Positions 1 to 64,000 of a DNA stretch of 64,000 nt are shown piece after piece. Every line of letters starts with the position of its first letter. Within the stretch, counting starts at the first letter, position 1. The stretch is taken from the NCBI GenBank assembly GCA_964016885.1, contig CAXHJY010001301.1, positions 45,608-109,607 of the forward strand, in the 5' to 3' direction. Below the pieces are notes generated by a model that was given only the letters and a program-made list of their open reading frames with translations, did no database searches and was not told where the DNA came from. Position numbers and translations under genes: made by a program. The DNA comes from Eledone cirrhosa (lineage: Eukaryota).

Positions 1-999
1 TAAAATAATTTATTTTAAGCTGTTTATATTTATCTAAAAACCTTCCGCTGTGAATTTATGTAATTATGTTCCAAACATGATACAAAACAGTATATTTTTA
101 AGAACCATTATTATATTCAAAACATCAGCTTGAGAAAGTTAATTGTTATTAAATCCCTAAAATTCTTGATTACTTTCAAAAATATTTGAAAATAATATTA
201 GTATCTTTTATTAGAAATATGGTAATGAAATGGTTGTCTTGTCCAAGATACTACCACACAATGGGATGAACTATAGTAAAGAAATGGTAAACTCTTGTCC
301 AAGATATCACCACACAGTGGAATTGAACCGAGGACTTTATGATGGTAAAGCAGGCTTTTTATTCATTTGGCCATACTGCATCCACAAGCTTTACTTAATA
401 GGAAGAACTTGATAGCCTTGTTTAGGAAAATTCCTTTACCTGAATTCATGCCATTAAGTCTAGGTTTTATTATTTTCTTTGTATATGTAGCAGATGGTAA
501 TGTTCTTTAGTTGTCGTTTACTTTCATTTCTTCTTAGTTTGGTTTGCCAATTCTCAACAACTGATACCATAAACAGTGCAACTATTGGCAAACCGATTCT
601 ATTCCTTCTTTGCATCATTAAAGTCTGCAGTCATGCAAGCAACACACCCTGTTCTTAAGTCTTCTCTTTTCCATGTAGTTATATACTATATTCTGTCTGA
701 AGTGGTGAATTAGTAGAGTCCAAGCAACACCCAATGTTCTTTAGTTTTCTCTCTTCCATGTAGTTATATAATATACCCTGTCAGAAGTGGTGAATAGGTA
801 GAGTATGTCTCTTCCAATTAGTTAAAGTGTCTGTTACAATACTTTGGGGTATTTGGTATTCATTCCAGTTCCTTGTGATCCGAGTTCAAATTTCACCAAG
901 GCAACTTTGCTTTCAATCCCTCTGGGGTTGATATAATCTCACTCTAGTATTGGGGTTAATTCTTCTCTCTTGGTTTTTAATTTTTTAAAAGTTTTTAAA

Positions 1000-1000
<1 letters not shown>

Positions 1001-1031
<31 letters not shown>

Positions 1032-1045
1032 TTTCTCTTTCTCTC

Positions 1046-1089
<44 letters not shown>
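1001..1089. repeat. (CT)n microsatellite
   Basis: Near-pure CT dinucleotide run. Confidence 0.95.
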
Positions 1090-1092
<3 letters not shown>

Positions 1093-1819
1093 TTGGCAGT
1101 GGTCCAACCTGGAGAGAGATAGAAGCTACCATGTTTAAAATGTCACACTCCCACCATAGAGAGATGCTATGCTGAGAAGGACTTGTCCAACCCATGCGAG
1201 TGTGGAAAAATGGACATAGAAATGATGATGTTTACGTCCAGTAACTTAGTAGTTTTATAAAAAGAGAATGATGAAACATCACCAGACATTTAAAAAAAAC
1301 ATCAGTTCAGGGTGGAGGGACTAATATGATATACTACATCCCTTCATGGCAGTGCCCCCAGCATAGCCATATTGTAATGAATGAAACCAGTAAAAGAACA
1401 GTTACCCAGCTTAGTTACAGTCTACTGACTGAAACCAGTAAAAGAACAGTGCCTCAGCCTGGCCACAGTCTACAAACTGAAACCAGTAAAAAGACAATAC
1501 TCCAACTTTGGCACAGTTTAATTACAAACCAGTAAATGAATATATACATATATACAATCCATAAACTTAGCTTCATTACAATTTAGTGAAGAAATCAAAT
1601 ATTCCATATTCCATCCATAAAACATATCAAATATTGTAGTTTCAGACTTAAAAGATACGTTTAACAGCCAGGAGACATTTGGCATAATGGTTAAATGAGC
1701 TTGCCTGGCATACATGAGATATGTGATTCGATATCCCATTGGCATCTCTGTTCACATTTTTTTGTCTTCATGGACACTTTACCTGATTTATTCAACTATT
1801 ATTTCTTTCTAGTTATCAA

Positions 1820-2403
1820 ATAAGTCTGGAACCCCTATCTTGCTCAGAACATTGACCTCCTGGAAACTGTTCAGAGACGTGCAACCAAGCGCATACCCTC
1901 CATCAGACACCTACCATACTCTGAACGCCTTGCTTCCCTGGGCATGGATTCATTGAAGCTCCGACGTCTGGCAATGGACTTGGTAAACACCCACAAAGTT
2001 ATTAACCATCTCGCCAACAACAACCCTAAGCACCTTTTTGATCTCCATGTGTCTAACACACGTGGACATGCCTACAAAATCAGAAAACAGCACAGCTCCC
2101 ATGACTTTCGTAGACATTTTTCCCGCTCAGAGTTGCTGAAGCATGGAACAAACTGCCTGCGTCAGTTGTTAGCTGCCGAGACACTGCATCCTTTAAGACA
2201 CTCATGCTTCCCGAAATACGCCAAAACTACACCTGATGTACCCCTTCCATACACATGCACACGTGTGTATCATGACTCGTGCACTGTTCATTTTACTGAT
2301 GTTTGTGCATTGCCCTATGTACTGTACATGCACTTTTTGATGAGTTGTGGTGCACCTGGGCACTGTACACAATATTTCATGATTATTATTATTATTATTA
2401 TTA
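1820..2403 (+). mobile_element. CR1/L2-group LINE, 5'-truncated 3' fragment (ORF2 C-terminus, 3' UTR, (ATT)n tail)
   Basis: Translates VWNPYLAQNIDLLETVQRRATKRIPSIRHLPYSERLASLGMDSLKLRRLAMDL...TRGHAYKI, then after a frameshift RVAEAWNKLP. These are typical CR1-group ORF2 C-terminal motifs. Ends in GTGC-acctgg-GCAC stem-loop and (ATT)n. Confidence 0.88.
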
Positions 2404-2535
2404 TATCATGACTCATACACTGTTCATTTTCCTGACATTTGTACATTATTCTATGTACTATACATGCACCTTTGATGAGTTGTAGTGCACCTGAGCACTG
2501 TACACAATAATTTCATTATTATTATTATTATTTAT
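2404..2535 (+). mobile_element. Second, diverged copy of the same LINE 3' UTR with (ATT)n tail
   Basis: Aligns by eye to 2268-2403 with many substitutions and ends in its own ATT repeat. Confidence 0.8.
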
Positions 2536-2805
2536 TAGTATAGTTGTCTGCACTGTGGTGATTATATTTCCAAATTAAAAATTTCCCACTGCTTTGTAAG
2601 TTAACCAAACCATGTAGTCATCATCATCATCATTGTATTTATGGCTACTTTTCCATGCTGGCATGGGTTGGACTGAATGTTTTGAGACACTGTTTTACAG
2701 CTCAATGCTCTTCTTAACACCAACAATTTTAGCCACCTCTTACAACATGCAGGGACACAGTGTATCTATTCTAAACACTATGTTACTAGATTATGTATGG
2801 ATGTA

Positions 2806-3356
2806 CGAGGGGGTTTCAAAAGGTTTGTGAAAAAAGAACGTCGCTAAAAATCATATGCAGGGATTTTAGTCTCAATGCACTTGTACGTTCTTGTACTAAT
2901 GTGTCACGTGCTAACATGAACCCCTAAGTACATGTTGCAATGCGGTGCCGCTACCCGGAAGTCAGCATCCGTTCAAGCAACATGGCTTCCATCAAAACAT
3001 CAAATTCATGGTGAAGCTAGGGTGGAAGAGCAGCCAAATCATTGATGTGCTCTGGAGCAAGTTTATAGAGGACAATGCTCCAAAGAAACTAACAACCTAC
3101 AAATAGATAAGTTGTTTTAGAAGTGGAAGAAATGAGGTTGAAGATGATTCCCATTTGAAAATGTAAAAAAAAACTGCTTTGACATAGTTTAAATTGCATG
3201 GACCTCAGTTTTCCACAGATGGACTTAAAGTCTGGTATCAATGCTTGCAGAAGTGTAATGACCTAGATGGAGCATATGTTGAAAAATAAACATCATGGCT
3301 TAAACCGTTTTTCCCCCCAAATGTCCTTTTTTCACCAACTTTTTGAAGCCCCCTCA
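2806..3356 (+). mobile_element. Internally deleted mariner (irritans/Hsmar2-like) DNA transposon
   Basis: TA at 2804-2805 and 3357-3358. ~31-bp TIRs (cgagggggtttcaaaaggtttgtgaaaaaag / cttttttcaccaactttttgaagccccctca). Transposase N-terminal remnant NIKFMVKLGWK...DNAPKK...NEVEDD is joined to C-terminal remnant ...DGLKVWYQCLQKCNDLDGAYVEK*. Confidence 0.92.
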
Positions 3357-3549
3357 TATTTTACTGTTGTTGCTATATGGTTCCAGTGTTGTATGTTGGT
3401 TAAGTTGAACTGTAAACATATTAAATTTATAAATCAGTAAACAACAACAAAAAAAGATTTTCTCAAAATATTTCGAGTTGTTTACATTGTTCGTTTACTT
3501 CGCCTAAATATTTCAGTTTTTTTTGGTGCTTTGCCATCCAAAATGTACT

Positions 3550-3897
3550 AATTCCCCCTTCTCTCTCACTCTCTTTTTGTCCCCCTTCTTTCTCACTATC
3601 TGTGCTCCTTCTCTCTATCTCTCTCTGTCCTCTTTTTCTCTCTCTCACCCCTCTCTTTGTCTGTTTCTAACCCTTATTTCAATTTCCTCTCCCCTCCTCC
3701 CACATATCCTCTCTCCTCCTCCCACATATCCTCTCTTGTCTTTCTCCCTTTTCCTCCACGTCTCCCCCCCTCCCCCTCACGTCTCTCTCCTATGTCTCTC
3801 TCCTATGTCTTTCTCTCCTACGTCTTTCTCCTATGTCTTTCTCTTTCCCCCTCCTCTCTTCTCATACACACTCTTGTTCTCCCTTACCCCCACCCAC
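3550..3897. repeat. Polypyrimidine (CT-rich) low-complexity tract
   Basis: Almost exclusively C/T with short internal repeats (cctcccacatatcctctc x2; ctcctatgtct x4). Confidence 0.85.
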
Positions 3898-4315
3898 TAA
3901 CCAAAGAAAGAAGGATAGGCTGTAGATGTTTTTCATTTTTTTTCCTGGGATAAATGAAAATAGTTTTAAAGAGGTCTTGACTATATATTTATTTATTCTT
4001 TCAGTGAAAGTTAAATTATTTCTAGACTGTTTGTGGAGTGAAGTCCTTAAGTAGTTGAGTGAGAGAAAGAAAGGATCTATAGTGTTTGTGAAATACCATA
4101 TGGGTGGTAACAAATAGTTAAAAGTTTTAATGTGTATCATGTGTTTATAGAGAAAAATCTTATGCGGTACAGTGATGGGGGAGAGTCTTGGAATACAGCT
4201 TAAGAAAACAACATAAAGAAAAAAAGTGTGTTATAGACTTAGCTCTTCTATGATGATATTTCTAATGAAATACACTTTTAATTTATGAAGAATTTGGAGG
4301 GATTTACTAAAATTT

Positions 4316-4510
4316 GGGTGGTGGATTGGCTGTATCGGTAGATGGTCAGACGCCATGCTTTGCACCAAAGAGTTACGGCCCTTTATGATCTGAGTTCAAA
4401 TCCCGCCGATGTTAACTTCGCCTTTCATCCTTACGGGGTCGATAAAATAAAGTACCAGTAATACACTGGGATAATTGCTGGCCTTGTGCCAAAAGTAGAA
4501 ACAATTATTA
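4316..4510 (+). mobile_element. tRNA-derived SINE with Meta/MESC-like core (representative copy)
   Basis: A-box-like ggattggc...tag, B-box gagttcaaatccc, core gcctttcatccttacggggtcgataaaataaagtaccag, and tail ggccttgtgccaaaagtagaaacaatta. Core-domain name is from recall. Confidence 0.8.
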
Positions 4511-7500
4511 AACCTTTTCATACCATATTTCTAATAAAATATACTGTCTGCAATTTTCAAATAATTTTGAAAATAATCAAGAATTTCATGAGATTTACTA
4601 ACATAACTAACTTTCTCATTATTGAGCTGTTGTTTTGACCATAACATAATATAAAGGTTCTTAAATAAAATTATGATGGAAGATTTCTAGATAAATATAA
4701 AGTTTTGTGTTATAGAACCAGGAGTGGTTTCTGGTTGTTTGGTATCAAAAGTATGTTGTTCTATGACCATATTTCTTGTGAAATACACTACAATTTATGT
4801 GGCGAATTGGCAGTCATTAGTACATTGGGTAGAATGCTTGCTGTACTTGTTCTGGCCCTTTGCTATCTCAGTTAAAATCCCATTGAGGTCAACTTTGCCT
4901 TTCATTTATTCAAGATCAATATATATAAAAACAAAATTACTAATTTAGTACTAGGGTCGATTTTTCCTCTATATCTCTTTTTCACTTTCTTTCTCTGACT
5001 CTCTATCCTTCTCTGGAAGAAATCTGCTGTATTCAGACCTGAAAAGATGTGCTCGGCCAGGTTTAAAAATGCCTTAGAAATGCCATATATATCAACATGG
5101 TGCCCCTACAACTCCTTCAGGTGTTTTGGGTCCATACCATACACTACATTTTAATAAATAAATGAAGAATTTAGAGGGATTTACTAAAAATATCTAACTT
5201 TTTTGTTAACATTTTCCTAATGAAATATACTGCCTATGATTTTAAAAATATTTGAAAATAAAAAATTTGGAGTGATTTACCAAACTTTCTCATTATTTGT
5301 GTGCCATTCAAAACAACTTAAAGGTTTTTACATAAAACTATGATGAAAAGTTTTCAGATAAACATAAATGCTTTAAAACAAACAGTTTTGTATTGTATAA
5401 CCAGGGCTGGTCTCTGGTGGTTTGGTATCAAAAGTGTTAAAATTTCAATGTGTATCATGTGATATTAGACAAACAAACATCTTTCAACTACAGATGGTAT
5501 TTGTAATATAACAAAAAGTTATGTGAAATTGTTGGAAGTTTTTCATTTACATAGGAGCCCTTTAAAATTAGTTTTGTTTTATAGAATTGAGGCAGTTTGG
5601 TATAAAAGGGTTAATATGTATCATGTGTTGGACAAAGCTTTTTGAGGAAGGAGAGAGAATTAGTATGTATGGACCCGTAAATTCTGACAGTGTAGGGGTG
5701 CTGCATTGTCATATGGTGTATCTAGGGCATTTTAAAACCTGGTGGAGCACATCTCTCCAGGTCTGAATACAGCAGATTTCTTCCATTACACCATACCATG
5801 GTTTTGCTAATTGGAATGACACGATCATAGCCCCAGCTACCAATTAGGAAATACCCTATATCACAAGTATGTATGTGTGTATGTACACACATGCACACAT
5901 TTAAAATGAAGAGAACCAAGATTTTCAAGTATGGATTTAATTTGAAAACCATGGTTCTCTTCATTTTAAATATTTGTGTTGCTAACCTCACTGCCCTCAA
6001 CACCTAAAACTTTAACCATCGATTGTTTTGAATTCCTTATATGCTGAATATACTCAGCAGTTTGAAAAAAAAAAAAAAAAAAGACTGAAAAATAAGTCCT
6101 GTGGTCAATATGACTGACTACATCAGTTGGTGCCCCAGGATGGCTACAATCTGACTGAAACCAGTAAAACTGTTTAAAAAAAAAAAAAAAGGATTTTGTG
6201 TTGAAATATTTATTTATTAAGCAAGAAAAATCAAGCCAACTTGATATTTGAAACTCTAAATATTTGAATAAAAGATAGGAAAAGGCTAATGAAGTGAAAT
6301 TGAAAAAAGTCTTTTTCATTGACTAATTCAATTCTGTAATTAGCTATCATTTGATATTCTCTATTCTCTGTCAATTCTTCTGAAAAGCTCTTTTCCTGTG
6401 TTCTAGGAAATAACCATATTCTTCTATTGTAGTTCAACATATTACTGCTGCCATAGCTACTGTTGCTAGTCAAAGAGGGGGGGGGGGGGGTTGTCATCAC
6501 ATTGTCACATGATCATTGTTTCTATATCCTTATTTCTGCAAAATAAGTTCTTAGGGATTATATTTGATTTATAGCAAATAATAAATATTGATGTTGGATC
6601 ACATTCTGTTAGTTTGTTGAAACGTTGACCCCCCTCCACTCTTTGCTCTGTTTGTATGATGTTCCTAACTCTGGTGGTCTATACAAAAATCACTGGAAAA
6701 CAAAATGATTTATGACAATTAAGCTTGAAAATAATGATCTGTGTGAACCTGACAAAAATCATGTCAATGCCTTCCCTCTCAAAATATTTAGGCTAAAGAA
6801 ACAATGTAAAATGATCAGTGATTCCTGCAGGAAGTGATGTAAATAACTGTAGTAAATAGAAGTGTGTGGTAGAATGAATGGGAGTGAGGAGTTAGTGAAA
6901 CATTTTTGAGGCCAAATACCAGGCTAGTAGGTTTGAAGTATTAAATACTGCGACATACACCTGAGGTACCTCTAGCTGAGCTTACTGGATGGAGGGGGGG
7001 GGGGGGGGGGGTTAGTCAAATGTTGAGGCCAGTAGGAGTTCTGACATAAACCTGAGGTACCCCAGAGTTTACTGAGCAGGGGAGGAAATAGTCAAACATT
7101 GTTGAGACCACTGCCAGCTTTTTGGGGGAAAATATAACTTAGACTCTGGTCACGTGTATTGAGTGCTCAGTTAATGCTTGATTGTTCTATTTACATGTAT
7201 GTATCAACTATATGACAACCTTCCTAGTATTGGTGTCTTGATAAAAGGCACTCAGTAGGTCATGGGACTGCTTGGGAGATGCAGGTTCCCAGCACATCTG
7301 AGAGGTCTGTAGCACCACTGTGAAGACCCATCCAACTCTTGCTACTAGGGAAAACAGACATTAAATGATGTTGATGATGATAGCATCTTCATTTTACTGC
7401 TTGCATTGGTTGGAGAGGTCTTCTCCAACACAACATCCATCTATTTGTTCTTTTGTCTTCTCTATTGTGTGTTTTGTCGAATTGAGATCAACTCTTAGCC

Positions 7501-7918
7501 CTTCTGCCCAGGTCTTTCTTTACTGCCACTACCTTCCACTGATACTAGCATAGTACCTGTCAAAAATGATGGGGGCTTATAGTAAAAAAAACATTTAATT
7601 TAATTTCTTGGTTACTACATTCTATTTAAAGATGCTTGAATTCTCCAGTTTCCCCCCTTGACACTCTGGCTATCACTATATTTTATTTTACATTTATTTA
7701 AATCATTTACTATAATTCTCTTCCATACTTTCTGTAATCATTATTAAACATATATTTACTAAATTATGATTTGGTTCTACCTACATGTCTGACTTTAGAC
7801 TGCTATAGAGATTTATGCTTTGTTATCATTCTTGTCCGAAGATAGATACATTAGGAAATATACTTAGATACTACAGATGGATGTTGTTATATTTATTATC
7901 CAAACTTCCCTATATACC

Positions 7919-7959
<41 letters not shown>

Positions 7960-8031
7960 GCTGTAAAGTGGTTGGTGTTAGGAAGGGTATCTATATATAT
8001 ATATATATGACTATATCATCAGTTTAATGTC

Positions 8032-8067
<36 letters not shown>

Positions 8068-9051
8068 CCCCACCATGCTAGCATGGGTTAAACAAATTAG
8101 ATCAGGTGATTGTGTCTTGATCATACAGAACTGTTTTTGATGTCTATATGTATGTTGATATAAATATATATTGACAGCAAAAACAAACTACTAATGTTTA
8201 CTTTTTATGCTGGCATTCTCCACTGTTCATACTTGCTCACATACAAATCCCTGTTGCTCAAAGTGGTTGTCATATGACAGTAGTATTTTATTATTAAGAT
8301 ACACATACTCACTGACAGTGTCCTGAATCAGCAGTGACTATTAGTGGAGTTATTTTTGTGAAAACATTTCTTGGATAAAGAAAGGTAGATATTCTGTTTA
8401 AGCTTTCTGATTTTTTTTATTTAAAACTTGTGTGTAAGAATCATGTTATTTATTTTGGATTGTAGTTGCTTGGCAATCACTTAATCTGACACTGTATGTT
8501 GAAACTGAAATATTTACATTGTGGAAGAGTGCATTTTAGCAATTTAAGAACCCACGCAAAATTGTCTTATTTTTTCTTCTATATATTTGAATTTCTCTTG
8601 TAGAATTGATTTGTAATATGGCAAACTGCCCGAAACCACTCCTGGTTCTATGACCCCAGACTGTTTGTTTTAAAGTGTTTACATTTATCTGACTCTTTTA
8701 TCATAATTTTATGTAAGAACCTTTTAGTTATGTTCCAAACACCAGCTTAATAATGAGAAATTTAGTTATAATTAATACTTACTAAATCCCTCTAAATTCT
8801 TGATTATTTTCAAACTATGATTTGAAAACTAGAAGTAGTAATTTTAATTGGAAATATGGTAATGATTGGGTTAAGAACCTATGCAAAAGTTTGTTTTCTA
8901 TATATTTGAATTCCTCTTTCTAGAAGAATTAATAATGCAGTGATGTAAATGGTCAGAGATTTTATTGCTTAAAATGCTTTCTTAGAAAAAACAAAATCAT
9001 AAGATTGATAATTACTTGAGGAATTTCTTAGAAATATTGAAGTTTGCTTAA

Positions 9052-9282
9052 CCTTTTTAATACCAAACTGTTTGGAGCTGCTCTTCATTCTACAACACAA
9101 AACTGTTTGTTTTAAAGTATTTATATTTATCTAAAAGTCTTTCATCATAATTTTATGTTAAAAAACATTAAGTAATGCTTCAAACACCAGATTAAAAATG
9201 GGAAGATTATATTAAATCTTTCCAAAATCTGAAATTATTTTAAAAACCATAGTGTCTCATTAGAAATATCACAATGAAAGGG
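9052..9282 (+). mobile_element. piggyBac-type MITE family 1 (~240 bp, TTAA target)
   Basis: TTAA at 9048-9051 and 9283-9286, with CC(T/C)TTT...AAAGGG ends. More than a dozen full or partial copies elsewhere (e.g. 1-230, 4510-4760, 8620-8875, 20630-20845, 28540-29835, 31240-31730, 32060-32310, 52567-52900, 53667-54125). Confidence 0.8.
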
Positions 9283-9500
9283 TTAAACAAAATGTGGTTT
9301 ATCTTTTGAAAATTTTACTTGGATTATAAGATAAATATATTTGTCTTAAACTGACATAGAGGTCAACAACTTGTGATTTATTTTCTTTTGTTAGTTTTAC
9401 TTGGATTATGGGATAAATATATTTGTTGTCTGTAGATTTTACTTGGATTAGAAGATAAATGATATTTTTCTCTTATGTATCTAATATAAAATAGTTCTGC

Positions 9501-9655
9501 ATATCCTTGTATGTTGTAAGAGGTGACTTAAAACATTGGTGTCAGGAAGGGCATTCGGCTGTAGACCATGGCTAAAAAAAAACCCATACTCCATGGTTGG
9601 TATGAAGCATGTTATGGGGCCTGCCCAGCTAACCCCTGTTTTAAAACACTTGTTA
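9501..9655 (+). mobile_element. Short retroposon family starting with ccctgcgtgttgtaagaggcgactaa and sharing an RTE 3'-UTR segment
   Basis: Homologous copies at ~9988-10135, ~19160-19260 and ~19861-20025. The ggttggtgtcaggaagggcat segment matches the RTE tails in this window. Confidence 0.6.
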
Positions 9656-10152
9656 TAAGATAAATTTATTTAAAAGTGAGCCACAGTTACACAATACTAT
9701 GTTTATATAATTAGTTCAACCTACTTATGGGACTTGTATAAATTACCATCTGTTTTAATTCTGTTTTAATTATATGACATATATAATTAGAATCATTGGG
9801 TTATTTTCTCTAAGGTTAGTTAATTAATTAGCTAGTTATGAAGCAATGATGCTAATTGCTTTAATTCTAACATTTAGAATCTATTTAATTTAGAATTTGA
9901 ACAGTTTCAGACTTTATCGAATTTTGAAATTATTCAGTAGTAACTGAATTTAGAGAAATGCAGCACCGTTTTTTTTTTTAGGTCATTTCTCCTGCATGTT
10001 GTATTATAAGGACTAAAAGGGTTGGTGTCAGGAAGGGCATTCAGTTGTAAAACAGGGCCTCAGAAAGAACTCCATGTTGAATATGTAACTTGCCATAAGG
10101 CCTGTAAAGCTAACCCATAGCCTTAAAATGCTTGTTGCTTTCTGTTTGCAAT

Positions 10153-10370
10153 GAAGGCATGTGGCTTAGTGGTTAGAGTGTTGGGCTCACGATCATATTA
10201 TCAAGGGTTTAATTCCTGGTCTGGACGCTGTTGTGTTCTTTAGCAAGGTGCTTCATTTCACATTGCTTTTCATGATAGGACTGGAGGACCCTATCATTAA
10301 AGCACCCGAGAGCTCTCTTATGAGATACCTCGTAGGAATCCAGCTAAACCTGCGTATGTGTGGGCTGTAA
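10153..10370 (+). mobile_element. tRNA-derived CORE-like SINE (representative copy)
   Basis: Head gtggcttagtggttagagtg...ggtttaattcc and core tgtgttctttagcaaggtgcttcatttcac. Related copies at ~11692-11870, 18795-19050(-), 30020-30190(-), 34170-34590 and 56368-56735. Confidence 0.7.
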
Positions 10371-12535
10371 ATGTTTCATTTTTCAATACTAAACTGGTTG
10401 GAACACAACAAAAGAGCTTACATTAAATTTTCATAGGATGTTTTTAGTTAAATATAAACATTTAAAAATAAACAGCTTAGTATTGTAAAAGCAGGGTTGG
10501 GTTCTATTTTCACTGCTGTATAATAATGGTTTTCGATTTAGGCACAAGGCCAACAATTTTTGAGAAGGAGAAAGTCGATTAAATGGCAGATCATATAGGG
10601 TTGTTACTTTGTTGTATAATATTACTGACTGAATATGAATGTGATACTACATAGATTTTGTGCTTTAAGAATCCCTTTATTAAACAAAGATTAAAAGGCA
10701 AAATTCTTTAAACTTGTATTCAGTGCAAACCATATTAAATATATCATTGGCTACATTCCTAGTTTTCATTCAGTTGGCATGGTAACACAATATTCATTGA
10801 GCTAGTGTTCTTTCACCGGTTTCATTCGTTGGACTGGTCATACTGGGGCACCACACTCTTTCACTGGTTTCAGTCATTAGACAGTGGCTATGCTGGGGCA
10901 CCATCACAAAGGGATTTTAGTCTTGTATTCTTTTACTGGATTTAGTCATTAGACTGTGTCCTTGTGAAGAAGTTTAGTCTTTTATTCTTTTACCAGTTTC
11001 AGACTACAGCCATGCTGGGGCACCATCATGAAGGGATTTAGTCAATCATATCAACTCTCAGTACCTTTTTTTTCATGTCTGGTACTTGTTTTTATGATCT
11101 CTTAAGTCAGACTGCTAAGTTACAGGGCATCAACAAACAGTAAATGCAGACACAAACACATACAACATCATCATTTAATGTCCATATTCCTTGCTAACTA
11201 GGGTTGGACGTGTCTTCAAACCAAATCAGTACTGAAGTGTAGCTATTGACCTCTCAAATGGGTTGGAAACCTACATCTCACTTACATATATTCCTGCTTT
11301 CTATTAAGGAGGTTGTCATCTCTTTGCCATACCTGAAAAGTCCTTCCAATGCTTTGTTTGGCAAGTTTTCTATGGCTGGATGCCCTTCCTATCACCAACA
11401 CATTTTATAATTTGTGTGTGTATGTGTGTAAACCTAATACACAATGTACACATGCATACATGGTGGCCTTCTTCCCAGTTCCTGTCTACAAAATTCCATT
11501 CATAAGGCATTGGTCAAGATAAGGCTATAGTAGACACTTCTGTTTTTATTTTATTTTATTTATTTTTTCCTGTAAAAAAAATATCCTTTGATTTGCAAAT
11601 TTGAATGGGAAGGAAGCTCACATGTCTTTTTGATTCATAATTATGCAGTGATGGTGGGGTGAATTTTACTTAAAGTTATAGAATTGTATGTGAAGGTATG
11701 TAGCCTAATGGTTAGGATATTGGATTCAGGATCATAAGGTTGTCAGTTTGATTTCCAGACTGTGTAGTGTTCTTGAACAAGGTGCTTCATTTCACTTTGC
11801 TTTTCATGACAGGAGTGGGACCCTTATCACTGGAGAAATCTCTAAATAAGATACAACCTCATACAAGGCCTGCATTTATTTAATGCATCAGAGAAACCCT
11901 ATAGTTCATATTGATTACTGACATGTGGAAGTGACTAAAGATAAGAATATTTTTATTATTTATTTCTAGGATATAACTGCATAATTATTCAATATGTGTT
12001 CAAATGATATACAAGATGAAATGTATGAGTGGTTGTGGAAAAATTATTTATGGGGACAAATGTAGGGTGGGAACCCAGCCACTTGTGATTGGAAATGGAA
12101 GTTCTTATTCTAGCAACATGGCTGAGATAGGAAATGCCTTATGTGCATGAATGTTAATGATTTACCAACAAGATATATATACAAATACATATGGTCTATT
12201 ATAGTTGATTTAATTTTTTTTTTGTGTGTTTGCTATTTTTTTTTTTTAGATACTTTAGTAATTATTTCTTGGCATACATGGAAATGGGAGAATGTGTTTA
12301 CTTAAATTTACTATATACATATATATATATATGCGCGCACACACACACACACAATTTTTTTTAGGAATCCACAACTCTGATGAGCTGTTGATTCCAGAGT
12401 CAGGCCTGATCAATACTGATCATACTTTGAGCTATAATGTGCGTTATACATGAATAAACATAATTGTTTCTACTTTAGGCACAAGCAATTACCCAGCAAT
12501 TACATAATGATGCTATATTGATACCCTCGTTCCTA

Positions 12536-12721
12536 GGGTGAATTGGCAGTATAGGTAGAGGGTTGGACGCCATGCTTTCTAGCATAATTACGTCCCTTTA
12601 CAGTCTGAGTTCAAATCCCGCCGAGGTTAACTTTGCCTTTCATCCTTACAGGATCGATAAAATAAAGTACCAATAGTGTACTGGGTAATTGCTGGCCTTG
12701 TGCCAAATGTAGAAACAATTA
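12536..12721 (+). mobile_element. Meta/MESC-like SINE copy
   Basis: Same head, core and tail as 4316-4510. Confidence 0.8.
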
Positions 12722-12968
12722 CATATATATATATATATATATACAAATTTTAGTACAGCATTAACGAAGCTTTAGGCTGCGGCTAAGCTAACGAATGCAA
12801 ATTCGGAATGTAGGTTTAGCACTCGATGGAGAATAATACCCCAGAGTAATAACAATATGTTTAGACGGCTTTGTAAATCAAATATAGCGATCGGCAGTCC
12901 AGCCGCATTGCCATAGCAACAAAAAAGATTGGACTCGGGGAAAAGATTTTTATATATATATATATATA

Positions 12969-13817
12969 CTAGCATTAAAGCCCGGCGTTGCTCGGGGTCA
13001 TTAAGTTACCAAAGCTAGGTTGCACCACCCATTTTATGGCAGCACTTTTTTGTCTGCCAGGCACTGGGTGAATGAATTGCAGACCTGGAAGCAGGAGCTG
13101 CGCCAGCAGTGACAATTGTAGTTTCGCCTATGGATATTATCTCTGTGCAAAAAAGTGTTGAAATTTATTGTTTCACAGTACTTGCGCAACACGCGCGTAG
13201 ACGATGCCAGCCGAACAACAGAGCTGTGGTGGAGTTGTTCTGCATGGTTGTCTGTGTGTTTTCTAAATTTAAGACAGTAGGGAGTGGTGTGATATGGGGG
13301 AGAGTTAGCTGCTGTTTCTAGCAGGTTTAGTGACCTCATAGAAGATATGTTTTCTAAATTTAAGACAGTAGGGAGGGGTGTGATATGGGGGAGAGTTAGC
13401 TGCTGTTTCTAGCAGGTTTAGTAACCTCATAGAGGATATGTGTTTTCTAAATTTAAGACAGTAGGGAGTGGTGTGATATGGGGGAGAGTTAGCTGCTGTA
13501 GGAAAGCAGATGATATGAGAGAGTAAAACGGACAGTATCACCATCAAGCTTGGAAAGAGAAAATAGCAGAAAGTATGAAGTTGTATAGATTTTGAATGGT
13601 AGTGGAAAGAGTTTAGCAGTTTAAATGACAGAGAAAAATCGTAAAATATTGAGTTTTATCTATTTTTTGCGTAATTGTGGGTGAAATTGAAAAAATTATC
13701 TGTGCCAAGGCGCAATCGAAGCTATTTCGAATACTGAATTGTAAATTTCAATTGAAGAAATTCTATATCGTAGATTTCTATAAAAAAGGAGCATGACCAC
13801 ACACTGAGCTTTATAGA
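12969..13817 (-). mobile_element. Non-autonomous Helitron with internal ~92-bp tandem repeat
   Basis: Minus strand starts A|TC-TATAAAGCTCAG and ends with hairpin cccgagcaacgccggg followed by CTAG|T; no TSD. Three ~92-bp units at 13257-13500. Confidence 0.85.
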
Positions 13818-14039
13818 TTATGATATATATATAATATATATAATCACTAGGAACAGCAAGTTGACCAATATATGACTGTGGACAGAGCTGACTAAAATAT
13901 TTGTGGCTGAAGCTGATAACAAATATTTTCTTGATTTATTTTGGAAATGTTTTATCAATTAAATGTTGTTTTTGTAATCTGACTTCAATAGTAACAGGCG
14001 TTTTATTTATTTATTCTCATACACACTATATATATATAT

Positions 14040-14408
14040 ATTTTGAGTATATGTTGGTTGTATACCAATACCTCAGTATGCAGATTGGAGCACTCGACGA
14101 AGTGCGCAGGTTGGTTTGGTTACTCCGGAGTAATGTAAAATAAATAAGTCAAATGTTTAAAATTTGGCTTCATTTATTACTGCTATATATATTTCGGTGA
14201 CAGCCATCTTTGGCTGTGACCTCTTAAGGCAGTCCGAGTTAGTGTGGTAGAGACGAGTACACATGTTGTTGAGGTGTTTAACTTTGTCAATACTCTGATA
14301 TGCCCAGTTCCTGGTTGGGTTGTTATTTCACTGAGATGGCTGTCACCGAAATATATATAGCAGTAATAAACGAAGCCAAATTTTAAACATTTGATTTATT
14401 TATTTTAT
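14040..14408 (-). mobile_element. Penelope-like element pLTR remnant with inverted terminal copy
   Basis: Arms 14136-14209 and 14333-14408 are reverse complements; a hammerhead-like fold lies at 14179-14233 followed by AATAAA; flanked by (TA)n. Confidence 0.7.
14179..14233 (-). ncRNA. Minimal type I hammerhead ribozyme (core mutated, probably inactive)
   Basis: actgc-CTTAAGA-ggtcacagcca/aaga/tggctgtcacc-GAAA-tatata-T-A-gcagt. Stem I actgc:gcagt, 11-bp stem II with one mismatch, palindromic stem III. Core reads CUUAAGA instead of CUGAnGA. Confidence 0.65.
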
Positions 14409-14415
14409 ATATATA

Positions 14416-14860
14416 TCATCATCATCGTTTAACGTCTATCTTCCACGCTAGCATGGGTTAGACAGGAGTTGTCCCACTTGAGGCAAAATCGGTGAGGTGA
14501 CCGTGTCTCGCTCGTATAGGACTATCTGGCAGGTTTTCTACGGCTGGATGCCCTTCCTAACACCAACCACATTTACAGTGTGGACTGGGAGCTTTTTACA
14601 GTGTTACCTACACGGCCACATTACAGCGTGGACTGTGTTTTTTTGTCGTGACACCTACACAACCTCATAAGTTTGGATTGGATGTTGTGGTACCAACAAA
14701 ACTTTACAGAGAAAGGGTGGTGTTGGTGGGAGGATGGAGTAGGGGTAAGTGTTGGGGTGTATATTTGGTTAAGAGGTGCCTACTGACTGTAGGTTTCGCT
14801 TTGTACATAGGCAAGGTGGGTCTTCTGTATTACTGCGTGGCGCCAAAGATCTCGGTCCAT
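14416..14860 (-). mobile_element. RTE LINE 3' end fragment with (GAT)n tail
   Basis: Encodes DRDLWRHAVIQKT, as in the adjacent RTE C-terminus; 3' UTR ends ...ggaagatagacgttaaacgatgatgatgat. Confidence 0.8.
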
Positions 14861-14886
14861 TATATATATATATATATATATATATA

Positions 14887-16680
14887 TCATCATCATCATC
14901 ATCATCACCGTTTTACGTCCGTTCTTCCATGCTAGCAGTGTCTGGTCGGCTGACCATGCCTTGCTCATACAGGAACTGATTTGGCTTGATTTCTACAGCT
15001 GGATGCCCTTTCTAACACCAACCTCATTTACAGTGAGTGCTGGGTGCTTTTTCGTGGTGCCTACACGTCCACTTTGCAGTGTGGGCTGGGTGCCTTTTTG
15101 TCATGGCACCTCCACGACCACCTTGCGGTGGGAGGGTGTGGGGGCATATTGTCTATATGCTTCAGCTTGTACCCATGGGAGGTCGGGTACTCTGTATTAC
15201 TGCGTGACGCCAGAGGTCACGGTCGTGTGTCATTGCCTTTGAGAGGTGTAATTGGGTAAGGTTGGCTTTTATCACCTCATCCCAGGTCATCTTGGGTCTC
15301 CCCACTCCGCGGTTTCCATCGACTTCTAGTGCTCTGCACCTTTTTATGCAGCTGTCATCCTTCATACGCATCACATGTCCATACCAGCGCAACCGCCTCT
15401 CCTGCACACAGCATTTGATTCCTCTTATGCTCAGTCTCTCTCTCAATTCATTTATGCTTTGTCATTCACGTATATTACTGTTACACATCCATCGGAGCAT
15501 GCAGGCTTCGTTTCTCTCTAATCTACGTAAGTCTTCCACCTTCAGCGCCCAGGTCTCACTACCATGCAACATCGCTGTTCAGATACACGCATCATACAGT
15601 CTGCCTTTCATTCTGAGGGAGAAGCCTTTTGCAGCTAGCAGTGGTAGTAGTTCCCTAAACTTCTTCCATCCCGTTCTTACCCTAGTTATTGTACTTTCTG
15701 AACACCCACCTCCGCTGCTAATTCGGTCACCTAGGTAGCAGAAGCTGTCTACTGTTTCTACAGAGCCCTCCCAGAGATTGGTGGTACTTGTTTCCTGTGG
15801 CTGATTCCTGTGGCTGTTTGCTGCTTGCTGTCCCAGCACAGCTGCTGCATGTGAAGCCTACATTCTTAATTAAGCTTCTTGAGATCTCGCTACATCTCTT
15901 GTGTACCCATTGTTTGCATTTGGGGCAGAGAATGGAGTTCCTACCTACACCTTTCCTACATACTGAGCAAGGCCATTTCCCTGAGGGGATCTGGGTTCTG
16001 TTTTCTCGTCTACTTACAAGGACCTTAGTCTTTGTCACGTTGACTTTGAGACCCTTTCTTTCTAGTCCCTGCTTCCAAGTTTGGAATTTCTTCTCTAGTT
16101 CTACCATAGATTCAGCTATGAGTGCGAGGTCATCAGCGTACAGGACTTCACATGGGCATCCGGTCTTAAACTCTTCTGTTATTGCCTGCAGGACTATGAT
16201 GAACAGGAGAGGGCTAAGAACAGAGCCCTGGTGGACCCCAACCTGTACGCTAAATTCCTCGCTATACTCATTGCTAATCCTAACTTTGCTGACTGCTCCC
16301 CTATACATGGCTTGTACCACTTTCACAAGCCATTCATCTACTCCTAGTTTTCTAAGAGCCCAGCAGATTACAGCACGTGGAACTCTGTCAAAGGCTTTCT
16401 CAAGGTCGACAAATGCCAAGTAGAGTGGCTTACTTTTAGCTAGGTACTGTTCCTGTAACTGCCTCACAAGGAAGAGGGCATCAGTGGTGCCTCTTCCTGG
16501 TACAAACCCAAATTGCATCTCGTCTATTTTCACCCAGTCCCTAATCAACTGTGCTATAACTCTTTCCGTTACTTTCATGACCTGATCCATCAGCTTTATA
16601 CCTCTATAGTTTCCTCTATCTAGTGCATCGCCTTTACCTTTGTAACAGTTGACAATGATGCTACTGCACCAATCTTTTGG
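14887..16680 (-). mobile_element. RTE-clade LINE, 5'-truncated, RT pseudogene with embedded PHD-type zinc finger
   Basis: Motifs in order: KDWCSSIIVNCYKGKGD...NYRGIKL; QFGFVPGRGTTDA; FVDLEKAFDRVPR; GVHQGSVLSPLLF; LYADD; FCYLG; RRLRWYGHVMR; GRPKMTW. Frameshift near 15790, stop at 15579-15581, (GAT)n tail at ~14887-14907. Confidence 0.93.
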
Positions 16681-17387
16681 TAAAAATGTGTGTGTGTGTA
16701 TTCAGGGTAGATGTTTGGTAGTTCATATCCATGTATATGTGTGTGTGTATAGATATATATATATATATATTCAGGATAGTGAAAGCTTAGTTCATAAGTA
16801 GGTATAGATGTGAAGTTGTGTGATGATATCTGTATTTTCTGGCTAGTTGGCTGAACAGTGAATCAGGTTGCGAGAAGGATGGGGATTTAGTTTCCTGAAG
16901 AAGACTAAATTGAATTTATCTGTTTAGTGGAAATATTATTCACCTAAATTACAACATGCATACATTTTAACATCCTGCAATAATTTAGGAGAAAATATAA
17001 AAAAGATGGGCTAGTTAGTTCAAATTCTTTACTACTTGGCAAATCATTGTAAAATTTACAGCAAACTAAATTAAACCTTTTAATGAGAGGCAGCAGTGTA
17101 TTTCATTAGAACTATTCTTATGAAATACACTGCTGCCTATGATAATCAGTGTGTATTTCATAAGAATAGTTATAATGAAATACACTGCTGCCTATGGTAG
17201 AACTATTCTAATGTGGTGGTAAGAAACTCTCAGGAGAGCTGCAGAGAAGAAATCATCCCTCATGTACGTGCTACCTTAATGAAATACACTGCTGCCAATG
17301 ATTTTCAAATAATTCATCAAAATAATGAATTTGGAAGGATTTAGTGATATGAAGTAAATAACTTTCTCATTATTAACCTTGTGCTGT

Positions 17388-17592
17388 AAGGTGGTGGATT
17401 GGCAGTATTAGTAGAGCATCGGACATAATTTGTAGTATTGTTACATCCCTTTAATTCCTCCGGAGGCTAGCTTTGCCTTTCATCCTTACGGTGATTGATA
17501 AATTAAAGTATCAGTAACATAACGGGTCAATTTAATCGACTTTGTCCTCCCTCAAAAGTGTTGGCCATGTGCCTAAATCAAAAATAATTATT
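17388..17592 (+). mobile_element. Meta/MESC-like SINE inserted in a family-1 MITE
   Basis: Core ctttgcctttcatccttacggtgattgataaattaaagtatcag; flanked by ttattaacct direct repeats within a minus-strand MITE (~17270-17805). Confidence 0.7.
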
Positions 17593-18489
17593 AACCTGGT
17601 GCTTGACTTATGATATAACAAATGTCCTTATATATTTGGTAACATTTTTTTTCACTAATAAGCTTATGTTTGGAATATTACTTAATAAAAAGTTCTTACA
17701 TAAATTATGATGGAAGGTTTTGATATAGGCATGAACACATTAAAATGAGCAGCTCTGTATCAGAACCAGGAGCAGTTTCAAGTACATTGGGACCAAAAGC
17801 ATTAATGTAGAAGCGTTTTTGTTGTTTAGCCACAGCTGAGATTGAGCAAAGTCGTTCCAGAGGTGTCTGAGTTGTGGGTTCAAATGTAGAAGTTGGTTAA
17901 GTCTACAAGGTGGACACTGATATATCTACATCATCATCACCCCACCATCATCACCTCCACCGTGATTGTCATCACCACCACCACACCATGATCCGTCATT
18001 GTCACCACCACCGTGATTGTCATTGCCATCATCACTATCACCACCACTACCATGATCGTCATTGTCATGTCTGCTTCTCCATGTTAGCATGGGCTGGATG
18101 ATTTTTCTCCAAAATAGCTTCGCTTCTTGCTACTAGCTGCTTTCTTTTATTATCTCCTTTGTGAGGTTCAGTATTTTGAGATGATCTCTCATTGTTTCTG
18201 TCCATTGCTTCCTTGCTTTCTTTTGTCGTCTCCTTTGTCTGGTTTAGTATCTTAACATGACCTCTCATTGCTTTTATCTATGGCATCTTTGGTCTTCTGC
18301 TTTTACAGCTTCCTTCTACGTGGAACTCCTGGCACTTCTTTACCCAACTCTCACTATCCATACACATTAATTGTTTATACCAGCACAGATTTATCTCTTG
18401 AACATAACACCTGACTCCTTGTATATCCAGTTATTCTCCCTACTCATCTGTGCATAATTGTTGTTGCACACTGTTAAACATCCAGCATG

Positions 18490-18700
18490 TATTTTAACAG
18501 TGATCAACTGTTTTATATTTAACAGTAATAAAATACTTTACTATTTTTTATAGTGGTAAACTGTTCTACTATATTTAAGTGGTAAAGCAGTTTTTCTATA
18601 TTCAACAGTGGTAAACTATTTTATTATATTTCATAGTGGCAAGCTGTTTAACTATATTTAAGTGATAAACTATTTTACTATATTTTGAGTGCTTAAAGAT
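18490..18700. repeat. ~28-bp minisatellite (agtggtaaactgttttactatattt)
   Basis: About seven degenerate tandem units. Confidence 0.8.
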
Positions 18701-20989
18701 TATATTTTTTATATCTCAAGATATTTGGTATTGTCTTGTTACAGTTCACACTTATGTAGGCTTAGCTAGTCTCCTCAGAGGTTTTTTTGGGGGGATTTAA
18801 TGATAAGAGTCCAAGTCCTATTATGAAAAAATTCCATACCCCTGAACAGGATGGCTGTCTGTTGCATGGGTTAACTCCACAGCTTTTGCTGATATTCATT
18901 TTTTCCCACAGCTGAGTGGACTAGAGCAATGTGAAAGTAGCATCTTGCTTTTAACAAGGATACAATGGCCCAGGAATTGTCCAGGAATTGAACCCACAAC
19001 ATTATGATTGTGACTTTTATGCTCTAACAACTAGGCTCCACTCATTCACTTGATAGATGTATAAAATATTAAATTAATACAATCTCTAATTTCCATACAC
19101 AGAAAATACATTTTCATTTCACTCATATACAGTGTGTATCCAGTTTAGAATTGGTACATTATCTTCTTGATTATTGTAAGAGGTGACTAAAAGGGTTGAT
19201 ACCAGGGAGGATGTCCAGCTGTAAAGCATTGTCTGAAAAAGGACCCTCATGCTTGAAAGGAAAATGACCTTAAATCTCTTGTTATTGTGTTGTTGTTCTT
19301 ATATATGTTTGCTTAATATGAATGTTAAGTGCCACTGCTTAGCATTTTGATTGCTTTGAATTTCACAGACTCTACTCTTAAAATATAAAATATTAAACTT
19401 GTGCTTGTATGTGCATGCATGCATGTGTGTGTATGCTTGCATGTATACACACTCTGAATTCCTGTTTTTTTCCTCTCTTAAAAAATACAAAAACAAACAA
19501 TTGTACTACAGTTTATTTTTTTTATAGTCATTGTTGATAAAAATGAATGTTTGTTGATGAAACAGGAGATATTTTATGTTAATCTCTTTTTCCTCTTTCT
19601 CACACAGACTTATACACAATAAACAGAAACAAATGAAACAAAATAGGTTTTACCCCCATATAAAATAAAAAGATGCAAAGCTGTTAGTGATCCCAAGTAG
19701 CAACCAAGGTTTTTAAATCTTAGTTGGTACTAAAAATGCTTAAGACAAAGCTTGAGGTATGTTGATTTGATTTCTTTTTTTTTTTAAAATATATATATAT
19801 ATCTATTCTTATAGCTCACTTTATTACTGTGTGTGTATATGGTTCGCAATAGGTTCAATGTATCCCTGCGTGTTGTAAGAGGCGACTCAATGGGTTGGTG
19901 CCATGAATGGCATTTGATTGTAAAACATCACTTCAAAAAAAGACTATAATGTGCATGATTAACCTTGTGATGGGGCCCACAGAGCTAACCCATACTTTAG
20001 AAGGGAACAGGGCCTTAAAATGTTGTTTTGAAGTGTGGTAACTGACATTGACTATCTACTTATCAAACAATATTGAATTTCCACATATCAAAATCCTCTT
20101 TCTGTTTGTTCCAGTGAGAATATGATCACTGAATCATGTTTGACAAGCATGCATACATGCACATGTTCACATGTGCACACACATACACACACCCACATGC
20201 ACATGCTTACCTGCATGCACATGAACACAAATATTCACTGTTCTCGTATTTGAAGTGGCTTACGTGTTTAGCCACCCCAAAATTGTATTGCATGTCCAAA
20301 TGTGGAAACCTACTAAAATATACCTTGTCAGAGAGGGTCATCTTTTAGGTTATAACTCTCACTTTTAACATCTTAACAGTTGTAAACAGTTGCTAACAAT
20401 CACTCTGAGTCTTTGACCCTATTTAACAATGGTTTCCATACTCAGATCTATTAGAACCCTGCTCTCCTGTCTTGAATTATGGGTCCATCAACCTCAAAAA
20501 CAGCAAAATTTAGTGCTGTTGTACTTGACCAAGGAATGGGTATGGTGTAGAAAAATTGTTTAACTGGATTAGAAGGAATTATCCAGAAAGTCTTTGATAC
20601 AAAATAAGAACAATTATAGAAGGACCTATACTTTTGATAACCAACCTGCCTGAAACTGCCCTTGGTTTTATAATACAAAACTGCTTCTAAAGTGTTCATA
20701 CTTATATAAAAACATTTCATCATTATTCTTTGTAAAATAACAAAGCAGTTAGTTTAGTAAATTCCTCCAAATTCTTGATTATTTGGGGCATTAAATGAAA
20801 CATAAGCAGTGTTTTTCATTAGAAATATGGTAACAAAATGGTTTATAGGAGTAAGGAAAAAATTTCTTTTCATCCTAGACCAGAGGTCTAAAACATGCAA
20901 TCTGCAAACTACTTTTCCAAACAATATTCTTGACTAATATTTTTCTAAAACTTTGTAATTCTCTGTTTTAATCATATTATAATTTACCT

Positions 20990-21172
20990 TGGCAGAATCG
21001 GTAGAGAGTCGGACACCATGCTTTGCAGCAATGAGTTACGGCCCTTTATGGTCTGAGTTCAAATCCTGCCGAGGTTAACTTTGCCTTTCATCCTTACGGG
21101 GTCGATGAAATAAAGTACCAGTAATGCACTGGGATAATTCCTGGCCTTGTGCCAAAAGTAGAAACAATTATA
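20990..21172 (+). mobile_element. Meta/MESC-like SINE copy
   Basis: Near-identical to 4316-4510 and 48495-48685. Confidence 0.8.
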
Positions 21173-22349
21173 ATTTACCCATGAAATACAATAAAATAGA
21201 AAAACTGGAATTTATCAAAAGTGAAAACAGAAAAAAGAGAATTTACCAAAAATAAAAACAGAATTAAGGATAATTTGTTCCCCTACATTTTAAACTATTA
21301 TATATATATTCTCTTAAGGGCTTAATGGCCCTTTTGAGACCCCTGTCCTAGACCATGGGTTGAGATCTGATAGGAAGGTTTTCATCGTCGACCAAAGGTA
21401 ATATGATAGGGAAGTGTACTTAAACTGGTCACAACATCAATGCTGTGTAACAGTAATAATAAGTTTCTAATTTTGGCACAAGGCCAGCAATTTACTGGGG
21501 TGGTGGTGGGGTGAGGTTGGTCAATTACATTGAATCAGTGTTAGACTGATGTTTTATTCTATTGACCCAGGAAGGATTTGAACTCAGAATGTAAAGACTT
21601 GGAACAAATATCACATTGTTTTGTGTGATACTCTACCAGTTGTTGCTATAATAACAGCAATAATATTGATTTTGAATTTAAGCACAAGATCAGCAAATTT
21701 GGGGGTAAGCACAAAGTTGATTAAATCAACCTCAGCACTTGACTGATACTTTATTTTATCGACCTTGGAAGAATGAAAGACAAAGTTGATCCCGGTGGGA
21801 TTTGAACTCAGAATGTAAAGAGCCAGAATAAATACTGAAATGACATTTTATTTGACTCTCTACCATTTCTGCCCATAACAAATATCAATAACAACAACAA
21901 CAATATACTCCAGTCAAATTACTGGTTCTAAAATCTAGTTTGATGTCGAAATTTTTGTTTCGAATGAATACGATCAAGGAAATGAGTGGTAATATAATAT
22001 GTTGTTGTTATGACTGACATCCGTCTGTCTATGAGAGACGATGGTGTAGCACCCAGAGATGTATTCATCTGATGTTATATAAGACTAATAACAGCCATGG
22101 GACCAATTGACCTTATCCAGATCAATAATGTAGAATTATTTCATTTCATACAACGTTTCATTTAACTTTTTATCTTATTGAATCACTTTAGTTGGTCTGA
22201 TCAATCATATTTTATTGACAAAAGCAAAAATATTAAATCTTTTAGCGCAACAACAAAGAAATACAACAAAAACTGAGATTAATTGTAGTGGCTGTAGTAA
22301 GGATACTTGACTTTCAGCTTAATAAATCAGTGATCTCTGAGAGTTCTAA

Positions 22350-22640
22350 ATCCATCATTATCATTTGACCGCAGTAGCAGATGGCCACACCCTTCTCCCT
22401 CCATAATCAGTTGTGGTTCAATGGTCAAGTGGTCAGCTCTGGCCATCATTCCACTTCAGTAGCAGATGGCCAAAATCTTTCTCTTGCCATTACAGCTTTC
22501 ATGACCAGTTGTGATTCAGTGGTCAGGTGATTAACTCTGGCCGTTATTCCACTACAGTAGCAGATGACCACAAACCTCCAACATTTTGCAGTTTTCATAG
22601 TCAGTTGTGGTCTTTGATTAGTTCTAGCTATCAGTGGGAT
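22350..22640. repeat. Degenerate ~90-bp tandem repeat (3 units)
   Basis: cagtagcagatggcca...cagttgtggttcaatggtca recurs three times. Confidence 0.7.
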
Positions 22641-22681
22641 TTTAATTCTAGCCCGGCATCCATGTGAATTCTATATCCCAG

Positions 22682-22718
<37 letters not shown>

Positions 22719-23406
22719 CCTGCATGTGGTAGTAGTAGTAGTGAAAATAAAATGCGTTATACAAAATATAGCAGTATACTCAACAGTTTGTGCTGATACT
22801 ATTCATCATGATCCACCCATTGCAGATTTTATAATTATCTTTGGCCTCTGGTTATTATTGAATGATTAGCCTTAGTAAGATCTCTTAATCCCTAAATGGA
22901 ATTTGAACTCAGAATGCAAAATACTGAAGCAGATATTGTAGACACTGAATAGCATCTTGTCTGATGTAACTTTGCCAATTTGTGGAATTCTATAGACAGT
23001 TGAATTTATTTTGTTTCAGTTTGTATTGAGCCACTGAACAACAGTAATTCCTGTGTTAATATCATTGTGAACATTAACAGCTAAGTAAAGCTAGCTGAAT
23101 ATTTTCTTTTGAATAATAATGCTGACACCATGTCTAGTATTGAATTCTTAAACCGATATTCAGTTGTTAAATCAACAGCGAATTCTTAAAGGAAAGACAA
23201 TTCAGTATAGATTTTATTGAAGTGTCTGTCTATTTAATTCTCTCTCCTTCTGAAGAAAGAATTAGATGGAAAATCTTGTAGAATATTTAGTCTGATGCCC
23301 TACAAGCAGGGTGGGGGATAGAATTAAATTTATAGTTCGCACCTATGTAGGTTAAGCTAGCTTCCTATGTAGTTGCATTGTATAAGAAGTTTCTTGGGTG
23401 TTTTAA

Positions 23407-23624
23407 CCATTTAGCATTTACATTACTCTGTTTACTATTATATTTTCGTGATAAACACATTATCTCACATAATTATCTCACACATTATCGAATCTATAAG
23501 ATTTTGTTATTATTTATTCTGAGAACAATACCTTAACAACAGTGCGCGCAGCTGGTTACAGCTGGTTTGAACAGAAAAAGGTGAGAGAATTCTGGCCGGA
23601 TATGGCCGTTTAAATGCTAAAAGG
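23407..23624 (-). mobile_element. piggyBac-type MITE family 2
   Basis: TTAA at 23403-23406 and 23625-23628; TIR cc(a/c)tttagcattta; homologous to 30405-30723 and to the split copy at 47989-51643. Confidence 0.8.
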
Positions 23625-24764
23625 TTAAAGAGACTTTCCCCAGTCCTCTCATGAAATGCAAATTAAAATGAAGTGTCTTGCTCAAGAACTCAATACCCTT
23701 TTTATCATAAGGCCAATATGGAGTTGAATACCGTAACCACCAGGCTGTGCGTTTTCACTGCCTAGAAACAAGTATTTAAATACAATATTTATATTGTAAT
23801 AGATAGATGTTTCCTCATGTTCCCAGTTGGAAGATAGCAAAGGAGATGTACTGAAACAACCAACTTTTCAGTTGTGTTAAAGACACAACAACATCTAGAT
23901 GCCCTCTGTAGCGTGTGAGAACATGTGAAAACATGATGTGGCTTTCCCAACCCATCTGAACAGTTCTAGCTTGGTCTGTGGTAATCTGTCCAATCCTTGC
24001 TAGCTGAGAAAATGGATGTTAGTTGATGATGAAATGGTTATGAATGAACATCTAGTTGTGTCAAAGACATGACAACCTCCCCAGTGTTGGTGTCATGATA
24101 GTGCACTAGATGCACTCTGTAGAGTGCATTTGTAAAAATGTGGCCTCCCCAGTCATTTGGGTGGTTAGTAGCTCTGATTAAGTTCTGGCTTGGTTTGTGA
24201 CAATTTGTCCAACTCTTGCTAGCTGAGAAAATAAATGTTAAATGATGGTAGATAAAGTGCCAAGGTGTTTTAACGTCCCCTTTCATAATTTTCACCCAAT
24301 ACACTCTTTAAAGTGGTTGGTAATAGGAAAGGCATCCAGCTATAGAAACCATGCTAAAACCAGAGCATATGTAAGACATGATCCTTGGCCATTTTAGGAG
24401 GTGAGTAGCTCTTACTTGGTTTATAATAATATGTCCAACACATACCAACATAGGGACACAGATGTAAAATTAGTGTTATGTACCTTGAACAATCAGACAA
24501 CACTGAGTAGTAAGTGACCTTCAGTCACACAACATTCAAGGCAAAATCTGTAGTGTTGGCTGCATGATAAAATAGACTCAGTGCACTCTATAAAGTGGTT
24601 GGTATTAGGAATGGCATCCAACTATATAAACCATGCCCCCAAATAGAACATATGAACCAGATGTTTTCCAACCCATCCAGTCTCAAACTGGTGGCCTGTC
24701 CAGCCCATGTCAACATGGAAAATATGGATGTATTATAATTTTATACACATACACATAGTATAAA

Positions 24765-25601
24765 CTAGCAGTGGTACCTGGCGTTGCACGGGATAAGGTA
24801 TTTTGGAACGCGGGCCGCCAATAGACCTAAAAACTGCATGCCTGGACAATATGTAAAGAAAATAAACCGAATACTCTGATGGCTGGATAATCTTAAAAAT
24901 TTTCTTCGATGAAGCAGGAAAAATGCAGGCCCTAGGGGATCAAGAAAATGAATTTTTTTTTATGTGCATAATAAGCCTTGAAATTTCTGGAAAATCGGCT
25001 AGACGTATAACGCCTCCAAAAAGCCCTAAGAAGCTGAAAAAATGAAGTTTTTCACCTAATGTGGGCCCTAGGCCATAAGAAAGTTGGATTTTCTTTGCTT
25101 ATGGTATGAAGAAGAGACTGACTAATACATAGTTATAATTTCAAGGAAATCGGTCTGAGGTAACGCCTCAAAAAACCCCTAAAAATGTTAAACAACGCAT
25201 AACACTCTCTGAAACATAAGTAATACACATGTAAAGTTTGAAAAAAATCGGTTGGGTACTTCTCGAGTTTTCGGGATTCAAACTCACACACACACACACA
25301 CACATCCTCAGGGAAATGACGTAATGCAGGCAGCCAGACATACAGACAGATATTATAAGGGCGCGACGTTATATGCATGTATCTATCTAAAAGGAGAAAG
25401 ACTAAGAATTATAGAGCGAAATCGCCTAATGCGATCCCTGGGGCATAGAAAATTTTAAATTTATTTTGCTCAGAACACTCCCTGAAACATAAGTATTACA
25501 TGTGTAAAGTTTGAAAACAGTCGGTTGGGTGGTTCTCGAATTTTAGGGATTCAAACTCACACACACACACAGACAGACATCCTCAGTTTTATATATATAG
25601 A
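24765..25601 (-). mobile_element. Non-autonomous Helitron, type B
   Basis: Minus-strand 5' TCTATATATATAAAACTGAGG; 3' hairpin cccgtgcaacgccagg then CTAG|T; homologous to 49254-50100 and 50173-51070. Confidence 0.88.
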
Positions 25602-26481
25602 CTAGCAGAAAACCACCCGGTGGTGGTTTTCTGCTAGCAAATCTAGTATATATACTGATATTGTTGAGATTTGGATGAGAAATGTTTTCGGCACCACATG
25701 TTCACCGTCTCTCGGTGTGTCTTTTACGCATGTATAAATATATATGTTATCTATACGGTGAAATCTTTGAAATAAATATATGTTAAAACGAAAAAGGAGA
25801 AAATAAATAACTGGCGGTTAGAAAAAAATATTCCTATGAAATTTTAATCATACCATTAGGTGTGAATAAGGAAATATTTTTTTTATTGTCAAAACAAATG
25901 TTCAAAAGTTAAACTTCAATTTTTTTGAATTATTTCCAATTTTTTCATGAAATTGAACACTGGACATTGGCTGCTGGAAATGGAAATTAAATCGTATTTA
26001 ATTGTATTTAAATTTCTAACCTTATTTTATTATTTATATTTTTCAATAAGAAATAAAAAAAAAACAACGAAAAAAATTGAACAAATCAAACGTAGGTTAT
26101 GGAACTGCACAATCTGATTAATAAATTACCTCATCAGCAGCAACCTTCTTCAAATGGTCCTTATTATCAGCAGCAACAACTACAAATTCAATGACAACCT
26201 TCTTCGCATGGTGTCGAGTCAGAACCGCCTCGAACTGGTTACTTCTGGCTTGTGCAAGGTGTCTCTATAGCAACCAGCGATTCCCTCAGCCTCAGTGACC
26301 AAAGTCAGGGGAGAGGGGAAGGTAATGTTTCTATAGCACGTGTTTTAGCGTCTATTCACTTTCTCTCTCTCCCTCCCGCTATCCCCCTCTCGGTCTGTCA
26401 CTTTCTTTCACTCTCTCTCTACGCACGTGTATCCACTGTCGGACAGACACAGAGAAATTGCTGGTTATATATATAAGTAGA
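25602..26481 (-). mobile_element. Non-autonomous Helitron, type A, fused directly to type B
   Basis: Minus-strand 5' A|TCTACTTATATATATAACCAGC; 3' end is the palindrome ctagcagaaaaccacc...ggtggttttctgctag, abutting the TC of type B; homologous to 48210-49253. Confidence 0.8.
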
Positions 26482-26628
26482 TAAGCTCTCTTGCAATTGA
26501 TTGATCTTTCATCTATGGATATCCTGCATATATATATACACATACACACACATATACACACACTCGCATATACACACACTCATACATATATATATAAATA
26601 CACATGTATATATGTATATATATGTATG

Positions 26629-26659
<31 letters not shown>

Positions 26660-26714
26660 GTATGTGTATATATATGTATGTATGTGTATATATGTATGTA
26701 TGTAGGCACTTCTT

Positions 26715-27095
26715 AACCAAATATACACCCCAATCCACTACCCCTACCTTACCCTATCCTCCCACTCCCACCAACACCACCCTCTCTCTGTAAAGTTGGT
26801 ACCACAACATCCAGTCCAAATAAATGAGATAATGAAATCGTGTAGGTGTCACGAGAAATGTGTAGGTGTCACGCTGTAATGTGGCCGTGTAGGTAACACG
26901 GTAAAAACCTTCCAGTTCCACACTCTAAATGTGGTTGGTGTTAGGAAGGGCATCCAGCTGTAGAAAACCTGCCGGATAGTCCTATATGAGCGAGACACGG
27001 TCACCCGACCAACTTTGCCTCAAGTGGGACAACTCCCGTCTAACCCATGCTAGCGTGGAAGATGGCCGTCAAACGAAGATGATGATGATGATTAT
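26715..27095 (+). mobile_element. RTE LINE 3' UTR with (GAT)n tail
   Basis: Reverse complement of the 14416-14770 tail sequence. Confidence 0.8.
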
Positions 27096-27769
27096 GTATG
27101 TATGAATGTATACATATTATTTGCTGTTGAAATCATAGCTGGATAATGGTTTGTTTTTTTACATTAAGAAATAACTTAGTTTTTCCTTTTTTTCTTTTAT
27201 TTTCTTTTTCTTCTTTTTCTCTTTTTTCTTCCATTTCCTTTTTTTTCTTCTCAATTTTCACTTTTCTTTTTACTCTTTTGACCTATCTATCTTTCTCCTA
27301 CACACTCTGCTTCCTTCTCTCATGCTCTCTCTCTAGATATATCACACAAAACACACATTTATTATTATTATTATTTTCTTTATGAAATCAAAGGAGATAT
27401 CTCCCCACATCACCCCACCATCACACTCCTGTCCCCACCATTTTCCTTGTTACCCCAGAATCTCATTTCAGCAATCTAACTAATAAATCAACTGGTCATT
27501 TTCTGAATCAAACCTAAACTTTCTCTCTGTTCTTCAATGATAACAACAAACAACATTTCATCTACACCACCACCTCGCTCCTCCACCACTTCATTTATAC
27601 CACCACCCTGCTCTCTCTCTGCTTTGCTTCCTCCACCTTTATTTATGACTTTTCTGCTGTATAATGGTTAATATGACCCAGTCTTCACTTCTCATTTGTA
27701 ATTAATATTGCAACTTCAGATAAGCCAGATGTAATGTGACTTGATTCAAAACTATTTTCACAGAGAGAA

Positions 27770-28325
27770 GGCACAAGCATGGCTGTGTGGTTCAGGAGCT
27801 CACTTTGCAACCACTTGGCTTTGGGTACAGTTCCACTGTGTGACCCTTTGGAAAATTGTTTCTACTATAGTCTTGGGTTGACCAATGCTTTGTGAGGGAA
27901 ATTTGGTAGATGGAAACTACAGAAGCCTGTCATATCATCACCATATTATAATATCCATTGTTCCATGCTTGCACAGGTTGGCAGTGTGTCTGTGTGTATA
28001 TATATATTTATATGTATGTATGCCTCTATGTCTGTACATAGGTGTTTGTGCTTCTGACTGTATGTGTGTGTGTGCCTCTGTGTATATATTTGCATGTTGC
28101 TTCATGTCTATGTTTGTATGTATATGTGTGTGTCTATGTGTGTGTGTGTTCCTCCACATCTGTGTATATATGTGTCTGTTTGACTTAGTGGTTCTAGAAA
28201 AAGAGATTAACAAAATATCAGATTTGACAAAAAAAGAGTACTTGGGTCAATATATTTGACTTTAAGGAAGTGTCCCAGCATAGTTGCAGTGACATGACTG
28301 AAACCAGAGAAAGAATAAAAGAATA
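27770..28325 (+). mobile_element. tRNA-derived SINE with internal (TG)n tract
   Basis: Head gcatggctgtgtggtt...cagttccactg, body ggttgaccaatgctttgtgagggaaatttggtagatggaaac, tail tgactgaaaccag...aagaataaaagaa. The tail motif also occurs at 1355-1535, 6085-6170 and 10805-11130. Confidence 0.65.
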
Positions 28326-30404
28326 ATAGACTATAAAGCTACGAGGAAAGATTAGCTGAGTAATTTCAAATGCTTAGCTTTCTGGTGTAATGTAATCCTG
28401 GGATTGGCTTCCCCCACCTTCAGTGGAATTTCAAGAAGTTGTAAACAACAAACTGAACATTTGAGATTGTTTATGGTATTGTAGATGTCTTTTTACTGTT
28501 TTTTAGATGTCTTCTAGTTTTGTTGGATTCATTTCAACTTAACCCCCTTTTAATACAAAACAATCTGAAACCGTCCGAGGTTCGATAATGAAAAAAAAAA
28601 AGACTATTTTAAAATGTATATATTTATCTAAAAACCACCCATGATAATTTTATGTAAGAATTTTTGTTAAATGATGTTCCAAACACCAGCTTAACCCATT
28701 TGATTTAACCCTAAAACCACATACGGTTTTACATTAATAATTAAAAAAACCAACTTTATTTTCAAATGTTTATTTATCTAAAACCTTTCAACATTTTATG
28801 TAAGATTCTTTAAGTTATGTTCCAAACAACAGCTTATCCCTTTTGATACTAAACAACCTGAAACAGACACAGATTTTATGATACAAAACTGTTTATTTTA
28901 AAGTGTTTATATTTATTTAAAAACTTTCTATTACAATTTTAAGAACCTTTACTCTATATTTATTGTATTTTCATGGTAAACATCTTATATAATTATCTCA
29001 CAAAATATTGAATCTGAGATTTTGATATTATTTATTTTGAGAACAATACCTTAACGTAAGTATGAGTGGCCGATTTAAACAGAAAGAGGTGAGAGAATTC
29101 TGGCCGGATACGGCTGGTTTAAATGCTAAAGAGTTAAGTTATGCTCCAAACTTTAGACTTTTGACCTTCTTTGGAAATATGGTAATGAAAGGATTAATCC
29201 TTTTGATACTGAACTGCCTCTGGTTCTATGATCCAATCTAATCCAGGGCTTTCTCACTCCTGTTGGAGGAACCTCCTTGGTTGACCATCACCACTTTATG
29301 CTTGGTTTTGGTTATGTCAGGGGTGTAGCTGTACTCATCATGCTTAGCAAATTGTAGGTTGGTGAGATTATTTAACACATAGTTGGGGTGAAGAGCAGTT
29401 GACTTTGAGGAGTTCATCAGCCCTATTAAGAGCTCTTGTTTTTTGTGCTGCTGGAGTTTCACTTACCCCAGGGTCTGGTGGGGCAGCCGGTTTTCTCACT
29501 GACCATTCGACTATGAAGCAGGTTGTACTAGGTTACATAGTATCAGTAGCAGGCAGATGCCTGACCTGGTTCTATAATACAAAAATATTTACAGTTATTT
29601 AAAATCATTCCAGCTCTATCATAATTAGAAACTTTGTTACACTCCAAACACCAGCTTAATAATGAGAATGTTAGTTGGTTATATTACCAAATCTCTCTGA
29701 TTTGCAATTAACTTTTATAATAATCAAGAATTCAAAGGCAGTGTTCCATTTAAAATATGATAATATGAAGGTTAACCCATTTGATACCAAACTGCTTCAA
29801 ACCATCCCTGGTTCTGTGATACAAATTTATTGTAAAGTGTTTATCATCATCATCATCATTTCATTTTACATCCGCTTTTTCCCTGCTTGCAAGGGTGGGA
29901 CGGGAACTGATTCTGGCTTGATTTCTACAGCTAGATGCCCTTCCTAACACCAACCTCATTTACAGTGAGTGCTGGGTACTTTTTTGCCGTGTCACCTCCA
30001 CGACCACTTTGCAGTGGAATGATAGGGACCCCTGTCCCTATCTTCTCATTTCTACAGCTGAGTAATCTGGAGCAATGTGAAATAAAGTGTCTTGCTCAAG
30101 GAAACAACACATCACCCGGTCTGAGAATTGAACTCACAACCTTTCGATTGCAAGGCCAATACTCTAACCACTAAGCCATGTGTCTCCATATATTTATCTA
30201 AACCCATATCATAATTTTGTGATAGGTAAGAAAAAATATAGGGGAAGAATTGAATCTAGTGCTTGACTGGTACTTTTTTTTATCAACCTTGAATTGATGA
30301 AAAGCAAAGTTTACTTCAGTGGAATTTGAACTCGGAGAGCTGAAATAAATACTGCACAGTATTCTATCTGACATTCTAATGACTCTGCCAATTTGCTACC
30401 TTAA

Positions 30405-30723
30405 CCCTTTAGCATATAAACTGGCCATGTACAACCAACATTTTCTCACCTGTTTCTGTTCAAACCAGCTGTAATCGGCCACTCATATCAATGTTAAGGT
30501 ATTGTTCTCAAAATAAATAATTGTTTCTATTTTAGGCACAAGGCCAGCAATTACCCAGTACATTACTGGTACTTTATTTTATCGACCCCGTAAGGATGAA
30601 AGGCAAAGTTAACCTTGGCGGGAAAAATAAATAATTTCAATATTATGTGAGATAATTATGTTAGATAAAGCCTTTACTGTGAAAATACAATAGTATGTAT
30701 AGAGTAATGTAAATGCTAAAGGG
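30405..30723 (+). mobile_element. piggyBac-type MITE family 2 with nested minus-strand SINE (30520-30621)
   Basis: TTAA at 30401-30404 and 30724-30727; TIR ccctttagcat. The SINE is flanked by an aaaataaataat duplication. Contains a single aatagtatgtat at 30689-30700. Confidence 0.85.
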
Positions 30724-30995
30724 TTAAAACATATATTAAGAGTTTACTCTCCGAAAAGTATGTCTGTGCTGAAGATTAGACCGCCATAGCTAGACCTATT
30801 AATCAAATGATAGGAGACCAACAGAAATTGACACTTGAGACAATATATTTATTTTACTGTGTTTACATAGGTAGAACACTCTTTCCATTTCAAATAATTC
30901 TCAGTAAGTATCAGCCATAGATAGAAATTTAATGTACACTGACTAGTTAGTTCCAATATCTTTGACATATTGATGCAGTTTTGCCAAACACTTAA

Positions 30996-31236
30996 CCCTT
31001 TTGATACCAAACCATCTGAAACTGACCCCACTACTATAATACAGAAATATTTGTTTTAAAGTGTTTATATTTATCTAGAAACTTCTTTAACAACTTCATG
31101 TAATAACCTTTACATTATGTTCCAAACACCAACTTAATGAAAAAGTTAGTTATATTACTTCAAATTCTTGAGTATTTTCAAACTGATTTGAAAATCATAG
31201 GCTGTGTCTTTCATTAGAAATAATGTAACAAAAGGG
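30996..31236 (+). mobile_element. piggyBac-type MITE family 1, complete copy
   Basis: TTAA-CCCTTTTG...CAAAAGGG-TTAA. Confidence 0.85.
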
Positions 31237-32329
31237 TTAATATTTCTATTAATACCAACCTGCCCGAGACTGTTCATTTTAATGTGTTCATATTTAACCC
31301 CTTTGTTACCATATTTCTAATGAAAGGCTGCCTATAATTTTCATGTAATTTTGAAAATAATCAAGGGATTTAATAATATAACTAATTTTCTCATTAATCT
31401 GGTGTTTGAAACTTAAAAGTTCTTACATAAAATGTTGATGGAAAGTTTTTAGAAAGTTATAAACACTTAAAAATAAACAACTTGATACCGAACCACCTGA
31501 AAACACTCCTGGTTCTACATTACTAAGCTTTATTATTTTAAAGTGTTTATATTTGTCTAAAAATCTTCCATCGTAATTTTATGTGAGAACCTTTATGCTC
31601 CAAACACCAACTTCATAATGAGAAAGTTAGGTATATTACTAAATCCCTCCAAATTCTTGGTTATTTTCAAAATAATTTGAATATTAGAGGCAGTGGATTT
31701 CATTAGAAATATGGTTATAAAAAGGTTAATGTGCCTCTTAAAACAAAAGTTTATCATTCTGACTGCAGTATATATTTGAAATATATTGTGTGAGTTCTTC
31801 ATAGTGTTATGCTGTATTGATGACAAGTCTAATTTCACTGATCAAAGAACGATGTCATCAATATCTCATATATTGATAATGTCTATGAATATTAATAATC
31901 ATTAATGAATCCTCTAGGGCAGTTTTCTTTAGAATTCATATAAAAAAGAACACAGTGTGTGTGTGTGTGTGTGTAGAAAATGATGCAGTAAAAAGAGATC
32001 TCTACCAGTTTTTGACGTTGTTACTGTATAAACATGAATTTATATACTCTTGAAAATCTATTATCCTTTTAGATACCAAACTGGCTGAAACTGGCCCTGG
32101 TTTAACAATACACAACTGTTTATTTGAAAGTGTTTATATTTATCTAAAAACCTTCCATCTTAATCTTATGTAAGAACCTTTAAGTTATATTCCAACCACC
32201 AACTTAATGAGAAAGTGAGTTATATTACTAAATCACTCAATTCTTGATTATTTTCAAAATGATTTTAAAACCATAAACAGTCATTAGAAACATGGCAAAG
32301 AAAGAGTTAAAGCTTTGATACTGGCCAAA

Positions 32330-32520
32330 GTGTCAGACATATGACAGTAATTGTTTCTAGAAATCTCTAGCATTAGAAGAGTGTCAGATATGACAACAAT
32401 GGTTTCTAAACATCTCTAGCAGCTTCTAGAAATCCCTAGAAGAGTGTCAGACATGACACAACAATGGTCTCCAGAAATCTCTAACACTAGAAATGTGCCA
32501 GACATATGCCACCAGTATGG
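32330..32520. repeat. Degenerate ~45-60-bp minisatellite
   Basis: agtgtcagacatatgacaacaatggtttctagaaatctctag recurs about four times. Confidence 0.75.
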
Positions 32521-32695
32521 TTACCATCTAAGATATTTGCATGGATTGTTGGGAATGTTCAACACTTTACTTTTACCATATTCCTGATAAGACATTCCCT
32601 ATGTTTTTAAATAATTTAAAAAGTTGTAAAGAGTTTGGAGATATTTCGTAATATCTTTATTAATCTGGTGTTTGGAACATAACTTCACAAAGGTT

Positions 32696-33032
32696 CATCA
32701 TCATCATCACCGTTTTACGTCCATTCTTCCATGCTAGCATGGGTTGAGCAGTGCCAGGTCGAGTGACCTTGTCTTGTTCATACGGAATTGATTTTGGCTT
32801 GATTTCTACAGCTGGATGCTCTTCCTAACTCCAACCTCATTTACAGTGAGTGCTTTTTTACCATGGCATATACATGACCACTTTACAGTGTGAGCTGGGT
32901 GCTTTTTTGTTGTGACACCTCCATGACCACTTTGCAGTGGGAGCATGTTATCTATATGCTTCAGCTTTGGCTTGTACCTGTGGGAAGTCGGGTCTTCTGT
33001 ATTACTGCATGATGCCAGAGGTGACGGTTGAT
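32696..33032 (-). mobile_element. RTE 3' fragment inserted in a family-1 MITE
   Basis: Matches 14887-15225; (GAT)n tail; caaaggtt direct repeat on both sides. Confidence 0.8.
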
Positions 33033-35214
33033 CAAAGGTTTAACAGGTTTGTATTGCAAATCTCGGGATGTTTACAGGTAGTTTGGTATCAAGTGTTATA
33101 GAAATCTCTTTTACACCTATGGTTTATCATTCCAGTCAATAGGATTGTGTGTGTATTCATTTTATTAAGGCTAGATAGTGAGTCTTGTTATTGTGGAGTT
33201 TTGCCTGTTTATCACAGGGTCATATTGTGATGTTCTGGAGAAGAGGATGTTAAAATATAATAGGTGGGTGGGGTAGGAGGAAGAATGTAGAAATGATATC
33301 TTCTGCTGACTGAATTTATTAAGAATCAGTTAATTAGTTTCTCTTTAATGTTTCATTACATAATAATTTGTTAATTAAAAGTTTTAAGACAAGCTTTTAT
33401 TATAGAACAAAGAACAGATACAGGCCTTTTGGTATCAAATACATTAAACGGCAAATATATTTGTTGAATTAAAATTTATATGGAGGTCAATTGGTTTAGT
33501 TTCTTGACAATATTAATGTCCTTTAGACTTCAGAATTTTGTCAAAAACCAGAAACACACTCTGTTATGAATATTTACTTAGAATTGAAAGACAAACAAAC
33601 AAACAAACAAGTCCCTAGATATTTATAAAACTTTTCTAACACAGTTAATCAAACTAGAGTTTTAATGTAACTTGATATTAAACAACAATTTCAGAGAGTA
33701 ACAGTAGAAGAGGTCTACTGATGGGATTTAAACTTTGTATTCATCACTTGTTGGGCATCTGTGTTATTGATTACAAAACAGAACTTTTACCATTTCCTCT
33801 TCTAAAATTTAAGATTGCTTTTTGTTTTTAATCAACCAGGCAAAACAACACAGGAGAACAATACAGTACCATGCAATGATGATATTAGTTTAACATTTGA
33901 TATAATAGGAAAAGGGTCTTAACGTTTCGGACAGTAGTCTGTCATTGGCAGATAAAATGAGAGAGAGAAGAAATACAGACGAGAGTCAGAAAAGGATAGA
34001 AAATAAAGGGGAAACATTTTTCGTAGTTAGTCAGCCGTTTTTAATTGTAGTATTTTATTTATGTGGACACAGCATAGCTGTGTGGTTAAAAAATATACTT
34101 TTTATCATGAGGTTCTGGATTCAATTCCACTTTGTGGCATCTTGGGCAAGTGTTTTTATGATAGCATTGAGTTGTGAAGGTCATGTGGTTAAGGTGTTAG
34201 ACATGAATATAAGGTTTTGGGTTTGAATTTTGGACTGAGTGGCATATTGTGTTCTTAAGCAAGACACTTCATTTCATGTTGCTTTTTTAGATAGGTTTGT
34301 GATTAAAACACCCAAGAACCTTTCTATGAGATATATCATTCAAGGAAGCGTACTAAACCTATATAGGTAGTCTTGAGTTGGCCCCAACCTTGTGACTGAA
34401 ATTGGGTTAATGAAAACTTTTGGAATCCCATCAGATGGCCTGTATCTGTAATTCAAAGGGCCAGTCAAGTTATATACTATGTCCCTCTAAATTGCCCTGA
34501 CAATTATCTTAGAAGTATGTGTGTCTATGGAATACTCAGCCATGAATATAATAAATTTAATAATTTGCTGGTCTGTTGATTGAACAGTTGGAATATTCAT
34601 CTATTTTCCTCATTCTCCCTTCCCTGTCTCTCTCTCTCCAGTTATCCATTCCTTACCTCTTCTATCTCTCCCAATATCTCTCCCTTTCTCCCTCTATCAA
34701 TCCTCCTCTCTCATTATCAACCCCCCTCTCACTATCCCCAATCTTTTGATCAATCCCCCTCTCTATCTCTCTCACTATCACCCCCCCCCCCTCATCCATT
34801 TATTAACCAAATTGATGATTTATCCATCTCTAATAGTCTCCTTATAACTCTAAAAGTCTGAAAGTGTTAAATAAATGAATTCAGTTTGAATGCCATGATC
34901 ATTTGAGAATTCTATATTACTCTAGTAAATTGTCTATATTATGTAAATTGTCTATATTACTCTAGTAAATTGTCTATAGTTTTTAAAAGCTCTATAAAAT
35001 AACTGCCTCTATCATCCTAGTCTATTCTATTGTTTCTTTTCTCTGCTCACTATTTTCATTATTGTTCATCGATTTACAATTGTTTGGCTTGTTACTTTAA
35101 TACTAGAACCAACCCTCTTTCTCAGTTAAGATATTTTAATGTTAAATGGATACTAATTGAAGCGAGCACGGGAAGAAATGCAACTAAAGAGTCCCATTTA
35201 TGATAATAACAGTG

Positions 35215-35330
35215 GCATTGATGATGATGGTGGTCATGATGATGTTGATGGTGGTCATGGTGATGATGGTGGTCATGGTGATGATGGTGGTTATGGTGAT
35301 GATGGTGGTAGTAATGGTGATGATGGTTGC
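35215..35330. repeat. (GAT/GGT) trinucleotide-derived repeat
   Basis: gatgatggtggtcatggt units. Confidence 0.85.
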
Positions 35331-36150
35331 AAAGTGAATTCTTTAGCCACACAGCCATGCCTGTTCCTCTCTATTTTATAGCTACTGTTTGTGGCAGTTT
35401 AAATATGATCATTGAGTAATGATCTGACTCCAATAGTTTCTGGCTTTCATGGATATTACATTGGCAAAAATTTCCAAAATAGAAACTTGTTTTAAACAAA
35501 TTACCAGCACCAATATTTTTATGCCTGTTGTTTGATGTTTGAATGGGTTGGACAGGTCCTCTTCAAAACAGCATCTCACCATTTGTTACATTCAAGGTTC
35601 AGCATCCTGAGATCAACTTCCACTACTTGAGTTGTGGATTCAATTATGTTAATAAAAGACAGTTAAGCCTACAAACTGGACATTGGGTTGTGGGTTCAAT
35701 TTTAGAAGCCAATTAGGCCTACAAACTGGTTCACAACCACCATCACAATGATCGCCATCATTGCTATCATCACCATAATGTTAATGCTTTTTTTTCATAT
35801 TTTTGTCATCACCTTCTGTGAAGTTAAGCATTCTGAGATCAGCTTCCATCATGTCTGCTGAAGTCCACCTTGGCCTTCCACCCTACAGCTTCCTTCCACT
35901 TGGAGCTCCAGATATCATCCATATCACATTACATATCAATCCCAAATGCAGTCTTCTTGTATTGCACACAACATTCAACTTCTTTTATATGTAAATAAGT
36001 AGTGTATAATAGCCAGAACGTCTGTTGGTGATATATAGAGATAGGTAATGCATAGATTTTTTTTTTTGTTGCAACTTTGGATTGATTTGAACTTTTGAAC
36101 AATGGTTAAACATGGGAGGGGGCTACAAATATAGGTCTAAATGCCTGCTG

Positions 36151-36187
<37 letters not shown>

Positions 36188-38135
36188 TGTGTGTGTCTGT
36201 GTGTGTGTCTCGTGTGTATATGTCTGGTGTGTGTATGTGTATGTCTGGTGTCAGTGAGTGTGCAGCTGCCTGCAATTTTCTGCCCAACTCCCCACCAATA
36301 ATACAAATAGAAAGAAAGGAAAGAGGTGGTAATGTTACAAAAGAAATCTCGAGTGTCTTGTGTGGTATTTGGGAAGGAAACTTAGAGGGCTGTGGCTGAG
36401 AATAGATTGATGAGGGTAAAAATGTTTAAACTAGACTTAGGAATACTGAAATGATGGACGAGATATTTTAGTCAACATCTTCAGATAATTTTTAGGTTAG
36501 ATTTGTCAAGCAAGCTAGTTGTTTGCTGATTAAATATTTATTGCTAAATTCCAAGTAATGACCACTACTCACGCCTGTCTGTATGTTTGCCTGTCTGTCA
36601 CTGTGTGTGAGTGTGTATCTGTGTCTCTCTATGTATATTTGTGTTTGACTCACTATGTATTTGTTGTGTGTGTATATAGGGGTGTATTTTTCTTGAGTGT
36701 GTGTGCGCGTTGAATAAATATTGATTAATATGTTTAATCTCACTAACAACATGGATATGAGAAAGGAAGAAAGGTCTGTTTGGAAGCTGAAATAGAAGTT
36801 ACATTTTAGTTAATTTGGTTTAATTTCATTAATTTTTAAGCTAAGTTTTATACATGAATCAATGTATGTATGAATGTACATAGGTACATGTTATATACAG
36901 TATAGGTTAAGAAGTTTGCTTCACAATCATAAGGTCCCAGATTCAATCCTATGTGTGGAATCTTGGGTGTCATTTACCACAGCCTCGGGGAGACCCCATC
37001 CTTGTGGGTGACATTGGGTAGATGGAAACTGTTTGGAAGCCCATCAGTTGGACTGTATGTGTAACTCAAGGACCAGCTTTGTCACACTGAATCTCCCTGA
37101 AAATTATGTTAAGGAATAGACATGTCTGTGGAACACTCACACCAAATTTCCCTCCCAAAGCATTGGTCAACCCAAGTAGCAGCACCAAAACTTGAATCAT
37201 ATATTTATGAAATGAACTTCTTAACCATTCAGCCATGCCTGCATCTATATAATGAAGACATTTTCAAAGATTTTACTAAAATTATTTTATTACAAAGATA
37301 GTAATTTACCATATGGTTTTTATATGAAATCATATTGCAAGATTTTGATTTAAATAGATGGTTTTATTTCATAGAACTAAAGCATGTTTGAAAAAGAAAG
37401 CTGTCTCCCATTCACACACGTATATGTGTGTACATAGCCAGGTGAAGTGACAAAGCTAAAATTTCAGTCACTGTCACTTTTCTACTAAAAAACTGAAATT
37501 TACACTCAACCCACCAGTATTCAGTTCTCATTCAATTAATGTTTGAATGTTTTAAATGATACAATATTTTAGTGTGTGTGTTGCTTACGTTTTGTACTGA
37601 AATAATATTTATCATTAGTGTAATTAAAAACGATGTACTATGTTTTTCAATGTGGAAAAACCATAACTTTTTAATTCATCTAAATTATTTTGTAATGATT
37701 TTTTGGCATCAATTTACTTTGCTAAATATATTTACACATTTAAACTCTTGACATTCTCACTCCAGGTTTTTTATTTTAACCCTCCTGTGACCATATTTCT
37801 AGCTAGAATATATTGTCAGCTGACCTGTCTTGTCTTAGAATATGACAGCTCATCTAATCCATGCAAGCATGGAAAATAAACATAGAATGGTGGTGATGAT
37901 GAAATCTAATATCATCTAGCATGTAATGAGATTTCAGTTCAAGGTTTCAATTTAAATTTGAACACTTTAATAGAGGTGGTTTCAGGTGGGTTGCTGTTTA
38001 AAGGGTTGATTTGTTTGTTTTTTCTTCCTGTTTCCCTCTAACACAACCATTCAAATTCTAGGTGATGTCAATATTTATATATAAAACACAAATATTTACT
38101 TATCTATCTGCATATCTATCTATCTATCTGCATAT

Positions 38136-41100
38136 CCAAGGTGCTAGCAACGAGGCTGGCGCTTGTCGTAAAAAACCTGGTAGTGAAATCACAAACGTGT
38201 GCAATCCCGACCAGGTCCATACACAACAACCTCCACCTCATGCGATACATCATAGAGAGGGTAGGGTATAAACCCGGCTTCGGTGGGCCTCTGCTTGTAA
38301 GCAACTGAACACGCTCAACCCCACCATAAACACACCGTCACAAACGACAAACACACCAACAACACAATCACCACCAACACAACCAAACACTTCACCAACA
38401 AAACAAACACCCACACCACCACAATCACAAACACCAACCACAAAAAGAAAACTACAAACAGAAACGGTACACATAAAAAACAAAACACACTACACATACA
38501 TAAAAACAAGAAACAAAGAACTGGTGGAAACTGTCCGAAAGGATCCCACAATACAAACGGAAGGGAAAACTTTCCCCACAAACGACCCGTCCTCAAACCT
38601 CAAACTTATCAGGATAACAACCCTACAGTATGAAACTTTAAAAGAGAACTTCCCACATGATGTGGGCCCCCCTTGCCAAAAGCCCCTTAACCGTGTCCTG
38701 CTAAAAGGATTCCCTCCTCCCCAAACACCACAAATTTGAACATGGAGATCGAAGAACCCGATCTCCAGGAAACGAAAAGGTAAGTGTTCCTGCCTTTCTC
38801 TCCTTAACTCTTCTTCACCAACATGGCGAATATACAAGCTGGATGTTTGAATGTACATGGCTTGGGCATGTCCTGGAAACAGGGCCAGCTTTTAAATGAT
38901 CTCAGGTCACATTGTATAGATGCGATAGCCATCACCAAGTCCAGAATTCACGACAAGCAGCAGCTAACCCCCATGTTCGATGATTTTGAGATCTATGCAT
39001 CTCTCTGTCAGCCAGGAGGTGGAGGGGGAGTTGCTGTCTGTTTCGAAAAAACTTGGATCTCAAAATACAGACGATTCACTTGGACCCGGAGGGCAGCCTG
39101 GTGGTCCTGGACGTGAATGGTAGTGAAGGGGGAGTTTTCAGACTGGTGGCCGTATATGCCCCGACTGGGACATCGCGACCAGAGTTCTTAAGCGTCTGGA
39201 GCCATTCCTGGGAACGTCTCGCTCCTTAGTGTTAGCGGAGGACTGGAATGGCATCTTAGACGCACGTTGGGACTATGTAGGAGCTTGTGATAATAGAGGG
39301 GGGTGTAATAGCCTCAAAAATCTCATCAGCCAATTCCAACTGGCTGATAGATATCGACTAGACTTCCCAAGTGCACCACTGAGGACGGGAAGAAACCGCA
39401 CTGGGTCTTCTAGATCGTATTTAGATAGATTTTTAATTAGACAGAATGATAAGGAAACATTAAGCTGTCCACAAATGCACATGGTTGCCTATTCAGACCA
39501 CAAATTAGTCACCTGCGTAGTCAACCTTGATAGAACACATAGACAGGGACCCGGCTACTGGAAGCTAAACATGTCGCTCCCGGCGCGTAAGGCCTACAGT
39601 AAACGGATTAGCACCATAGTTAAGTGCCAGTTGACGGGGGCGATCGTCAACAGCAGGTGGTGGAGCTCTCTCAAGAGAGCAATTAGAATAGAATCAAGAG
39701 CATTTAGCAAGGAAGTAGCTTTAGAAAATAACAAAACTGAAAAGGAACTGGTAGCTAAAATAGAAGAGGCACTTAGGAATGGCAGTACAGCTGACGTGCT
39801 AGCGGCGAGAACGGCACTAGACCAGTTCTTCAAGGTGAAACACGAAGGTTGTATTGTCAGAAGTAGAACATGTACTCTAAGAAACGAGGGAGCCAAAGCT
39901 GGGCCCGAGTGGCAGGAGCGAAAAGTGGCAACAAATCCATAATTCGGTCTTTGCAAGACAAAGATGGACGCATTGTACTTGAATCCAAGCAGATGTGCGC
40001 GACCTTCCAGCAGCATTTTGCACAACTGTTCGGGCAAAGCGGTACATCGAGCGAGGTGATGGACTACAGCTCCTACGTCGACTCTCGAGCACGGATGCGG
40101 AGAGCTGCGAAAGACCGATCACAGGATCACCGGAGAAATAGATGCCCTAGGCCGCTGCGTGAAACGCAAATCACCCGGTTTAGATGGTCTACCCTATGAG
40201 TTTTACATAGGCATGCCAGACTTGTTCTCTGGCGTCCTCGAAGCGGTCTACTGCAACTGGCAGCAGAACGGGAGGATTCCCAGTTCTGTAGGCAGAGGCG
40301 TAGTAACGCTGATCAGGAAAGATGAGAACAAGGGGGATGAGATAAGCAATTTCAGGCCCATAACTCTGCTCAACACAGAGTTAAAGATTTTGGCCAAGGT
40401 GTTAGCAGCAAGGCTGGCGCTTGTCGTCGAGAACCTGGTAGGGGAAGCCCAAACGTGTGCAATCCCGACCAGGTCCATACACAACAACCTCCACCTCATG
40501 CGATACATCATAGAGAGGGTAGGGTATAAACCTGGCTTTGGTGGGGCTCTGATCAATTTAGATCAGTCTAAGGCATTTGATAGGGTTGACCATCAATACT
40601 TGGAAGCAGTTCTCAAGGCAGCCGGCTTCGGTCCCGTCTTCAGAGGCTGAATCGCTGCCATGCACACCAGCATCTGCTCAGCAGTCAAGGTGAATGGCTA
40701 CCTATCAGAGCCATTCCAAATCATGCGTTCCATCTGTCAGGGATGTCCTCTCTCCTCCATTCTGTATGTACTGACTCTCGAGCCGTTACTGCGGAAATTG
40801 GAGCTGTTGCAGGACATCCCGATCGAACCAGAAATGCGGAAAGAAGCGTCGGCCTATGCCGACGACATAACCGTAATGGTGTCGAAAACCTCGGAAATCA
40901 GGGTAATCGGCAACCTATTACAGGAATACGAAACGTTGACAGGAGCATGACTGAACCCAAACAAGTCTGTCGGTTTGCAACTCGGCACATGGAGAGGCAA
41001 ACCCATGCCTTCCGACAGTGTCGTTGGACGCTGGACGGAAGGACCGGTGAAATTGCTCGGGGTCTGGTTCGGTCCAGACCTCCAGGTGGACAAGAACTGG

Positions 41101-42448
41101 AACGAGGTCACGGCGAAGGTGTTTGCACTCACCCAGAAGTGGGCTGAGTGCAAACTCTCCTTGAAAGGTCGAGCGGAGGTGGCGAACACTTACATAGCGT
41201 CCGTCATCTACTACCGCTTGACAGTCGTGCTTTGCCCCCGCAAATACCTTACCAAAATGGAACGCCTACTCTTCAAGTTCCTCTGGAAGAAACAGGCTCC
41301 ATTGGTGAGGAGATTCATCTGCTGTCAACACTCTTCTAACGGAGGGCTGGGCATGCCGTGGCTGATGATGTGCAAACATGCGCTGAGGCTACGCCATCTC
41401 CAGGTGAACCGGTGTGGCTGTAGTTTTTGAGTCGAGCTCTTCCACAACGCGTCTCACTCACAGAGCTGCAGTCCTGGGTCAAGCGAAGACCGAAAATGCC
41501 TACAGGCGCTCACAGCCCTCTACCAAGCGGAAACGGCAATCGGCGGAGACTCTACTTCCACATTCTATAGGGGATTAGTGGAGGATAAGTCCGACGACGT
41601 TCTCGGGGAAACTCTAGGCATCGAGGAGGACGAACTGACCAGTCTGTTCGGGAGGACTTTCCGTCCAGGGCCTATGGATAACTTCCAGAGGTCTCTGGCC
41701 TGGCAGTGCTACCGAGGAGCTCTACCAGTTCGAGACAAAATCTACAGGCACGGACGCCCTGGCAGAGATCCTGCCAAAAGGACCTGTCCAAGATGCGAGC
41801 AGGACATCGAAACCGTTCTGCACGCAATTGTTCAGTGCCCAGGGGTGACCGACCTGTGGAATTATGTCGAACAGCTGCTGTCATGTGTGGGACGCATCGA
41901 GTTGTCAGCCGAGTCCATCGTGAGGATCACCCCGCCGCCTTCATTTAAGGACGAAGGAGAGGCGGTTTTCCTCTGTCTGGTGCTATGGCGAAAGAGGTAA
42001 TATGGTGGACGAGGTTAAAAGGACTGAGGGCAAACACCTTTCTCTCCGGACAACAACTTATCCTCTTCTTTAAGTATCACTTCAGAAGGAAGGTGAGAGT
42101 GGAGAGAGGTACTACACCCCAGTAAATTCGCTGAAAGGTGGGTGAATGTGGAAAAAATGGCCCGAGTGAATGGGCCTTCTCTGTATATAAACCTGTAGGT
42201 TGAGGAAGATAAACAGAGGGAAGACAGGAACACCTCCAAAACGTGTTCCTGGTGTTGAGGGTTGTTCTATCCACGAGGTGTAAAACAACCCTGCAGTAAC
42301 GTTCCCCTCTATTGGGGATTTCAATTGTTATTTTATTATATATAGTTTATTGTTATTTCTTAATGTTAAAGTTATTTTTATGTAAAACCCCGCCGTCACG
42401 TCTTGTAATGTCCCATTTTTGTACGCCCCTGTGGCAAATAAAGAAAGA
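38136..42448 (+). mobile_element. Tx1/L1-clade LINE copy 1 (partial ORF1, decayed ORF2: APE-RT-zf)
   Basis: ORF2 from 38823: MANIQAGCLNVHGL, DWN, SYLDRFL, YSDH, GPGYWKLN, KSPGLDGLPYEFY, NFRPITLLN, LDQSKAFDRVDH, QGCPLS, AYADD, CPRC...HAIVQC. Several stops and frameshifts; AATAAA at 42437-42442. Confidence 0.93.
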
Positions 42449-42534
42449 TATCTACCTACATATCTATCTACCTGCATATCTATCTATCTACATATCTATC
42501 TATCTCTCTCTATCTGCATATCTATCTATCTCTC
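42449..42534. repeat. (TATC)nTGCA repeat between the two Tx1 copies
   Basis: The same repeat occurs at 38101-38136 and 47467-47600. Confidence 0.85.
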
Positions 42535-45500
42535 AAATACCTCCAGAAAACCAGCTCAATTAACTCAAACGAAATTGAGCTGGTTCTAAGAAACTCCATG
42601 AAGGACATTACCTTCATACAGAAGGAAAAACTCTTTGGGAGTTTATCAATAATAATGAAAGACCAATTGACGGCACAGAAATATTCTGTGTCGCCAATTG
42701 TGTCCCCCCTCTACACCTTTTCCCCCACATATATGGGAAAAAGGACCCCAAAAATAAAACAAACAAATATCACACCAAATGTAAATATCTGGTGGATATG
42801 AGCTGGTTTCATCAATTTTGATGAAGATACAGTAATTTCGGTAGGAAAGTCCTCCAGGGGCATATTCAACGGTACAAGCTTAGAAGTTCTGGTCCAAGTG
42901 AGACCAGAACGGATAGCTAGAATACCACGTGTGCCTCTGGATGGAAATTCCTACATAAACATTTCTGTTGAGGGTAGGCGGCCTTCATGTTACCACTGTT
43001 TAAGGAGTGGTCACCTGAGGGCTTCCTGTCCTCAAACTGCATTAAAAAAAGGCACTACTGCCGACACCCAACACAACAACACAACCACCTCCACCACAAC
43101 AACACACAAAAACAAACCAAACTGCAAACACAGTTCCACCCAACCCTCCCCACCTAAAACTCCCACAAGCACAACAGCTCCCCAAAACATACTCCTCCCC
43201 AATCAAACAGACACCACAACGGACGAAGCCCCCTCGTCATCACTCAGTGATGATGAGGGAGAACCCCTCCGCTCCAAAAAAAAAAAGAAAAAAAGACATA
43301 ACATGAACAAAAAGGCAAAAACACACAACCACCAACACTAACAACACAAACATTACAAACAAAAATCCCCCCTCCCGAAAACAAAATGACAACACTCCAA
43401 ACACAAATACCCACAACAAAACGAAAACACAACAAAAATATTATACATACATAAAACACTGACAATAAAACCTTGGAGGTCATCTCCAAAAACCCTTCCG
43501 TGGAAACCGAAGGAAAATATTTTACCAAATGTAAAGGAAAACCTAATTTAAGGATGATTAAGGTCCCTACGGACACCTATAAGTCCTTAAAAGAAAACTT
43601 TGCTGAGGACGTGGGGGAATATGTGTGTTAAACCAACGAACCGCGTCCTCTTGAAACGTTTCCCCACCCCCACCAAACATCCGTCCCCACCCCGCCAGGA
43701 ACCTCCACCCTACCAAACAACCCCTCCAATACCCCCATGGACATTGTGCATCCTGGTCCCCAGGAGACGAAGAGGTGAGTGATTTCTTTTCCTCTTTTAA
43801 CTTTTCAGCACCAACATGGCCAATATAAGAGTTGGATGTGTGAATGTACGCGGCCTGGGGATGCCCTGGAAACAGGGCAAACTCTTAAACGTCCTCAGGT
43901 CGCACAGTATGGATGTAGTAGCCATTTGCGAGTCCAGGATCCACAGCGAGCGACAACTGGCCCCCATCTTCGACGACTTTGAGATCTACGCATCTCTCTG
44001 TCAGGTGGGGGTGGGGTTGCCGTTTTGCTGCGGAAACACCTGGACCTAGTAACACAGACGGTACATCTGGACCCGGAGAGTCGACTGGTGGTCCTAGACG
44101 TTGACGGTAGTGAAGGTGGAGCCTTCAGGCTGGTGGCCGCATATGCCTCATTCGGGACACCGCGGCCAGACTTCTTCAAACCTCTAGAGACTTGTATGGG
44201 AACGTCCCGCTCCCTGCTGTTAGTGAGGGACTGGAATGGAATCCTAGATGCACGTTGGGACTATGTGGGAGCATGTCCCGATAGAAGGGGGTGTAACAGC
44301 CTCAAACAGTTAATCGGCCGATTTGACCTGGCCGATAGATATCGACTAGATTTTCCGACTGTGCCATTGTGGACGTGGACTAATCGCAGCGGAACATCTA
44401 CATCGTACCTAGATAGGGTTCTAGTTAGAAAGAAGGATAGGGACATGTTAAGCTGTCCACAAATGTTCATGGTTGCCTATTCAAATCACAAATTAGTGAC
44501 CTGCTTAGTCAACATTGACAAAACCCATAGACAGGGACCCGGCTACTGGAAGCTGAACTTGTCGTTACCGACAAGCAAAGCCTACAGTAGACGGATTAGC
44601 ACTTTAGTTAAGCAGCACTTGACGGGAGCCATTGTCAACAACAGATGGTGGTACTCTCTTAAGAGGGCAGTTAGATTAGACTCGATAGGTTTTAGTAAAG
44701 AGTTAGTGTTAGATAGAAATAAGACCGAAAAGGAACTGGTAGATAAAGTAGAAGAGGCACTTAAGAGTGGCAACGTAGCCAGCGTGCTAGCGACGAGAAC
44801 GGCCTTGGACCAGTTCTTCGACGCAAAGCATGAAGGCTGCGTTGTCAGAAGCAAAATACGTGCTCTGAGAAACGAGGGAGCCAAAGCTGTTAGCTGGGCC
44901 CGAGTGACGGAGGCGAAAAGTGGCAACAAGTCCACGATTCGGTCTTTGAAGGACCAAGACGGACGCGTGATACGTGAGCCGAAGCAGATGTGCGAGGCCT
45001 TTCAGCGGCACTTTGCTCAACTGTTCGGGCAGGGCGGCGCGCCGGGAGGGCTATGGATTTCGGTCCATAGCTCGACGGCCTACCGCGACTCTCGAATAGC
45101 GAGCGAAGTTCTGCGAAAGGCCGATTTCGGCAGCTGAGGTAGGGGACGCGCTGAGCCAATGCGGCAAACGCAAATCTCCAGGTCTCGACGGTCTACCCTA
45201 CGAATTTTACGTAGCAATGCCGGACTTGTTCTCCGGTCTCCTGGAAGCGGTCTACTGCAACTGGCATCAGAACGGGAGAATTCTCAGTTCTGTGACCAAG
45301 GGCGTAGTCACGTTAGTCAGGAAGGACGAGAATAAGGGGGATGGCATAGGAAACTTCCGGCCCATAACTCTGCTCAACACAGAGTTACAGATTTTGGCCA
45401 AGGTGTTGGCAAAGAGGCTCGCGCTTGTCGTCGAAAACCTGCTGGGAGAAGCGCAGACATGCGCAATCCCGACTAGGTCCATACACGACAACCTCCACCT

Positions 45501-47464
45501 CATGCGATACATCATAGAGAAGGTAGGGTGTGAACCCGGCTTCGGTGGGGCCCTGATCAACTTGGATCAGTCTAAGGCTTTCGATAAGGTTGACCATCGT
45601 TACTTGGATGCGGTGCTCGAGGTAGCAGGCTTCGGACTCGTGTTCAGGGGCTGGATTGCTGCAATGCACAGCAGCAACATCGGCTCAAGGGTCAAGGTGA
45701 ACGGCTACTTCTCGGAGCCGTTCCATATCACGCGATCCATCCGACAGGGATGCCCTTCTGTACGAACTGACTCTCGAGCCACTACTGCGGAAGTTGGAAC
45801 TATTGCAGGGCATCCCTTTGGAACCGGGACTGCGAAAAGCGGCGTCGGCCTACGCCGACGACTTGACAGTAATGGTGTCGAGCACCTCGCAAATCGGGGA
45901 AGTCGGCACCTTACTGGAGTAATACGAAAGGTTCACAGAAGCGAAGCTGAACCGGGACAAATCCTCGGTTTGCAACTCGGAATGTGGAGAGGCAAACCGA
46001 TGCCTTCCGATGGCGTCGTCGGTCGCTGGACGGAAGCACCGGTAAAGCTGCTCGGGGTCTGGTTTGGTCCGGACCTCCAGGTGGAGAAGAACTGGAACGA
46101 GGTGACGGCCAAGGTGTTTGCGCTCGCTCACCCAGAAGTGGGCCGAGTGCAAACTATCCTTGAAAGGTCGAGCGGAGGTGGCGAACACTTTTATAGCGTC
46201 TGTCATCTACTACCGCTTGACCGTCGCGCCTTGTCTAGCCAAAACGCTCACGAAAATGGAGCACGCGCTCTTCCAATTCCTTTGGAAGAAACAGGCTCCT
46301 TTGGTGAGAAGTTCCATCTGCTGCCAACACCCCTCAAACGGAGGGCTGGGGATGCTGTGGCTGACGATGCGCAAACACGCGCTCAGGCTGCGGCACCTCC
46401 ACGTATTCCTCACCAGACACCGGTGTGGGCCCCGTTCGTGAGGTGAGCCTTCCCACGACTCGTCTCGCTGACCGAGCTGCAGTCCTGGGCAAAGACCGAG
46501 GAAAATGGGCGACTGGCACATCGAATGTGCTCAGGCGCTCACAGTCCTCTGGCAAACGGACCCGGCGATCAGTGGAGACTCCACTTCGACATTCTATAGA
46601 GGGTTGGTCCGTAGTAAGTGCGACGACACGCTCGGAGAAACTCTAGGCGTAGAGGAGGACGAACTGGCCAATCTGTTCGGTAGGACCTTTCGCCCGGGAC
46701 CAATGGACAACTTCCAAAAGTCCCTGGCCTGGCAGTGCTACCGAGGAGCTCTACCAGTTCGAGACAAGCTCTACAGACACGGGCGCCCGGGTAGGGACCC
46801 TTCGAAAAAGATCTGTCCGAGATGCGTGCGCGACGAGGAAACCGTCGCGTACGCATTTGTACACTGCCCGGGCATTACCGACCTGTGGGGCTATGTAGAA
46901 CGACTATTGTCGCGGGTGGGACCAATCCAGTTGACCACCGAGTCCATTGTCATGATCAAACCGCCACCCTCCTTCAAAAACGAGGGAGAGGCGGTTTTTC
47001 TATGTGTTAGACGGATTAGCACTTTAGTGCTATGGTGAAAGAGGTTATATGGTGGACGAGGTTAAAAGGGCTGAGGTCAGACACCTTTCTCTCAGGCGAA
47101 CAACTGATTCGTTTTTCAAATATCATTTTGGAAGAAGAATCAGGATGGAGAGAGAGGTGCTGTACCCCAGCAAATTTTATAAAAGGTGGGTGAATATGGC
47201 AAAGATGGCCCGAGTGGTTGGGCCTTCTCTCTATATAAGGTTGAGGAAAAAGAGGAAGAGAGGAAGGGAGTACTCACTCTTGGCGCTCCTGGAGATGAGG
47301 GTTGTACATTTTTTCGGGGTGTGTACAACCCCCGTGTAACGCCTCCCCCCTATTGGGGATTTCAATTGTTATTTGTTATTTTATTAATAGTTTTATTTTC
47401 ATATACCTGTATGTCAACTCCCCATTTGTCCCCTTCTTTTGTGTCCTTGTGGCTAATAAAGAAA
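42535..47464 (+). mobile_element. Tx1/L1-clade LINE copy 2 (ORF1 with CCHC knuckle, decayed ORF2)
   Basis: ORF1 remnant RRPSCYHCLRSGHLRASCP plus a Thr/Lys-rich tail. ORF2 from 43816 (MANIRVGCVNVRGL) has the same APE/RT/zf motifs as copy 1, with frameshifts. AATAAA at 47455-47460. Confidence 0.93.
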
Positions 47465-48209
47465 TTTATCTATCTGCAGATCTATCTATCTGCAGATCTA
47501 TCTATGCAGATCTATCTATCTATACATGTCTGCACATCTACCTACGTGTCTGTTTACCTGCCTACCTATACCTCTATCTATCAGCCTACGTATCTAATCA
47601 CATTTTCAATTACCATGGAAAAAAGGAACACAATGTAAACATAAGGGATATTTCCGTGGTGTTGTTGCTAGGCTACAAAGAAGTAGACATGGAAGCGGGA
47701 GATTTGTAATATATCAAACAGACTTGGTGTTGACGAAGATTAAGAATGATTGATATAAACTAGACCAACATTGGAACAAGGAGAGAAAGGAATGAGTAAG
47801 AATAGAGAAATGCCATACTTCATAGATGTCGAAACAAACAAAAATCTGGCAAGGGTGATAGAAAATATTCTACAATTAATTCTTTGGAAGTAATTTATTC
47901 AGCTGACAAAAATTGGTTGTACCTGTAATTCAAAGGGGAAAGCCTTGTCACACACTGTCACACTAAATTCTCATGAGAATTACATTAACCCTTTAACATT
48001 TAAATCGGCTGTATCCGGCCAGAATTATCTCACCCCCTTTCTGTTCAAACCGGCCGTAACCAGCAACTCATACTGATGTTAAGGTATTGTTCTCAAAATC
48101 TCTTAGATTCGATATTATGTGAGGTAAGGCCTTTACCATGAAAATATGATAGTATATATAATAGTATATATAATAGTAAATAAAATAGTAAATATAATAG
48201 TAAATATAA

Positions 48210-48956
48210 TCTCCTTATAATATATAACCAGCAACTTCTGTCTGTCTGTCTGTCCGACAGTGGAAACACGTGCGCGCGTGGTTGCTATCTCTCTCTCTCT
48301 CCAGCTATCCCTCTCTTTTAGTCTGTCTGTTTCTCTCACTCTCACTCTTTCTCTTTGTAACACACTAACATTCCTCCCCTCTATCGCTGTGACGAATGGG
48401 GAGATGGAAGAGGAGGAGGAGAGAGTCACTTCGTCACTTCACCTCTGCCTTTCTTTCTCTCCCCTCTCACTCCCTCATCACGTACAGACATTAGGGCGGT
48501 GGATTGGCAGAATCTGTAGAGTCGGACACCATGCTTCATAGCATGGAGTTACGTCCCTTTACGATCTGAATTCAAATACCGCCGAGGTTAACTTTGCCTT
48601 TCACCCTCACGGGGTCGATAAAATAAAGTACCAGTAATGTACTGGGTATTTGCTGGCCTTGTGCCAAAAGTAGAAACAATTATTAGAAACATTGCTTCAT
48701 TTTTACATATCTAAACATTAGTAAAATAACTAATAATTTCAAAAGTAATTTTTCAATTCCAATTGTTATGAACAGCAAAACATTAATAATAATTTTGTTC
48801 TAAGAAATATATATACATATTTCTGTGTGTGTAATATATATATATATACACACAGAAATATATATATATATATACCGCAGAAATATATATACATTTCTGT
48901 GTGTAATATATATATATGTATATACACAGAAATATATATACATTTCTGTGTGTGTA

Positions 48957-48999
<43 letters not shown>

Positions 49000-49253
49000 G
49001 AAATATATGGGCATTTCTCTGTTTGTCTGTCTGTCCTTCCCTAAAACTCAAATGTAGGTGCTACAGAAATACTACCTTCCCCTTCCTTTCTCCACTTTGG
49101 TACTACCAAGAGAAACACTGTCGCTATAGAAACATTACCTTCCCCTCTCCACTGACTTTGGTCACTGAGGCCGGGGGAATCGCTGGTTGCTATTGAGACA
49201 CCTTACACTAGATTTGCTAGCAGAAAACCGCCCACCGGGTGGTTTTCTGCTAG
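48210..49253 (+). mobile_element. Helitron type A (contains a SINE at ~48495-48685)
   Basis: A|TCTCCTTATAATATATAACCAGC start; ends ctagcagaaaaccgcccaccgggtggttttctgCTAG. Confidence 0.8.
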
Positions 49254-50100
49254 TCTATATATATAAAACTGAGGATGTCTGTGTGTGTGAGTTCGAATCC
49301 CTAAAACTCGAGAACCACCCAACCGACTGTTTTCAAACTTTACACATGTAATACTTATGTTTCAGGGAGTGTTCTGAGCAAAATAAATTAAAAATTTTCT
49401 ATGCCCCAGGGATCGCATTAGGCGATTTAGCGATCCCGCTCTATAATTCTTAGTCTTTCTCCTTTTAGATAGATACATGCATATAACGTCGCGCCCTTAT
49501 AATATCTGTCTGTATGTCTGGCTGCCTGCATTACGTCATTTCCCTGAGGATGTGTGTGTGTGTGTGAGTTTGAATCCCTAAAACTCGAAGTACCCAACCG
49601 ATTTTTTTCAAACTTTACATGTTTCAAGGAGTGTTATGCACATATAAAAATTTAACTTTTTTTTTTAATCTCCTAGCATTAGGTGAATAACTGCGTTTTT
49701 TAAAGATTTTTAGGGGGTTTTTGAGGCGTTACGTCAGACCGATTTCCTTGAAATTGTAACTATGTATTAGTCAGTCTCTTCTTCATACCGTGAGCAAAGA
49801 AAATCCAACTTTCTTATGGCCTAGGGCCTGCATTAGGTAAAAAACTTCCTTTTTTTTCAGCTTTTTAGGGTTTCTTTGAGGCGTTACGTCTAGCCGATTT
49901 TCCCGAAATTTCAAGGCATCACATTGAAAAAATTCATTTTATTGATCCCCTAGGGCCCGTTTCATCGAGGAAAATGTTAAAGATTATCCAGCTATCAGAG
50001 TATTCGGTTTATTTTCTTTATATATTGTCCAGGCATGCAGTTTTTCCACGATTAGGTCTGTTGGCGGCCCGCGTTCAAAAACGCCGAGTACCACTGCTAG
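49254..50100 (+). mobile_element. Helitron type B (copy with damaged 3' hairpin)
   Basis: TCTATATATATAAAACTGAGG start; ends ...aacgccgagtaccactgCTAG and lacks the cccgtgc arm present in the other copies. Confidence 0.85.
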
Positions 50101-50172
50101 TAGTAAATATAATAGTAAATAAAATAGTAAATATAATAGTAAATAAAATAGTAAATATAATAGTAAATATAA

Positions 50173-51070
50173 TCTATATATATAAATCTGAGGATGTCTG
50201 TCTGTGTGTGTGCGAGTTCGAATCCCTAAAACTCGAGAACCACCCAACCGACTGTTTTCAAACTTTACACATGTAATACTTATGTTTCAGGGAGTGTTCT
50301 GAGCAAAATAAATTTCATATTTTCTATGCCCCAGGGACCACATTAGGCGATTTACCGATCTCGCTCTATAATTCTTAGTCTTTCTCTTTTTAGATAGATA
50401 CATACTTATAACGTCGCGCCCTTATAATATCTGTCTGACTGTCTGCATTACGTCACTTCCTTGAGGATGTCTGTATGTGTGTGTGTGTGTGAGTTTGAAT
50501 CCCTAAAACTCGAGAAGTACCCAACCGATTTTTTTCAAACTTTACATGTGTATTACTTATGTTTCAGGGAGAGTTATGCACATAAAAAAATTAAACTTTT
50601 TTTCATCTCCTAGGGCCCGGATTAGGTGAAAAACTGAGTTTAACATTTTAGGGGTTTTTTGAGGCGTTATGGCAGATCGATTTCCTTGAAATTGTAACTA
50701 TGTATTAGTCAGTCTCTTTTTCATACTGTAAGCAACGAAAATCCAACTTTCTTATGGCCTAGGGCCCGCATTAGGTGAAAAACTTCATTTTTCCAGCTTC
50801 TTAGGGGGCGTTACGTCTAGCCGATTTTACCGAAATTTCAAGGCATATTATGCACATAAAAAAAATTCATTTTCTTGATCCCCTAGAGCCCGCATTAGGT
50901 GAAAACCTGCATTTTTCCTGCTTCATCGAGGAAAATCTTAAAGATTATCCAGCCATCAGAGTATTCGGTTTATTTTCTTTACATATTGTCCAAGCATGCA
51001 ATTTTTAGGTTTATTGGCGGCCCATGTTCCAAAATACCTCATCCCGTGCAACGCCGGGTACCACTGCTAG
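50173..51070 (+). mobile_element. Helitron type B (complete termini)
   Basis: A|TCTATATATATAAATCTGAGG start; hairpin cccgtgcaacgccggg, then CTAG|T. Confidence 0.9.
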
Positions 51071-51620
51071 TAGTAAATATAATAGTATATATAATAGTAT
51101 ATATAATAGTAAATATAATAGTATATATAATAGTAAATATAATAGTAAATATAATAGTATATATAATAGTATATATAATAGTATATATAATAGTATATAT
51201 AATAGTAAATATAATAGTATATATAATAGTATATATAATAGTATATATAATAGTATATATAATAGTATATATAATAGTATATATAATAGTATATATAATA
51301 GTATCTATAATAGTATATATAATAGTATATATAATAGTATATTTAATAGTATATTTAATAGTATATATAATAGTATATATAATAGTATATATAATAGTAA
51401 ATATAATAGTATATATAATAGTATATATAATAGTATATATAATAGTATATATAATAGTAAATATAATAGTAAATATAATAGTATATATAATAGTATATAT
51501 AATAGTATATATAATAGTATATATAATAGTATATATAATAGTATATATAATAGTATATATAATAGTAAATATAATAGTATATATAATAGTATATATAATA
51601 GTATATATAATAGTATATAT
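51071..51620. repeat. 12-bp minisatellite (TAGTATATATAA / TAGTAAATATAA), ~46 units
   Basis: Exact 12-bp period; shorter arrays of the same unit at 48150-48209 (5 units) and 50101-50172 (6 units). Confidence 0.95.
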
Positions 51621-51796
51621 AGAGTAATGTAAATGCTAAAGGGTTAAGGGTACATGTGTCTGTGGGATGCTCACCTTCTTGCACATTCCGTTCATGCGCA
51701 TGACTATCCTGTTGATCAAACAACTGGAACATCTGTTGCGGGAACTGATAGAAGCCTAACAACAATCTGCTGTAGAATAGATGCACTGCCTTTGCT

Positions 51797-52090
51797 TGTT
51801 GTGAGAGGTGACTAAGGATACACTGTATCTCTGCCTGTTGTGAGAGGTGATACTGTATTGTGAGAGGTGACACTCTGTGCCTGCTGGTAGTGAGAGGTGA
51901 CACTGTATCCCTGCCTGCTGGTTGTGAGAGGTGACACTCTGTGCCTGCTGGTAGTGAGAGGTGACACTGTATCCCTGCCTGCTGGTTGTGAGAGGTGACA
52001 CTCTGTGCCTGCTGGTTGTGAGAGGTGACACGCTGCCTGTTGGTTGTGAAAGGTGACACTGCATCTCTGATTGTTGTGAGAGGTGACTAA
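51797..52090. repeat. ~30-bp minisatellite (gttgtgagaggtgacactgtatccctgcctgctg)
   Basis: About ten units; unit resembles the head motif of the 9501-type retroposon. Confidence 0.85.
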
Positions 52091-54786
52091 TTGGCTGTAA
52101 GAAATTACCTAAAAAAACGACCTCATGGAAAGTATAAAGTTTTAAATGAGGCCCACAAGACACACCTCTTTGTTAACAAGGAAACAACCTTAAAAACTCT
52201 AGTTGTATTGTGTGATGCGTGTTTGTGTGTTTACATGAAAATTGGTAGGATTAATGATTTCCTTCAAGTTTATTTATTTCCAACACGATAAAATGCATCT
52301 AGCTCACTCTGTAAAGTTCTTATTACTAGGAAGGGAATCCATCTGTAAAATTATACAGGAAAGAGTAAAGCAGGCTTTTAGTCACTTCAAGGTCAAGACA
52401 ACCTTCCTAGTGCTTGTGACATGATAAAATGTACCCAGTACACTCTAAAGTAAGTAGTGCCAGGAAGGACATAACAGCTGTAAAAACCATGCTGATAAAT
52501 GGAATGAGAACTTTAAAATAAACAACTGTCACAGAACCAAGGTATACCAGTTTGGTATGAGAAAGTTTAACCCCTTTGACACCAAACTACCTGAAGCCAC
52601 CCTTTGTTCTATGATACAAAACTGTTTGCTTTAAAGTGTTTATATTTAACTAAAAGCCTTCCATATTTTTATGTAATAAACCATGTTTCAAAGAGCAGCT
52701 TAATAATTGTTTCTATTTTTGACACAAGGTCAGCAATTACCCCAGTACATTACTGGTACTTTATTTTATTGACCCCGTAAGGATGAAAGCAAAGTTTCAT
52801 TATATTACTAAATTCCTTCAATATTTTTAATTACTTTCAAAATGATTTGTAAACCATAGGCAGTCTTTCATTAGAAATTTAGGTATTAAAAAGATTTAGT
52901 AATAATTCCTGCATTTTTGAGATCAATCATCTGGGACATGATGTGTTGTGATTCATTCTCTGCCATGAACCATCCCAGTTTGGCTGCAAACCTGGACACA
53001 GCAGCTTGCAATTTTTATGTAGAATAAATACTACACATTTATCATCAACCAATGAGTGAATATCTTTCTTGCCTCTTCTTTACCTTATCATAACTTGTCA
53101 AGGAAGGGTTGTTTGCTCAACTTTCTCTAGCAGCACTGAAGTGATTCTGTGTCAACCTTTATCTCAACACTGTCCTTATTGTCAAAGTATTGAAGATATT
53201 AAACAAAAAATAGAATATTATATTCCTTGAAATTTCTATGAGACTATTTTTGCTAATTTTTAAATATTTTCTTTTCTTTGATGCCAGTTTTGTTTTATAA
53301 CTCGGTTTTCAGTTTCAATGTAATAATCTTTGTGTTTTTCTGGAATGAGATATTTTTCTTTTATCTCACTCTATTTGATCTCTTTGTCGATGTCACAAGG
53401 GTGAAGAAGATCGTTTTTCTTTTCTTGGAAGGGTATAGACATAATGAAAAATGGTTACAGTTAAAAAAGATGTATCATTTAGGGATTAAAAAAAATCTTT
53501 CTTTTTTTGTTCTGCATTGATATTTGTTGTTTAATAAAATGTTTGTTGTTGTCTTGTAAGAACCAGAACTAGTCACAGAAGTTGTCTTGTCTTGTAAGAA
53601 CTACAGCTAACAGAAGTATTGTTTTGTAAGATATAAAGTAAAAAGATAAAATAAAATAATTTTTAATCAACCCTTTTGATACCAAACAGCTTGAAACCGC
53701 CTCTGGTTCTACGTTACAAAACTGTTTCTTTTTAGATATTTATATTTATCTAAAGACATTGCATCATAAATTTTCTGTAAGAACTTTGTGTTATATTCCA
53801 AACACCAGCTTAATAATGAGAAATTTAATTATATTACTATAAATTCTTACAAATTTTTGATAATTTTCAACCTAAGATTATAATTTTATGTAAGAACCTT
53901 TATATTCTAAACACCAGCTTAATAAGAAAGTTATATAACTAAGGCCTTCTAAATTCTTGATTATTTTCAAACTGATTTTAAAATGATAGGCAGTGTCTTT
54001 CATTAGAAATATAATGAAAGAATTAATGACATAGGCAGTGTCTTTGATTATGTCATTAACCTTTTCATTACTATATTTCTAATCAGTCTCTTTCATTAGA
54101 AATATAGTAATGAAAGGGTTAATTAATAACCTATGTTGTGTGTTACATGAGTTAACAATCAAGTAAAAATAGTGAAATAAAAGAATGTCATCATTTCTCT
54201 GTAGTGTAATTGCAGGAGTGTTACAATCTAATTTTGTTTCATTTGTTAGTAATATTATTATTAGTTGCTGCAGGTTTTCTTCTGTCATTGGCATCTGTAG
54301 TTAGTTATTCCTGTTAATACTACCAGTTAGTCTAGTTAATATAGATCATGACTCAGCATGTTATCAGTTCTTCTAGTTAATATATATATTCTAGTTAATA
54401 TGTGAGTGATTAGTGTAATACAAATTATTCTAGTTAATACATATTCTAGTTAATGTATATTTTAGTTAATTTATATATTCTACATATGATATATATTCTA
54501 GTTTAGAATATATCATAACTAGAACACATTCTAGTTAAGATGCATAGTCTAGTTAAGACGCATAGTCTAGTTAGGATGTTTATTCTAAATATTATGAGTG
54601 ATCAGCATACTAACAGTCAAGTTAGTATATATATTATGTTTATTGGTCAGTAGTATACTACCAGTTATTTTAGTTGAAATATATTCTAATTAAGATATTA
54701 CTAACAGTCAAATTAATATATATTATAATGACTAGCACAAAAAAACCACCCTATGGGTGGTTTTCTGCTAGCATGTGTAGTGTGTA

Positions 54787-55230
54787 TCATCATCATCATC
54801 ATCATCAGGTTTAGCGTCCGTGTTCCACGCTTGCATGGGTTTGGACGGGGGTTTTCCCACTTGAGGCAAGAGTGGTTGTCTTGCTCGCATAGGACTGTCT
54901 GGCGGGTTTTCTACAGTTGGATGCCCTTCCTAACACCAACCACATTTACAGTGTGGGGCTGGGAGGTTTTTACCGTGTTGCCTACACGGCCACATTACAG
55001 CGTGGACTGTCTGGCGGGTTTTCTACAGCTGGATGCCCTTCCTAACACCAACCACATTTACAGTGTGGGGCTGGGAGGTTTTTACCGTGTTGCCTACACG
55101 GCCACATTTACAGCGTGGACTGTGTGTTTTTTGTCGTGACACCTACACGATCTCATTTGTTTCGGCCTGGATGTTGTGGGACCAACATAACTTTACATTG
55201 AAAGGGGCGGTGTGGGTGGGGTGGAGGTGG
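54787..55230 (-). mobile_element. RTE 3' UTR with an internal ~113-bp tandem duplication
   Basis: (CAT)n at the left end; ggactgtctggcgggttttctacag...cacattacagcgtggact occurs twice. Confidence 0.8.
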
Positions 55231-55394
55231 TGTATATTGATATTATACACAAATATATATGCATGTAAATATGATACATCAAATAAAATCGTAAGTGACA
55301 ATATACACAGAAATTCAACAAAGCCTATGTTACACTGTCTTCTGTAATCAGTAATCCATGATATATTAAAAAAAAGACGACATTATATATATAA

Positions 55395-55565
55395 GTTACA
55401 GCCCTTTATGATCTGAGTTCAAATCCTGCCGAGGTTAACTTTGCCTTTCATCCTTACAGGCTCGATAAAATAAAGCACCAGTAATGCACTGGGGTTGATT
55501 TATTCGACTTTTCCTTCCCCTTAAAAAAATTGCTGGCCTTGTGCCTAAAGCAGAAACAATTATTT
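55395..55565 (+). mobile_element. Meta/MESC-like SINE, long-tail variant, 5'-truncated
   Basis: B-box and core as at 4316-4510; retains the ggggttgatttattcgact...cccc segment. Confidence 0.75.
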
Positions 55566-57269
55566 ATTCAAAGTAATCCAACTTATTTTACAAACGGGGT
55601 AAAAAAATATATTCTGGACGCAATCCCACAGACCTTCCTTTATTATAGTTAAGATTGATCAGCAGTTTTTTTCTGTCACACAAACATTATGTTCTGATAA
55701 AAGTAGTCCCAAATTTTTATTTAGTATTCTAGTATTCATGAAATACAGTTAAGACATAAAAGAGGTGGAGGGGTAACTGTTCTAAAATGTTTTCATCATC
55801 ATCGTCCGCTTTTCCCTGCTTGCAAGGGTGGGACTTTAAAGTTTGAAGGAAGTGAATATTTCGTATATTCCATCTGTAAAACGGGTAATATACTAGTGAT
55901 AATAATTGTTACAATATTTGTGTATTCCTCGGCTTGTTGTTGCAATTTATTTTTAAGTTCAAAGCAAAAAAAAGCAATGTAGCCTGTTAGTTTACTCACT
56001 AGATTCAGTTGGATTCTAGACTTGCCCGTAAGTAAATATTTCAGTAACTGTGATATGAATATTTATTAACTCTTAACATCTTGTAACTAATTAGCAGAAA
56101 ATATTCAAAAACATGTTTGTTTGTTCATTCAAATGTTTATTGTATCTTTATTAGTAGACAGAAAGTTGTTGTGAAAGTTTGTAAAACTCTGAATTTTTAA
56201 TGTGATGCAGTCAGTGATATTTTGAAGTTTTTAAGAATGTCTTGTTAGTGTGGTTTCGTGTGGTACAGGATGTTAAAAGTTAAAATTGTTGCTAAGTGTA
56301 AGCCATTTGAAATAGATCTAGATATATCGTTGTGAAGAACTACATTTATACCATATTGTAGGATCATGAAGGCGTTTGACTAAGTAGTTTGGGTGTTGGA
56401 CTCCATAAAGTCATGGTTCCTATTCCTGGATTGAGTAGTATGTTAATGTCTTTCTACAAGACACTTCATTTCATGTTGCTCCAGACCACACAGATGGGGA
56501 AAAAAAAGAAGTCAAAATGAGTACTAGCACAGGCTGATGGTCAACTCCGGTAACGGATTGGTGTCCAGTTTCATGAGAAAACTGGAGCTCCTATCATTAA
56601 AACATGCAGGAAACCTATGAGATACAACCTTGTAGGAGGCCAACTAAACCTACATAGATATGAACTGTAACAACAACAGGATGATGGAACTGGAGTCTCA
56701 TTAAAACACCTGAGAAACCTGCTATGAGATGAAAACTGATCTTCATTTATATTTTTGTTTTATCTTTCAACTGCAATGGGCTTAACTCATTATCATCTGC
56801 AACATGCTTACCTTTCTTTTGAAGCTACTGCTAATTAGACCATTTATTCACACCTAACTGTTGTGTTGGACAGTCTTAAGATAAAAATTATTTTTTACTA
56901 ACCCATTGGCCATTATATTCCTTCTCTCTCTCTCTGACCCCCCTCTCTGACCTCCTCTGCGCCCTCTCTGACCTCCTCCCTGACCTCCCTCTCTCTGCCC
57001 CCTCCCCCTCTCTCTCTGCATGCATATGTGTGTGTGTGTCTGTGTCTATATATGTAGATATATATAGAGAATTAGTGTATCTACCAACATATGTATACAG
57101 ATGAATACTCATGCAAGCAAATATATATGTTATGTCTTAGTACCTTTGTGGTTCTATGCAAGGGGATGCAGAACAATTATATGAAAGACGTAAAATAAGA
57201 AAATTTTAAAATTAACTTACTTACTAAAATTTCCACTCCAACTAATTAGTTTCTGTAAGGGAATAAATA

Positions 57270-57490
57270 TAGTTACGCAACGCAACTATAGAGAAATCCT
57301 TACGTCATCAGGGAGTCTATTCTCAGCTAAGTTCCCAGGCAATGCGCGGACACTAGGAACCCATATAAAAATAATAATTCAGTGGAGTGGATGGAAAAAA
57401 GCAAGCGGGGACTAGATTCCAGGGCACTGAAAAAATTCACTGCCTACTTGGTCAGTGGCAAATTCTAAAGAACCAATCACGTGACACTGA
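57270..57490. promoter_or_regulatory. Candidate cis-regulatory motif cluster
   Basis: TTACGCAA at 57273-57280, TTACGTCA at 57300-57307, TATAAAA at 57364-57370 and CCAATCACGTGAC at 57473-57485, in non-repetitive CpG-retaining sequence. Confidence 0.3.
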
Positions 57491-57612
57491 GGTTAATCAG
57501 TGAGGAGTGGAGTGGTGATAAGACAAGAGCCTAACTACTACCATGAAACAGAGCAGTAAATTTCGGCAAGTTTTGCTCAACAAATAATTTGAAGATAAAT
57601 ATAGATATAAAT

Positions 57613-62450
<4,838 letters not shown>

Positions 62451-62882
62451 TATTAATAAGAGGAATTCCAACTTTGTCTGATTTACTCGTTTTATTTACA
62501 ATCCTTTAAAATATATATAATGGTATTATAATGAAATAGTATGATAGAATATTAAATTCTAAGTGTTATTGAACAAGTACTTTCATGCTTTCGCAATCTT
62601 CAGGTTCATGATATGTGGTGACAGTCGAGTTTGCAATTTTCAACAGTTGAAAATTGCAAACTCGACTGTCACCACATATCATGAACCTGAAGATTGCGAA
62701 AGCATGAAAGTACTTGTTCAATTAACACTTAGAATTTAATATTCTATCATACTATTTCATTATAATACCATTATATATATTTTAAAGGATTGTAAATAAA
62801 ACGAGTAAATCAGACAAAGTTGGAATTCCTCTTATTAATATAATCTTCTATACACAATCATACACACCCGTGTATATTTACC
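62451..62882 (+). mobile_element. Penelope-like pLTR fragment as a near-perfect 390-bp palindrome
   Basis: Arms 62451-62644 and 62646-62840 are reverse complements around a single base (62645), with one 1-nt indel visible. Each arm carries a minimal hammerhead; the right arm extends ~40 nt further. Confidence 0.75.
62682..62720 (+). ncRNA. Minimal type I hammerhead ribozyme (mirror copy on minus strand at 62570-62608)
   Basis: tgaac-CTGAAGA-t-tgc/gaaa/gca-t-GAAA-gtac-T-T-gttca. Stem I tgaac:gttca, intact CUGAnGA and GAAA cores, GNRA-capped stem II, palindromic AGUACU stem III. Predicted cleavage after 62715. Confidence 0.7.
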
Positions 62883-62884
62883 TA

Positions 62885-64000
<1,116 letters not shown>

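What the first reader, a model, noticed from the sequence alone, without database searches (positions are those of the whole stretch)
48150..51620. Helitrons interleaved in register with a 12-mer array grown from a single-copy target site
Seen: the empty sister MITE has one aatagtatgtat (30689-30700). Here that site has become 5 units, Helitron A+B, 6 units, Helitron B, then ~46 units. Every Helitron sits at the same phase (TATAA|TAGTA), spacers are exact multiples of 12 bp, and the rare variant TAGTAAATAAAA occurs in both short spacers. The unit's TAGT mimics the Helitron CTAG|T end. Established: Helitrons insert at A|T without target duplication. Inference: either RepHel nicking or rolling-circle synthesis amplifies the target, seeding minisatellites and new landing pads, or a pre-existing array is a phase-specific Helitron trap. 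The damaged hairpin of the first B copy could also allow read-through.
Basis: partly seen in the sequence, partly recalled or inferred. Interest (0 to 1): 0.72.

Follow-up and report, generated by a model that had tools for sequence, protein, structure and literature searches.

The report
Slippage minisatellite that traps Helitrons
A 12-letter repeat inside a small cut-and-paste transposon likely grew by ordinary copying slippage, as the same duplication occurs in 31 sister copies that carry no rolling-circle transposon (Helitron), and the Helitrons line up with it likely because each repeat unit copies a landing spot that many Helitron families also use in unrepeated sister copies.

Summary
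The anatomy is real: 5 units, Helitron A+B1, 6 units, Helitron B2, 45 units plus a terminal one, inside a TTAA-flanked MITE. The idea that Helitrons made the array is not supported; the trap reading is. The MITE natively carries about 1.7 copies of the 12-mer. Extra units occur in 31 other copies (up to 6 extra), none with a Helitron end, and have slippage-hybrid structure. Conversely, 44 of 47 same-strand hairpin-type Helitron ends found at this MITE site (11 distinct termini) sit at the same AA|TAGT base, none with an extra 12-mer unit. B1 and B2 share no derived change, so there were two independent array insertions. Of 90 B ends, 1 abuts a complex minisatellite and none has a true target duplication. 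Left over: the phase preference exceeds a local base-composition model, two hits in one array are improbable at the single-copy rate, and the 46-unit block is the longest such array found and younger than B2. The scan earlier noted phase-locked Helitrons in another minisatellite and a LINE targeting this MITE's 72-bp repeat. Ordinary kind; low to moderate interest.

The parts
47985..47988 (+). TTAA target duplication, left of host MITE
   Evidence: sequence
47989..48149 (+). Left half of host MITE (14-bp terminal inverted repeat with 1 mismatch; 8.3% from the family majority)
48150..48209 (+). 12-mer block 1: five units (T,T,X,A,A)
48210..49253 (+). Non-autonomous Helitron-like element A: TC start, long 3' palindrome ending CTAG, abutting B1's start
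   Evidence: (hairpin -17.7 kcal/mol, z -8.4)
49254..50100 (+). Non-autonomous Helitron B1; 3.5% from family majority; left arm of 3' hairpin deleted
50101..50172 (+). 12-mer block 2: six units (A,X,A,X,A,A)
50173..51070 (+). Non-autonomous Helitron B2; 2.8% from family majority; independent of B1
51071..51621 (+). 12-mer block 3: 45 units plus the MITE's own terminal 11-mer; 91% A+T; only two mutation events besides the A/T variant
51622..51647 (+). Right end of host MITE with inverted repeat, and TTAA at 51644-51647
30405..30723 (+). Sister MITE without 12-mer expansion (paralogue, not an allele); seed at 30689-30700
24765..26481 (-). Second A+B pair with no array; its B is B1's closest sampled relative (4.6%)

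Best explanation
A TTAA-flanked MITE carries a built-in imperfect 12-bp near-duplication that likely expanded by replication slippage into a short minisatellite, and two Helitron B copies likely inserted into it afterwards and independently, both at the AA|TAGT base that Helitrons occupy in many unexpanded copies of the same MITE. Shown: the seed, the Helitron-free expansions, the shared phase in single-copy MITEs, the absence of target duplication, and the independence of B1 and B2. Inferred: slippage as the mechanism; the order array first, then insertions (X lies on both sides of A+B1, and TAGT-containing units left of the first insertion need an intact site); A arriving with B1 or later in front of B1's start; continued growth of the right-hand block after B2 arrived; and a 92% A+T array being a better-than-average target because it unwinds easily.
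For: Seed: 7,937 exact copies of seed plus MITE end. Helitron-free expansion: 30 of 31 loci with at least one extra unit are elsewhere; they have 1, 2 or 5 extra units, and C11 has 6 extra with both A and T variants. 0 of these 31 has a Helitron end in the fetched DNA (positive control). Extra units end in AA like the upstream half-copy, not AG like the downstream one, so the repeat boundary lies in the ATATA microhomology and straddles the insertion base. Phase: of 56 hits, 4 dropped as not Helitron ends; 44 of 47 hairpin-type ends at AA|TAGT, in 14 of 14 clusters with 11 distinct termini; 5 A-type ends lie elsewhere. In 34 of the 44 the 5' junction was recovered and rejoins the MITE with no extra unit. 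L107 and L171 are A+B pairs in this exact site with no array. Only this locus has a Helitron end followed by the repeat. B1 vs B2: 6.1% apart, 0 shared derived changes, one clade rejected at p-AU 0.034. The same MITE region makes 60/72-bp arrays on a large scale (30,954 unit junctions vs 5,481 MITE ends) with a junction about 25 bp from the Helitron site. A young Helitron family sits in such arrays in 12 of 15 hits, the older B family in 2 of 10 (Fisher p 0.005), as expected if arrays collect insertions in proportion to units present at the time.
Against: Two hits in one array are improbable at the single-copy rate (P about 0.0002-0.04 for 12-57 units), so the array must be a stronger trap than its unit count implies, or something else links the two. 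The long block is the longest 12-mer array found, abuts B2's 3' end and is too uniform to be as old as B2 (2 events vs 12-14 expected, P<0.001). Helitron-bearing MITE loci carry 43/60/72-bp arrays more often per locus (20 of 45) than unselected MITE ends (5 of 40; p 0.002), though less often per unit (22 of 47 vs 85%). A base-by-base model from 90 B flanks gives this phase only about a quarter to a third of same-strand weight, not 94%, so why this base is preferred is unexplained. In reverse orientation 12 ends fall at three other phases, so overall use is about 44 of 64.
Confidence: 0.8

Rival explanations
1. Slippage seeded the array, but repeated transposase nicking at the resident Helitron 3' end sped up its later growth, creating more landing sites in a feedback loop.
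For: Longest 12-mer block found, starting exactly at B2's 3' end and younger than B2; double insertion improbable at base rate; per-locus excess of longer-period arrays at Helitron-bearing MITEs; TA footprints at maize Helitron sites reported (PMC10095026, passages).
Against: No 12-mer growth at 52 other Helitron ends in this site; 1 of 90 B ends abuts a complex minisatellite vs 6 of 90 flagged 200 bp away; (TA)n adjacency 17 vs 10 of 90, p 0.21; long arrays in this MITE grow to 40 units with no Helitron inside (L096); the block behind B1's 3' end stayed at 6 units.
Confidence: 0.1
2. Helitron insertion itself created the array from a single site, by target amplification or rolling-circle read-through past B1's damaged hairpin.
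For: B1's hairpin is damaged; all junctions are in register.
Against: 31 Helitron-free expansions; no duplication at 34 recovered junction pairs in this site or at 25 of 27 other B sites, the 2 exceptions being simple AT repeats; copying 12 bases from the nick would give units ending in AG; no second copy of a Helitron end plus repeat.
Confidence: 0.03
3. One Helitron insertion was duplicated along with array units by unequal exchange, giving B1 and B2 in register.
For: Both 5' flanks read X,A,A; this process occurs elsewhere (two family-C copies in L153 identical over 650 bp).
Against: B1 and B2 share no derived change, have different deletions, and B1's closest relative is the 24765 copy.
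Confidence: 0.03
4. The long block's length is inflated by assembly error on an unplaced contig.
For: The window lies on contig C1328, not on one of the large contigs; no contig spans the array.
Against: Units carry ordered variants (A/T mix, one TCT, two adjacent TTT); spacer 2 and the B2 junction match short-read contigs. It would not affect the phase result.
Confidence: 0.04

Closest known systems
Canonical non-autonomous Helitrons (Helibat/Helraiser type; PMC4778049, passages read; wheat Xuan, PMC13286980, passages read)
   Same: 5' TC, 3' CTAG, subterminal hairpin, insertion between A and T, no target duplication, AT-rich preference strongest on the 3' flank.
   Different: Here many families converge on one base of one MITE; the passages read describe only AT plus AT-rich context. 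The transposase was not looked for.
MITE-derived tandem repeats: Xenopus miDNA4 and Xstir (as reviewed in PMC12628747 and PMC9659126, passages read; originals not seen), Donax DTC84 (PMC3879986, passages read)
   Same: An internal MITE segment exists as a monomer or as arrays of variable length, attributed to AT-rich microhomologies.
   Different: One subterminal region here yields 12-, 43-, 60- and 72-bp periods, and each unit carries a Helitron target.
Lepidopteran Helitron-like elements disrupting (GAAA)n microsatellites (Coates et al. 2010; title seen only in the reference list of PMC3789558)
   Same: Helitron-like elements found inside a tandem repeat.
   Different: There a microsatellite; here a MITE-born minisatellite with paralogous empty and unexpanded controls. 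Details not read.
Helitron/Helentron-borne satellite arrays (oyster, PMC7492417, listing only; rolling-circle tandemisation as reviewed in PMC12628747)
   Same: Helitrons and tandem arrays together.
   Different: Those arrays are inside the element or are tandem Helitron pieces; this one is host DNA outside the TC...CTAG limits.

Membership tests
Canonical non-autonomous Helitron (B1, B2) | 5' TC and 3' CTRR termini | tested here: met
Canonical non-autonomous Helitron (B1, B2) | Hairpin 10-15 bp before the 3' end | tested here: inconclusive
   B2 folds a weak hairpin in place (-4.4 kcal/mol, z -1.2); B1 has lost an arm
Canonical non-autonomous Helitron (B1, B2) | Insertion between A and T without target duplication | tested here: met
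   A at -1 in 27 of 27, T at +1 in 85 of 88; duplication of 4 bp or less in 25 of 27
Canonical non-autonomous Helitron (B1, B2) | Dispersed multi-copy family | tested here: met
   2,607 exact 3' ends
Canonical non-autonomous Helitron (B1, B2) | Mobilised by a RepHel transposase | not tested
   No autonomous partner searched for
piggyBac-type MITE (host) | TTAA target duplication and CCC...GGG terminal inverted repeats | tested here: met
piggyBac-type MITE (host) | Matching DDD transposase partner | not tested
   The piggyBac label rests on recalled TTAA specificity, which Kolobok elements share
MITE-derived minisatellite | Unit derives from an internal MITE segment present as monomer in other copies | tested here: met
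MITE-derived minisatellite | Variable unit number among paralogues, independent of other inserts | tested here: met
   0, 1, 2, 5, 6 extra units in Helitron-free copies
MITE-derived minisatellite | Allelic length variation | tested here: inconclusive
   No record spans an array
Helitron-generated array (rolling-circle tandemisation) | Repeat unit is Helitron sequence or lies inside the element | tested here: not met
   Unit is MITE sequence outside the termini
Helitron-generated array (rolling-circle tandemisation) | Arrays depend on a Helitron being present | tested here: not met
   31 of 32 expanded loci lack a Helitron end

The most novel reading that the evidence does not exclude
Slippage seeds the array, but transposase activity at a resident Helitron end drives its runaway growth, and each new unit is a base-precise landing site shared by at least 11 Helitron termini, so Helitrons and their target minisatellite amplify each other.
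Probability: 0.1. Interest if true: 0.7.

Novelty: new member of a known kind. Interest (0 to 1): 0.3.

Why it matters
As read here it is a clean natural control showing that Helitrons in register with a repeat need not have made it. The useful by-product is a defined short target that 11 Helitron termini hit at one base in one orientation, more than base composition predicts; it offers a direct substrate for asking what a Helitron transposase reads beyond A|T. If the feedback reading were true, Helitrons would be a source of host minisatellite growth, which I found no paper showing (searches; the library lacks most subscription journals).

Tried and rejected
One search's pattern had two extra letters, so it found 64 copies of a MITE variant rather than array ends; the 30 examined had no array. 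DNA search with the right flank found no allelic or duplicate copy of the locus. CTAG|T mimicry rejected: it predicts a cut at TAG|T; only L141 has such a 3' flank and its 5' junction is at the usual base. Duplication of one insertion rejected. Read-through copy not found. C11 array as a Helitron excision footprint: not excluded for one locus, implausible for 31, and the reported maize footprints are TA repeats or clean. A position-weight model from 90 B flanks failed to predict the phase. Public runs: one sample holds the stretch and may be the assembly's own; the RAD run laid does not cover the unique flank; no verdict on array length or empty alleles. Samples are not random: B ends are the first 90 of 2,607 and MITE ends the first 40 of 5,481, all on contig C1; exact patterns miss decayed copies. 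No supplements were read.

Full report
Observation. The window lies in a 3.0-Gb animal genome at G000:C1328. parses the region as five 12-mer units (48150-48209), element A (48210-49253), B1 (49254-50100), six units (50101-50172), B2 (50173-51070) and 45 units plus a terminal 11-mer (51071-51621). All lie inside a MITE with TTAA duplications and 14-bp inverted ends (47989-51643). Three exact units in a row occur at only two loci genome-wide. A abuts B1's start, so the array has two insertion points, not three; 19 of 46 B copies with a recognisable start likewise abut another Helitron-like end.

Where the repeat comes from. The MITE's 3' region reads AAATAYAATAGT then AWATATAGAGT, an imperfect 12-bp near-duplication present in 7,937 exact matches. 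A search for one extra unit before the MITE end gave 31 loci: this one and 30 others. Of the 30, 28 have one extra unit, one has two and one has five. The C11 locus is a complete sister MITE with six extra units, mixing the same A and T variants as here. None of these 31 has a Helitron 3' end or 5'-like start in the fetched DNA (1.5 kb each side, about 5 kb for C11), while the same queries find the window's ends. Extra units end in AA like the upstream half-copy. Copying 12 bases downstream of the insertion base would give AG, so the repeat boundary lies in the ATATA microhomology and the unit straddles the insertion base. That needs an intact site and fits slippage (inference). The same region also makes 43-, 60- and 72-bp arrays: 30,954 exact 60/72-bp unit junctions against 5,481 exact MITE ends, with a junction about 25 bp from the Helitron site.

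Why the Helitrons are in register. A search for Helitron-type ends within 26 bases of the MITE end motif gave 56 hits. I dropped 4 that lack a Helitron end. Of 47 hairpin-type ends, 44 are at AA|TAGT (two of them assigned from the 5' junction), 2 are five bases upstream and 1 is nine downstream; 5 A-type ends lie elsewhere, 3 clearly at +7 and 2 ambiguous. The 47 fall in 14 clusters with 11 distinct termini, every cluster having a member at this base, so the result does not rest on one copied composite, though copies within a cluster may not be independent. In 34 of the 44 the 5' junction was recovered and joins the MITE's left half with no extra unit. L107 and L171 are A+B pairs at this base with no array. 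In reverse orientation 13 hits gave 12 Helitron-like ends at three other phases; the two patterns differ in sensitivity, and the pooled share is about 44 of 64. Two insertions sharing this phase is therefore unsurprising. No other locus has a Helitron end followed by the 12-mer repeat.

Independence and order. Among 27 full-length B copies, B1 and B2 are 3.5% and 2.8% from the majority and 6.1% apart. They share no derived substitution, and holding them as one clade is rejected at p-AU 0.034. B2's best other match among 40 scored of 4,436 candidates is 93%. The host MITE is 8.3% from its family majority, so it is older. X on both sides of A+B1 implies the array existed before that insertion. 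The short blocks are compatible with the Helitrons' age (1 event vs about 3 expected, P 0.14-0.24), but the long block is not (2 vs 12-14, P<0.001), so most of it grew or was homogenised after B2 arrived.

Do Helitron ends attract arrays in general? For the first 90 of 2,607 B ends (all on C1), 4 were flagged as abutting a minisatellite, three of them nearly pure A+T and one complex (L043), against 6 at a control position 200 bp away; 0 of 27 clean 5' flanks did. (TA)n adjacency was 17 vs 10 of 90 (p 0.21). Duplication was 4 bp or less at 25 of 27 sites, and the other two lie in simple AT repeats. Against my reading: Helitron-bearing MITE loci have 43/60/72-bp arrays in 20 of 45 cases against 5 of 40 unselected MITE ends (p 0.002). 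Per unit they are depleted (22 of 47 vs 85%), and the young family C is in arrays in 12 of 15 hits against 2 of 10 for the older B family. This fits arrays collecting insertions as they grow, but does not exclude some stimulation.

What stays unexplained. A base-by-base model from the 90 flanks gives the preferred base only about a quarter to a third of the same-strand weight, so an extra determinant is likely. Two hits in one array have probability about 0.0002-0.04 at the single-copy rate, with only three arrays of five or more extra units known. The array is 92% A+T; Helraiser cleaves only single-stranded DNA and favours AT-rich 3' flanks (PMC4778049, passages), so easier unwinding is my inferred reason. 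Public data gave no verdict on length or alleles.

Comparison and verdict. A, B1 and B2 behave as canonical non-autonomous Helitrons (passages). The array behaves as a MITE-derived tandem repeat like miDNA4 or Xstir as described in reviews (passages; originals not seen). It fails the tests for a Helitron-generated array. Searches listed no paper on a one-base, multi-family Helitron site in a MITE, within a library lacking most subscription journals; no supplements were read. The species was not determined; PMC13282606 (passages) was read on a guess and is not relied on. Verdict: real feature, trap reading about 0.8, new member of a known kind, interest 0.3.

Noticed in passing
genome-wide; e.g. 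L096 (C1:30452000-30459500), L153, L163: The host MITE's 3' region is a prolific minisatellite seed: 30,954 exact 60/72-bp unit junctions, plus a 43-bp form (L145), often with higher-order patterns.
   Followed up: partly
L113, L122, L142, L145, L146, L150, L153, L154, L156, L162, L163: A young Helitron family (about 1 change per 150 bases at its 3' end) accounts for 15 of 47 insertions at the site, 12 of them in arrays; it may be more site-specific than B. Its total copy number was not counted.
   Followed up: partly
L105, L117, L151 (also L124, L125): Elements ending in the A-type long palindrome use a different base of the same MITE site (+7), suggesting that target phase depends on the family.
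   Followed up: no
L153: Two family-C copies in one 60/72-bp array are identical over 650 bp, with matching unit patterns: duplication within the array or an assembly duplication.
   Followed up: partly
L043 (C1:11971487-11974507): A Helitron B copy inside a roughly 52-bp minisatellite with units on both sides.
   Followed up: partly
window 24765-25601 and 49254-50100: B1 and the B of the second A+B pair are closest sampled relatives and share near-matching deletions, 24 kb apart; their A partners share ends but differ inside.
   Followed up: partly
window about 12960 and 54720-54771: Further Helitron-type 3' ends: one hairpin-type and one A-type palindrome.
   Followed up: no
window 51858-52087 and 57644-64000: A 30/64-bp minisatellite right of the MITE, and a (TA)-rich satellite of more than 6 kb running off the window's end.
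   Followed up: no
MITE target, e.g. window 51611-51624: The T-variant target's 3' flank contains the reverse complement of the common Helitron start (TCTATATATA), so the incoming 5' end could pair with the target; the A variant, also used, matches only partly.
   Followed up: no
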